A stretch of 64,000 bases of DNA from Anaeromyxobacter sp. (lineage in GTDB: Bacteria; Myxococcota; Myxococcia; Myxococcales; Anaeromyxobacteraceae), in NCBI GenBank assembly GCA_049840735.1, contig JASGJN010000022.1:800001-864000 (forward strand), written 5' to 3'. Both the position numbers and the translations under genes were made by a program. Below, piece by piece: positions 1 through 64,000 of this stretch. A model generated the notes under the pieces. That model was given only the letters and a program-made list of their open reading frames with translations, was not told the DNA's origin and made no database searches. How positions within the stretch are numbered: the stretch's first letter is position 1; each line of letters starts with the position of its first letter.

Positions 1-43
1 CCAGCGCCACCCGCCCCTCCAGGCTGTTCTCCACCACAGGCAT
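1..43 (-). CDS. 5' end of a probable short-chain dehydrogenase/reductase (runs off the window)
   Basis: ATG at 43 gives MPVVENSLEGRVAL, a typical SDR start before TGxxxG; GGAGG RBS upstream. Confidence 0.6.
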   Translation of the reverse strand, partial: MPVVENSLEGRVAL

Positions 44-318
44 GATGCCTCCTCCCATCCCAGAGTACTTTTGACGATACCGCGGGGCGGCTACGGGGTG
101 CCCGACCGGGGACCACCCCCTGCGGGACTGCGGCAGCAGCCGCCGGGTCCTGCGGACGTCCGGGCCGCTCCGCCGGCTTCCTGGGACAGCCCTGCTCCGG
201 CAGGCCCGCCCCACACCCGCCCACCCGTTGCGAATCACGTCACCGCCGGCTGACCCAGGGGCCACCGATCGCGTACATTGGGGGGCGTGGCGGTCGCCCT
301 CGCGGCCGGGAGGGTTGG

Positions 319-1101
319 ATGGACAGGGATCGCCGGCTTCACCCCAGATTCCCGCTCATCCTCGCGGTCCAGTACCTGGGGGCCGATCACGTCCTCGATT
401 ACACCGAGAACCTCTCCGCCACCGGCCTCTTCATCTGCACCGAGCGCGAGTTCGCCGTCGGCGAGCGCGTGACGCTGGTGGTCTCCTTCCCGCAGCTGGT
501 CGAGCCGGTCGAGCTGGAGGTCGAGATCGTCCGCACCCGCGGCGCGGCCGACGGCGTGGCCGCCGGCGTGGCGGTCCGGGTGCCGGAGGACCGGCCGCTC
601 GACCGGGCGCGGCTGGAACAGGTTGCGGTGCAGGTCGGCGGCGGCCGGCTGCCCGAACCCACCCACCGGATCCTGCTGGTCGAGGACAACGCGCTGGTGG
701 CCTCGATGTATGCCGCGGCGCTGCGCCGCCTCTCGGAGGAGGACCACCTGGCCGGCCTCTCCATCGAGGTCGCGAGCGACGGCTCGGCGGCGCTCCACCG
801 GCTCACGCGCCCGCCGCGCATCGACGTGCTCGTCACCGACCTCTTCATGCCGGTGCTCTCGGGCATCACCCTGGTCGAGCGCCTGCGCGCCGACCCGGCG
901 CTGACCGACACGCCGGTGGTGGTGATCACCTCCGGCGGCGAGCGCGAGCGGCAGCAGCTGGCCGAGCTGGGCGTCTCGCTCTTCCTGCGCAAGCCGGTGA
1001 GCTACCACGAGCTGGCCGGAGCCGTGCGCGGGCTGCTCGAGCGACGTCCCGCGGCCGCGGCGCGGTCGACCGGGGGCACCCGCCAGGAGGAGTTGCCTTA
1101 G
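319..1101 (+). CDS. PilZ domain (myxobacterial type) fused to a response-regulator receiver domain
   Basis: RRLHPR...NLSATG PilZ motifs; ILLVEDN, VTDLFMP and FLRKP receiver motifs. Confidence 0.85.
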   Translation: MDRDRRLHPRFPLILAVQYLGADHVLDYTENLSATGLFICTEREFAVGERVTLVVSFPQLVEPVELEVEIVRTRGAADGVAAGVAVRVPEDRPLDRARLEQVAVQVGGGRLPEPTHRILLVEDNALVASMYAAALRRLSEEDHLAGLSIEVASDGSAALHRLTRPPRIDVLVTDLFMPVLSGITLVERLRADPALTDTPVVVITSGGERERQQLAELGVSLFLRKPVSYHELAGAVRGLLERRPAAAARSTGGTRQEELP

Positions 1102-1189
1102 GCGCCGGGAGGGCGCATAGAAAGAGCAGACGCGATACCGGCCTCCCGCCGGCAAACGGAGCAGCCACAGGACGCTCCGGTTCGCAAGC

Positions 1190-1218
1190 AAGGGCCCGCT
1201 CACGAGCGGGCCCTTTTC
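1190..1218 (+). terminator. Intrinsic terminator
   Basis: AAGGGCCCGCT-CACG-AGCGGGCCCTT hairpin followed by TT(CATT). Confidence 0.75.
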
Positions 1219-1256
1219 ATTGGCGGGCGCCCTCTTCAACCGCTGCGAGTCCGCAC

Positions 1257-1721
1257 ATGAGCGAGCCCTGCCTCCAGGAGCGGTACGCCCCCCACAACGC
1301 CTGCTTCGGCTGCGGCCCCTCCAACCCGCGCGGCCTGCGGGTCCGCAGCTACAGGCGCGGCGCCGAGGTGGTGGCGGAGTGGCAGGCCGAGAAGCACCAC
1401 GAGGCCTTCGAGGGCATGCTCTCCGGCGGCGTCATCGGAACGCTGCTCGACTGCCACTCCAACTGGACGGCCGCGGCCCACCTGATGGACGCCGGCGGCC
1501 TGGCCACGCCGCCCTGCACCGTCACCGCGGAGTACGCCGTCAAGCTGCTCCGCCCCACGCCCACCTCCGGCCCGGTGCAGCTGGCCGCGCGGGTGGTGGA
1601 GTCGGCCGCCGATCGGGCCGTGGTGGAGGCCACGCTGACCGCCGGCGGGAAGGTCTGCGCCACCTGCCGAGGCACCTTCGTGGCCGTGCGCGAGGGCCAC
1701 CCGGCCTACCACCGCTGGTGA
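1257..1721 (+). CDS. PaaI/hotdog-fold thioesterase
   Basis: CFGCG...GMLSGGVIGTLLD...TAEYAVKLLRPTP motifs; true start ATG 1257 lies within ORF 228..1721. Confidence 0.85.
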   Translation: MSEPCLQERYAPHNACFGCGPSNPRGLRVRSYRRGAEVVAEWQAEKHHEAFEGMLSGGVIGTLLDCHSNWTAAAHLMDAGGLATPPCTVTAEYAVKLLRPTPTSGPVQLAARVVESAADRAVVEATLTAGGKVCATCRGTFVAVREGHPAYHRW

Positions 1722-1820
1722 GGCCCCACCCGGCCCGCCCGGTGCATTGCGGCGCAGGGGGGCGCAGGCTAGCTTCGGGGACCCCGGTCCGGTGGACGGC
1801 CCGGCGGCGGAGGTTCACCC

Positions 1821-2033
1821 ATGGCCAACCTCGCGGCCCACATCACCGGCACCGTCGCCAAGATCGAGAAGAAGGCGGGCGACCGCGTCCAGCCCGGCGA
1901 GGTGGTGGTGATCCTCGAGTCGATGAAGATGGAGATGCCGGTGGAGGCGAGCTCCGCCGGCACGGTCCGCGAGATCCGCTGCCAGGAAGGTCAGTCGGTG
2001 GCGGAGGGGGACGTGCTCGCCGTCATCGGCTGA
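1821..2033 (+). CDS. Stand-alone biotin carboxyl carrier (biotinyl-domain) protein
   Basis: 70 aa, ESMKME biotinylation motif, GGAGG RBS. Confidence 0.9.
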   Translation: MANLAAHITGTVAKIEKKAGDRVQPGEVVVILESMKMEMPVEASSAGTVREIRCQEGQSVAEGDVLAVIG

Positions 2034-2703
2034 GCGCCACCACCGCATAGCCCACCAAGAGCCCGAGCAGCAGGCCGGCGGCGCCGGCCACGGCGATCCG
2101 CACCCAGACGCCGGCGGGCGCCGCAGGCTGCGGGGGCACGGCCGGGGCCGGGGCGGCCGCCGGCGTGGCGCCCGGAGCGGGCGAGGGCGCAGCCGACGGC
2201 GCCGGCGGGACCGCGGCCCGGGCGGGCGGCGGCGCGGGCTCGGGCGGCGCGGCCCGGGGCGCCGGAGGCGGCTCGATCCGCGGCGGCGGAGGAGGCGCAG
2301 GGGCAGGCGGGGGCGCCGGGCGGTCCACCCTCGGCGTGGGCGCGGTGACGCCCGCGGGGCGCGGCGGCGGCGTCGCGCCAGGCGGCAGCGGCGGCGGCGC
2401 GTCCGGCACCGCCGCGTCGGGCAGCACCGCCAGGTCATAGGCGCCGATCTCGACCAGGTCGCCCTCGCGCAGCTTGCGCCGCCCGGTGATCCGCTGGCCG
2501 TTGACGCGCGTGCCGGTGAGGCTGCCCAGGTCCTCGACGAACACCGCGCCGCTGGCGCGCAGGAAGCGCGCGTGCCGCCGCGACACGTCGCGGTCGTCCA
2601 GCCGCGCGGCGACGCCCTCGGCGGCGCGGCCGACCACGATCTCGTCCCCGGTGAAGGGCACGGTCGAGCGCGTCCCGGCGTCGTCCTCGATGACCAGCTT
2701 CAT
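2023..2703 (-). CDS. FHA-domain protein with Pro-rich linker and C-terminal TM helix
   Basis: VVGR...VSRRHA...DLGSLTGTRVNG FHA motifs; ATG 2703. Confidence 0.85.
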   Translation of the reverse strand: MKLVIEDDAGTRSTVPFTGDEIVVGRAAEGVAARLDDRDVSRRHARFLRASGAVFVEDLGSLTGTRVNGQRITGRRKLREGDLVEIGAYDLAVLPDAAVPDAPPPLPPGATPPPRPAGVTAPTPRVDRPAPPPAPAPPPPPRIEPPPAPRAAPPEPAPPPARAAVPPAPSAAPSPAPGATPAAAPAPAVPPQPAAPAGVWVRIAVAGAAGLLLGLLVGYAVVALSR

Positions 2704-2713
2704 CGGCGGCGCC

Positions 2714-4471
2714 TCACGGGTCCGGCGGCGGGATCGGCCTCGGGGCGGCGCGCACCAGCGGCCGCTTGAACGAGGTCCCATCCTTCTCCGGCAGCACCAC
2801 GAACTGGTCGGTCTCGTGGCCGGCCAGCGACAGCTCGATGCGGTGGCGCTCGTCGAGGGCCACGCTCTCCAGCCGGGCCGGCGTGACGCCCATGAGCTTG
2901 CCGTCCAGCCGGACCTCCGCGCCGGGCGGGTCGCTCTCCACGCGGAGCGTGCCCAGCGTGCTCTCCAGCGTGGCGTGGACACGCCGCACCAGCTTGCCGA
3001 TGGTGGGGTCGATCACCAGCGCGGCCGTCTTGCGGCCGGGGCTGGAGATCTCCAGCGCGTGGCTGCGCGCCAGCAGGACGTCCTCCAGCACGATGGGCGT
3101 GGCCCCCACGGCCGCGTCGTCCAGCACCACCGCGGCGCCGGGCGGCTCGGAGGTGATGACCAGCACGCCGGGGCGGAGCCAGGTCTCGGCCAGGTGGAGG
3201 CCCGCCGCGCCCAGCACCGCCACCAGCAGCCCGAGGCCGACGGCCGTGGCCGGACGCAGCCCGGTGCGGACCACCGGCCGCGGCCTCGCCGGCGGCCGCG
3301 GCGCGTGGCGCACCGGCTCGGTGCTGGGCAGCTCGGAGGGCAGCCCGGCCACGTGCGACTCGAAGAGGCTGCCGGGCGGCTGCTCGGGCGCGGGGGCGCC
3401 GGAGGTGCTGGTCGAGGAGAGCCGCTCGTACTCGGCCTTGGCCTCCCGCTCGGCCGCGTTGGCCAGCACCTTCATGATGAGCGGGTCGTGCACGCGAGCG
3501 GCGCGCTGCCGGCCGATCTTCTCGTCGAAGACCGTCTTCATCTGCCTGCCCAGGAGGTCCTGGATCGAGCTGATGGAGGTAGGGAACAGCGCGTCCACCA
3601 GCGCGTCGGCGAAGGAGCGCGCGTCGGCGAAGCGCTTGTTGGGGTCGTAGGCCAGGGCCTGGGCCAGGATGTCGTCGAGGTCGCGCGGCAGCCGCGGGTC
3701 GATGGCGGTGGGCGGCACCACCCGCGCCTTGCGCGACTGGATCAGCGAGTCCACGTCGGTGGACTTGGGGAAGGGCTTCTGCTTGGTGAGCAGCTCGTAG
3801 AGGATGATGCCGGCCGCGAAGATGTCGACCCGGTGGTCCCAGCGGTGCTCGACGGAGGCCTGCTCGGGCGCGACGTACCCGAGCTTCCCCATCAGCATGC
3901 CCTCCTTGTAGTTGGAGAGGCCGGTGGCGGCGCGGGCGATGCCGAAGTCGAGCAGCTTGATCTCGCCCTCCCAGGAGACCAGGGCGTTGTCCGGCGACAC
4001 GTCGCAGTGGACGATCTGCAGCGGCTGCCCCTGGGAGTCGGTCTTCTTATGGGCGTAGTCGAGGCCGGTCAGCAGCTGCAGCACCATGAAGATGGCCTGC
4101 TCCGGCGAGAGCGGCTGCCCGGCCCGCGTGAACGCCGTCATCATCTCCTTCATGGAGACGCCGTTCACCAGCTCCATGGAGATGAAGTAGTTGCCGTTGA
4201 TCCGGCCGCACTCGTAGACCTGCGCGATGTTCGAGTGCGTCAGCTGGACCGTGAGCTTGGCCTCGTTGACGAGCATCTTGATGAAGCCCTCGTCCTGCGC
4301 GCGCGCAGGGAGGATGCGCTTCACCACCAGCTCCTTCTCGAAGCCGCCCGCCCCGGGGACCCGGGCGCGGAAGATCTCGGCCATGCCGCCGACCGCCAGC
4401 CGCTGCAGCAGGAAGAACTTGCCGAAGAGGTGGGGCTTGAACTCTGGAGAGAGGGCAGCGGCTTCGGCCAC
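2714..4471 (-). CDS. Membrane Ser/Thr protein kinase with C-terminal PEGA domains
   Basis: GGMAEIF, VVK, HCDVSPDN, DFG and YVAPE motifs; TM helix; two SxPPGA(x)V(x)LD PEGA repeats. Confidence 0.92.
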   Translation of the reverse strand: MAEAAALSPEFKPHLFGKFFLLQRLAVGGMAEIFRARVPGAGGFEKELVVKRILPARAQDEGFIKMLVNEAKLTVQLTHSNIAQVYECGRINGNYFISMELVNGVSMKEMMTAFTRAGQPLSPEQAIFMVLQLLTGLDYAHKKTDSQGQPLQIVHCDVSPDNALVSWEGEIKLLDFGIARAATGLSNYKEGMLMGKLGYVAPEQASVEHRWDHRVDIFAAGIILYELLTKQKPFPKSTDVDSLIQSRKARVVPPTAIDPRLPRDLDDILAQALAYDPNKRFADARSFADALVDALFPTSISSIQDLLGRQMKTVFDEKIGRQRAARVHDPLIMKVLANAAEREAKAEYERLSSTSTSGAPAPEQPPGSLFESHVAGLPSELPSTEPVRHAPRPPARPRPVVRTGLRPATAVGLGLLVAVLGAAGLHLAETWLRPGVLVITSEPPGAAVVLDDAAVGATPIVLEDVLLARSHALEISSPGRKTAALVIDPTIGKLVRRVHATLESTLGTLRVESDPPGAEVRLDGKLMGVTPARLESVALDERHRIELSLAGHETDQFVVLPEKDGTSFKRPLVRAAPRPIPPPDP

Positions 4472-4530
4472 GGGCGGATGTTAGCCCGGCCCCCTTGGAG
4501 GCCACAAGCCGACGACCGCGCGGCCGACCC

Positions 4531-5415
4531 CTACTTGTCGTTCTTCTTGGGCTTGTCCTTGCCGCGGCCGGGCGGCCCATCCGACAGGCCGGGCACGTCC
4601 CCGTGCCCCAGGGCCTTGCCGTTGTTGCCGGCCCCCAGGGCCTTGCCCTTGCCCGACCCCGGCCCGGTGGCGTCCTCGCCGCCGCTGGCCGCGGGCAGCC
4701 GGACCAGCCGGTCGGGGGTCTCGGCGAAGGGGTCCACCATGCCGTCGAGGGAGGCCCCGGCCTTGATCCGGCGCCGGGCCTCCTGCAGGAAGGCGCGCGG
4801 CTCGCGCCCCCCCTCGCTGCGCCAGGCGTCGTACAGGCCGACGATCTGCTCCGGGGTGCCCGGGCCGGCCCGCGCCGCCAGCGCCTCGGCCAGCGGCAGG
4901 GCCTCGCTCACCTCCACGCCGCGCCGGTGCAGGTCGGACAGGGTCCGGGCGCCGGCCACCACGCCCCCGGCGTCCGCCGCGCGGGCCTCCTGCGCGGCCT
5001 GGACCAGCGCCCGCAGTGCGCCCGGCGGCACGCCCTCCAGCAGCGCGCCGGAGAGGTCGGCCAGCACCACCGTCCGCTCCGCCTCGGGCACGCCCAGCCC
5101 GCTGCGCTCGGCCTGGACGAGGATGGCCTGCGAGGAGGCCAGCCGCTCCAGCAGGCCGCGCGAGACGGCGCCGATCCGGTCCGGAGGGGCGCCCTTGGCA
5201 AGCCCCTCCAGCACCTTCTCCGCCACCAGCCGCCCGGGGAGGCCCTGCCGCGCGGCCTCGTACGCGGGCGCCAGCAGCAGCGCCGGATCGATGCCGCGCT
5301 CGGTGGCGCGGGCGTTCACGTCCTGGACCAGCGCCTGCGGCAGCGCCGGCGCCGCGGTGGCGGGCGCAGGGGGCGGGGCGAGCAGGAGGCTCAGGGTGGC
5401 AGCGAGGGCGATCAA
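4531..5415 (-). CDS. Exported helical hypothetical protein with Gly/Lys-rich tail
   Basis: Signal-peptide-like start (TTG 5415 after AGAGGA); co-oriented last gene of the ECF operon. Confidence 0.7.
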   Translation of the reverse strand: MIALAATLSLLLAPPPAPATAAPALPQALVQDVNARATERGIDPALLLAPAYEAARQGLPGRLVAEKVLEGLAKGAPPDRIGAVSRGLLERLASSQAILVQAERSGLGVPEAERTVVLADLSGALLEGVPPGALRALVQAAQEARAADAGGVVAGARTLSDLHRRGVEVSEALPLAEALAARAGPGTPEQIVGLYDAWRSEGGREPRAFLQEARRRIKAGASLDGMVDPFAETPDRLVRLPAASGGEDATGPGSGKGKALGAGNNGKALGHGDVPGLSDGPPGRGKDKPKKNDK

Positions 5416-5478
5416 CGGGATCCTCTGGGCCGGAGGGGCCCAGCCTTCATGAGAGGGGACGACCATCCCCCGTGTCGG

Positions 5479-5835
5479 TTACCGGACGCGCAGGACCGCA
5501 TTCTCGCCTCCGAACCCATCTTCAACCCGCTCGGCCTGGTCGGGGAACCACACCTCCACCGCGGTGCCGCGCCGCACCTCGAGCCGGTACTCGTAGCGGC
5601 CGGGGGCCAGCGGCAGGGCCAGCGTGAAGCCGGAGCCGTTCCGGTCCAGCGACACCGGACGCCACCCGGTCATGGTGCCACGGAGTGTCACGGTCTCCGC
5701 TGCCCCCTCGTAGCGGAACTCGGTCGGGCCGGAAGGTGACGATGTAGGCCTGATGTGGGCGGACGGCGCCCCGGCGCAGCCGGCCAGGGCCAAGGCCAGG
5801 GCCAGCCCCACCGCGCTGGCAGCGCGCCTCACCAT
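5479..5835 (-). CDS. Lipoprotein with a glycogen-binding CBM48/AMPK-beta-like domain
   Basis: LAGC lipobox; VTLRGTMTGW...PGRYEYRL...EDGFGGENAVL. Confidence 0.8.
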   Translation of the reverse strand: MVRRAASAVGLALALALAGCAGAPSAHIRPTSSPSGPTEFRYEGAAETVTLRGTMTGWRPVSLDRNGSGFTLALPLAPGRYEYRLEVRRGTAVEVWFPDQAERVEDGFGGENAVLRVR

Positions 5836-6827
5836 GACAGCACCTGCCTGCGCCCCCGGACGCCCAGGTACCACGCCTGCCGGCGCGAGACCGTGTCGGC
5901 CGAGCCGCCGCCGGCGGCTTCGCTGCGGGCTCCTCCCCAGGAGACGACCAGCTCGAGCGGGCCGACGGGCTGCGAGGCCTCCACCCCGGCGCGGACCAGC
6001 CACTCCTCACGGCCGGTGTCGAAGCGGGTGCCCTGGCCGGAGAGCTCCAGCGTCAGCTCCGGGCCGCGGGGGAAGGTGTCGGCCACCGCGGTGGCGGAGA
6101 GCGCGCCGGCGCTGTGGGCGAACTCGGGCGCGTCGCTCGCCACGCGCTCGCCGCTGAGCTGCCCGTCGAGCAGCAGCCAGCGCCGCACCACCGCGCCCAG
6201 GCCGGCCAGCGCCGAGAGGCCGCGCTCGTCCACGTGGGGGCCGTCGGTGCGCGAGCGGCGCAGCTCGCCGGTGGCCGCCAGCCGGCCGCTGAGCGACCCG
6301 CGCCGCAGCCGCAGCGCCGGCGAGAGCAGCACGGCCAGGGTGGCGTCGACGCCGGGCCCGGCCGCGCCCTCCAGCGGCGTCGGCGCGGAGTAGGAGGCGG
6401 CGTCCCCCGCCAGCGCCAGCGCCCCCTCGACCCCCGCGCCCACCCAGCGCAGCTCCCCGCCCGCCGTCGCGCCCAGGCTGCCGAAGTCGGCGGCCGGGAG
6501 CCGGCTCAGGTGGACCGCCGCGCCGGCGGCCCCCTTGAGCCCGGGGGTGAAGGAGACGTCCAGCCGCGCGGCCGGGGCCAGCTGCAGGAGCCCGCTCTGC
6601 CCCAGGTCGGCGCCCAGGTAGGCGTCGCTGGCCCAGCCGCCGCCGGCTTCGGCCGACAGCACCAGCCGGCCGTGGCGCCGGTAGGACGCGCCCGGCGCGG
6701 CGGGCTGCAAGTCCGCGCCGGACACAGCGGGGGCCGGCCCGGGCAGGGCCGGCGGGGAGGGCAGCGCGGCCGCCGGACCGTCCGGCGCGGTGGCCAGGGC
6801 CACCGCGAGCAGCAGGGCCGCCGCCAC
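5829..6827 (-). CDS. Putative outer-membrane beta-barrel protein
   Basis: Signal peptide, alternating amphipathic beta-strand pattern, terminal Trp. Confidence 0.6.
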   Translation of the reverse strand: MAAALLLAVALATAPDGPAAALPSPPALPGPAPAVSGADLQPAAPGASYRRHGRLVLSAEAGGGWASDAYLGADLGQSGLLQLAPAARLDVSFTPGLKGAAGAAVHLSRLPAADFGSLGATAGGELRWVGAGVEGALALAGDAASYSAPTPLEGAAGPGVDATLAVLLSPALRLRRGSLSGRLAATGELRRSRTDGPHVDERGLSALAGLGAVVRRWLLLDGQLSGERVASDAPEFAHSAGALSATAVADTFPRGPELTLELSGQGTRFDTGREEWLVRAGVEASQPVGPLELVVSWGGARSEAAGGGSADTVSRRQAWYLGVRGRRQVLSW

Positions 6828-6829
6828 GC

Positions 6830-7501
6830 TCAGATGTCCAGGATGGCGTTTCGGTTGCCGAAGCCGTCGTCCACGTGGGCGGGCGCGGCGGGGTCGGTGA
6901 CCCAGCGGCCGTCCACCACGAACATGTACTGGTAGCGCCGGCCGGCGGTGAGCGGCACGTCCACCGACCAGGTGCTGGCGCCGGTGCGGCGCAGCGGCGT
7001 GGCCTCGGGGCGCCAGCCGTTGAAGTCCCCGGCCAGCTGGACGGTGCGGGCGCCGGGCGCGTCCACCCGCAGCCGGATGATCCGCTCGCCGGGCCCGGTG
7101 GTGAGCGCCACCGGCGTGGTCTCGAGGGCCGGGGCGGCCGCCACGGCCGCGGGGGCTGGCTCGCCGCCGCTTCCGGAGCCGGCGAGCTGCAGCGCCGCGA
7201 AGGTGAGCAGCGCCGCCGCCGCCACGCCCGCCGCGGCGCCCAGCGGCGAGATGCGCGGCGCGAGCAGCCAGCTGGCGAGGGTGCGGCCCGGCGCCGGACG
7301 GGTGCGGGTGCGCGCCATGGTGCGCTGGACGAAGTCCGGCGGCGGGGTGGGGCGCGGGCCGGAGGAGGCGGAGAGCCGGGCCAGGGCCACCAGCCGCCTG
7401 GCCTGCGTCCGCTCGCCGGCCGGCAGCGCGTCGATCGCCCGCTGCGTCGCCTCCGTGGAGGCGCGCGTGTCGAGCAGGGCCTGCAGCTCGCGATCGGTCA
7501 C
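6830..7501 (-). CDS. Putative anti-sigma factor: N-terminal helical domain, one TM helix, C-terminal CBM48 glycogen-binding domain
   Basis: GTG start overlaps the sigma stop; VQLAGDFNGW...YQYMFVVDGRWVTDP...DDGFGNRNA. Confidence 0.8.
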   Translation of the reverse strand: MTDRELQALLDTRASTEATQRAIDALPAGERTQARRLVALARLSASSGPRPTPPPDFVQRTMARTRTRPAPGRTLASWLLAPRISPLGAAAGVAAAALLTFAALQLAGSGSGGEPAPAAVAAAPALETTPVALTTGPGERIIRLRVDAPGARTVQLAGDFNGWRPEATPLRRTGASTWSVDVPLTAGRRYQYMFVVDGRWVTDPAAPAHVDDGFGNRNAILDI

Positions 7502-8148
7502 GGTGTCACCTCCTCGTCGAGCAGGTCGCCGAGTCGCTCGCGAAGCATGAGGCGGGCGCGGTGCACGCGCACCTTCAGCGCGTTGACCCGCACGCCGGTC
7601 GCGGCGGCGATCTCCTCGTACGGCATGTTCTCCAGGTGGAAGAGCGTGAAGGCCTCGCGGTACTTGGCCGGTAGCGCGGCCACGGCGTGCGAGAGCGCCT
7701 GCACCGCCTGCCGCGCCGCGGCGTCGCGCTCCGGGTCGCGGGAGGTCCAGAGCTCGTCGCCGTCCAGCGCCGACGGGCGCTCGCTGCGGGCGCCGGCCTT
7801 GAGGAAGTCCCGGCAGCCGTTGACGGCGATGCGGTAGAGCCAGTGCTTGAAGCGGCACTCGCCGCGGAAGGAGCCCAGCCGCGCGTAGGCGCGGGCGAAG
7901 GCCTCCTGGGCCAGCTCCTCGCCCAGCCGCGGGTCGTTGACCAGCCGCGAGCAGACCGAGACGAGCCCCGACGCGTGCCGCCGCACCACGCCCGCGAAGG
8001 CGTCGCCGTCCCCGGCCAGCGTCCGCTCCACCGCGTCGAGGTCGGCGGCCTCGGCGAGATCGACGACCGGCGGCTCGGCCGGGCGCGCGGGTTGCCTGGG
8101 CTGGAAGAGCGGGCGGGCGATGGGGAGCTCCGGGGCAAGCTGCGCCAG
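7498..8148 (-). CDS. ECF sigma-70 factor (start uncertain)
   Basis: EELAQEAF, FKHWLYRIAVN (region 2); YEEIA...LKVRVHRAR (region 4). Confidence 0.92.
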   Translation of the reverse strand: MAQLAPELPIARPLFQPRQPARPAEPPVVDLAEAADLDAVERTLAGDGDAFAGVVRRHASGLVSVCSRLVNDPRLGEELAQEAFARAYARLGSFRGECRFKHWLYRIAVNGCRDFLKAGARSERPSALDGDELWTSRDPERDAAARQAVQALSHAVAALPAKYREAFTLFHLENMPYEEIAAATGVRVNALKVRVHRARLMLRERLGDLLDEEVTP

Positions 8149-8303
8149 GGCACAGATTATCGCGCTTCCCGGGTCGGGGGGAGGGCGAGGGGGCTGGCGT
8201 CCGGGTCGCAGACGGGTGCGGGTGACGCCCAGCGTCCCCAGGGTGTGGGTGGGTGCGGCCGCCGGTGGGGGTGGGTGCCGGAGGAGCACCCCGGGAGGCC
8301 ACC

Positions 8304-8519
8304 ATGGGTGAGAGCCGCGACGCCAGGGATCCGAGGGACCTGCTGCGCGCCATGCGCAAGGAGGCGGAGGCGGAGTTCGAGGCCGAGGAGGCGCACGACG
8401 CCGGCGGCCAGGCGCACGCGAGCGCGCGCGCTCGCGCGGGCGCGCCGGCCGGGCGCGCCGACGAGCCGGATCCGGGCGCGGACGGACCCTCGAGCCCGGG
8501 CCGGTCGACGCGCCGCTAG
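8304..8519 (+). CDS. Small hypothetical protein
   Basis: GGAGG RBS and ATG 8304; GC3-rich codons. Confidence 0.55.
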   Translation: MGESRDARDPRDLLRAMRKEAEAEFEAEEAHDAGGQAHASARARAGAPAGRADEPDPGADGPSSPGRSTRR

Positions 8520-9307
8520 CGGCGCGTGGCGAGCGCGTAGACCACGTGCCAGGTGGCGGTCACGCCGCCTTCCAGCGCCGGGTGGCGCTCCTCGTAGGCG
8601 CGGAGCAGCGCGAGGGTGGCGGCGCGCCCGCCCAGGCCGCGCTCGCCGGGCACGGCGTTGGTGGCGCCGATGGCCTTGAGGCCGCGCAGCACCGATCGCG
8701 CGTCGGGGTGACGCTCCACCACGCGCGTCTCCGTCACCTCCGCCCCCTCGAACCCCTCGGCCAGGAGCGCCGCGGCCACCTCGTCCCGCGTGGCGAAGCG
8801 GTGGGTGGGGGTTGCGCCCCGCCCCGCCGCGGCCCGCCAGCTGCTGCGCAGCTCGTGCAGCGTGTCGGCGCCGAACAGGGCCACGGCGAGCACGCCGCCG
8901 GGGGCGAGCACGCGGCGCGCCTCGGCGAAGGCCGGCGCCAGGCGCGGCAGCCACTGCAGCGTGGAGGTGGAGAGGTAGAGGTCGAAGCGGGCCGGGCCGA
9001 AGGGGAGCGCCTCGGCGTCGGCCGCGGCCACGGCGGCCGACGGGGTGCGGGCCCGGGCGGCAGCCGCCATGCCGCTGGCCAGGTCGACCGCCGCGACCCG
9101 GCAGGCCGGCTGCGCCTCCCGCAGCGCCGCCACCAGCGCCCCGGTGCCCGCGCCCACGTCCAGCGCGCGCGCCGGCGCCGGCAGCGCGGCCAGCGCGGCG
9201 GCCAGCACGCGCCGCTGCACCTCGCGCTGCAGCGCGGCGCCCCCGTCGTAGGCCGCGGCCGCGCGCGAGAAGGCGGCGCGCACCCGGCGCTTGTCCACCA
9301 GGTTCAC
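8516..9307 (-). CDS. bioC: Malonyl-ACP O-methyltransferase
   Basis: DKRRVRAAFSRAAAAYD...LQ, LDVGAGTG, STLQW, TLHEL and LKAIGA motifs; coupled to bioH. Confidence 0.88.
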   Translation of the reverse strand: MNLVDKRRVRAAFSRAAAAYDGGAALQREVQRRVLAAALAALPAPARALDVGAGTGALVAALREAQPACRVAAVDLASGMAAAARARTPSAAVAAADAEALPFGPARFDLYLSTSTLQWLPRLAPAFAEARRVLAPGGVLAVALFGADTLHELRSSWRAAAGRGATPTHRFATRDEVAAALLAEGFEGAEVTETRVVERHPDARSVLRGLKAIGATNAVPGERGLGGRAATLALLRAYEERHPALEGGVTATWHVVYALATRR

Positions 9308-10125
9308 GCCTGGTCCCCCAGGAACGCGCGCAGGGGCCCGGTCACCAGCCCGGGGGCGGTGAGGAAGGGCAGGTGCCCCGCGCCCGGCACCGCGCGCAGC
9401 GTGGCGCGCGGCAGCGCCGCGGCGAGGAACTGTCCGGCGCCGAAGGGCGTGATCGGGTCGGCGTCGCCGTGGAGCACCAGCGCCGGGAGGTCCAGGGCGG
9501 CGAGGTGCGGGCGCAGGTCGGCGCTGGCCAGGATCTCCAGCCCGGCCAGGGCGGCGGCGGGGTCCGTGGCCGGCAGGGCCGCGCGCGCCGCCTCGGCGGC
9601 GGCCGCGGCGGGCGCGGCGCGCTCGGCTGGCGAGAGCGCGTCGGCCAGGAAGCGGGCGCAGGCGCGGGCGGGCTCGCGGCGGACGCGGTGGGCGATGACC
9701 TCCACCGCCCGCGCCGGCACGCCGTGGGGCCACCCGTCACGCTGGGTGAAGCACGGGGTGGCCGCGATCAGGGCCAGCTGGTCGACGCGGGCGCGCACCC
9801 GGGGGTCGCGCAGCGCCTCCAGCGCCACCAGGCCGCCCAGCGACCAGCCGGCCAGCGTCACCCCGCTCACCCCGAGCGCCTCCAGCAGCGCCGCCAGGTC
9901 GGCGGCCAGATCGGCCAGGCCGAAGGGCGTGCCCGGCGCCGAGCCGCCGTGGCCGCGCAGGTCGGGGAGGAGCACCCGGTGCGACGGGGCCAGGGCCCCG
10001 GCCAGGTCACCCAGCATCCCGCCCGGGAGCGACCAGCCGTGCAGGAGCACCACCGGCGGGCCGGCGCCCCGTTCGGAGACGGCCAGCGTGGCGCCGGTGG
10101 GCAGGGTGAGCGTTCGGTCGGGCAT
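9304..10125 (-). CDS. bioH: Pimeloyl-ACP methyl ester carboxylesterase (alpha/beta hydrolase)
   Basis: LLHGW, GWSLGG, ATPCF...DGW and GHLPF motifs; adjacent to bioC. Confidence 0.8.
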   Translation of the reverse strand: MPDRTLTLPTGATLAVSERGAGPPVVLLHGWSLPGGMLGDLAGALAPSHRVLLPDLRGHGGSAPGTPFGLADLAADLAALLEALGVSGVTLAGWSLGGLVALEALRDPRVRARVDQLALIAATPCFTQRDGWPHGVPARAVEVIAHRVRREPARACARFLADALSPAERAAPAAAAAEAARAALPATDPAAALAGLEILASADLRPHLAALDLPALVLHGDADPITPFGAGQFLAAALPRATLRAVPGAGHLPFLTAPGLVTGPLRAFLGDQA

Positions 10126-10171
10126 GGACGGCCGGGCTGCGGCGGGCGCGGAGGATAGCAGGGGCGGGTGG

Positions 10172-10205
10172 CTCGTCAACCGCGCCGGATGTCCCGGTTG
10201 ACGAG
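10172..10205. promoter_or_regulatory. BirA-type biotin operator
   Basis: Perfect inverted repeat CTCGTCAACC-N14-GGTTGACGAG about 47 bp upstream of bioH. Confidence 0.75.
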
Positions 10206-10247
10206 AGGTTCCGCAAGTACTCTGGGATAAGAAAAAGTTAAGCGATT

Positions 10248-11898
10248 TCAGATGCCTGCGCGGAGTCGGACCCTCTGGGCGAGCGCGGCGGCGTCGAGCG
10301 AGCGCGCCCCCAGCCGGGCGGAGAGGGCGGCCGGCGCGGACGGAGCGCCCTCACGCCAGAGCGCCTGCAACAGGGCGCCAGCGGCGGCCGCCTGCCACCA
10401 CTCGCGGGCCGCGCCGGCCTCCTGCTGGAGCCGCACCTCCGCCTGGGCGGCCAGCAGCTCGACGCGCAGGGCCTCGGCGGATTGGAGCAGCGGGTCGGGA
10501 TTGACCGCCCAGGGCAGCACCTCGCCGGGCTCGACCGGCACGCCGTAGGCGCGCGCGGCCAGCGCCGCGCCCGCCACGGGGTCCTGGGCGGAGAGGGCCG
10601 CCAGCACGCGCGCGGCGGCGTCGCGCGCGCGCAGCAGCCGGCGCCCCGCCGCGGCACGCGCCTCCCCCTGCGCCTGCTCCTCCGTGGCGCCGTGCGCGGC
10701 CAGCCACTCCGGCGCCCCGGCCACCTCCTCCAGCAGCCGCCCCCAGGCGCCCGGGTACCAGGCCGGCGGCAGCCGGCGCGCCTCGACCGACCCAGCCGGC
10801 AAGAGCGCCTGCGCCTCGGCCACGCCCAGCTCATGCAGCGAGCCGCGGACGGCCTCCAGCCCGGCCTCGCTCCCCAGCGAGAGGCGCACGTCGCCGGGAG
10901 GGTCGATGGCCAGCGCGATGGCGCGGGGCACGCGGGCGCCGCCGGCGCCGGTGTCGAGCCGCAGGTTGGCCTGGGCGGCCAGGTCGAGCCCCAGCCCGTC
11001 CAGCAGCGCGGCCGCGTCGGCGGCGTGGCGGTGGGCCGGGAAGAGCGCCGCCGGGGCACGCACCCGCCACAGTCGCGGGAGATTGCGCAGCCGGACCTCC
11101 TCGGGCGCCAGCCCCTCCGCGCGCGCCGCGGCCGCCAGCAGCGCCTTCCAGGTCGGCTCGGTGGTGGCCAGCGTCTCCTCCGCCAGCGCCGCAAGCGCCT
11201 CGGGTGACGCCCCGCGCAGCTCGGCGCCGAGCGCGCCCAGCGAGGGCTGCCCCAGGGCCGCCGCGGCGGCCGCCAGCCGCTCCACCCGCGCCGCGCGCGC
11301 CGCCGCCAGCCGCCGGGCCGGCTCGGCCATCGACTGGGCCAGCATCCGGCGCCGCTCGCGGTCGCGCTCCGCCGCCAGCAGGCCCTGCGCGTCCGCCAGC
11401 GGGACCAGGTGATCGGCCCACAGGAACTGCGCCTCGGTGCGGGCCGCCGTGGCGTCGCGCGAGGCCTGCAGCGTCTCCGCCGCGAGCCGCTCGCCCAGCA
11501 GCCAGCGGCGCAGCGCCGCGGCTCCGGCCCGCTGCTCCGGCGAACCCTCCGCGGCCGCGCGCGCCAGGCCCGCCAGCGTCTCGTCCGAGCGGAGCGCCTC
11601 GTGGCCGGCCCAGGCGGCCGCTGGATTCGAAGGTCTTCCCCTGGGTGAACATGAGCCAGGCGTCCTCCGCCTGCCGCCGCAGCACCGCGTCGGCGCCGGC
11701 GCGCACCGGGGCCAGGTCGTAGGGCGGCGCCGCCGGGGTGGCCGGCGCTGCGGGGGCCTGGGCGGCCGGAGGGGCGGGCGCCGGCACCGCGGCCGGGGCG
11801 GGATCGGTCGCCGGCGCGGCGGTCCGGTGGACGCAGCCCAGGACCAGCAGGGGCAGGACGGCGGCGAGGCGGAGGGCGGAGACGATGGGTCGGCGCAC
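10248..11898 (-). CDS. Myxobacterial lipoprotein resembling M3/gluzincin peptidases, with a degenerate zinc motif; frameshift near 11,620
   Basis: VLGC lipobox in one frame joins the 10248 frame; HELGV in place of HExxH. Confidence 0.6.
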
Positions 11899-11950
11899 CT
11901 GCCGATGTTAAACGCGGCGCGGGTCCGTGTCCTTGTTCTAGATTGGCGGC

Positions 11951-12973
11951 ATGCCCACCCCGGCCCAGCACCAGCACGCCCGCGCCCGCGCCCGGCTCTC
12001 CGCCGAGGTGCGCCGGGTGCTGGGCGCGCTCGGCTACGAGGAGGTGGAGACGCCCTGCCTGGTCCCCGCGCCCGGCATGGAGCCCCACATCCAGGCCTTC
12101 GAGGCGGCGTTCGTGCCGGAGGGCGGCGGCCCCGCGCGCCCGCTCTGGCTGCAGAACAGCCCCGAGTACGCCATGAAGCGGCTGCTCGCCGACGGGCTGC
12201 CGCGCATCTTCCAGCTGGCGCGGGTGTTCCGGAACGGCGAGGTGTCGCGCACGCACAACCCCGAGTTCACGATGCTGGAGTACTACCGCGCCGGCACCGA
12301 CTACCGCGGGATCATGGCCGACGGCGAGCAGCTGGTGGAGGCCTGCGCGCGGGCCCTCGCGCCCGACGGGCGGCCGCGGGTCGAGCGCGGCGGGAGGGTC
12401 CTGTCGCTCGCGGCCCCCTTCGAGACCCTCACCATGCAGGAGGCCTTCCAGCGCCACGCCGGCATCGACCTGGCCGGCTGCGACGCCGATCCCGCGCGGC
12501 TGGCGGCGGCGGCGCGCGCGGCCGGCCACGACCCGGGCCCGGGCGGCGAGTCGTTCGACGACGTCTTCTTCCGCGTCATGCTCGACGCGGTCGAGCCGCG
12601 GCTGGGGCTCGACCGGCCCACCTGGCTCGTCGACTGGCCGGCCTCGATGGCGGCGCTGTCGAAGGTGAAGCCCGGCGATCCGCGCTGGGCCGAGCGCTTC
12701 GAGCTCTACGCCGGCGGGCTGGAGCTGGCCAACGGCTTCACCGAGCTGACCGACGCGGCCGAGCAGCGGGCGCGGCTGGTGGAGGAGCAGGCGCTGCGCG
12801 CCAGCCTGGGCCGGCCGGTCTACCCGCTCGACGAGGCGTTCCTGGCGGCCCTGCCCCGCATGCCGGCGGCGGGCGGCGTGGCCTTCGGCTTCGACCGGCT
12901 GCTGATGCTGCTGACCGGCGCGGCGTCGATCGAGGACGTGCTGCTGTTCCCGGCCGCGGGGTCCTGGGGCTGA
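11951..12973 (+). CDS. epmA: EF-P lysine aminoacylase
   Basis: EVETP, SPEYAMKRLLA, FRNGE...HNPEFTMLE, ELANGF and GFDRL motifs; no anticodon-binding domain. Confidence 0.95.
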   Translation: MPTPAQHQHARARARLSAEVRRVLGALGYEEVETPCLVPAPGMEPHIQAFEAAFVPEGGGPARPLWLQNSPEYAMKRLLADGLPRIFQLARVFRNGEVSRTHNPEFTMLEYYRAGTDYRGIMADGEQLVEACARALAPDGRPRVERGGRVLSLAAPFETLTMQEAFQRHAGIDLAGCDADPARLAAAARAAGHDPGPGGESFDDVFFRVMLDAVEPRLGLDRPTWLVDWPASMAALSKVKPGDPRWAERFELYAGGLELANGFTELTDAAEQRARLVEEQALRASLGRPVYPLDEAFLAALPRMPAAGGVAFGFDRLLMLLTGAASIEDVLLFPAAGSWG

Positions 12974-13000
12974 TCACCCGGGCTGCGCGCCGCCCCGGGC

Positions 13001-13681
13001 TCACCGCACCTTCACCCCCAACGACAGCCCCTCCGCCGTGGGCAGGAGCGTGGCCCGGAAGCGGCCGCCGCGGGCCAGCCGCTCGGAGAAGCGCGCCAGC
13101 GCCTCGACCCCGGGGCGATCCTCCGGCTCCGCCCGCTGCGGCGCGTGGACCGCGCCGAAGCCGAAGGTGTTGTCCGCCAGCAGGAGGCCGCCCACCCGCA
13201 GGTGCTCCTCGGCCCAGGCCAGGTAGGCCGGGTAGCCGGTCTTGTCCGCGTCGATGAAGACCAGGTCGAAGGGGCCGTCCCCCTCGACCTCCCGCAGCCG
13301 CTCCAGCGCGCGCCCGACGTGGATCCGCGCCTGGCTCGCCACCCCGGCCCGCTCGAAGGAGGCGCGCGCCAGCGCCGCGCGGGGCGGCTCCAGCTCGAAG
13401 GTGTCGAGGCGCCCCTCCGGCCCCATCCCGCGCAGCAGGCAGACGCCGCTGTAGCCCCCCAGCGTCCCGATCTCGACCGCGCGCCGGACGGCGGCGGCGC
13501 GGGCCAGCACCTCCAGGTGCAGCCCGTCCATGGGGCCGACCGCGATGGGCGGCAGCCCGGCCGCGGCGCTGCGGGCGCGGATCTCGCGCAGCACCTCGTC
13601 CTCCGGCGCGTACACCCCCTCGGCCCAGCGCGCCAGCGCCGGGTCGCCCTGCCCGAACCCCTTCACCGGCGGAGAGCCCAT
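13001..13681 (-). CDS. O-methyltransferase family 3
   Basis: EIGTLGGYS, FIDADK, LADN motifs. Confidence 0.9.
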   Translation of the reverse strand: MGSPPVKGFGQGDPALARWAEGVYAPEDEVLREIRARSAAAGLPPIAVGPMDGLHLEVLARAAAVRRAVEIGTLGGYSGVCLLRGMGPEGRLDTFELEPPRAALARASFERAGVASQARIHVGRALERLREVEGDGPFDLVFIDADKTGYPAYLAWAEEHLRVGGLLLADNTFGFGAVHAPQRAEPEDRPGVEALARFSERLARGGRFRATLLPTAEGLSLGVKVR

Positions 13682-13745
13682 GGCCCGGGTGTAGCCGCGG
13701 CGGGCGCGCTCCGCCGGGTCCGGGCGGGGATTGCTTCACGTGCCC

Positions 13746-15875
13746 TCAGTACTCGAACCCGCTCCCGCCGATGAACTCGCGCAGGATCGAGGTGGGCGGC
13801 ACGTGGTCGGGGTAGATCGACACGAACCGATCGATGAGGTAGCGGAGCCGCAGCGCGGTCGGGTAGGCCGGGTGCGTCTGCGGCACCTCCAGCAGGTAGC
13901 GCTCGGCGAACACCTTGAGCACGGCCGGCTCGTAGACCAGCGCGGTGTCGAAGACGGCGTCGGCCTCGTGCTGGTACGGGAAGATGTGCTCGCGCTCGCC
14001 CGCCTGCACCGAGGGCCAGCGCAGGATGTTGTCGGCCGCCGAGTAGCCGCGCTGGTGGCGGTCGCGCACGATGCGGCGGAGCAGGCGCAGGTCGGTGGCG
14101 GAGACGCGGCTCAGCCGGTCGAACGCCAGCGTGGTGGCCGGGTGGATGAAGATGCGGAACAGCTCGCCGGCCCGCGGGATGGGGCCCAGCAGCGCCGGGT
14201 TGAGGCCGTGGATGCCCTCCAGCATCAGCACGTCCCCGGGCCGCAGCTGGATCTCCGGGCCGCCGGCGGGGTGGCTCCTGCCGGAGAGGAAGTCGTAGCG
14301 GGCGGTCTTGACCCGCTCGCCGGCCAGGAGGCGGCGGACGTGGTCCTGCAGCAGCGCCAGGTCGATGGCCTGCAGGCTCTCGAAGTCCCACTCGCCCTTC
14401 GCGTCGAGCGGCGTCTTCTCCCGGTCGACGTAGTAGTTGTCGAGCCCGATCCCCACCGGCGTCACGCCGTCGATCTGCAGCTGCACCGTGAGCCGCTTGA
14501 TGAAGGTGGTCTTTCCGGAGGAGGAGGGGCCGGCGATGGAGATGATCCGGATCCGCTCGCGCGCGGCCGCGACCTGGTCGGCGATCTGGCCGATCCGCTT
14601 CTCGTGGAACCCCTCCGCCACGCGGATGAGCTGCGAGACCTGCCCGGAGATGCACAGCTCGGCGAAGGCGCCCACGCTGGTCACGTCCATGGCGGCGAGC
14701 CAGCGCTGGTGGTCGGCCACCATGTCGCCGTCGTGCGGCGTCTCCGCGCCGGGCGCCAGGCGGGACGCGCGCGGGTCGCGGGCGCCCAGCTCCAGCCAGA
14801 GCCCTTCCGGCCCGGCGGTCAGCCGGAACCCGGACAGCGGGCCGGTGGAGGGGAGCAGCGGCCCCATGGAGAGCGCGTAGAGCTCGCCGCAGGAGACCAG
14901 CCGCACCGTGGCCTGCCGGCGGATGCGCAGCAGCCGGGCGGCCTCGTCCCAGCCGCGGTCGCGGAACCAGCTCAGCGCCTCGTCGCTGGACCAGTACTCC
15001 TGCCGGATGGGCGCGTCGGCGGAGGCGATCCGGGTCATGGCCTCGGCGACGCGCGCCGCCAGCGCCGGTCCCTCCGCCGGCGAGGCCCCGCGCACCTCCA
15101 CCAGCTGCCGCGTCCCGCGCGACGGCCCCATCCACACGGTCAGCCCGGGCGCCACCTGGTGGGCGGCCTCCAGCAGCAGGAGCCCCATGGAGTGGGCGTA
15201 GATCTGCCGCCCCTCCCAGTGCGAGACGGTGAGCGGCGCCAGCGTGGACGCGGTGAAGATGGGCGTGGAGAGCGGAACCGGCTTCTCCCCCAGCAGCCCG
15301 GCCACCACCAGGTCCCCATCCAACTCGGCCGGCAGCAGGGTGCGGATGCGGGTCCCGGTGCGGACCCGCCGCTCCTGCCCGCTGACCGTCACGGTCACCT
15401 CGGCCGCGCGCGGCGGCGACCGGCCGCGCAGCAGCATGCCCATCTCGTCCGAGGCCTGGGCCAGCTCCTCCGCCAGCCGGGCCGCCATGCCCAGCGCCAC
15501 CCGCATGGCCAGCGCCGGGGCGTCTCGCTCCAGCGCCGCCCAGGCCGCCGAGGTGAGGCGGGCCACCTCCAGCGGCGTCTCGGAGGTCACCACCTCGCCG
15601 CGGTGGCGCCCCAGCACGGGCAGCTCGCCGAAGTGATCGCCCGGGCCCAGCCGGCGCAGCGCGGTGCCCTCGCGGCGCAGGGTGGCCTCGCCGGAGAGGA
15701 TCAGGCACAGGTGCTTGTTGGCGTCGCCGTCGCCGTGGACGCGGGTGCGCGGCGGGAAGGTCACCCGCTCCACGCGCTCCAGCAGCTTCGCGCAATCCCC
15801 GGCGTCGAGGCGGGCCAGGAGCGCGCTCGAGGCGAGCGCTGCGTCGGGGGCGGGATCCTGCGGGCGGACGGCCAC
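13746..15875 (-). CDS. cNMP-binding domain + TGS/ThrRS-N-like region + uridine/nucleoside kinase
   Basis: GDHFGE cNMP motif; AGPSSSGKTT P-loop, LDNYY, EGIHGLN, RLLRRIVRD, SILREFIGGS. Confidence 0.85.
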   Translation of the reverse strand: MAVRPQDPAPDAALASSALLARLDAGDCAKLLERVERVTFPPRTRVHGDGDANKHLCLILSGEATLRREGTALRRLGPGDHFGELPVLGRHRGEVVTSETPLEVARLTSAAWAALERDAPALAMRVALGMAARLAEELAQASDEMGMLLRGRSPPRAAEVTVTVSGQERRVRTGTRIRTLLPAELDGDLVVAGLLGEKPVPLSTPIFTASTLAPLTVSHWEGRQIYAHSMGLLLLEAAHQVAPGLTVWMGPSRGTRQLVEVRGASPAEGPALAARVAEAMTRIASADAPIRQEYWSSDEALSWFRDRGWDEAARLLRIRRQATVRLVSCGELYALSMGPLLPSTGPLSGFRLTAGPEGLWLELGARDPRASRLAPGAETPHDGDMVADHQRWLAAMDVTSVGAFAELCISGQVSQLIRVAEGFHEKRIGQIADQVAAARERIRIISIAGPSSSGKTTFIKRLTVQLQIDGVTPVGIGLDNYYVDREKTPLDAKGEWDFESLQAIDLALLQDHVRRLLAGERVKTARYDFLSGRSHPAGGPEIQLRPGDVLMLEGIHGLNPALLGPIPRAGELFRIFIHPATTLAFDRLSRVSATDLRLLRRIVRDRHQRGYSAADNILRWPSVQAGEREHIFPYQHEADAVFDTALVYEPAVLKVFAERYLLEVPQTHPAYPTALRLRYLIDRFVSIYPDHVPPTSILREFIGGSGFEY

Positions 15876-15956
15876 GGGGCGCTCCTTTCCTGCCGGAGCC
15901 CCGATGGTAGCCCGCGGGCGGGCCGGGGGAAAGGACCGGGCAGGCGGGCCGTTCCG

Positions 15957-17126
15957 CTACAGCACCCGCAGCACCAGGCACTTGAGGTAGCGCGTCTCCG
16001 GCACGCCCATCAGCACCGGGTGGTCGCGCCCGGCGCCCCGCCGCTCCACCAGCTGCACCTTGCGGCCGGCGTCGTTGGCCGCGTCCAGCACCAGCGCCTC
16101 CAGCATCTCCTCGGAGAGGTGGTAGCTGCAGGACGCGGTGATGAGGAAGCCGCCGGGCTTCAGGACCTGCAGCGCCCGGAGGTTCACCTCCTTGTAGCCG
16201 CGCCGGGCGTTGGGGAGCGCCTCCTTGTTCTTGGCGAAGGCGGGCGGATCCAGCACCACCAGGTCGAAGGCGGGCGGCTCCTCGGCCCGGTCGCGCAGGT
16301 AGTCGAAGGCGTTGGCCTCCACCACCTCCAGGTTCTCCGCCCGGTTCAGGGCCGCGTTCTCGCGCAGCAGCGCGGCCGCCGGCGCCTGCATCTCCACCGC
16401 GGTGACCGCCTGGGCCCGGCGCGCCAGCTGCAGCGCGAACCCGCCCGCGTAGCTGAAGCAGTCCAGGCAGCGCCCGGTGGCGTACTCGCCGGCGCGCAGG
16501 TGGTTCTCGCGCTGGTCCAGGAAGGCGCCGGTCTTCTGGCCGCCCAGCACGTCCAGCTTCATCCGCACCTGGCCCTCGCGGTACTCCATGGGGCCGGGCT
16601 CCGGGCCGCGCAGCACGCCCTTCACCTGGGTCAGCCCCTCCAGCTCGCGGACCCGCACGTCGTTCCGCTCCACCACCGAGCGCAGCCCCAGCCGCTCCTG
16701 CAGCAGGGCCGCCAGCAGCTCCTTGCGCCGCTCGGTGGCGGGGATGAGCGTCTGCATCACGGCGACGTCGGCGTAGCGATCGACCACCAGCCCGGGCAGC
16801 AGGTCCCCCTCGCCGTGCACCAGCCGGACGAACGGGTCGTCGTCGAAGGTGCCGGCGCGGAGCGCCACCGCCTGGTCCACGCGGGCGGCCAGGAACGCGT
16901 CGTCGATGGCCACCTCGTCCAGCGTCACCAGCCGCAGGGCGATCTTGGAGCGCTCCGACCAGAAGGCCTTGGCCACGAAGCGGCCGCGGCCGTCCACGAC
17001 CGCCACCACGTCGCCGGCCGCCGCGCCCGCGGGCGGCTTCTCCACGTCGCCCCGGTAGATCCAGAGGTGGCCCGCGGAGACCCGCTCCACGCCCCGGCGC
17101 GACACCGTCACCTTCCGCTCGTCCAT
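15957..17126 (-). CDS. rlmI: RlmI-type 23S rRNA m5C methyltransferase (PUA + SAM MTase)
   Basis: GHLWIY, GQKTGAFLDQRENH, VLDPPAF, SCS and ETRYLK motifs. Confidence 0.88.
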   Translation of the reverse strand: MDERKVTVSRRGVERVSAGHLWIYRGDVEKPPAGAAAGDVVAVVDGRGRFVAKAFWSERSKIALRLVTLDEVAIDDAFLAARVDQAVALRAGTFDDDPFVRLVHGEGDLLPGLVVDRYADVAVMQTLIPATERRKELLAALLQERLGLRSVVERNDVRVRELEGLTQVKGVLRGPEPGPMEYREGQVRMKLDVLGGQKTGAFLDQRENHLRAGEYATGRCLDCFSYAGGFALQLARRAQAVTAVEMQAPAAALLRENAALNRAENLEVVEANAFDYLRDRAEEPPAFDLVVLDPPAFAKNKEALPNARRGYKEVNLRALQVLKPGGFLITASCSYHLSEEMLEALVLDAANDAGRKVQLVERRGAGRDHPVLMGVPETRYLKCLVLRVL

Positions 17127-17150
17127 GGCTGCTCTCTAGCACGTCGGGGG

Positions 17151-17173
17151 CGCCCTTCGACAGGCTCAGGGCG
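17151..17173. repeat. REP-like palindromic element
   Basis: CGCCCT-TCGACAGGCTC-AGGGCG hairpin of the CCCTTCGAC..GCTCAGGG type. Confidence 0.55.
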
Positions 17174-17212
17174 GGCGGCCTGCCGGCGGCCACGCGCGGC
17201 CTCCGCGGCGGG

Positions 17213-18130
17213 TCACTCCCGCGCCACCAGCAGCCCGGCCGCGGTGATGAGCGCGATGCCGGCCCAGGTGATGGGGGCCGGGAACTCGCCGAACAGCGTC
17301 ATGCCCAGCCCGGCGGCGCAGGCCACCTCGACGTAGTGGAACGGCGCCAGGCTGGAGGCCTGCGCCCGCTCGTAGGCCCGGGTCACGAGCCACATGGAGA
17401 GGCCGCCGCCCACCGCCATGAGCGAGAGCCAGCCCACCAGCGCGGGCTGGAACGGTTGCCAATCCCGGCTCCACCCGAAGGCCAGCGCCACCATGCCCAC
17501 CAGCGCGTAGTGGAAGGTGGTGGCGAGCGGCGGGGCCTCGCCGGCCAGGCGGCGGTTGAGGATGGCGGTGGTGGCGAACGCCACCGCCGCCGCCACCGGC
17601 GCCAGCGAGACCCACCGGAACACGTCCGAGCCGGGCCGGATCACCAGCAGGGAGCCGGCGAAGCCGACCGCCACCGCCACCCAGCGCCACCCGCCGATCC
17701 GCTCGCGCAGGAACCAGGCCGAGAAGGCGGTGATGAGCAGCGGGTTCACGAACAGCAGGGCCGAGGCGCTGGCGAAGGGGAGCCGGGTCAGGCCGATGAA
17801 GAAGAAGAGCGTCACCACCGCCGGCATGGCCGAGCGGAGCAGGTGCAGCGGCGTGAGGCGCGGGAACAGCGCCCGCGGCCCGTGGAGGCGGAGCACCACC
17901 GGCAGCAGCAGCACCACGTTGGCGGTGTAGCGGCCCCAGGTGATTCGCGAGGCCGGCACGCCGGGCAGGCCGTCGTGCGGGGTCGAGAGGTGCTTGGCCA
18001 CCGAGTCCACCAGCGGCCAGACCACCGAGGAGGCGATGACCATCGCGATGGCGGCGGCGCGGCGGCGGCCCGGGTGGAGCGCGGGCGACGGCGCGGCGGG
18101 GGCGGGGCTCTGTTCCGACTGGGCGGCCAT
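17213..18130 (-). CDS. DMT/EamA family transporter
   Basis: About 10 TM helices; LRERIG..RW and LFGEFP motifs. Confidence 0.9.
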   Translation of the reverse strand: MAAQSEQSPAPAAPSPALHPGRRRAAAIAMVIASSVVWPLVDSVAKHLSTPHDGLPGVPASRITWGRYTANVVLLLPVVLRLHGPRALFPRLTPLHLLRSAMPAVVTLFFFIGLTRLPFASASALLFVNPLLITAFSAWFLRERIGGWRWVAVAVGFAGSLLVIRPGSDVFRWVSLAPVAAAVAFATTAILNRRLAGEAPPLATTFHYALVGMVALAFGWSRDWQPFQPALVGWLSLMAVGGGLSMWLVTRAYERAQASSLAPFHYVEVACAAGLGMTLFGEFPAPITWAGIALITAAGLLVARE

Positions 18131-18190
18131 GGAGGGCGCGCACTCTAGACGAGCGCGCGCCGTCCGAAAACCCTCCCGGCGCGATCCCCG

Positions 18191-20156
<1,966 letters not shown>

Positions 20157-20160
<4 letters not shown>

Positions 20161-20621
20161 GCACGCTGGCCGACCTCCTGGCCCAGGCCGCGCTGGCCGC
20201 CATCCCGGCGGCGGGCTTCGGGATGCTCTTCAACGTGCCCTTCCGCATGCTGGGCTGGTGCGCGCTCCTCGGCGCCGTCGGGCGCGGGTTGAGGTTCCTG
20301 ATGGTGACCTCGGGGCTGCCGCTGCCCTGGTCCACGCTGATGGCCGCCGGCGCGGTCAGCTTCCTGGGCGTCTGGGCGGCGCAGCGGCTGCGGGCCCACC
20401 CCAAGGTCGTGACGGTGGCGGCGGTCATCCCCATGGTGCCGGGCACCGCGCTCTACACGGCGCTGCTGGCCACCTGGGCCATCGAGCGCGGCGGCCTCAC
20501 GCCCGAGCTGGCCTCCACCGCGGTGCGCGCCGGCCTCGACGCCACCTTCGTGGTGGCGGCGCTGGCGGTGGGGCTGGCCGCGCCCGGGCTCTTCGTCTAC
20601 CGGCGCCGGCCGGTGGTCTGA
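20157..20621 (+). CDS. ThrE family exporter, small subunit (YjjB-like)
   Basis: AIPAAGFGMLFNVP and AAVIPMVPG motifs; GTGA overlap with the upstream gene. Confidence 0.9.
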
Positions 20622-20652
20622 GCGGGCGGCCGGCGCGGCGCGCCGCGCCGCC

Positions 20653-21813
20653 TCACCCGCCGTCCTGTCCCGGCTCGCCCCGCGGCGCGCCGGCGCCGGC
20701 GGCCGGCGAGGTGATCCCGTCCGGGCTGGCCGGGTCCTCCTCGTCCATGCGCCGGCGCGAGGCGCCCAGCTCCGGGGAGCCCTCGTCAACCCCCGGATCG
20801 GCGTCGGGCATGAGCGGCTCGTTGCTGGCCAGCAGCGTGGGCGTGCCCGGCTCGACCGCGCCGGCCAGCCGCGTGGGCTCGTCCAGCTCCTCGTCGCGGG
20901 GCCGGGTCTGGCCCAGCTCCTCCTCGCGCACGGCCGCGCCCGCCTCCGGCGCGTCGAAGCCGGTCCGCGCCACGTCGTCGGTGCCCGGCGCGCCCAGCGC
21001 GCCCAGGTCCGGCGCCTCGCCGAAGCCGGCGTCACCGGCGCGGTAGGTCGGGTCGCCGCCCAGCCCGGGCCAGGTCTGCGTGGCCGCGTCCGGAGACGGG
21101 CTGGCGTGGGCCACCCCAGGCTCGATCCCGCCCGGCGGCACGCGCTCGACCTGGGGTGGAGGCCGCCCCTCGCCGGCCTGCCGCGGCTGCGCCTGCCGGC
21201 CGCCCTGCAGCCCTGCCCCGGCGGCCTGGCCCTCCGCCTGCCCGCCCTGCTCGCGCGCCTGCCGCAGCCGCCCGGTGGCGCTGCGCGCCAGCGCGGTGGC
21301 GCGCCCCAGGCCGCGCCGCACCGGCGCCGCGTCCCGCGCCAGCCGTCCGGCCATCGAGAGCCCGGCCAGCCCGAAGGGCACCCGCAGGATCCCGCTGCCG
21401 AACACGCCTCGCGCCATCAGCAGCGCCGCCGCTCCGGCCTGCGGCGAGGGCCCTGCGCCGCTGGCCCCCTGGACCCGGCCCCGGGCCTCTCCGGCCGAAT
21501 CCCTGGCCTGCCCGGCCAGCGACCGCGCCTGGTCGCTCGCCTGGTGCGCCCGCGCCCGCACCTCGTCGCGCGCCGAGGCCAGGGCCCCGGAGGTCCGCTC
21601 CCCGAGCGCGCGGGCCCGCTCGCTGGCGCGCCGGCCGGCGCTGCGCAGCGCCCCCGAGGCTCGCGCGCGCCGGTCCGCGTCCAGCAGCGCGTAGAGGATC
21701 GCGCCGGCGCCGATGCCGCTCGCCGCCACCGTCGCCCAGGCGGCCGCCGACGACGACCGCCGCCTGCGGAGCGGGAGGAAGCCCGTCCGCGCCCTGCGAA
21801 GCTCGAATGCCAT
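20653..21813 (-). CDS. Hypothetical low-complexity protein (YtxH/stress-protein-like N-terminus, acidic C-terminus)
   Basis: ATG with AGGAG RBS; hydrophobic N-terminal segment followed by Ala/Arg-rich helices. Confidence 0.6.
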   Translation of the reverse strand: MAFELRRARTGFLPLRRRRSSSAAAWATVAASGIGAGAILYALLDADRRARASGALRSAGRRASERARALGERTSGALASARDEVRARAHQASDQARSLAGQARDSAGEARGRVQGASGAGPSPQAGAAALLMARGVFGSGILRVPFGLAGLSMAGRLARDAAPVRRGLGRATALARSATGRLRQAREQGGQAEGQAAGAGLQGGRQAQPRQAGEGRPPPQVERVPPGGIEPGVAHASPSPDAATQTWPGLGGDPTYRAGDAGFGEAPDLGALGAPGTDDVARTGFDAPEAGAAVREEELGQTRPRDEELDEPTRLAGAVEPGTPTLLASNEPLMPDADPGVDEGSPELGASRRRMDEEDPASPDGITSPAAGAGAPRGEPGQDGG

Positions 21814-22102
21814 GGTTTCGCTCCTGACCGTGGCTCAAGGCTAAACACGACCCCGTGTCCCGGGACCGGGCGGTCGCGGCCGCGGTGCCCAGGCTTCCGT
21901 CGTGAGCACGGAGACGCGGGGGGTGAGCGATGGTCCGCTGCCTCGCCCGCTCCTGGCGCGCGGCGGAGCTGCTGCCGGCTGCTGCGGGCGGACGCTGCGC
22001 GCTCGAAGGGGGCCGGGCCCCGGGCGGGCGCGGTCGCCGCGCGGGGGACCGCTGTTATGTCCGGAGCGCGGCGGCGCCGGAAGCCCGCCCGGGAGGTCGC
22101 GC

Positions 22103-22384
22103 ATGCTCAGGACCACCGTGGACGTGCTGGAGCTGCGCTGCTGGGCCGAGGCCCGGGGCGCACGGCCCTGCCGCGACCTGGCCAGCGGCCGGCTCGCGCT
22201 GGCCTTCCCGGGCCAGCCCTGCGCGGCGGCGGACGTGGGCTGGGACGAGTTCGAGCCGGCCTTCCTCTGGACCCACGCCGTGTTCGTCTACGACGACGCG
22301 CCCGGCGCCACCCGCTGCTTCATCGGGCCTACCGACGACGCCCGCGGCTTCGTGCACGGCGGCGGCGCCGCGCCGCCGGGCTGA
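22103..22384 (+). CDS. Small conserved hypothetical protein
   Basis: GGAGG RBS; TT...WAEARGARP...FPG...WDEF motif pattern. Confidence 0.65.
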   Translation: MLRTTVDVLELRCWAEARGARPCRDLASGRLALAFPGQPCAAADVGWDEFEPAFLWTHAVFVYDDAPGATRCFIGPTDDARGFVHGGGAAPPG

Positions 22385-24454
22385 TCACCTCGCCGGAGCG
22401 GCCTCGAGCGCGGCCCGGGCCGCCCGCAGCAGCGGCTCGGCCGAGACCGGCTGGCCCGTCGCGTTCTTCATCCACAGGTCGGGCGCGACGCTGCCCACCA
22501 CCGTCATGCGCTCGATCTCCGCCCCGAACGCCCCGGGCGGCTGCGCGTCGAGGTGCTCCTCGATCTGCGCCGAGATCAGGTGGCCGATGGGGTAGTCGGG
22601 CAGGTAGAGCAGCTCGTCCACCGAGTGCGAGTAGATGGCCAGCAGGGTGACGTCGCGGACGCCGAAGATGGGGGCGTACCAGCGGTTCCAGACCTGGCGG
22701 GCGATGCCGAGCGTGGCCTCGCGCAGCTGCGCCGGGGTGGCGCCGGGGTGCGCGTACATCCAGCGCCAGGTCTCGAGGTCCACCAGCGCCACGCCGGCGA
22801 TCTCGTAGGTGGCCCACAGCGTGTCGATGGCCCGCTGCCGCCGCGCCTCGGGCGAGGGACCGGGCAGTCCCAGGACCTGGAGGTCGCGGTCCTGGAACAC
22901 GAAGGCGATGGCCTCGGTGAAGGCGTTGTTGGGGACGCCGGCCAGCAGCGTGGAGTCCACGCCGTAGAGCGAGAAGGTCTGCTCCACGTTGTGGCCCATC
23001 TCGTGGACCGCGATGTTGAAGCCCTTGTAGTCCATCCCGTCCGGCCCCACCCGCGTGCGCAGGTGGGCCTTGTCCCCGCGCCGCGCCGCCTGCATGGCGT
23101 GGCCGGAGCCGCGGGCCGGGTCGACCTCGATCCGCTCGGAGAGCCAGCGCGCCTTCTCCGGCGTGAAGCCCAGCGCGCCCAGGATGCGGGGCAGGTCCTT
23201 CGCGTAGGCCTCCGGCGTGGGGTAGCGGGCGCGGGTCATCGCGTCCAGCTCCGCCTCCGAGCGATCCGGCCGCGGGGAGAAGCCGCGGTACCAGATGTCG
23301 AACGCCTCCAGCGGGCGCCCCTGCCGCCCGGCGATGCGCGCCGCGATGACCTCGAGCTCCGGCGCGCCCAGCACCTGCTCCAGCAGCGCCACCACCCGCG
23401 CCTCGGGGAGCTCGCGCTCCAGCTCGAACTTGCGCGCGATGAGCGTGGGCGCCGAGGGCGAGTAGGGGTCGGCGGCCCGGGCGGCCCGGAAGTTGGCCAG
23501 GATGCGCGCGTAGCGGGCGTCCGGCTCGCGCGCCGCGTCCACGCGCGCGCGGGGGGCGGCGCCGCCCTCGATGGTTTCGGCCGGGGCCGGCCGGACCTCG
23601 TTGGTGAAGGGGTTCCAGTCCACGGTGGGATCGTCGATGACGGCGGCCGGGATGCCCTGGGTGACGATCCGCTCCATCACCTTGGCCAGGACGCGCTGGC
23701 GGGCCAGCCCGTCCGGCTGGGCGTACTGGGCCTTCAGCTCGTCGCGCAGGTTCCAGTGCGAGAGCAGCCGCTTGCCCTTGGGGAAGAGGCGCTGCCCCTG
23801 CTCCGAGAGCACGTGCTGCATGTAGATGTTGTAGCCGGCCACGTAGGCCTGCCCGTCGGCGTAGGCGCGCGCCAGCTGCTGGTTCACCGCCGCGGGCACG
23901 CGCCGCGCGAACCGGTTGGCCAGGCGGGCCTCGGCCCACTGCCGGCGCGACCAGCCCGCGCCCTGCCCCAGCCGCTCGTCCAGCGTGGTGAGCGGGAAGT
24001 TGAGCAGGGCCGCGAAGGCCACCTTGCCGTCGAAGAGGTCGTCGATCACGTGCGCGCCGGGATCGTACGCCGCCAGCAGGCCGTCCACCGGCTGCAGCGG
24101 CCCCACCTCCAGCTGGGCCCAGCGCGACAGCTCGCGGCCGATCTCCAGCCCGTGGCCGTCCAGCGCCTCGAAGCCGGCCTCCAGCCGGTGGAAGAGCGCG
24201 TCCAGCCCCGGGCCCTGCGGCTGGAACTGCTCGGTGCAGAGCGCCTCGAAGCCGGCCGCGTCGCCGTCGGAGGCGCGCCAGAAGGCGGCGGCCTGCTTCA
24301 CGCCGCGCCGGACGCGGGCCTGCTCCCCGCCCCCGTGCTGCTTCACCAGCGCCGCCTCGCAGCGGCGGGCGGCGGCGTCGAGGCCGTGCACGGGGGCGGG
24401 CTTGGCGGCGGGGGCGGCCACGAGGAGCAGGGTGGAGAGCGCCTGGGTGAGCAT
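22385..24454 (-). CDS. Secreted gluzincin-type zinc metallopeptidase
   Basis: Signal peptide; HEMGH plus downstream NNAFTEA third-ligand motif. Confidence 0.75.
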   Translation of the reverse strand: MLTQALSTLLLVAAPAAKPAPVHGLDAAARRCEAALVKQHGGGEQARVRRGVKQAAAFWRASDGDAAGFEALCTEQFQPQGPGLDALFHRLEAGFEALDGHGLEIGRELSRWAQLEVGPLQPVDGLLAAYDPGAHVIDDLFDGKVAFAALLNFPLTTLDERLGQGAGWSRRQWAEARLANRFARRVPAAVNQQLARAYADGQAYVAGYNIYMQHVLSEQGQRLFPKGKRLLSHWNLRDELKAQYAQPDGLARQRVLAKVMERIVTQGIPAAVIDDPTVDWNPFTNEVRPAPAETIEGGAAPRARVDAAREPDARYARILANFRAARAADPYSPSAPTLIARKFELERELPEARVVALLEQVLGAPELEVIAARIAGRQGRPLEAFDIWYRGFSPRPDRSEAELDAMTRARYPTPEAYAKDLPRILGALGFTPEKARWLSERIEVDPARGSGHAMQAARRGDKAHLRTRVGPDGMDYKGFNIAVHEMGHNVEQTFSLYGVDSTLLAGVPNNAFTEAIAFVFQDRDLQVLGLPGPSPEARRQRAIDTLWATYEIAGVALVDLETWRWMYAHPGATPAQLREATLGIARQVWNRWYAPIFGVRDVTLLAIYSHSVDELLYLPDYPIGHLISAQIEEHLDAQPPGAFGAEIERMTVVGSVAPDLWMKNATGQPVSAEPLLRAARAALEAAPAR

Positions 24455-24509
24455 GGCGCAGCACTGTAATGTAGACGGGCCGCCGTCACCCGGGTAAGTC
24501 GACCCCGCC

Positions 24510-25494
24510 ATGCACGAAGCAGCGCCCCACCCCGGCCAGGCCCAGGCCCGCCCCACCCACCGCGCCCTCACCGTGATGGCGCTGCTCCTGGGGATGTTCC
24601 TGGCCGCCATGGAGATGACGGTGGTCTCCACCGCCATGCCCACCGTGGCGGGGGAGCTGGGCGGGCTGCACCTCTACGCCTGGGCCTTCGCCGGGTACAT
24701 GCTCACCGCCACCGTCAGCGTCCCGATCTGGGGGAAGCTGGCCGACCTCCGCGGCCGCAAGGGGGTCATGCTGGTCGGCCTGGTCCTCTTCCTGGTCGGC
24801 TCCGCCGCCTGCGGCTTCGCGCCGGACATGCGCGCGCTCATCGCCGCCCGCGCCGTGCAGGGGCTGGGGGCCGGCGCCATCCAGCCCACCACGCTCACCA
24901 TCGTGGGCGACCTCTTCGACGTGCGCACGCGCGGCCGGATGCAGGGGCTCTTCGGCGGCGTCTGGGGCCTGGCCGGCCTGGTGGGGCCGCTGGTGGGCGG
25001 CGCGCTGGTCCACTTCCTGTCCTGGCGCTGGGTCTTCTGGATCAACCTGCCCTTCGGCGTGGCCAGCGCGCTGGTGCTGGCCAGCGCCTACCACGAGCGG
25101 CCGGAGCGCCACGCCCACCGCCTGGACCTGGGCGGCGCGGCGCTGCTCAGCGTCGCGGTGGTGGCGGCGCTGCTGGCGGCCCGCTCGCCGGCGACCGGGC
25201 GGGTCGCCGCGCCGGTGGCGGTGGCGGCGCTGCTCCTCTTCCTGTGGGTGGAGCGCCGCGCGGTCGAGCCGCTGCTGCCGCTCGACCTGTTCCGGCAGCG
25301 GGTGATCGCCGTGGCCTCCGGGGCCGGCGCCCTGGTCGGCGCGGCGATGATCGGCATGGTCACCTTCGTGCCGCTCTGGCTCCAGGCGGTGGTCGGGGCC
25401 TCGCCCACCCAGGCCGGCGGCGCCATCGCGCCCATGGCCGTCGGCTGGCCCGATCTTCAGCGCGCTCTCCGGCCGGCTGCTCCCGCGCACCGGC
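24510..25494 (+). CDS. MFS DHA2 (14-TM) efflux transporter, truncated at the segment junction
   Basis: GKLADLRGRK and WRWVFWINLP motifs; extra C near 25,451; similarity ends at ...SGRLLPRTG. Confidence 0.85.
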
Positions 25495-25696
25495 GCAAAA
25501 CCCAAGCCGTGCGCAAGAGTGCGGCGATTCCTCCGAGGAGGATCCCGGGCGACAACAGCTGAATCGACGCCGATGCGGCATCGTCGTCGAGGAGTAGGAG
25601 CCAGCGACAGGTGCTCGCGGCTCCCATCGACAGCAGTGTGCCTAGGATTTGCGCCGCTATCAGTCGCGGCGCAAGTCTGGTGACACCCCAGGTCAT
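25495..25696 (-). CDS. N-terminal fragment of a membrane protein, truncated at the junction
   Basis: ATGA overlap with the upstream kinase; two TM-like segments. Confidence 0.55.
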
Positions 25697-27177
25697 CCTC
25701 CCGCTCCCGGAACCGTCAACGGTTCGAGTGGCGTGTATTCGAGCTCGCGATCCGCATCCGATTCGGAGGGCAAAGTAATGGTGAAGGTCGAGCCCTTTCC
25801 GACCACGCTGTCGAGACGGATCTGCCCGTGGTGCATGTCAACGAGTCGACGCGTGATGGCAAGTCCGAGCCCCGTTCCCGCGCGGCGGATGCGTTCTTCC
25901 CCAGCTTGTCGATACTCTTCGAAGATGGCCGCTTGCTCTTCGGGAGCGATCCCTGGGCCCGTATCGGTGACGCTGATGGCCGTCTCACCTGGTTTGGGTT
26001 GGCCGACGTCGACCACGATGCCTCCGTTTATCGTGAACTTCACTGCATTACCGAGGACGTTGTTCACGATTTGGCGCACACGTCGCGGATCGGCGTAGGC
26101 GATTGCCGTGTGTCCCTGTAGCGTCAGGGCCAAGCCCTTGGTTTGCGCGGTAACGTGGGTTTCTCTCACGACGCTTTCGACAATCGAGTAAACGTCGATG
26201 TACGCCCGCGTCAGCCGGAGTTGTCCGGACTCGAGTGCCGACAGATCGAGGATGTCATCGATGAGCGACGCAAGGTGCCGACCGCTGCTGCGAATGATCT
26301 CGAGGTTCTCGCGAGCGTCGTCCGAGAGTGGGCCGTCGACTTCGCTGAGGAGCACATCGGAGAATCCGAGGATGGCATTGAGCGGGGTTCGTAACTCGTG
26401 GCTCAGTGCGGCGAGGAACGCACTGCGATCGCGATCGTAGGAGAGCGCACGGGTCAAGTCCTGGCGGTAACGCTGTTCGGCTTCGGTGAAGCGATTGACC
26501 AAGGCATTGAACGCGTGCGTCAGCTCCCCCACTTTGTCGATGGAGCGGACCGGGATCTGCCAACCGAAGGTTGCCGTGTCGGCTTGGCTCATGTGTTCGA
26601 TGCGTCGACGCACGAAATCGACGTCCGCGTGCACGTCGCGGGTGAGCGCGAGCGCGACCAGGACGGCAATCCCGACGAGGAGTGCCACGAGCACGAGCAG
26701 CGAAGTGAGCAGGGGGCCTACGTCGGGAGGCGGATCGGGTGCCGGTACCAAGGCAACGAGATTGAGGACGTCGCGCGAGCCCGACAGCGGCACCACGGCA
26801 TAGCGCACGCGACCGAGCTGCGTCGTCGCCGTTCCTTGGCCACGCACCAGTAGCTCCACGATGCTGGTGCGTGAGGGCGTGCGGATCGTTGCATCGGCGA
26901 CGGGCGTTCCTCGCGCGTCGACGAGTAGTAATTCGACGCCTGCGCGGCGCGCTGCACGCTCGAGCACGATCCCACGTTCGGCGCTCGGGATTGCGCGCAA
27001 TCTTGCGGCCAATGTCTCTCCGAGCACCCGAGCTGCCAAAGTCGCATTCGCATCACTTCGCGTACGCAATTCCGCAACGCCCATCCAGCTGAACGTGATC
27101 GCCGCGACGAGCCCGAGCACGGCGACCACGGTGGGTGCCAGGGCAACGAGCGGCAGCGGTCGCGACAAGAATCGCAC
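25693..27177 (-). CDS. Membrane HAMP sensor histidine kinase
   Basis: SHELRTPLN, NAVKFT, DTGPGI and GTGLGL motifs. Confidence 0.95.
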   Translation of the reverse strand: MRFLSRPLPLVALAPTVVAVLGLVAAITFSWMGVAELRTRSDANATLAARVLGETLAARLRAIPSAERGIVLERAARRAGVELLLVDARGTPVADATIRTPSRTSIVELLVRGQGTATTQLGRVRYAVVPLSGSRDVLNLVALVPAPDPPPDVGPLLTSLLVLVALLVGIAVLVALALTRDVHADVDFVRRRIEHMSQADTATFGWQIPVRSIDKVGELTHAFNALVNRFTEAEQRYRQDLTRALSYDRDRSAFLAALSHELRTPLNAILGFSDVLLSEVDGPLSDDARENLEIIRSSGRHLASLIDDILDLSALESGQLRLTRAYIDVYSIVESVVRETHVTAQTKGLALTLQGHTAIAYADPRRVRQIVNNVLGNAVKFTINGGIVVDVGQPKPGETAISVTDTGPGIAPEEQAAIFEEYRQAGEERIRRAGTGLGLAITRRLVDMHHGQIRLDSVVGKGSTFTITLPSESDADRELEYTPLEPLTVPGAGG

Positions 27178-27238
27178 GCGGCTAGGCTAGTCCTTGGACG
27201 TACTTGCCGCAAAAAGTAAGGTGTTGCTGGAGGGCGCT

Positions 27239-27328
27239 TCGGGACAACGACGTGCGCTCACCGGTGCGCCGAAACGTGCTTCGTTGTACGGCTGCCGAGG
27301 TCGCGCGTCGGGACAACGACGTGCGCTC
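27239..27328. repeat. Two 21-bp direct repeats TCGGGACAACGACGTGCGCTC
   Basis: Exact copies at 27239 and 27308. Confidence 0.8.
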
Positions 27329-27366
27329 GCCCGATCGTCCGTGCGCGTTTCGTCGTGTCGGCGCGT

Positions 27367-27981
27367 TCAAGGGTCCGTCGCGAGACGCGAGAAGACCGCG
27401 TGATCGACCCAGCGAGCATCGACATATTCCGCTTGTCTGGCGATCCCCTCGAAGTGGAATCGGAGCCGCGCAATGACTCGCAGACTCGGATGGTTGTCGG
27501 TCGCAGCTGCGCAGCGTACGCGATGAGCACCCATTCGGAACAACGCGAAGTCGACGCAGGCCCGAGCGGCTTCGGTCATGAGGCCTTTGCCGCAGTGTTC
27601 GGCTCGCAACCAGTACCCGAGCTCGCAAGATCGATGTAGGTGAACGCAATTGTCGAGGCCGACGACTCCGAGGAAGCGATTCGTGTCTTGTGCGCGAATG
27701 GCGAACCTGACGGCTCGCCCAGCGTCCCAGTCCGCCGCGCAGGCGTCCGCATAGCGTTGGCTCGATTCCGGGGTGTCGTTGTAAGGCACCCACGGCAAGA
27801 AACGCTGAAGGCTCTCGCGCGAGCCTTCGACGGCTTCCCAGAGTTCGGGTGCATCGGGCGGCTCGATGGGAAGCAATAAAATCCGCGCAGTGGCGATGGG
27901 GGCGCGTCGAAGGATGGTGCGGGAGGGGACGCTCAACATGCGAGGGGGAGGGCTGTCCTTTGCCAGTTTCGGTGGGGGCAT
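27367..27981 (-). CDS. RimJ/RimL-family GNAT acetyltransferase
   Basis: ELGYWL...GKGLMTEA, NHPSLRV and FHFEG motifs. Confidence 0.9.
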   Translation of the reverse strand: MPPPKLAKDSPPPRMLSVPSRTILRRAPIATARILLLPIEPPDAPELWEAVEGSRESLQRFLPWVPYNDTPESSQRYADACAADWDAGRAVRFAIRAQDTNRFLGVVGLDNCVHLHRSCELGYWLRAEHCGKGLMTEAARACVDFALFRMGAHRVRCAAATDNHPSLRVIARLRFHFEGIARQAEYVDARWVDHAVFSRLATDP

Positions 27982-30626
27982 CAGCGTGGTGCCGCAGCCG
28001 GTTGGCAGCTTATCGTGGCAGCCATCGCTTCGAAATGTCCAGCTTCGTAGTCACGCCAGGCGACGAGCCATCGATCGGGCCGTGGGGTGGCCGACACGTC
28101 GGGGAGCGGCTGGATCCCGCTGACCTTTCCAATCGTTGCCACGGCGCCTACGCCGGTTCGATCGAATAGCGCGACGCGCAGTCGGGAGGCCTCGTAGAAG
28201 GCAGCAAGGAGCTGCTTTTCGTTGGCTGCGATTGCGGGTCTCGCGCCCCGTGGGGCAATTTCGTGGCGATAGAGCACCGCGTTCGAGCGTGCGTCGATCG
28301 CCATTGCCACGAGTCCTGCCGCTTCCTCGCCCCAGAGGAGGAAGCAAGTGTCCCCGAGGCAATGGGTGCGTGCGTCATCGCTGGCGGTTCCCTCGCGTCC
28401 TAGGGCTTCGATCGGTGCGAGAAACCGATGGTCGAGACTGGCCGTGTTCGTCGAGATCTTGGGCGCGGTGACGGTTCGGACCAGGTCCGAAGATTCGTCG
28501 AGCACGAGGGAGTACACGCGACGTTGCTGCCCTTGGCGTAGCGTGAAGAGCACGCGTAGCTTTCCGTTGCTTACCGAAACGGCGGGGCGAACCGCGCTCG
28601 GGCGCAGAGCGCGATCGGGCTTGAGAGCCGTCAGCGAAATCACGGGGCCCGTCGGATCGAAGTCGGCGGTCAGATGACGCAAGAGTAGGTTCTGCGCGCC
28701 GTCGGAACCATCGTCCTCCCACGCGACCCAGTAGGATCCGTCACTGGTCCTAGCAATTGCGGGGGCGTATTCGTCCTTGGAAAGGGGCGCGACGTTCTTC
28801 ATGCCGCCCTGAATCCGTCCCGCGACGTCGAGCTTTCGAGCAAAGATCCCCGCCTGTCGGCTCGTCGCGTCCCAGAAGAGCAGCGCGATGCCAGTTGCCG
28901 AAGGATTCGCTTTGACGTCGAGCGTCCAAAATTGTGGGTAGCGCGCGTTCAGGGACTCGGGCGTCGCGAGCTGCGGAACCGTGATTCGCCGCAACCCCTC
29001 GTCGAGCACGGTCGTGTACACCTGCCTTCGCGTCTTGTCCTCGTGTCCGTCGACCCACCCCACGACGGCATGGGAGCCGCTCGCAACGATGGTGGGACGT
29101 GACGGTGGGTCGCTGACGGTGAAGGGGCGAGGTCGACCGAGGGCCAGTAGGTGACAAGGGCCGTTCGTCGTTTCCTGCGCCGCCTTGACGTGGGTTCGGA
29201 GATTGGTCGCGATCCCCTCGCCACCGTTTTTGATGGCATCGTCGAAGAGGCGAATGGCTTCGTCGATTTTTCCTTCGACGAGAGCGCCTTGGGCTTCGGT
29301 GATCGTTTCGCCGAAGCCTTGGGTTTCGAGGGGCGCACTCTGTCCGACGAGCGAGGGGGCGCTTGGCGTTTGGCTCCCATGCGCGGCCGAAGAGGTTCCG
29401 AACAGGTCGGCGACCGAATCGCGGAACACGAAGGCGGCTCCGGCGGCCACGAGCAAGACCGCAGCCGCCGCGAGGAGGATAGGGCCTCTCCGAGAACGAA
29501 ATTTCGGCGGTGCGGATTCGATGACCTTGGGCGATTTGGCGTGTTCGGGAGTGTTGAGTCGCGGGGCTTCGACAGCCTTCTGGAGTGGGGGGCGTCGTGA
29601 GGAAGGCACGCTCGTGCGCTCGTCGAATCGATCGGGCACGGAGGTCTCTACGGAGTCGTCCTCGCCAATCTTGCGCTCGGCGGCGCGTTGGAGCATGTCG
29701 TCGACGTCCACGAGCAACGAGGGCGTCTGGATGTGTGACGACTCACCCGGCGACAGGGCCTCCGTGAGCGCGATCATGAATTGGGCAGCGGTCTGGAAGC
29801 GATCCTCCGGAGAACGCTGCAGGGCTTTGAGAAGCCACTTGTCGAAGGCGGGAGGCAGATCGGGGCGGAGCTTCGACGGGAGTGGGATCTGCGCGTTGGC
29901 AACCTGGGCGAGGATCATCGCGACGCCTTGATCGACGTTCCATACCGTGTGTCCCGTCAGGCATTCGTAGGTGATGCAGCCGAGCGCCCAGAGATCCGAG
30001 CGGTGATCGACCTCGCCGCGACCCTTCGCTTGCTCGGGACTCATGTAGGCCGGAGTTCCGAAAAGCGCACCTTCGCGGGTGAGCCGGGCTTGAGCTGGGC
30101 CGTCGCTGGTCGCGTAGAATTTCGCGAGCCCGAAGTCGAGGAGCTTCGTGATGATCTCGCCCTCTTCGTTGCGCGTCAAAAATAGGTTTTCGGGTTTCAA
30201 ATCCCGATGCACGATCCCAGCCGAGTGCGCCTTCGCGAGGCCCTTGGCCGTCTGGGTCATGATCTTCAACGTGATGGGAATGTCGAGCCTGCGGACGCGC
30301 GTCATCCGATCATAAAGGCTCTCGCCCTCGAGCAGCTCCATGACGAGGAACGGCCGATTGTCGAATTCACCAACGTCATAGACGTCGCAGATATAGGGGC
30401 TGCGAACCGCAGCAGAAGCCCGGGCTTCCCGCAGGAATCGCTCGCGAACGACGCGCGAGGTCGTCAGTTCTGCAGCGAGGACTTTGACCGCGACGCGCTT
30501 GCCGAGACCAAGGTTCTCGGCTTCGTACACCGCCGCCATTCCGCCGCGGCCAATCTCGCGAGTGATTCGATATTTGCCCGCGAGCACGGAGCCCAGCGCA
30601 ATTTGGGAGAATTCGTCGACGGTCAT
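27981..30626 (-). CDS. Membrane Ser/Thr protein kinase with a large beta-rich extracellular domain
   Basis: GRGGMAAVY, HRDLKPEN, DFG and GTPAYMSPE motifs; TM helix. Confidence 0.95.
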   Translation of the reverse strand: MTVDEFSQIALGSVLAGKYRITREIGRGGMAAVYEAENLGLGKRVAVKVLAAELTTSRVVRERFLREARASAAVRSPYICDVYDVGEFDNRPFLVMELLEGESLYDRMTRVRRLDIPITLKIMTQTAKGLAKAHSAGIVHRDLKPENLFLTRNEEGEIITKLLDFGLAKFYATSDGPAQARLTREGALFGTPAYMSPEQAKGRGEVDHRSDLWALGCITYECLTGHTVWNVDQGVAMILAQVANAQIPLPSKLRPDLPPAFDKWLLKALQRSPEDRFQTAAQFMIALTEALSPGESSHIQTPSLLVDVDDMLQRAAERKIGEDDSVETSVPDRFDERTSVPSSRRPPLQKAVEAPRLNTPEHAKSPKVIESAPPKFRSRRGPILLAAAAVLLVAAGAAFVFRDSVADLFGTSSAAHGSQTPSAPSLVGQSAPLETQGFGETITEAQGALVEGKIDEAIRLFDDAIKNGGEGIATNLRTHVKAAQETTNGPCHLLALGRPRPFTVSDPPSRPTIVASGSHAVVGWVDGHEDKTRRQVYTTVLDEGLRRITVPQLATPESLNARYPQFWTLDVKANPSATGIALLFWDATSRQAGIFARKLDVAGRIQGGMKNVAPLSKDEYAPAIARTSDGSYWVAWEDDGSDGAQNLLLRHLTADFDPTGPVISLTALKPDRALRPSAVRPAVSVSNGKLRVLFTLRQGQQRRVYSLVLDESSDLVRTVTAPKISTNTASLDHRFLAPIEALGREGTASDDARTHCLGDTCFLLWGEEAAGLVAMAIDARSNAVLYRHEIAPRGARPAIAANEKQLLAAFYEASRLRVALFDRTGVGAVATIGKVSGIQPLPDVSATPRPDRWLVAWRDYEAGHFEAMAATISCQPAAAPR

Positions 30627-30648
30627 GCGTTGCGTCTGGGCGTCTTTC

Positions 30649-31707
30649 CTAGGAGGGATCCTGCGGGCTCGTAAAAAGGCGGACGAGGGATGGCGACAGG
30701 GTAACCGCTCGGTTTTCCGTTGGGGAGTCTTTCGTGGTCGAGATCGTCGACCAAAACAGCGCCCTTTCGGCTCGCGGCTGGCTGCGCGCCCCGCCTCTCA
30801 CCTCGGCCGGCGGTTGCGTTCGAGTGGCGACGTTACCGCGGGCGGCAGGCCACCTCAACCATCCCAACGCCGCCGCGAACGCTTTGCCAGTGTATGTGGA
30901 TTCGAGCTGCAGACCTTGCGTGGTCGCGATCTGAATGGCTGTCTCGCCGGCCTGCGTCGGCACCCCATAGCCGTCACCGATCCAACGCGAGTCGATCTCC
31001 AACCGGGACGCCAAGTTCTGCGGGATTTCCGCATCGAGACTGCGCAGGGCACGTCGCGCCAGGTGCAGAACGAGGGTGCGCGGCGCAGGGATCTTCAGAA
31101 CCGGCACTGCCACGAGGCGCGCTCGGAGCTGGGAGCGGGCGAGTCCCGCGAGGATCCCCGCGGCCGTCCCGCCGGAACCGAGTGCAACGAAGATGACGTC
31201 CGGCTCTGGGAGAACCCCAGCGCGGATCTGCTCATCGAGTTCGGCAACGGCGTCGATGTAGCCCAACGTTCCGATTGCGTTGGAGCCTCCAGGGGGAATC
31301 CAACGCGTATCTCTGCGACAGACGGATGCGAGGGTGCGAAGCACTTTTGCGAATTCGAAGACGCTCACCCACTCGACGCCGGCGAGGATCGCGTCTTTTG
31401 TTGTCTGTTCGGCGTGCCTTCCGTAGGGGCGCGGAAGCGCAATCGCCGTCACCGAAAGTCCGAGTTTCCGTCCGAGCAGGCCCGTGGCGAGGACGTGGTG
31501 GGAGCCGAGTGCTCCGATGGTGACGAGTCGACGTATACCGTCCTCCTCGACCCGCCGGAGGAGGTATGCGAGTTTTCGCGGCTTGTTCCCTCCGTAGTCA
31601 GTGCATATCGCGCCGTCGTCCTTAACCCAAAGCTCGCGCGACTCATTCACGGCCAACCGTCGAACGGGAGATGGAACGTCGAGAGTGCAGGCGATGGGTG
31701 CGGGCAC
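30649..31707 (-). CDS. PLP-dependent ACC deaminase/D-cysteine desulfhydrase family enzyme
   Basis: YGGNKPRKL, GSGGTAAG and TYTGKA motifs. Confidence 0.88.
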   Translation of the reverse strand: MPAPIACTLDVPSPVRRLAVNESRELWVKDDGAICTDYGGNKPRKLAYLLRRVEEDGIRRLVTIGALGSHHVLATGLLGRKLGLSVTAIALPRPYGRHAEQTTKDAILAGVEWVSVFEFAKVLRTLASVCRRDTRWIPPGGSNAIGTLGYIDAVAELDEQIRAGVLPEPDVIFVALGSGGTAAGILAGLARSQLRARLVAVPVLKIPAPRTLVLHLARRALRSLDAEIPQNLASRLEIDSRWIGDGYGVPTQAGETAIQIATTQGLQLESTYTGKAFAAALGWLRWPAARGNVATRTQPPAEVRGGARSQPRAERALFWSTISTTKDSPTENRAVTLSPSLVRLFTSPQDPS

Positions 31708-31770
31708 GGAGGCTGATCTGAATCAGGACTGAGACTGGGGACAGCCGCAGTGGGATTCGGTGACGGTGAT

Positions 31771-31890
31771 GGCACCGGCACCAGCACCAGCACCAGCACC
31801 AGCACCGGCACCAGCACCGGCACCGGCACCAGCACCGGCACCAGCACCAGCACCGGCACCAGCACCGGCACCGGCACCGGCACCAGCACC
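31771..31890. repeat. Hexamer microsatellite (RGCACC)x20
   Basis: 20 consecutive GGCACC/AGCACC units. Confidence 0.95.
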
Positions 31891-32279
31891 GGCATCGGCG
31901 TCTACAGGATTGGACGAGCCGCCGACGGCACTGTCGTCAATGGGTCGGCAATGCGTGCCGCTTCCATCGGGGGGAGATGATGTCCGTCGAGCGCCGTCGG
32001 TGCGACACGACGACGGACAAAAGCCGGTGCTGGGGCGCCAGCCGGTGCTGGCGTTGGACAAGGACGGGGCTCGCCAAATGGTACAAACGCTGGGGCACGA
32101 CCGGGAGCGCTGGAGCTCGTGAGCGTGCAGGCGGGGTCGGTGCGGTCTTTCGGTCGAGTCTGTGAGCGATTCGAGCTCTCGCTGATTTCACCGATTGAAT
32201 CCGGTGCGAAACATTCCGGAAACCTATCTCCCGTTACCCAAGGAGCGTCGGTCGATGAGACCGTCCCCGGTGCTTCTGA

Positions 32280-32688
<409 letters not shown>

Positions 32689-32718
32689 AATCATCGGCTC
32701 CGCTCAGCCGAGGGGAGC

Positions 32719-34140
32719 ATGTCCAGAATGAACGCGAAGGAAGCTATCGAGTTCGGCAAAAAAAACGGGTCGGTCATGGTCGACCTGAAGTTTTGCGATC
32801 TCATCGGCAAATGGCAGCACCAGACCGTTCCGTTCGAACGATTGAGTGAGGCCTCCTTCGAGAATGGGTTTGGATTCGACGGTTCGCAAGTCCGCGGATT
32901 CCAGCCCATCAATCAAAGTGACATGCTCCTCATTCCGGATCCTTCGACGGCGGTGATGGATCCGTTCTTGGGGCACCCCACGTTGTCCCTCGAGTGCACG
33001 GTGCGCGATCCGATTACGCGCCAAAGCTACTCGCGCGATCCGCGGTACATCGCGACGAAGGCAGAAGCGTATCTGCGGAGCACGGGCATCGCCGATCAGT
33101 GTCTCGTGGGGCCCGAAGCAGAGTTCTTCATCTTCGACGACGTGCGCTTCGATACCGGCGTGGAAGGTGCCTATTACTACATCGATTCCGTCGAAGCCGA
33201 CTGGAACACTGGTCGTGCGGAGAAGCCCAATCTCGGTCACAAGGTGCGATTGGGAGAGGGATACTTCCCGGTTCCTCCCCAAGATACCCTGCACGATCTT
33301 CGCACCAAAATGATGCTTTTGCTCGGAAGCGTGGGCATCGAAGTCGAGTCGGCGCATCACGAAGTCGCGACGGCAGGACAGAGCGAGATCGACATGCGGC
33401 AGGACCGACTGCTTCGCATGGCGGACAAGCTGATGTGGTTCAAGTACGTCGTCAAGAATGCGGCTCGGGCTGCGGGTAAGACCGCGACGTTCATGCCGAA
33501 GCCCATCTACGGCGACAACGGCAGCGGTATGCACGTCCACTTGTCGCTCATCAAGGATGGTGCGTCTCTGTTCACGGGTGAGGGATACGGCGGCCTTTCC
33601 GAGATGGGTCTGTACTACATGGGGGGCGTGCTCAAGCACGCTCGCGCACTTGCTGCTCTCACCAATCCGACCGTCAATAGCTACAAGCGACTCGTGCCGG
33701 GGTTCGAGGCGCCCGTGAATCTGGCGTACTCTTGCCGCAACCCATCTGCGGCAATTCGCGTCATGAGCCAACTCACGGCGTCGCGTCCTGCCAAGCTCGA
33801 ACTTGCGTTCCCGGATGCGACTTGCAACCCATACCTTGCCTTCGCAGCGATCCTCATGGCAGGTCTCGATGGGATCATCAATCGAATCAATCCCGGAGAT
33901 CCCTTCGACAAGGACGTGTACTCGCTGAGTCCAGAGGAACTCGACGACGTGCCTCACGTTCCCATGTCGCTTCCCGAAGCCATTCGGGCTCTCCAGGCGG
34001 ACCACGAATTTTTGCTTCGCGGTGACGTCTTTACGGAAGACGTCGTGTCCGTGTGGGTCGAATACAAAATGGAACGCGACGTGCGCCCCAGCCGCATGCA
34101 CCCGACGCCGATGGATTTCTATTTGTATTACGACGTCTGA
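32719..34140 (+). CDS. glnA: Glutamine synthetase type I-beta homologue with substituted catalytic residues
   Basis: FDGS, GPEAEF, HHEVA, TFMPKP, NGSGMH and NPYLAF motifs; adenylylation Tyr present; RNPS and ELAF replace RNRS and EVRF. Confidence 0.92.
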
Positions 34141-34178
34141 AGTCCGACGTTCGCATCGTTGCCACCGAATGCGCGGGA

Positions 34179-34370
34179 CGCGAGAACGCGCCGTGGATCG
34201 CGAGAGCGCGTCGTAGGTCGCGAGAACGCGTCGTAGGTCGCGAGAACGCGCCGTGGATCGCGAGAGCGCGTCGTAGGTCGCGAGAACGCGTCGTGGGGCG
34301 CGAGAACGCGTCGTAGGGCGCGAGAACGCGTCGTAGGTCGCGAGAACGCGTCGTGGATCGCGAGAACGCG
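34179..34370. repeat. 20-bp-period tandem repeat (CGCGAGARCGCG core + 8-bp variable linker), 10 cores
   Basis: Read directly from the sequence downstream of glnA. Confidence 0.95.
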
Positions 34371-34429
34371 CTTTTGCGAGGCCAAGCCGTACCCACGGCA
34401 AGAGACGTGGATCGCGACGTACCGACATC

Positions 34430-34464
34430 AAAAAGAAGGACCTGAAGGCGGTGCCTTCAGGTCC
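34430..34464 (-). terminator. Intrinsic terminator of metK
   Basis: GGACCTGAAGGC-GGT-GCCTTCAGGTCC hairpin with a T-rich tail on the minus strand. Confidence 0.85.
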
Positions 34465-34509
34465 CAATGGTGGCTATGCCCGCGATGCTGCTCGACGCCA
34501 GGGGGCGCG

Positions 34510-35895
34510 TTAGCGTCGCTTCGCTTTCTTCGCCGCCTTCTTTACCGCTTTTCCTGCGCTCTTCTCAGCAGGCTTCGCCGCTGGCGCCTTGCTTTCCGTC
34601 TTGCTCGCGGCTTTCTTGCCGGACACGGCGCGGGGCGCCTTTTCCGCGACGTCGTTGTCGCTCTTGCTGTTGCCCTTGGCCGCCGCCTTGGTCGTTGAAG
34701 ACTTCTTGGTGGCCTTCTGTCCGTACAGTGCAGACTTGCCAAGGAGCGCTTGTGCCAGCGCTTCCGCGTGGGTCGTGGCTTCCCATGGGAACTGCGCGCG
34801 CCCGAAGTGGCCGTAGGCTGCCGTCTCGCGGTAGATGGGACGCAGCAGATTCGAGTTCGTCGATGAGTGCCTTCGGACGGAAGTCGAAGTTCTTCATCAC
34901 GTACGCCGCAATCTTCTCGTCGTCCACGACGCCGGTTCCGAAGGTGCTCACGTAGACGCCAACGGGTTGTGCGACACCGATGGCATACGCCACCTGGACT
35001 TCGCAGCGACGAGCCAAGCCTGCGGCGACGATGTTCTTCGCGACGTAGCGCGCGAAGTAGCAAGCCGAGCGATCGACCTTCGATGGATCTTGCCCGAGAA
35101 AGCACCGCCACCGTGGCGACCCATGCCGCCGTAGGTGTCGACGATGATCTTACGACCCGTGAGGCCAGCGTCGCCGAAGGGGCCACCGATGACGAATCGT
35201 CCCGTGGGATTGACGAAGTACTTGGTCTTGGCGTCGAGCAGATTGGCGGGAAGCGTCTTCTTGATGCAGAGCTCGATGACGGCTTCCTTGAGATCCTTGT
35301 GCTTGACGTCGGGGCTGTGTTGCGTGGAAACGACCACCGCGTCGATGCGCTTTGGCTGATCGTTTTCGTACTCGATCGTCACCTGGCTCTTGCTGTCCGG
35401 GCGCAGGAAATCGAGCTTGTTCGACTTCCTGAGCTTTGCCAGGTTCTGCACCAACTCGTGCGAGTACATGATCGGTGCGGGCATGAGCTCGGGCGTTTCG
35501 TCGCACGCATAACCGAACATGAGCCCTTGATCGCCGGCGCCTTGCTCCTTGTGCAGGCCTTCACCTTCCGTCACGCCTTGGGAGATGTCGGGAGACTGCG
35601 GTTCGACCGCGATGAGGACACCGCACGTGTCGGCGTCGAAGCCCATCGACGAATCCGTGTAGCCGATGTCCTTGACGACGTTGCGAGCAATCTTCCCGAA
35701 GTCGAGATTCTTGGCTTTGGTCGTGATTTCGCCGGCAATGGCGACGAACCCGGTCTTACAAAGACACTCGCACGCTACGCGGCTGCGTGGATCTTCCGTA
35801 AGCGCGGCATCGAGCACCGCGTCGGAGATCTGATCACACATCTTGTCGGGATGTCCTTCACTGACGGATTCGGAAGTAAACAGGTATCGGCTCAT
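34510..35895 (-). CDS. metK: S-adenosylmethionine synthetase with a Lys/Ala-rich C-terminal extension (frameshifts near 35,089 and 34,852)
   Basis: [26 protein letters not shown] and TAAYGHFGR motifs; stop TAA at 34,510-12. Confidence 0.92.
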
Positions 35896-36225
35896 CGCTT
35901 GTGCTCGCTCTAGAATCTAGTGCCACCACGCCCGGACAACTCCGGGAGAAGAACACGGGTTGGATAGCGACCGTCCAAGTCTGCTCGTCCGGCGCGCCCG
36001 GACGCTAGCACCTTTGGCCATGCATGCAGAAGCGGCTCGTGACAGTCCCGACCCACAGGCGAGCTGCACGGGGGAGATGGCAAGGGTTTTCGCGTCTTTC
36101 CACGTAATGTCCGAGGAACGAGAGGCTGCGGGATGCCTGCGTGGGGTGGAGCCCGGTGTTCCAGACCCGCTTCGTCGCGGACGAATTCGCGCAGAATTTG
36201 CTTGTCAGGAGACCGGTGTCCCTTA

Positions 36226-36241
36226 ACACTGACGTCAGTGT
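36226..36241. promoter_or_regulatory. Perfect 16-bp palindrome, candidate repressor operator
   Basis: ACACTGACGTCAGTGT about 43 bp upstream of the activase ATG. Confidence 0.55.
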
Positions 36242-36283
36242 CAGTTAGCGACGCGAACCTCTTACTCGATGCGGGGACACGCA

Positions 36284-39200
36284 ATGGCCGATCGTAGTGA
36301 CAATCTCGTCATTGGTATGGATGTAGGGTCGACGACGGTCAAAGCCGTCGTCGTCGAGCCGCACAGCAAACGCGTGCTCTGGAACGACTACCAGCGCCAC
36401 CACACCAAACAACCCGAGAAGGTCCTCGAGCTTCTCGAGCAGATTCACGCGTCCTTTCCAGACCGGCGCGCGGAGGACTTTCGCCTGTTCCTCACCGGCT
36501 CTGGGAGCGGCCCGCTCGAGGGACCCACGGGCGGCAAGTTCGTGCAAGAGGTGAACGCCGTCACCCTCGCCGTCGAAGACCGCCACCCGGACGTGATGAG
36601 CGTCATCGAGCTCGGCGGGCAGGACGCCAAGATCATCATGTTCAAGGTCGACCCCACGACGGGAACGCGGACCGCCTCGACGTCGATGAACGACAAGTGC
36701 GCGTCCGGAACCGGCGCAACCATCGACAAGTGTTTCATCAAGGTCGGCGCCGATCCGAAGCTTGCCACCACCCTTCGATTCGACGATTCACGGCTCCACC
36801 ACGTCGCTGCCAAGTGCGGGGTGTTCGCGGAAACCGACATCGTGAATCTGATCAAGTCGGGGATCCCGCAGGACCAAGTGCTCTGCTCTTTGGCAGACGC
36901 AATCGTCATGCAAAACCTGAGCGTGCTCACGCGAGGTAGCACCCTCAAGGCACGTGTGATGCTGCTTGGCGGACCCAATACGTATCTGCCGTTCCTTCAG
37001 GACTGCTGGCGATTGCGCATTCCTCAGACGTGGAAGGATCGCGGATACGAGCCCCCCGAAGGAATGAGCGTCGAGGATCTCATTTTCATTCCGTCCGGTG
37101 CAGAGCTCTATGCGGCCCTAGGTGCCGTCCTCTTCGGTCTGTCTCTCGACGAAAGCGAAGGCCGGTTCAAGGGCATCGATGGGCTTCGCGATTTCATCCA
37201 GAATGGCCGCCGCGCGCGGCTCGGCGAGCAAGCGGGACCGCCCTTGGTGGCGCATGCGGACGAAGCGGCGCTCTTTGCATCCAGTTATTCCGTTCCTCGC
37301 TTCGTTCCCGCTAGTTTCGAACCGGGCCAGGAGGTGCGCGCCGTCATTGGCTTGGACGGTGGCTCCACGTCGTCGAAAGCCGTGCTCGTCGACGAATCCG
37401 GCGAGCTCATTGCGAAGGCGTACCAGCTCTCCAAGGGTAACCCCATCGAGGACTCCAAGGAGCTGCTCCTCAAGCTACGCGAGCAGGTGGAAAGCCAGGG
37501 CGCCAAGTTGACGTGTCTCGGCTTCGGTGCGACGGGTTATGCCGCAGACGTGCTCGAGCAGACCCTGCTAGCGGACGTCAACATCGTCGAAACGGTCGCG
37601 CACATGGTCAGCGCCGTACATTATTTCGGCGACATCGACGTCGTGTGTGACATCGGTGGTCAAGACATCAAGGTTCTATTTCTGAAGAACGGTGACATTC
37701 AGAACTTCAAGTTGTCGAACTCTTGCAGTGCCGGCAACGGGATGCTCCTTCAGGCCATGGCGGACCAATTCGGTCTGCCCGTGACGGACTACGCGAAGGT
37801 CGCGTTCCAAGCGGAATTGGCCCCGAAGTTCAGCTACGGATGTGCCGTCTTTCTCGACACCGATCGAGTCAATTTCCAAAAAGAAGGCTTTCAGCGCGAA
37901 GAGCTACTCGCGGGGCTGGCTCAAGTGCTTCCGAAGAACGTCTGGCAGTACGTCGTTCAAGTGCCGCGCATGGCGTCGCTTGGAAGAAAATTCGTGCTTC
38001 AAGGCGGCACTCAATACAACCTTGCAGCAGTAAAGGCCCAGGTCGATTACATCAAACAACGTGTCCCCGACGCGGAGGTATACGTTCACCCGCACACCGG
38101 TGAGGCAGGGGCGATCGGCGCAGCGATGGAAACACTCCGTCGATACAAGCGTACCGGCAAGACGCGGTTCGTGGGGATCGAAGCCGCGTTGAATCTCAAG
38201 TACGAGGCGCGCAACGACGAATCGACCGTCTGCCATTTCTGTCCCAACGAGTGTCACCGTACGTTCATCGACGCCGAGCGACCCGACGGAACACGGGCGC
38301 GCTACATCTCTGGGTTTTCTTGCGAGAAGGGCACCGTCGAGAGCGAAGCTGCCATGCTTTCCATCGTTGCCGAGCGGAAAAAGACTGCGGCGCAATTCCC
38401 AAATCTGATCGAATACGAGGCACGAAAGGCATTCCAGCATTTCTACTCGCCAGAACCCATGCCGGAGGCCGGCTCACTCATCGAAGACATGCGCGTGAAG
38501 AAAGGCTTGTTTCGTATCAAGCGAGAACGGTACTCGCGACCGTTTCAGCGTTCGAGTGAAGACGCAGCCAAGGCGCGTCGATCGATCCGCATCGGCATTC
38601 CACGCGTCCTCAACGTCTACAGTGTGGCGCCGTTCATTCGGACCTACTTCGAGGCCTTGGGGATCCCGAAGAATCAAGTGGTCTTCAGCGACGAGACGAG
38701 TGAGGAGATGTGGATTGCCGGGGGTAAATACGGCTCCATCGATCCGTGCTTCCCGAGCAAGGTCGTTCAAGCGCATGTCCACCACTTGCTCTTCGAAGCG
38801 CATCAACCCGCCAAAAAACGCCCGCTGAACTACATCTTCTTTCCCATCCTCACGCACGTGCAGAACTTCGTCGAGGATACGATGGACAATGCGTCTTGCC
38901 CCATCGTGGCGGGAACGCCAGACGTGATTCGGGCCGCATTCACCAAAGAGACGGACTTCTTCAAGACGCGTAACATCGAGTACCTTGCGCCTGCGCTCAG
39001 CTTCTCGGAGCCCACGCTTTTGGCTCGGCGGATGTTCGAAACCTGGGGCGAACGTCTCCAGATCACGGAAGACGAGAGCGATTTCGCTTGTAAGCAGGCG
39101 TGGAAAGCTCTTTCGGCATTCAATGCCGACGTCGAGGAGAAGGGGCGGGCGATTCTCGAGACGGTGGAAGCGGAAAATCGTATCGCCATCTTGGTGATCG

Positions 39201-39922
39201 GACGACCCTATCATTCCGATCCAGGGCTCAATCACGGGATCCCGGAGGAGTTCCAGGTGCTCGGCTATCCGATCCTCAGTATTCGTTCCATCCCGAAGTC
39301 GCGCGAGTATCTCGACCGCTTTTACGCAGACGAACTCGCCGCGGGAACGATTCGCTCGCCACTCCAGCTGTCGCAGGTTTGGCCCGAGAATTATTCGGCC
39401 AACAGTGCGCAGAAGGTGTGGGCGGCGAATTTCGCCGCTCACCATCCGAACGTCGCGGTGCTCAATCTCTCGAGTTTCAAGTGTGGCCACGACGCACCGA
39501 CCTATGGCCTCATCGATTCCATTCTTCAAGCCACTCGAACGCCCACGGCTGCGCTCCACGATCTGGACGCCAACAAGCCTGGCGGTTCGAATCGAGAATC
39601 CGCGTCAAGACCTACGCGCACTCGCTGACATTGGAGCGCGAGCGTCTCGAAGAAATGGCCGAGAAACGTCGTGAGTTCGAGTGGACACTCGACAAGAAGC
39701 GGCTCGAATCTCCTCGAGATGCGTCGCGGCGGAGCCACAGTCGCGTTTCGTGACGAAGCCAAGCTCGACGGCGAGATTGAGCGACTGCGGTTGAAGGTGA
39801 GCCAATACCAACCACGACCGAGCGTATTGACGGAAGACGGCCCGAAGCTCGTTCAGCTTCGAGCCAAACCGAAGCCCTCGCGGATCACGAGCGAGGCGTC
39901 CGTGCCCCTAGCTGCGGAGTGA
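36284..39922 (+). CDS. 2-hydroxyacyl-CoA dehydratase activase (two BadF/BcrA ASKHA domains + DUF2229-like domain); frameshifts near 39,590 and 39,710
   Basis: DVGSTTVK, ELGGQDAK, KCASGTG, DIGGQDIK, CSAGNG and SFKCGHD motifs. Confidence 0.9.
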
Positions 39923-40010
39923 TGTCGCAGCGGACTTCGAAACGAGTTCAAGAACACGACTTCAGGAACACACGAGCTGACCCAACAGGCACACGTAGGA
40001 GGAGAGGAAC

Positions 40011-41700
40011 ATGCAAACGAACCCCGAAATTTCTGCCAAGAAACGGCTGCCAATCGCTTCGCCTGGCCGCGAGGATCGTTCGATCGAGGACGAGCTGGCC
40101 AACTTCGCCGCGGTGGAACGGAAACGTCTCGGGCTGTCGTCCCGCCCGAATCCTTGGCGGGAAACCATGGCGAACCTCAAGTTCGTCAAGGCCGAGCGGG
40201 GCTCAGTAACGATTCTTCTCGGGGGCCTCACCGTAGCTCACGATCGTCTCGTCGAAGGCGCCTTCCGCGGGTTGGGATACAACATCAAGGCTTTGGCGTG
40301 TCCGGACCAAGACGCTCTCCGAGTCGGCAAGGAATTCGGCAATCGTGGTCAATGCAATCCGACCTACTTCACCGTCGGTAACTTGGTGAAGTACCTGCAA
40401 GAGCTCGAGGCATCCGGGCTGACCAAGCAGCAAATCGTGTCAAATTACGTGTTTCTCACTGCTGGAGCGTGCGGGCCGTGTCGTTTTGGTATGTACGTGA
40501 CCGAGTACCGCAAGGCACTCCGTGATGCCGGCTTCGACGGATTTCGGGTCGTAGCCTTTCAGCAGCAAGGCGGCTTGAGTCAGGTCAATGGCGACGACGT
40601 TGGGCTCGAAATGACGCCGAAGTTCTTCGGCGCAATGCTTCAGGCGCTCGCTGCTGGCGATGTCATCAACGCGCTCGGATATCGAATTCGTCCGTATGAA
40701 GTGGTCCCTGGGGCAACCAATCGAGCAGTGGAGAAGGCGACCGCACGTTGCTATGACGCGCTGTTTCGACGAAAGAGCGTCCTATTGGCGCTCCTTGCCT
40801 CGCGACGTGACTTCGCGAAAATCGAGGTCGACCGTACTCGCATCAAGCCGAAGGTCTCCATCATCGGGGAATTCTGGGCGATGACGACCGAAGGGGACGG
40901 AAACTACCACCTGCAAAAGTTCATCGAGGAGGAAGGGGGTGAAGTCGACATTCAGCTCGTTACCGCTTGGTTGCTCTACAACATTTGGGAAGTGCGCTTC
41001 GATACGGCCAATCGCGCCGAGTTGCGCGGGGCGGATCAGGCGTCCAACGGCCTTGCGGGCATGGGCGAATTCGGCGTTGCGAAGCGTAGACTGATGTTGA
41101 CGCTGGCGGAACGCGCGTTGCGGAGCGGATTCTTCGCCTACAGTCGGGCGCTGGGGTTGGTCGACTATCACCTGCCGAACATGGAGCAAGTCGCCGAGGT
41201 GGCGCGTCAGTATTACAATAACGATCTCCGTGGTGGCGAAGGTCACATGGAAGTCGGTAAGGTGATCTTGAATGCGATCGGGAAGAAGTCCACGATGACC
41301 CTGAGTGTCAAGCCGTTTGGCTGCATGCCGAGTTCTGGCGTCAGCGACGGTGTACAGTCCCTCGTTCAGGAGAAGTTTCCCTCGAGCATGTTCTGCGCCG
41401 TAGAGACGAGCGGGGATGGAGCGGTGAACTTCCAGAGCCGAGTCCAGATGTTCCTGCACAAGGCAAAGCGCGCAGCAGCTGAAGAAGTGGATCGCGCTTT
41501 GAGCGAGACCGGCTTGACTGCGGAGCAGGTAAGCGATGCTGCCCGCAAGTCCCCACGCTGGCGGAGCGCAATTACCCGAGCGAAGCATCGCAGGGACGAC
41601 CACGGCCGTGGACTTCGTCTATGCCGTTGCTGAGCGTATGGGGGCTGGTCGCAGGCTCCAACCCGCCGTTACGGGGCACGCCGAGTTTGCCCATCCGTAG
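40011..41700 (+). CDS. 2-hydroxyacyl/glutaryl-CoA dehydratase component (probable frameshift near 41,590)
   Basis: GQCNPTY, GACGPCRFGMY, GGEGHMEVG and KPFGCMP motifs. Confidence 0.85.
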
Positions 41701-41846
41701 CGTTGTGCTGCCGCTCGGGGGGCGCTCGGGGGGCGCCTCGTCGTGGTGCGCAGCCATTCCGTGTGCTGCCGCGAGGGGGCTCTCGGGCGTCTCTCGCGGC
41801 ACGCAGTTACGGTGCGCATGGGCGTCTCTCGCGGCGCTGTGAACCT

Positions 41847-43373
<1,527 letters not shown>

Positions 43374-43377
<4 letters not shown>

Positions 43378-43772
43378 GGCGCGCCTTCCTCCTTTGGATC
43401 TTTGGACAGGCTCCGAATGACGGCACGGATTTGTTCGGGGCGGAAAGGCTTCCTCAGAATGGCGCGGACGCCAAGGGATTGCAGTTGTTCCTGGTACTTC
43501 GCTCCAGCATCCGACGACACGACCACGACGGGCAGATGCTTCAGTTTTGGATCCTGCGTCATGCGCTCGATGAGTTCGAGTCCGGTCATTCGAGGCATGT
43601 GCAGGTCCGCGAAGACGATTGACGTGTCCGTCCGCTCGAGCCACTCGAGGGCTTCTAGACCATCGGACGCTTCGAATACTTGCTCTGCGGGTTGGCCACT
43701 CAAATCTAGAGCTTTGCGCATCATTGCACGCATGATTGGAGAGTCATCGACAATAAGGACGGGAACGGTCAT
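43374..43772 (-). CDS. cheY: Single-domain response regulator (CheY-like)
   Basis: IVDDS, ADLHMP and LRKPF motifs. Confidence 0.85.
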
Positions 43773-44629
43773 GACTGTGGCTCCTCGGCTGTTGCAGTGC
43801 GGCAAAGATCGACGAGTGAGTCCAGGCACTCGCTCACGATGTGTTCGATGACGGCGGGGCGGATGGCGAGGCGTTTGAAAGTCTCTGGATCCGGCGAACG
43901 AGCGAGTCCGGCTGCGTCGCGCCCGTAGCCGAGCGCGTGAGCCGTCATGTTCGCCACGTGTACGACGTCGACCAGGTACGAGTAAGGAGAGTCGATGAAG
44001 TGGCTCGGGAAGTGGTGCCCGGTTGCGGCTGCAGTCACCTCTTTGGGCAATTGCCAGGCATTGCCGACCAGCGCAGCAACTTCCGTGTGATCCGTGCCGA
44101 GTACTTCTCGTTCGGCGCAGACCATGGTGAGCGAACGAGACATCTCGTCCATCTCGTGTTGTTTCTCAATCAAGTGTCTCGCCAGTATGAGCTTGCCGAT
44201 GTCGTGAAGTAACCCAGCGACGAAGTACGGCCCCGATCGCTGCGGCATGACGGCCTTCGCAATTCGTTCAGCGAGGAATCCGACTGCGATGCTATGCGCC
44301 ATGAAATCGGGCTGGCTGAGTCCGTAGCCCGGAAGTGACTTCGGGAGACTTGCCTGTAGGCTCATGGTCATTGCAAGCTGGTTTACTCGAGACAATCCGA
44401 CGAGGGTGACGGCGTGAGCCAGGCTCGTTACTTGCCGTCGCAGGCCAAACCAGGGGCTATTGGCAATCCGGAGGAGATTTGCCGCAAGCGACGCATCGCG
44501 GAGAACCGCTTTTTCCAGCTGTTCTGCGGAGACTCTCGGCGTGCGCAAAAGACGCAACAATTCGCTCAGTGCGGGCGAGAGCGGTGGCAGCGCGCGAGCA
44601 TCCGCTACGAGAGTCTTGGGCTCGATCAT
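43769..44629 (-). CDS. HDOD domain protein
   Basis: LPPLS, LLRIANS and GLLHDIGK motifs. Confidence 0.9.
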   Translation of the reverse strand: MIEPKTLVADARALPPLSPALSELLRLLRTPRVSAEQLEKAVLRDASLAANLLRIANSPWFGLRRQVTSLAHAVTLVGLSRVNQLAMTMSLQASLPKSLPGYGLSQPDFMAHSIAVGFLAERIAKAVMPQRSGPYFVAGLLHDIGKLILARHLIEKQHEMDEMSRSLTMVCAEREVLGTDHTEVAALVGNAWQLPKEVTAAATGHHFPSHFIDSPYSYLVDVVHVANMTAHALGYGRDAAGLARSPDPETFKRLAIRPAVIEHIVSECLDSLVDLCRTATAEEPQS

Positions 44630-45105
44630 AGAGCGTACTCCTCGTTCTTGCTCTTGACGATGCAACGGCCCGTACCGACGTCCAGCGAGACAGTCCTCGA
44701 CTTTGCCCCACCGACGTCTTCGGTCGAAATGAGGACGTTGGTCTTCCACAGCATTCGGCGCAGCACCGTGAGGTTGCGTTTTCCGATCTCGAATGTGCCA
44801 TGGTCGTCGTAGAGTTGCCCGCCACCGGCGACCTTGACGACCAGATCGGACTTTTGGCATCCAAGGTCGTACATGGAATGAAAGAGCAATGGCACCCCGG
44901 TGTCCGCGAACATGGCCGGTTTGGTCTTTGCTTTTTCCGGGTTCGTGGACGACATGGGAAGCATGTAGTGAATCATTCCGCCTGCACGACGAACCGGATC
45001 GTGGAGAATGACGGCAATGCACGAGCCGAGTGCGTAGGTAATGAGTTGGACTTCAGCGTCCTGCGAGACGACGTGTTGTGCGATGTCGACGACGACGCGA
45101 ATCAT
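44626..45105 (-). CDS. cheD: Chemoreceptor glutamine deamidase
   Basis: LGSC, HYMLP, IGKRN and EDVGG motifs. Confidence 0.95.
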   Translation of the reverse strand: MIRVVVDIAQHVVSQDAEVQLITYALGSCIAVILHDPVRRAGGMIHYMLPMSSTNPEKAKTKPAMFADTGVPLLFHSMYDLGCQKSDLVVKVAGGGQLYDDHGTFEIGKRNLTVLRRMLWKTNVLISTEDVGGAKSRTVSLDVGTGRCIVKSKNEEYAL

Positions 45106-46002
45106 CGCTGGTGACCTTTCGCGTGGGAGGAGTGCTTTTCGATAGAGTGATGCGGTGCATCTGGCAAAACGTATACCGATGGTCGGAGGGCCCGAAATCG
45201 AGTGGAGAGGCCGTTGAGCGTTTCGGCGTGTCCCACGAAGAAGATGCCGTCGGGGGCCATGAGCGCTTCGATTGCGGAGACCAGCCCTTGGCGGACTCTC
45301 TGGTCGAAATAGATCATCACGTTACGGCAAAACACCGCGTCGAGTGGGCCTCGCATCGGGAAGGGAGGGGTCGATAGATTGAGCCGCTTGAAGGTGACGT
45401 GCTTTCGCAGAGCGTCCCGTACCTGGTAGAGGGGGTCTTCGGCGGCCTTGGACCCGAGCGGATGGAAGTACTTGCTACGGAGTTGCTTCGGGACGTCGCG
45501 TAGCGCGGACAACGGATAGGTAGCGGCTTCTGCTGCAACGAGGATGCGGGTGGAGATGTCCGTTCCGAGAATGCGCCAATCGACGTGGGCATCTGCAAGT
45601 GTATCGGCAATGGTGATTGCCATCGTGTAGGCTTCTTCACCGCTGGAACTCGCCGCAGACCAAAAGCGCAATCTTCCACGCCCCTCTTCGTGCCTCGATT
45701 TGACCAGCGCGGCCAAGAGCTGGAAAATGCTCCGGCTCACGGAAGAAGCTCGTGAAATTCGTCGAGATGACATCCAGGAAATTGACGAGCTCGTCGCCCT
45801 CGTCGGCGAGGAGGTACTCGAGATAGGCACTCGGATCGCGCAAGCCAAGGATCCGGATCCGCTTGCCGATTCTAGAAGAGACGAGTGCCTCTTTGCCGGC
45901 ACTCAGCCGAATGCCGGAGCGCCGATAAGCGATCTCCGCGAATTGTTGAAAGAGTGCAGTGTCCAAGCGTCGACTCGACTGAAGTGGAACGGGCGGAGTC
46001 AA
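45102..46002 (-). CDS. cheR: Chemotaxis methyltransferase (frameshift near 45,720)
   Basis: TNFTSFFREPEHF, WSAASSSGEEAY and FCRNVMIYF motifs. Confidence 0.92.
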
Positions 46003-46026
46003 TGAATGGCTCCGCCCGTTTCTGGA

Positions 46027-49000
46027 TTAGAAGTCGCGGAACTCCGGATCTTCGAACGGAATGGCTTCCTCTGGGGTGACCTTTCGATTCGTCGACGTCA
46101 CCACTTGGCGCGGTCGGCTCTGCTGAGGCGTCGTAGCCCGGCGCGGCAGAATGCTAGGTCCAGTCGCCTTTCTACGTTGATCTGCGGCCAGGAGTTCTCG
46201 TTTCTGGTTGCGTTTGGACGAGTCTCGATCGAGCACGAAGCGTCCCACCAAGCCGGTGAGCTCCTCGGATTGACTCGAGAGTTCTTCCGCTGCGCTCGAG
46301 GACTCTTCGGCGTTTGCGGCCGCAACTTGAACCACCTTGTCCATCTCGCTGACTGCGGTGTTGACCTGCTCGATACCGCGTGATTGCTCCTGACTGGCCA
46401 CGGCGATCTCGCTAACGATATCGTTGACCTTGCCCGCCGCAGACACGATCTCGTTCAAACTGCCCGCAACTTCTCCCGAAATGACCCTGCCGTTCTCGGC
46501 GTGGCCAACGGACATCTTGATCAGGTCCTCGGTCTTCTTGGCGGCTTCCTTGGAGCGAAGGGCTAGATTTCGAACTTCCTCGGCGACCACAGCGAACCCT
46601 CGTCCAGCGTCGCCAGCCCGCGCCGCCTCGACGGCGGCATTGAGCGCAAGTAGATTGGTTTGGAATGCGATTTCGTTGATGTCCTTGATGATCTGCGCTG
46701 TGCCTTCGGCGGCGGCGCGGATCTTTTCCATCGCATCGATCATGCGTGACATGGCCTGACCGCCCTTTTCCGCGGCCTCCTTGGTCGATTGCGCCAATGA
46801 CCTGGCCTGGACGGTATTGTCGGCGTTCTGCTTCGTCATGCTCGCCATTTCTTCGAGGCTGCTCGACGTTTCCTCCAAGCTACTTGCTTGTTCGGAGGCC
46901 CCCTGGGCGACGGATTGACTAGACGAAGCGATCTGGCGTGAAGCTTCCGACACCTGTTCCACGGCGTCAGCGACCTGGGTGAGGGCATCGTGCAATGCCT
47001 TGCCCGTACCGTTCAGTGCCGTCTTGATGCGGGCGTGGTCACCGCTGTAATTGCCGACCACTCGTGCTCGCAGGTCGTACTGCGCCAGTGTCTCGAGGAC
47101 TTGCGTTGCCTCCATGATTGGGTTCACGACGGCGTCGAGCGTTTTGTTGACGCCTTCCACGATCCTGCGGAAGTCACCCGCGTGTTTCGTTGCGTCTGCC
47201 CGAGTTGCGAGGCGTCCTTCGATGGCTGCCTCTGCAAGGGACTGCGCGTCCGCAACTAGGCTAGTTACCGCGTCGATGCACTGGTTCAGATTCAGCTTGA
47301 TGGCGTTGAAGTCACCGCTGTAGTTCTCGTTGATCTTTGGAGGGATGTTGCCCTTCGAGATCTTGTCGACGTAATCGGCTGCAACGTTGAGCGGTCCAAT
47401 GACGGCATCGAGGGTGTCGTTGACGCCTTGGACGATTCTGCGGAAGTCTCCGTCGTGCCGCGACGCGTCGGCTCGCGTAGCAAGTTTACCTTCGACGGCG
47501 GCCTTCGAGAGCATGGCCGAGTCCGCGACGAGCTTCTGGATGGCGTCGATGCACTGGTTGAGATTGTTCTTGATAGCGTTGAAATCGCCGTTGTAGTTAT
47601 CGGTAATCTTCGAAGGAATGTTACCCTTCGAGATCTTGTCGACGTAATCGGCGGCCACGGACAGCGGCCCTATGACGGCGTTGAGCGTATCGTTGACGCC
47701 CTGCACGATCTTGCGATAATCCCCTTGATGTCTCTGCGCGTCGGCGCGAGTCGAGAGCTTGCCTTCGACTGCTGCGCGACTGAGCATGATGGCGTCGTCG
47801 ATCAGTGCCTTGCTGTTCTTGCGCAACACCTCGACGTTGTCGTTGATGAATGCCTTCTTGCCGGGGAAGCGTTCGAGTTCGGCGTCGAAGTTACCGTTGG
47901 CAAATTGTGCGATACACGCCATTGCCTTCTTCTTGACCGAAATGTGGCCCTTCACCATGTCGTTGACGCCCTTGGCCATGACCTTGAAGCTGCCAACGAA
48001 TTGGTCCTCGGGGACCATCACGTCGATGTCGCCAGCATCGTGCTGCTGGGCCATGTGTCCCATTTCGGCGATGAAGCGGTTCAACGTGTCGACGAGGGTG
48101 TTGAGATTGTTCTTGATCGTATTGAAGTCACCGTTGTAGCGATCGGTGATTTTCGCAGGAATATTGCCCTTGGAGATGTTGTCTACGTAGTCGGCCGCCA
48201 CGTTGAGGGGTTGGATGACGGCATCCAAGGTGTCGTTGACACCCTGCACGATCGGACGGAATTCTTGTGGCACCGCCATGACGTCGCCCCGGGTGGCGAG
48301 CTGACCGTTGATTGCGGCTTCTGCCAGTCGGGCCGCTTCGGAACGGAGGGAATGAATGGCCGTATTCGTTCCACGGATGACGACGGTAGCCGCCGCGATG
48401 ACGAGCCCGAGGCCAAGCAAGAGCACGAGGAGGATGGCCGTCGAACTCCGAGATGCGGACGCATCTGCAGCCGCTGCCGCTCGTTTTCCTAAATCATTGT
48501 TCAGGGCGATCAGTTCATCGAGCAGCTTACTGGCCTCGTTTCGCGCGTCGCGTGTTCGGAGCAGAACCTGCATCGTGCGGTCGTCGAGCTGCAGCACTGC
48601 TGGATCGTCGATCTTCTGCCCTTGAGCGAGAACGGTGTCCTTCTCGCGTTGCAGATCGCCGATGCTTTGGGTCGAGCGCTGCCAGTTATCGAGCACTTGG
48701 ACGAGCTGCTGCCAAATGCGCGCCTCTTCCGGCTCCATCGGCAGACTCTCGTAGAGTCTTCGTCCTTCGGCGAGCTGTTTGAGCCCGCGTTCGATCTCGG
48801 CGTAGTTGCCCTGTCGGCTCTGGGCGTCCATCATGCGTCGCATCGCGAGACCGCGTTGACCCGCCGCGACGTGGAGCTGGCCGACGGCCATCTCCTGCAA
48901 GCCGTACATGCTTGGCATGCGATTGCCAGCGATCTCGTGCGTGATGTCGACGGACGCTACGAGCGATTGTCGTCCTACGAAACCGATGACCGCAGCTACG

Positions 49001-49059
49001 AGCAACGCGAGGCCAAATCCGATGATGACTTTCGTTGATATCTTGGCGTCTTTGAGCAT
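46027..49059 (-). CDS. Methyl-accepting chemotaxis protein: four-helix-bundle sensor and poly-HAMP array
   Basis: Two TM helices, repeated HAMP units, [20 protein letters not shown]. Confidence 0.97.
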
Positions 49060-49097
49060 GAGTTGGGTGCCTGGGGGTGAGGGGGAAAGGCGATGCG

Positions 49098-49655
49098 TTA
49101 AACCCCTGCTGGGGCGTGCTCCAGGGAGTTCACTTGAGCTGCTTCGTCGCGGGAGAGGACCTTTTCGATATCGAGGAGGCAGATGACTCGCTTCTCCGCT
49201 TTCCCGATGCCGAGGATGAAGTCGTTGTCCCCGTTGCTGCTGCGCAAATCAGGCGGCGGTTCGATCTGATCGGCTTCGATGTTCATGACTTCGAGGACTT
49301 CGTCGACGAGTATTCCCATCGTGGTCGACGTGTTTCCGTGATTCCATTGCACCACGATGATGACCGTCTGATCCGTGCTTTCTGTTCGATTCATGCCGAA
49401 TATCAAACGGAGATCGACGACCGGAATGACCTTCCCTCTGAGGTTGATCACGCCTCGGATGAAGTCTTTCGTCTTCGGCACCCGCGTAATATCCATGAGA
49501 CCGATGATTTCTCGAACTCGCAGTATGGCAAGACCATACTCTTCGCTGGCGAGCTTGAATGTCATGTACTTGCCGGCGAGCTGTCGGGTAAGACCCTTCT
49601 TTTGCTCCGATTCGGCGTTTGCCGCAGCGATGGGTTGATTGCTGGAAGCTGTCAT
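49098..49655 (-). CDS. cheW: Chemotaxis coupling protein
   Basis: [16 protein letters not shown] and GILVD motifs. Confidence 0.97.
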
Positions 49656-49684
49656 GATGGACCTTCTTTGCGTTCGAGGATGCC

Positions 49685-52376
49685 CTAAGCGACTGCGTGT
49701 AGCGCGGTTTGGTGCGCAGCAAGGGATGTCTCGACGAGGGAATCAATGTTGAGGATGAGACCCACTCTGCCGTTGGAGAGAATTGCCGCACCGGCAAAGA
49801 GGTGATTTACCTCGAGCTCGGTTCCGAGGGTTTTGATGACGACTTGGTGTTTCATGATCACCTCGTCGACGAGGAACGCGACCTGGTCGTGCATCGACTC
49901 GACAATCAGGATGAGTGCCTTGGTCGGATTCGAGTTCGGTATCGGGAATATCGAGAATCTGTCCCAAGCGAATGAGCGGTAACGTTTGACCCCGTACGAG
50001 GATGTGTTCGTGTCTGCCTGCAAGGTTGAAGAGCATGTCCTCGGTGGGTTGCAGCGACTCGATGATGTTGAGTGTGGGGACGATGAAGCGTTCGCTGCCA
50101 CAGCGGATCACCATGCCGTCGATGATGGCGAGCGTGAGGGGAAGGACCAATCGAAACGTCGTGCCTTTGCCAGGGGCGGAGGTCGTGATGATTCGCCCTC
50201 GGACTGCCTCGATGTTGCGTTTGACGACGTCCATACCGACGCCTCTTCCCGAGATTTCCGTGACCTGAGCTGCCGTGGAGAAGCCCGGCATGAAGAGGAG
50301 ATCGTAGACTTGACTGTCGGTGAGGTTCGCGCCCTCTGCTATGAGACCTTGTGAAATCGCCTTCTTGACCACGCGATCCCGATCGATGCCTTTGCCGTCG
50401 TCGGAGATCTTCACCACGATGCTTCCGGCTTCGTGGGTTGCCGACAAGACGATGAGTCCAGTCTCCTGCTTTCCGGCGGCGGCGCGATCTGCTGGGGATT
50501 CGATGCCGTGATCGACGGCATTGCGGATCAGGTGGACGAGCGGATCGGCTATTTGTTCCACCATGCTTCGATCCATTTCGGTGTTTTCACCGCGCAGTTC
50601 GACGCGGACCTGCTTGTTGCTGCGGCGGGTCAGGTCACGGACCATCCGAGCCATTTTTTGGAACTCGGACCGCAAGGGAACCATGCGCATGCGCATGCCT
50701 AGCTCTTGGAGCTCGCGGGTGATTTTGGCGAATTGGCCCAGGTAGTTGCGAAGGTGGCCTGGAAGTGCACGGATCTCCTGTGCGTTGCTGACCATCGACT
50801 CGACGATGACGAGTTCGCCAATCGTCTCGACGAGTTGATCGACCCGTTCGAGGTCGACCTTGACGATCTCTCTGGCTTTCGTGCTTTGATGCGTCGAATT
50901 GCTTTGTCCGCGCAGCGCCTGAGCCACCACCTTCGCGGGCACGGTACCGGAAGAAATGAGTTCTTCGCCGAGCCGTCGCCCCGTCTCCCGTTGTTGCACG
51001 AGGGCTTCGCTCAGCTGTTGCTCGGAGATCGCTCCGTTGTCGAGCAGGATTTCTCCGAGCTTGTTACCGGGTTTTGCTGGAAGCGCCGAGCCGGGCGGGA
51101 TTTCTCCGTTCGTCGTCGCCTTGATCTTGGCGACCAGGGCGCCGATCCCAGCGACTTTCTCTAGGGGGGCGTGCCTATCGAGTGCAGTCTGAACGGCAGA
51201 AAGCAGAGTTCGAAGCAGTGTCGTGGAGTCGAAGACGAGATCGATGACGCCCGTTTCCGCGACCAATTTGCCGCTCCGGACGCTATCGAGCATCGTCTCC
51301 GTGGTGTGGGACAGTTCGACGATCTGCGATAGATGGAGGAAGGATGCCACGCCTTTGAGCGTGTGAAACGCTCGAAAGAGCTTGTTGATTCGCTCGGCGT
51401 CGGGACCTTCGCGCTCGATCTCGAGTAGGGTTTGGTCGACCGCGCTGACCGACTCCTGACTTTCGTGGAGAAACTCGACGACGAGTTCGAGTTCTTGGTC
51501 GTCCCAGATCGTCGGAACGGATGGCGGCGGAGGCGCGCTTTCGAGCAGGCTGGGGAGGGGCGGTTGTTTCGCCGTGCCACCCCGCTTTTTGGACGTCGAG
51601 GTTTTCAGGGATGGAGTGCTGGGCGGAGTCGACGGCGCGATGGCATGTAGAGTGTTTTCTCGGACGTGGCGCTGGGAGGCTTCTGCGAGAGCCCCAAGAA
51701 CCTGGTCCACTGGCGCGCTTGAAAGCCATCCCGCCTCGTAGTCGACGAGCGCGTCCATCATCCAGTCGCGGACGCGAAGGAGCTCCTCTCCTCGTTCCCA
51801 GACCGGGCTCGGTACCTCGAGGTAGGTTTCCGTGGCGTGAAGAACGGTGGCAAGCTCGTTGATACCGAGCATGCCGGCTTCACCCTTCAAGGTGTGGATG
51901 ATCCTTCGGATGGGCTCGATGGCGTCGAGCGCGCCCGTTTTGAGCGATTGGATGTGCGTCTCGAGGTCATCGCCGGTGAGCCGTGTATTGGCAATGAACT
52001 CGGCGAGCAACGCCGGATCGGCGGCGTCCGATAGGACGAGTGGTCGCCGATTCTGGGCGACTCCAGCAGGCGGAATTGGTCGTTCCCAGTCTTTGGCGTG
52101 GTCGTACCAGTACTGCGTCAGGGCTTCGAGCTCTTGGCGTATGGCATCGACTTGCTTGTTGCTCGGTTTGCGCGAGGCGATGACGGTTCTTAGGGCCGAC
52201 AAGGTCTCGGTGCTCGTTCCGCCCAGGGAGATGTCCCGCTGCTGGTCCCGCAAGAACGCGTCGATGTCTTCGAGATTGGCAAGGGCACGTTCGAGTGAGG
52301 GAAGCGAACCGAAATCTACCGTGAGCAATGCGGCAGACAGACGATCGACGAGTTCTTCAAATTGCCCCCGAGACAT
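49685..52376 (-). CDS. cheA: Chemotaxis histidine kinase with two Hpt domains and an MshEN-like motif (frameshift near 49,925)
   Basis: HTLKG twice; HLIRNAVDHG, SGRGVGMDVV and LPLTLAI motifs. Confidence 0.95.
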
Positions 52377-52920
52377 CCCTTTTCTCGTTCTCCCGGCGCT
52401 TTTCGGCAGAGCTTTGCTATGCGTGAGAACCAAGTCTCCCGACTCGGCTTCGGCGCGTTTGTCTGGAGAGCATTCCGAGTCACGAATCTCACTGAATGCC
52501 GCAGACTTGAAACGGCTGATGCCAAAGAGGGAATAGGGGGCCGCCCAAAAAGTTGACTTTGGGCTCGAATTGTCGCGGCATCGTGAGACCACGCGTTGCC
52601 TTCGTGGATGGTGGCGCCGACTCGATCGGTGGCTTGGGCGTCCTATGCCGTGCCGGGTTGCATCGGGCAATTGCTCGGGATCTTGACGAAAGTCACGTTG
52701 CCTCGTCGGCGCGAGTCGGAGCCACTGCCGAAATGGCGCTGACTTTCGCAGTGGGTGCGGTTCACGCGTTCCCCGGTTCCCTTATTCCTCTGTGCCTCCA
52801 GAATGTGAACCGACGTCTGGTGGGGAGTGAATTGAGCGATCTTCAGTCCCTAGCCCTGAGGCTGCAGGTCCCCTAGCGCTGCAGATTGACGAGGCTTTTT
52901 CAAGTTGGCGCGTGACAACG

Positions 52921-54114
52921 ATGGCGAGGTGGCTAGGCTCCGGCTTCGAGCCGATGGCCGCGACACCCGCTACACTGGACTTCTACGAGCGCAAGTACTT
53001 TCCTGCTTTGGATGGTCTACGGGCCCTCAGCATCGTACCTGTCGTTTGGCATCACTCGACACCCTACACGTACGAGGGGGTATTGGGGCGGGGCTCGACT
53101 GGAGTGGACCTTTTCTTTGCGATAAGCGGCTTTCTCATCACGACGCTTCTGATTCGAGAGCGTGAGCGCGAGGGCTCGATCGCGCTAGGCGCGTTCTTTC
53201 TGCGTCGTGCGCTTAGGATTTTCCCACTCTACTTTCTCGTACTCGTGCTCAATTGGTCCTATGCGGTCTGGGTTCGACCGGAATTGGGACCAAGTCAACG
53301 CTTCCTCGAGCGGTTGCCATACTACGCGACGTATACAGCCAATTGGTTGAGTCCGGAGACCCTCGCGGCACCGTCGCTCTTCGTCTTCGCTTGGTCGCTC
53401 TGCACCGAGGAGCAGTTTTATGCGTTCTGGGCGCCGATGCTTCGGTGGGTCAAGCGACTCCGTTGGGCTGGTTTCGCGATGCTCGTGGTGGTTCTTTCGG
53501 ATCTCGGCATCGAACGTGCGCCAAAGTCCCTGATTCGAGTGATTCCCGAACAGCTGAGGATCGTCATTTCTAGTTTTGCGACTCCGATTGGATTGGGAGC
53601 ACTAGCTGCAATGGCAGCGCACCATCCGCGTTTCGGGCGCACGTTGACGAAGCTCGCGAGTCTTCCGTTGGTCGCACCGGTTTCGTTGGTTTTGGTGCTA
53701 GCCATGATCGTCGTTCCGTTCGCACCCCTACCGCTTTTTCATGCAGCGCTGGCGCTACTCGTGTTCACGTACGCGTCGCGTTCGACGGCGGGCGCTCGGT
53801 CGGTGTTCGAACATCCCGTTACCGCCTACATTGGCCGAATCAGTTACGGGATTTACCTGTGGCACGTCGCTGTCATTGGGGGCCTGAAGTGGGCGATTCC
53901 AACGCTCCAAGCTCGCCCCTTTTTCCTCTTTGCGTGCGGGTTTCCGCTGTCGGTGATGGTAGCGAGTGTATCCTATTGGGGATTCGAAGGCCGTTTCCTA
54001 AGGTACGCTCGTCGATTTCGAAGGGGAGTTTCGGTGCCCGAGGCATCAAGGCATCGCTCGTCGGAGCACGTCGAGGATCTGCCGCGGGCCGAATACTCTG
54101 CCGAGGTGCTCTGA
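52921..54114 (+). CDS. Acyltransferase family 3 (membrane O-acyltransferase)
   Basis: LDGLRA, GVDLFF.ISGFLI, RRALRI, WSLCTEEQFY and ISYGIYLWH motifs. Confidence 0.92.
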   Translation: MARWLGSGFEPMAATPATLDFYERKYFPALDGLRALSIVPVVWHHSTPYTYEGVLGRGSTGVDLFFAISGFLITTLLIREREREGSIALGAFFLRRALRIFPLYFLVLVLNWSYAVWVRPELGPSQRFLERLPYYATYTANWLSPETLAAPSLFVFAWSLCTEEQFYAFWAPMLRWVKRLRWAGFAMLVVVLSDLGIERAPKSLIRVIPEQLRIVISSFATPIGLGALAAMAAHHPRFGRTLTKLASLPLVAPVSLVLVLAMIVVPFAPLPLFHAALALLVFTYASRSTAGARSVFEHPVTAYIGRISYGIYLWHVAVIGGLKWAIPTLQARPFFLFACGFPLSVMVASVSYWGFEGRFLRYARRFRRGVSVPEASRHRSSEHVEDLPRAEYSAEVL

Positions 54115-55777
54115 GTAGACGACGAGCCCTTCGAGCTCGATGCGTCCGCCATCGATGACGAGGTGGTTCTTCGAAAACGGCATCTCGGCCGTGTGCTTGC
54201 CTCGGTGGACGATGAGACGTCCTCCTTTTGGACCTTTCGGATCCAACGCAATTGCGTACCCCGAGTCCTCGAGCGCTGCGGTCAAATCCGTGAACAGCCG
54301 TGGCTGCATTTCGTCCAGCGACAAATCGAGGAATGTCGCAATCGCTTTGCCTACGTCGGTGTTCTCGACGAGCCCCTGCGGACGCTCCGGGCCATAGGCG
54401 AACAGATACACGTCGGCGCCGGTGTGATTGTCCGTCGTCCAACCGATTCGCGCGCGCGTCGAGATGATGCGGCTGAGCTGCGTGTTCAATCCCTGGCGAC
54501 TGCGGAGTGCTTGCTCCAATTGCTGTCGCTCGTCGCCCGAAAGATCGTCGATTCCCCATTCTCGTTCGAGGATCTTCGTCGGCGAGTCTTCGCCGCCTTC
54601 GAGCAGGAGCTGCGCAAGCCGCGAAGCCGTGACTTTGGCTTTTCGTAGGGGCACTACGACGGAATCATCGTCCGTGCGCGAGTAATTTCGATCGGCGTTC
54701 GTTCCTACGGACAACCCGCCCGTTCCGTGATCGGCGACGACGATGACCTGAGTGTGATCGTTGCTCCGGGCATACGCTAGGCTTCGTTCCACGGCCGCGT
54801 CGAATGCGAGGAGCTCGGAGACGACGCCAACGGGATCGTTGGCGTGTGCGGCGAAGTCGACCTTCGAGCCTTCGACGAATAGGAAGAAGCCGTGGTGCCG
54901 TGACTGCTCTTTTCCCGCGAGTCGCTCGATCGCGTAGGCCGTCATTTGGGCCAGTGAAGGTTGCCCTGGAGCAAAGCGCTCTCGATCGAGTTCGTAGGCG
55001 AGATCCTGAGCTGCGAAAAGACCCCACACACGGTCGGCATTCGCGCTGGATAGATCGTCTTTCGTCCTAGCGAGCGCGTACCCACTGGCACCGAGTTCGG
55101 CAACGAGGTCCTCATCGTCTGCTCGTTTTCCGCCGCTAATTGGGGGAAGGAGGTAGTCGGACCCACCAGACAGAGACGACGTCCATTCCTTGGTAAACCT
55201 GCTGCTTGGCGATATCATCGTAGGAATTTCGATCCGGTACGTGCGCCGAGAATGCTGCAGGTGTTGCGTGTTGGACGTTGGACGTTGCAATGAGCCCGGT
55301 CGCGAATCCTTTGACTCGTGCCGCTTCGAGGACCGTGACGAGTGGAACGTACGCGAGGGACGGAACCGTCTTTGCTGCGTCGATCGTGGTACGATAAGGA
55401 CCGATGGCGATGGCCTTGTCCGTTCCCTTGTAGCCAGTCGAATACGCCGAAGCTCCTGGAGCGGAATCCGTGATGATCGAGTCGGCGCCGTAGGTTCGAA
55501 TTGCGCCAGTCAGGATGGCATCGACGGCGAGTGGCGCCCCCTTCACCCAGCGCGCGAGAGTCCAGGCTTCTGGTGACGTACCGTCGGAGAGCAACAAGAT
55601 GACGTTCTTCGGCTTTGCCGCGACTCGATCTCGGGCCTCGGGCGCCGATCGCGATTGATTCGGGCTGGCGACGGGTGCTGGCGTCGGCGAGACGCATTGG
55701 CTGGACGTGGCGCCGCAGGACGAGCAAAGACCTACGACAACGAGAAGCGGCGCAACGTGCGAGAGTCGCGAAGACAT
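54046..55777 (-). CDS. phoA: Alkaline phosphatase, PhoA family (frameshift near 55,170)
   Basis: LSDG, TDSA, HATPAAF, EGSKVDFAAHAND, ADH and HTGADV motifs. Confidence 0.88.
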
Positions 55778-55840
55778 CGGGGCGGAGTGTACGGTCTTCG
55801 CGAAGCCTTGGGTCCGAGAAAAACGCCCACTCGCTTCGCA

Positions 55841-57043
55841 TCAGGGCGCCCCCTGTGTTCCTCGGCCCCGTCCGTAGATGTCCCCCCGTCCGGAACAGCT
55901 CACCGCGAACGTGACGCGGGCAGCGGGGCGGGGGGGATAATGACCTGAAGTCGCGATTATCGAGGCAGCCACGCCGACATCAATGCGTCGACGCTGTTCG
56001 AACTGATCCGCGTAGAACACGTCGTAGAGCAGCCGAGCGGCTGCCTGCGCGAGCTCTTCCGGACAATCCTGAAGCTCGCGCCGCGCGAGGGCCTTGGGTG
56101 GCGGATTGGCTCTCGACCAAAAGTCTGGAAAGGTCTGAAGATCCGTGGTGAGGGCGACGAGCGAGGACGCGTCCGAGGCATCGATCCCAAAGAACGACAG
56201 CGCGGAAACGAGTCGCTTCCGATAGGAAACCATCGCATCGGTTTGCGAGGGCGGTGGCATCGAATCGCGATGATCCTCGAACAATCGCTCTGCCGCTTCG
56301 ACGGCATCGGAAGAAATCACCGCACGTCCACCGGTGGGACCGACAGCAATGACGTAACAGTCCGCTCCGCGCTCGGAGAGCGCAAACGCTGCGGAGATGA
56401 CGCTGTGTCTCGGCAATGTCAGGAGCCACTCGATGAGTGCTGGATCGACACCCGCTGAAGCCCCCGAGGCGGCGTCGGCACCGGGCAACACGCTGTGTCG
56501 CTGCGGCCGCATGCTGTCGAAGGTCGGGGACATTCCAGGTGGGATCGAGGGACGTTGACTCGGTGGTGCCTCACCGGGGAGTTGGGATGGCCTGCCACCC
56601 GCGTGCAAGGCCGTGGTTTCCTCGATCTTCACGAATCGTTCGTAGCGCCCTGACAAGAGGACCTTGGGAATGGGTAGCTCACCATCGTTGTACGTTGCAA
56701 CGGAAAGCAAAGCGAGTAGCAGTCGGGCATCCCCGACGGAGATTTCGTCGATTTCTTCCGTGACTCGGAAGGTGATGAGCCTCCCATCGGGTTGGTGACG
56801 AATCCAGTCGCAGTCACGCAGTAGCTCGAGGGTCATGATGTCGCTGACCCAATCGACCGCGATATAAAAGGCTCCGTCGATACCGACGCAAGCGCCGTCT
56901 TCCTCGACTTGGCAGAAGGGAAGTTCTTGGCTGACCCAATCGACGAGTTCGGTTTTGGTGAGTGACTCACCGAGCGCGAGAAGTGATCCAAGTTGCTTGA
57001 GCCTCGAAGGCTCCACCCTCTCAAGCAGTGTCTGTAGATCCAT
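55841..57043 (-). CDS. Hypothetical protein
   Basis: About 400-aa ORF filling the gap; two globular-looking halves separated by a Pro/Ser linker; no motif recognised. Confidence 0.6.
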   Translation of the reverse strand: MDLQTLLERVEPSRLKQLGSLLALGESLTKTELVDWVSQELPFCQVEEDGACVGIDGAFYIAVDWVSDIMTLELLRDCDWIRHQPDGRLITFRVTEEIDEISVGDARLLLALLSVATYNDGELPIPKVLLSGRYERFVKIEETTALHAGGRPSQLPGEAPPSQRPSIPPGMSPTFDSMRPQRHSVLPGADAASGASAGVDPALIEWLLTLPRHSVISAAFALSERGADCYVIAVGPTGGRAVISSDAVEAAERLFEDHRDSMPPPSQTDAMVSYRKRLVSALSFFGIDASDASSLVALTTDLQTFPDFWSRANPPPKALARRELQDCPEELAQAAARLLYDVFYADQFEQRRRIDVGVAASIIATSGHYPPRPAARVTFAVSCSGRGDIYGRGRGTQGAP

Positions 57044-57384
57044 CGTGGACAATAGAATTTCCGGTGTCCCGAAAAATGCAAGCGAACGCGTGAAGAAAAA
57101 CATGCATTTAGGGGGAATCTCCGTGGCTTCGTTGCTCATTTCACGCCCGGTCCGGTGTCAGCCGGGGCGTGAAGCGTGATGTGTGCCGCAGGCTTGACTT
57201 TCTCGAATTTCAGCGCTCGACGTTCTTCTCCACGGACGTCGAAAATGTTCGTCGAGCACGCGCCGGAGGTGTGTCGTGGATGGTGTTCGGCGCGCTCGGC
57301 CCCGAGCCCGACGTCGCGTCACGCTGCGCCGAGGGGCTGCGAGAACACTGGCGAATCGTTCGTCGATCGTGGATAGTGCGCGCT

Positions 57385-58482
57385 GTGGTCGACCTTCGCT
57401 TCCCCGCAGTGTTGGGGCTTCTGCTCGGAGCCGGGGTGGCGCATGCGGCCGCGCCCGCTCGACCGGACGCTCGCGGTGGAGCGCCGAGTGCGCCGCCCAT
57501 CGTGGTGTCGCTGGATTTCAACGCTGACGAGGGTTGCGCCGATCGCGCGCGTTTCGAGTCGGGGCTCAAGGCGAGGTTCGATCGCATTTCCTTCGCGGGT
57601 CCCGGGGCGTCTCGTTGGATCCTGCAGGTGCGGCTCACGACCGTTCCAGGCGGCGCACACGGCGAATTGCGCTTCATCGACGAGCATGGTGAGGCGTCAC
57701 CGCGCGTCGTCGACGGAGCCGATTGCGCGTCCGTCGTCGAGGCGCTTTCTCTCACCGCTGCACTCGCTATCGAACAGACCGTTGCGTTGGCGGAGCTGAC
57801 CGGTTCGAGCATCGAGCCGAGTGGTGGTTCCGACGGTTCCGGCGCCGGTATCGGAGCCAATGGGGCACCGCCGAAGAACCCCGATGGGTCGGCGCCGTCC
57901 GACGTTCCTACGACGCCACAAAACCCATCTGCTCCCGATCCGGAGACGGACCCGTTTCGGATCCGCAGTCATCGCTTCGGCGTGAGTTTCTTTGCCGCCA
58001 AGCTGGTTTCCCCGCAGACGAGCATCGGGATGCGCGGCGAGTATGCCTTTGCTCCACGCGTTTCGGCAGCGATACGGCCAGAGCTCGGCATTGGACTGAG
58101 CTACGTGCCTGCGGAGTCGCTGCAACCAAAGTCTCCCATCTCGGTGTCCGAGACGGGGGCCTTCGTTCTACTCTGTCCGACGCGGTGGTTTCTCGGTGAG
58201 CAGGTCTCCTTGCTCCCCTGTGCGAGTACGACCGTCGGGCACCTACGCGTGAGTTCTCGTGAAGTGTGGTTGTCAACGCCGTCCGAGCGTTGGCAGGCAA
58301 CCTCCGGCATCGATGCGCGGCTCGAGACGCGCCTGGGACGGCACATTTCCCTCGATGTGCTCGCGGGCTTGTTCGTTCCTTGGGCGCGGCGTTCGTACCG
58401 AACGATCGAGCCAAACGCTTCGGTTGGCGAGACCCCGCACGTCAGCTGGATCTTGGGTGTCGGTTGGAATTGGAATTCCTGA
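57385..58482 (+). CDS. Exported protein with a Cys-containing N-domain and a C-terminal beta-barrel-like region
   Basis: AHA signal peptide; aromatic C-terminus GVGWNWNS; lies upstream of the ECF sigma. Confidence 0.65.
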   Translation: MVDLRFPAVLGLLLGAGVAHAAAPARPDARGGAPSAPPIVVSLDFNADEGCADRARFESGLKARFDRISFAGPGASRWILQVRLTTVPGGAHGELRFIDEHGEASPRVVDGADCASVVEALSLTAALAIEQTVALAELTGSSIEPSGGSDGSGAGIGANGAPPKNPDGSAPSDVPTTPQNPSAPDPETDPFRIRSHRFGVSFFAAKLVSPQTSIGMRGEYAFAPRVSAAIRPELGIGLSYVPAESLQPKSPISVSETGAFVLLCPTRWFLGEQVSLLPCASTTVGHLRVSSREVWLSTPSERWQATSGIDARLETRLGRHISLDVLAGLFVPWARRSYRTIEPNASVGETPHVSWILGVGWNWNS

Positions 58483-58708
58483 GCGCGAGACATCCGCGCC
58501 CTGAAGTTGAGCCTGGTCTGTTGGCCGATATGGGATTTTGCCGCCGCGAGGTCCTCGCGGGGGCACCTGCGGTGATCAGCGTGCCAATTGGCGGGAATCA
58601 ATAGGCAGCTGACCCGAAATTTCCACCGTGCTCATCGATCTTCTCGCCTCAGACAATGACCTTCGCTCGCCGCGGACGCAGGCGTGTGGCAATACGATCC
58701 AGGCAAGG

Positions 58709-59287
58709 ATGAGGTCTCGGCAGCAAGACGAGCGACTGCGTAACATCGTCGGGGAGCATCTCGACACGGTTGCGCGCGTCCTGCGTAACGCTGGAGTCTC
58801 GGAGTCCCAGCTCGATGACGAACTGCAACGCACGCTGATTACCGTGGCGCGACGTCTGGACGACATTCGTCCGGGTGCGGAAAAGAGCTTCCTCATCCAG
58901 ATTGCGTTGCGCGTCGCCGCCCACGCACGACGCACCGTCGCGCGACGTCGAGAGGTGACCGCAGACGAGCTCGACGCCGATGGCCTGTCTGTCGTCGACG
59001 CGGTGGGCAGCACGGAGCGACGTCCTTCTCCGGAGCATCTGACCAATCAAAAGCGGATGCGCGATGCGTTGGATCGAATCCTCGAGAGCTTGGAGGACGA
59101 TCTCCGAGAAGTGTTCGTGCTGTACGAGTTCGAGGAAATGAGCATGATTGAAATCTCGGGCGTGCTCGGGATCCCTCAAGGGACCGTGGCTTCCAGATTG
59201 AGGCGAGCGCGCGCGACTTTTCGCGAACGCGTCGTCGAGCTGGGGCTCGTCGAGGGCGCTCCCGTTCCAAAGTTGGTGGGGTCATGA
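58709..59287 (+). CDS. ECF sigma-70 factor
   Basis: FLIQIALRVA (region 2); VFVLYEFEEMS..EI...GTVASRLRRAR (region 4). Confidence 0.92.
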   Translation: MRSRQQDERLRNIVGEHLDTVARVLRNAGVSESQLDDELQRTLITVARRLDDIRPGAEKSFLIQIALRVAAHARRTVARRREVTADELDADGLSVVDAVGSTERRPSPEHLTNQKRMRDALDRILESLEDDLREVFVLYEFEEMSMIEISGVLGIPQGTVASRLRRARATFRERVVELGLVEGAPVPKLVGS

Positions 59288-60057
59288 TGGAGCCTAGGCG
59301 ACTCATCGAAGAATGTTCCGAGCCCTTCGAGCGCGCGGTCTTGCGCGCAGGGTTCGACGTGCAAGCGTCCCCGGAGTCGCGCGTACGGGCTTACGAGCTC
59401 CTCGGCCTTTCCGCCTCGCCGAGACCTCGCATTCTTGCCTTCCTGCCGCGAAGAAGGACACGTCTGTTGCTGGCCGCAGTCGCGGTGACGACCATGGCAG
59501 CGGCTTTGCCGTTGGCGTACTACGCGTCGCGCTCATCGGGTCCGTCGGGAATCGTCCCCGCCACCCAAAAGGACTCCGCGACGTCGAACCTCGGGTCGCA
59601 GCTCGGACCGAGGCAGGCCGCGGGCAACGGGTTGGTCGATGTCTCGGAGAGAGCGGCAAAAGACGGCGAAGGTTCCTCCTCGGAGCAGTCGGCTGGCGAG
59701 GCGCCCGTCGATGTCGAAGGTTTGGCGTTGGAAGATGACCATCGCAAGCCCACCTCTGGCGCCGAGGCCAGTGCGAAGTTGGTGGAGCCCAATCGCCTGA
59801 GTCTCGAGCTCAAGGCCTTGGATTCGGCCCGACGGCGACTCCAGTCGGGCGACGCCCTTGGTGCCCTTCAGTTGCTCGACGCGTACGAACGGGAATTCCC
59901 GCAGCCCAGGTTGGCTCCCGAGGCAGAGGTCGTGCGGATTTTTGCCTACGACAAGGCCGGACAAAAGGATACGGCCCGAAGGCGTGCCGCTGTGTTCGTC
60001 GCCCGATATCCGAAGGGGGTTTTGACGGCGAGGGTACGGCGCTATCTTCAGCCGTAG
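59284..60057 (+). CDS. Putative anti-sigma factor with one TM helix and a C-terminal TPR-like domain
   Basis: ATGA overlap with the sigma gene; LDSARRRL...YEREFP...RYPKG helical repeat. Confidence 0.75.
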   Translation: MMEPRRLIEECSEPFERAVLRAGFDVQASPESRVRAYELLGLSASPRPRILAFLPRRRTRLLLAAVAVTTMAAALPLAYYASRSSGPSGIVPATQKDSATSNLGSQLGPRQAAGNGLVDVSERAAKDGEGSSSEQSAGEAPVDVEGLALEDDHRKPTSGAEASAKLVEPNRLSLELKALDSARRRLQSGDALGALQLLDAYEREFPQPRLAPEAEVVRIFAYDKAGQKDTARRRAAVFVARYPKGVLTARVRRYLQP

Positions 60058-60060
60058 ACG

Positions 60061-61407
60061 ATGCAAGTTGCGGCAACCCCTGGCCTCGATGTGCGCTCGG
60101 CACGAACGAGCGAGCGCGGGCCCACGCACATTTGGGCGCGTGCGTGTCGGGGGTGTGCGGCGTTGCTCGTTTCCGCAAGTGCTTGGGCTTGTACCGACAC
60201 CGTAGACGTACTCGGCTACGGCGAGGTCGTCGTGCCCGTGACCCTACAGCCCATCGACTGCTCGCGGGTTGCGCAAATGCCGAATCCATATCGCGACGTT
60301 CTCGGGCTCACGGACGCCCAGATCAGCGCGAAACTCAGCAACGCGATCAATACGGTCTTTCACGGCAACCCCGCCACGTACAGCATCTTCACCTCGGATT
60401 CGACGACGGGGACCGCGTACATTCGCGACACGCTCCACGGCGACGAGGTCCGTACCGAGGGAATGGGGCTCGGCATGTTGGCCGCCGTGCTCCTCGATCA
60501 CCAACCCGAGTTCGATCAGCTCTGGCGCTATTCGGTGGCCAATTTGGAGATAAAGACGGGGGCGGCTACGGGGTACTACCGCTCGAGATGCGACGTTACC
60601 GAGACGACGCAGCGTGATTGCATCGATCCGTACGGCTTTCAGCAGTACGTGACGGCGCTGCTCATCGCCAATCAGCGGTGGGGCAAGGTCGACGGGAGTC
60701 CAGATTACGCAGCCGACGCGCTGCAGCTACTCACGGTCATTCGTACCAAGATGCAACAGAACGGCGGGATCGTGGACGGGGTGACGAACACCTTCGATCC
60801 AGTTCAGTATCTCCCTTACGACGAACCCGTCAACGGAGGTTTACCGTACGTCGGCACCGCTCTCGCGATACCCGGATACTACGATCTCTTCGCACAGGTC
60901 ACGGGCGATTCCTTTTTCAGCGAAGCCGCTGCCGCCTCTCGCGTGTTTTTGAAACGAGCTTCGCATCCCGTGACGGGATTGTTCCCCAATGCTGCAAGCT
61001 TCGATGGCGTTCCCGTCTCGGGACGCGGCAACTTCCTGGCCGAGGCATACCGGGTCAATCTGAACCTCGTCATCGATCGGCTGTGGGGCAATCCTTCGGC
61101 GGAGGACGCCGAGTGGCAAGAGCCGATCGCCGATCGAATGCTCCAATTCTTTACGAGCAAGGGCTTCGACACGTACGCATCGGGTTACACTCTCGATGGT
61201 TCGGTCGTGCTGAAGTCGGAGCATATCGACGAGCTCGTCATGGCGAACGCCGTGCTCGCATCGGTATCGAACGTGAGCGATCGGAAGGAGTATCTGGCCG
61301 CTGCGTGGTCGAAGGCGCCTCCCGAGGGAATCGCACGTTATTATGCAGGCCTCATGTATCTCATTGGCAATTTGATCCTTTCGGGTCAGTTCGTGCCATG
61401 TCCGTGA
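60061..61407 (+). CDS. Glycoside hydrolase family 8 (Rex/xylanase-like) lipoprotein
   Basis: EVRTEGMGLGM, FDQLW, HPVTGL, AYRV and RYYAG motifs; AWAC lipobox. Confidence 0.8.
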   Translation: MQVAATPGLDVRSARTSERGPTHIWARACRGCAALLVSASAWACTDTVDVLGYGEVVVPVTLQPIDCSRVAQMPNPYRDVLGLTDAQISAKLSNAINTVFHGNPATYSIFTSDSTTGTAYIRDTLHGDEVRTEGMGLGMLAAVLLDHQPEFDQLWRYSVANLEIKTGAATGYYRSRCDVTETTQRDCIDPYGFQQYVTALLIANQRWGKVDGSPDYAADALQLLTVIRTKMQQNGGIVDGVTNTFDPVQYLPYDEPVNGGLPYVGTALAIPGYYDLFAQVTGDSFFSEAAAASRVFLKRASHPVTGLFPNAASFDGVPVSGRGNFLAEAYRVNLNLVIDRLWGNPSAEDAEWQEPIADRMLQFFTSKGFDTYASGYTLDGSVVLKSEHIDELVMANAVLASVSNVSDRKEYLAAAWSKAPPEGIARYYAGLMYLIGNLILSGQFVPCP

Positions 61408-61507
61408 TCGTGCGTCGTCGCGTGCACTAGGTCGACCAAGACCCGGATGCTTTCGAACGTCGTCACCGGTGGGGTGTCGCGTTGGCTACGTCGCCAAAGC
61501 AATTCTC

Positions 61508-62701
61508 TCAACGTCTCCGTTCTCGCACGAGAGCGTGAGCGCTCGCAGGGCGAAGGGGAAGGCACAGGAAAAACGACGTGCCCTCCTCTTGACTGGTGGT
61601 GAAGCGCACTTTGCCGTGCAGGAAGCGTTCACCGAACAGGCGCATGCTGTACGTGCCGAAGCCGCGGCCCGACTCGCCCTTGGTGGAGAAGCTTCTCGTG
61701 AAAATATGTGATGCAATCTCTTCCGGGATCATTCCGGGGTTCGAGACCGAAAAAACGACGTGGTGATCTTCGCGAAAGCAGCGCAGCGTGACGGTTCCTT
61801 TGGGGGCCGTGGCTTCGAACGCGTTCTTGAGCATGTTCGTGAGCACGCGTAGGAGGAGCGTTCGGTCACTTTCGAGAAACTCGTCGCAGCATTCGATGCT
61901 GAGTTGGCGCGCTCCGAGCTGCTCGTGAACTTCGAAGCCGACCTTGAGTGCTTCGACGAGTTCGCGCGTTCCGAGCCGCTCGAGCTGAATCGCGGGCTGT
62001 TCGTGCTCTGCATCGAGGAGGGTTCGATGGACCTTCACTTCGTCGATCACTCGAGCAATGAGGTGATTGAGTTGCTGAAGATATGCCCCTTCGTCCAATA
62101 CTCGATTTTGCGCCAGGCAGCGATAGGCCGACACGGCGCTCAATGTGTTCATGAGATCGTGCAGGAAGACGCGTTCGAGCGCTTCACGGCGTTTCTTGTC
62201 GGCGATATCGTGGAGAGTGACGAGGAACAGCGGTGGCCTGGTGCCGGTGAGGGGAGATACGCGTGCCGAGTACTCCTGAGTACGCTCGAACCCATCTCGA
62301 GCAGTGCGGATCGCGCATTCGTATTCGACGATGCGATGGTTGATCTGCGAATCTACGATCGCCCGCGCCACGCCACAACTCGAACAAGCATGACCGGTTC
62401 CGCAGCCATTCGGAGCCGACTCGACGTGAAGGCAACCGAAGGATTCGCCGATGCGGAGCCCAAGGATGGACGGAAGCTCGTCGGGGGCGATTCCTGCAGC
62501 TCGGAGTGCCCCTTCGTTGGCTGCGACGACCTGTCGTTCGGCGTTGATGACGAGCAGCACGCTTCCCACGGCCTCGAGCAGCTGCGTCAGGAGCGGGTTG
62601 TCCGCGACTTGTCGGATAGCGGCACCGAGGTCCGCATCGGAAGCCAGTGCCGCGGGCGCGAAATGGGTCGCGTGGGGCTCTTTCATCGAACGTGGGCCCA
62701 T
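61508..62701 (-). CDS. Cytoplasmic PAS-like sensor histidine kinase with a Cys cluster
   Basis: GCGTGHACSSCG, FLHDLMN, NMLKNAFEA and STKG..GRGFG motifs. Confidence 0.88.
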   Translation of the reverse strand: MGPRSMKEPHATHFAPAALASDADLGAAIRQVADNPLLTQLLEAVGSVLLVINAERQVVAANEGALRAAGIAPDELPSILGLRIGESFGCLHVESAPNGCGTGHACSSCGVARAIVDSQINHRIVEYECAIRTARDGFERTQEYSARVSPLTGTRPPLFLVTLHDIADKKRREALERVFLHDLMNTLSAVSAYRCLAQNRVLDEGAYLQQLNHLIARVIDEVKVHRTLLDAEHEQPAIQLERLGTRELVEALKVGFEVHEQLGARQLSIECCDEFLESDRTLLLRVLTNMLKNAFEATAPKGTVTLRCFREDHHVVFSVSNPGMIPEEIASHIFTRSFSTKGESGRGFGTYSMRLFGERFLHGKVRFTTSQEEGTSFFLCLPLRPASAHALVRERRR

Positions 62702-62820
62702 GATTCTCCGAGAGCGCGTCGGGCACTGATACGTCGGTTCGTTCTTTCAGATTAAGCCGATGTATCAGGCGTCGCTCTCGTGCCGGACCGCGCAATCGCA
62801 GCGTAATGCTGCGAACTTGG

Positions 62821-63087
62821 CTAGACTTCCGCGACTCGTGCGGCCACCGCGCGCGCGACTCGTCCAAGCGTCAAAAGCACTCCGTCGCCGATCTCCGTGT
62901 CGGAGAGCTCGATTCGATAGCGGCGCTCGACGGCCGCTGCCCACTGCAAGGAATCCACCGAATCGAGGGGGAGTCTCCCACCGAACAGCAGCTCGTCGGC
63001 CTCCAAGGGGGGATTGGGGGGAACGATTCGAAGCGTTTCGCAGAGCAGCGCGGACAGTTCGGCGAGCGGGGGGCCTTCGCGGTTCAC
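62821..63087 (-). CDS. Acyl carrier protein
   Basis: LFGG.LPLDSVD phosphopantetheine Ser motif. Confidence 0.8.
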   Translation of the reverse strand: MNREGPPLAELSALLCETLRIVPPNPPLEADELLFGGRLPLDSVDSLQWAAAVERRYRIELSDTEIGDGVLLTLGRVARAVAARVAEV

Positions 63088-63140
63088 GCCCCGATTATGA
63101 CGAAGGATCGGCTGTCGCCCATGCTATAGGCGGCCCCGAA

Positions 63141-64000
63141 ATGCTCGAGGTCCCCGTTGCCATTACGGCCGTTGGCGCCGTCACCGCCCTTGGGCTTGGG
63201 CCGGACTGCCTGTTCGACGGCTTATTGGCGGGAGTACGCGGTTTTGGACGCGTCGAGCGGTTCGGTGTCAACGGATGCCGCGTGCAATTGGCCGCTGAGG
63301 TGCGGGGTGACCTTCCGGTCGTCGGTTCGACTCGCACTGCGGATCTGGCCGTGACGGCCGTGCGGAATGCCATCGCGAAGCTGCCGCCCTTCGTGGATTT
63401 GTCGAGGGTGGGGGTGGTTTTGGGTTCTGCTGGCGCGGGAACGGCAGGGCTCGAGGATCGACTCCTCGGCATTGCTGACGCACCGGCATTGCTTCGCCGT
63501 TACACGAAACGCGAGCTCGTCGACGAGGTTGCTCGTTCGCTCGGCTTCGGTGGTCCGCGACACGCCATCAACACCGCGTGTTCGAGCGGTGCCATGGCGG
63601 TGGCCCTCGCTGCAGATTGGCTGCGATTCGGGGACTGTGACGTTGCCATCGCCGTGGGCGCGGACGAACTCGGTCGCTTCACGTACACGGGGTTTCACGC
63701 TTTGCGCGCGATGGATCCAGAACCGTGTCGGCCGTTCGATCGTCATCGACAAGGGCTCACCATGGGCGAAGGTGCGGGATGCGTCGTGCTCGAGCGACCT
63801 CGGGAGGCTCGTCGGCGAGGCGCCCCGATCCGCGCGTTTCTCGGTGCCGTGGGACAAGCCTGTGACGCCCATCACCTCACGGCGCCCGATCCCTCGGGGG
63901 CGGGTCCGGCCCGCGCAATCGCGCGTGCACTCGAGGGGGCTGGGGTAGAGCCTCGGGAGGTCGGGTTCATCAACGCGCATGGCACTGGAACTCCCCTGAA
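63141..64000 (+). CDS. Beta-ketoacyl-ACP synthase (FabF-like), runs off the window; absent from the ORF track
   Basis: Translated by hand: TACSSG, CRPFD, GEGAG, DAHHLTAP and NAHGTGT motifs. Confidence 0.92.
   Translation, partial: MLEVPVAITAVGAVTALGLGPDCLFDGLLAGVRGFGRVERFGVNGCRVQLAAEVRGDLPVVGSTRTADLAVTAVRNAIAKLPPFVDLSRVGVVLGSAGAGTAGLEDRLLGIADAPALLRRYTKRELVDEVARSLGFGGPRHAINTACSSGAMAVALAADWLRFGDCDVAIAVGADELGRFTYTGFHALRAMDPEPCRPFDRHRQGLTMGEGAGCVVLERPREARRRGAPIRAFLGAVGQACDAHHLTAPDPSGAGPARAIARALEGAGVEPREVGFINAHGTGTPL

Follow-up and report, generated by a model that had tools for sequence, protein, structure and literature searches.

The glnA gene of the window (the whole stretch of 64,000 nucleotides that was analysed) raises the question of why a glutamine synthetase (GS) gene that has lost catalytic residues should still be intact. 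The open reading frame (32,719-34,140, forward strand) encodes 473 aa without internal stops, and its product scored 598 bits against the type I GS model TIGR00653 (cut-off 429), as expected of a member of GSI-beta. Residues follow Salmonella numbering, derived from a near gap-free alignment to PDB 2gls/1f1h; the Synechocystis GS aligns likewise. The first-pass annotation had described an intact 473-aa frame carrying in-frame S53Q, R339P, R355K and R359A, and all four were found at the codons it gave: CAA (32,887-32,889), CCA (33,742-33,744), AAG (33,793-33,795) and GCG (33,805-33,807), respectively. Its list was real but incomplete, having missed K176G (GGA, 33,253-33,255) and F225Q (CAG, 33,400-33,402), the latter at the adenine-stacking residue. 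Window GlnA therefore has P, A and Q in place of the catalytic R339, R359 and S53 of GSI-beta. Retained are D50, D64, E129, E131, Y179, E212, E220, N264, G265, H269, H271, R321, E327, R344, E357 and the adenylylation tyrosine, Y397 (TAC at 33,919). All six metal ligands (E129, E131, E212, E220, H269, E357) are among these, and the alignment bears out the earlier statement that the ligands, D50, R321, E327, R344 and the tyrosine are kept.

Sequencing error was ruled out as a source of S53Q, R339P and R359A because the same three changes recur in two relatives: P0002, 99% identical and present on six contigs, and P0123, 96% identical with 21 aa differences. R355K is also found in P0002 and in P0003 (the GlnA of metagenome locus L117) and is absent from P0123. 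Since the RNPS/ELAF-type losses are common to P0002 and P0123, the variant is not strain-specific. The near-invariance claimed for R339 and R359 was also evident in our comparison set of 258 distinct GSI-beta sequences, where S53, R355 and R359 are invariant (258/258), K176 is K in 257/258 and R339 belongs to the positions with at least 98% conservation. In total, 257 of the 258 are unchanged at 19 active-site positions, a contrast that is partly by construction, as eight degenerate proteins, eight near-copies or fragments and five truncated or frameshifted loci were left out of the set.

A recent preprint on the Herbaspirillum seropedicae enzyme (10.64898/2026.09.02.748916) places the equivalents of F225 (Phe228) and R355 at the adenine ring of ATP and that of R339 at the gamma-phosphate, and attributes inactivation by AMPylation to disordering of the R339 equivalent. 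In E. coli GS, R339C and R359C each raise the Km for ATP and glutamate 40-100-fold and lower kcat similarly, according to a review (PMC12018205). It is thus highly probable, judging from the residues replaced, that window GlnA is strongly impaired as a GS, and the view that it is not a working GS very probably holds for canonical activity given R339P, R359A, S53Q, F225Q and R355K together. The fold itself appears to be kept. A model built on an alignment of 139 sequences, mostly canonical proteins, reached a pLDDT of 90.4 and a TM-score of 0.93-0.95 against solved GSI structures, with the GSI fold predicted over the full length; an earlier model from 20 close sequences reached a pLDDT of only 40.

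A closer look at the contig (C22) showed that the gene does not come from the organism to which most of the assembly belongs. At about position 25,500 of the window the GC content falls from ~75% to 61%, and it does not recover over the last 147 kb. Matches to the host genus stop at 25,494, within an MFS gene that is cut mid-gene, and a Polyangiaceae match (genome G095) begins at 25,491. The contig is therefore chimeric at 25,491-25,494, with a 74%-GC, Anaeromyxobacter-like genome on the left and 61%-GC Polyangiaceae DNA on the right; in assembly coordinates the foreign segment runs from about 825,490 to the contig end. The named best matches of window GlnA are likewise Polyangiaceae, and the 147-kb segment is rich in plant-polysaccharide enzymes. 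Although 1.57% contamination is reported for the assembly, it holds this much foreign DNA. In a second contig (C25), the final ~36 kb (about 126,000-161,792) has a GC content of 60%.

A search for a second, canonical glnA did find one in the assembly, on contig C21, but it lies in 73%-GC DNA, and its product is 93% identical to GlnA of host-genus members and 86% identical to a record named Anaeromyxobacter. Because the contig is chimeric and the window gene lies in the Polyangiaceae segment, the C21 copy is that of the other organism in the chimera, and a duplicate beside a canonical glnA in one cell was rejected. Within the 147-kb segment, the part of the gene's true host genome that was seen, searches for a second GS, GSIII and glnE found none. 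Relatives with a canonical glnA have the same gene order (kinase, PALP gene, glnB, glnA, metK), so the window gene is the native glnA rather than a spare copy. The neighbouring genes carry traces of assembly error. In glnB, which encodes P-II (32,349-32,688, forward strand), one extra base at ~32,532, overlooked in the first pass like the chimeric junction, points to an assembly indel because three relatives and a 96% identical contig are without it. The downstream metK (34,565-35,895, reverse strand) is split over two frames and is intact in L117, probably another such indel. The Ser/Thr kinase is a conserved neighbour of Polyangiaceae glnB. Tandem arrays flank glnB-glnA at 31,771-31,899 (period 6, 21.5 copies) and 34,175-34,371 (period 20, 9.6 copies).

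Active-site changes were found in P0002, P0003, P0004 and P0112 when the 120 best of 8,000 scored homologues were compared. In a quick tree, window GlnA (P0001), P0123, P0003, P0004, P0124 and P0125 group together as a single clade with a long stem (SH-aLRT 98). All six have lost S53 (now Q or R), K176 (now G or R) and F225. Thereafter R339 and R359 disappeared from P0001 and P0123, and E129, Y179, E212, H269 and H271, three metal ligands among them, from P0004, P0124 and P0125; P0003 retains most catalytic residues, including R339, R359 and all metal ligands. The metal ligands, D50, N264, R321, E327 and R344 are all kept in P0001, P0002 and P0123, and D64, G265, R321, R344, E357 and Y397 in 8/8 degenerate Polyangiaceae proteins. 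In P0001 the active site shows a modest enrichment of changes (4/19 vs 3/102, p = 0.012); in P0003 there is no such enrichment (p = 0.30).

Two degenerate proteins fall outside the clade. The GlnA of Polyangiaceae genome G088 has changes at 10/19 active-site positions, has just 51% identity and lacks 13 residues through a deletion; it sits on a long branch and its placement is unsure. P0112 is changed at 5/19 positions. P0112/P0133, a degenerate Polyangiaceae-type GlnA, carries S53A, E129Q, E131Q, N264S and E327D with Y397 kept, and a search for the genome encoding it found none. No clade member was among the 80 loci listed in a contig search of genomes, the best match to window GlnA across 383 Polyangiaceae genomes was 72%, and a metagenome scan returned one clade locus, L117. 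An apparent R359A in G033 proved to be a frameshift artefact. Moreover, 25 family GlnA proteins of ~50% identity that were suspected of being degenerate are catalytically intact foreign-type copies, four of them with Y397F. These copies (L200-L223 and L226, in G167-169, G248-262 and G367-383) have no native-GlnE match in their genomes, and foreign-type GlnA still adjoins glnB in three loci.

Relaxed selection, which would have spoken for a gene on its way out, was not seen overall. The sole full DNA pair, window and L117 glnA, gave pS 0.735, pN 0.078 and dN/dS of ~0.03, a rough value, as dS is near saturation, and one that partly predates R339P and R359A; metK of the same pair gave 0.024. Canonical pairs at saturation have a somewhat lower dN (0.046-0.065, vs 0.08 here). 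In a 946-base contig from run X1, 96% identical, the listed glnA differences comprise 18 synonymous and one non-synonymous change, with 8 of the contig's 39 differences outside that list. S46A and N391D occur both in the X1 contig and in P0002, so the two may not be independent.

Constraint is distributed unusually within the protein. Residues 396-473 (33,904-34,137, forward strand), comprising the adenylylation loop, the last helices and the inter-ring tail, vary more than any other region when 6,255 canonical pairs are compared (mean ratio to overall divergence 1.31) and less than any other in five pairs from the clade (0.26-0.82). Ratios this low occur in at most 0.8% of the canonical pairs, and pairs are not independent of one another. 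The inter-ring tail is conserved across the degenerate clade, and D409, P419, I422, R423, Q426, R456 and D466 are clade-fixed. A search with residues 400-473 returned only three clade clusters at 91-100%, with the next match at 64%. Constraint on the DNA at the 3' end of the gene was rejected: pS there is 0.74 and synonymous sites are saturated, so the constraint acts on the protein. By these substitution patterns, the C-terminal region has gained constraint in the degenerate clade, and in window GlnA this gain accompanies an eroded active site and strong purifying selection.

If window GlnA makes little glutamine, another enzyme would have to. The nearest of the 383 family genomes were chosen by the neighbouring kinase, namely G095 (76%), G090 (74%), G094, G097, G088 and five others, and G089 was added as the eleventh, partly on GSIII similarity. 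A tree built on six flanking proteins places the window and L117 as the sister group of G095 plus G090 (100/100). Between glnB and metK, glnA has been deleted in G095, G090, G094 and G097, by two to three losses on that tree. It is degenerate in G088, intact in G087, G091, G092 and G096, and frameshifted in G093; a genome search of G089 found no GSI-beta. Five of the 11 have neither glnA nor glnE, and none of the 11 has more than one GSI-beta. The hetero-oligomer that had been suggested, with another, canonical GSI, is therefore unlikely, the C21 copy being another organism's. GSIII is present in 11/11 (the G089 copy in two pieces) and in 126/383 genomes family-wide, with catalytic motifs intact in 7/7 checked.

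The two genes share an upstream element. A direct repeat, GAAAC-N6-GAAAC (32,208-32,223, forward strand), lies 141 nt upstream of glnB; 0.05 occurrences per window are expected. The same repeat precedes glnB in 32/33 family loci and GSIII in 4/4 loci, 140-170 nt upstream. A stricter pattern gave three to nine matches in each of four whole genomes, two of them at glnB and GSIII, and adds G094, making five genomes checked in which GSIII shares the glnB box. Since it carries this repeat, GSIII would be the nitrogen-regulated GS of the group, as the shared box suggests. The repeat has an 11-bp period and is likely a Polyangiaceae nitrogen operator or promoter; presumably it resembles actinobacterial GlnR boxes. 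A search for ANTAR was uninformative, with 0/11 nearest genomes and 0/14 controls positive.

The distribution of GlnE follows that of its substrate. Among the 11 nearest genomes, GlnE is found in the six with glnA, G088 included, and in 0/5 without it. Family-wide it was matched in 282/298 genomes with native glnA, in 7/34 with GSIII and no glnA match, and in 0/25 with foreign-type glnA, in counts drawn from incomplete genomes with one query each and from kin that are not independent (G271, G312 and G313 enter these counts only). Ten GlnE-bearing genomes without a glnA match were rechecked; three hold glnA fragments and none a further degenerate full-length copy. GlnE thus normally appears to disappear along with GlnA. 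In G088 it survives beside a dead GlnA, with both nucleotidyltransferase motifs kept but with divergence (46% to G092 vs 60% for GlnD), which hints that the pair still works, in one genome of a separate lineage. For the window host, the 147-kb segment is without glnE, and G088 is the relative in which GlnE stands beside a dead GlnA. To judge from its relatives, the host would carry a GSIII preceded by the shared nitrogen box, and probably GlnE as well.

Taken together, these data make it reasonably likely that window GlnA is kept for a non-catalytic function, probably one in regulation, and we slightly favour an explanation in which GSIII took over catalysis while GlnA persisted as a non-catalytic scaffold, probably adenylylated by GlnE. 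The gene would be the native glnA, of GSI-beta type, in a Polyangiaceae lineage that degrades polysaccharides and obtains its glutamine from GSIII. Its product may still fold and form the GSI dodecamer while making little or no glutamine. GlnE would adenylylate it at Y397 according to nitrogen status, and a partner protein would read it by binding its C-terminal surface, such that the disarmed protein serves as a non-catalytic relay or scaffold ending the GlnD-PII-GlnE cascade. This specific mechanism of a GlnE tag and a partner is put forward tentatively. It is possible, if rather doubtful, that a GSI-beta has become a pure signalling protein, with GSIII as the catalyst, the dead dodecamer as GlnE substrate and the C-terminal surface signalling to a new partner, in which case degeneration with Y397 kept would have arisen in at most three Polyangiaceae lineages. 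Any such role is dispensable, because the nearest whole genomes, G095 and G090, have deleted glnA and are without glnE.

A rival explanation is that of a slowly decaying relic, made redundant by GSIII, whose catalytic residues drift ahead of deletion and whose constraint only avoids misfolding. The clean deletions in four relatives, by two to three losses, the lesions that differ between lineages, and the diverged, internally deleted G088 protein all fit such decay. Against it stand the dN/dS of ~0.03, the gained C-terminal constraint with its clade-specific fixed residues, and the fact that none of the full-length clade proteins is truncated over 20% divergence, although a length-limited protein search would miss frameshifted copies; we regard decay as unlikely. 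Alternatively, the retained metal sites and alpha-amino and alpha-carboxyl contacts could bind an amino acid or nucleotide, or ligate another substrate. Retention of the ligands, D50, N264, R321, E327 and R344 in the window protein and its two closest relatives, and of six residues in all eight degenerate proteins, agrees with a ligand sensor or new chemistry. However, sisters with a near-identical C-terminus have lost E129, E212 and H269, and F225 is lost clade-wide; the active-site version of the earlier amino-acid sensor proposal is weakened, as the sisters have lost nearly complementary pocket residues. Nor does new chemistry of the known kind fit, for the gamma-glutamylamine ligase described in PMC8394153 shows the opposite residue pattern and window GlnA scored 181 bits against NF045547, vs a cut-off of 650. 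Sensing or new chemistry at the active site is accordingly rather improbable.

That weak but useful GS or transferase activity remains is very unlikely. Single Arg mutants of E. coli GS do keep measurable activity, again according to the review (PMC12018205), and P0003 has R339, R359 and every metal ligand, but window GlnA combines R339P, R359A, S53Q, F225Q and R355K, and P0004 is without three metal ligands. The first-pass annotation had proposed instead that GlnA forms a co-evolved pair with an atypical P-II, and the two genes are indeed adjacent, with the 30-bp spacer that it reported between the glnB stop and glnA; P-II binding to an archaeal GSI-alpha has been reported and disputed (PMC11957540). 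However, residues 1-61 of P-II, T-loop included, are 95-100% identical in 32/33 Polyangiaceae loci adjoining canonical glnA (72% in L147), and P-II is equally conserved in the four genomes with glnA deleted. The T-loop is identical in 14/15 aligned P-II proteins, with one T39S, across intact, dead and deleted glnA. The P-II is therefore family-typical rather than particular to the degenerate lineage, and among the nearest genomes GlnD (10/11) and Amt (11/11) persist whether glnA is intact, dead or deleted, which means that this P-II has partners other than GlnA. A co-evolved module is hence extremely unlikely. A predicted complex of GlnA with the L117 P-II trimer scored 0.00 and was counted neither for nor against binding. 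At positions 39-40 the family-wide T-loop has Thr-Gly, and it carries Ser49 in addition to Tyr51; in this it departs from the enteric T-loop. A 181-base RNA contig matches the start of glnB with 0 differences; no long glnA piece was seen among the RNA contigs.

A GS fold without canonical GS function has precedents in lengsin (PDB 2j9i), plant NodGS and fungal FluG. These are eukaryotic and distant, 2j9i being a weak match, whereas window GlnA arose recently and still has 72-75% identity to its canonical orthologues. Its closest known counterparts are the GSI-beta enzymes of Salmonella and E. coli, Synechocystis (3ng0) and H. seropedicae (10.64898/2026.09.02.748916), with which it shares family, fold, adenylylation tyrosine, six metal ligands and a place after glnB; it differs at R339, R359, S53, F225, K176 and R355 and in a C-terminus under clade-specific constraint. 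Gamma-glutamylamine ligases (Haloferax GlnA-2, PuuA-type) likewise combine a GS fold with altered active-site residues. In Haloferax GlnA-2, D50, S53, Y179, N264 and E327 are changed and R339 and R359 kept (PMC8394153); the ammonium pocket is what changed there, while here a native glnA orthologue has lost R339 and R359.

For a disarmed GlnA acting through a partner, the nearest analogy may be the feedback-inhibited GSI-alpha of Gram-positive bacteria, which in its inactive state serves as a protein-binding platform for GlnR/TnrA and whose last helices contact the GlnR tail (PMC9249791). That partner, unlike window GlnA, is an active alpha type switched by glutamine rather than a permanently disarmed beta type with Y397. 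The title of PDB entry 8v1y, AMPylated E. coli GlnA bound to HinT, indicates that an adenylylated GSI-beta loop can be read by another protein, although that GlnA, unlike ours, is an active GS. The literature searched, in which subscription journals are largely uncovered, yielded no account of a disarmed GSI-beta, nor of GSIII replacement in Polyangiaceae. Adenylylation by GlnE is understood as an off-switch for GS catalysis. If the scaffold explanation is true, the GSI-beta dodecamer would have a second, separable function, and window GlnA would offer a naturally occurring separation-of-function allele with which to look for proteins that read GS. All stages of an enzyme replacement can be seen within the genus, where glnA is intact, disarmed or deleted beside GSIII.

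Lastly, degenerate GS-like proteins extend well beyond this clade. By automatic alignment, 38 of 108 full-length GS-like cluster representatives (P0150-P0297) have lost at least two of the six metal ligands, and a Tyr near position 397 is found in just 7/38 of these distant proteins. It follows that dead GS-like proteins are not rare and that the adenylyl-tag model would not be general; uncharacterised pseudo-GS proteins seem widespread. The degenerate GlnA proteins pass the TIGR00653 cut-off and so are annotated as active GS.
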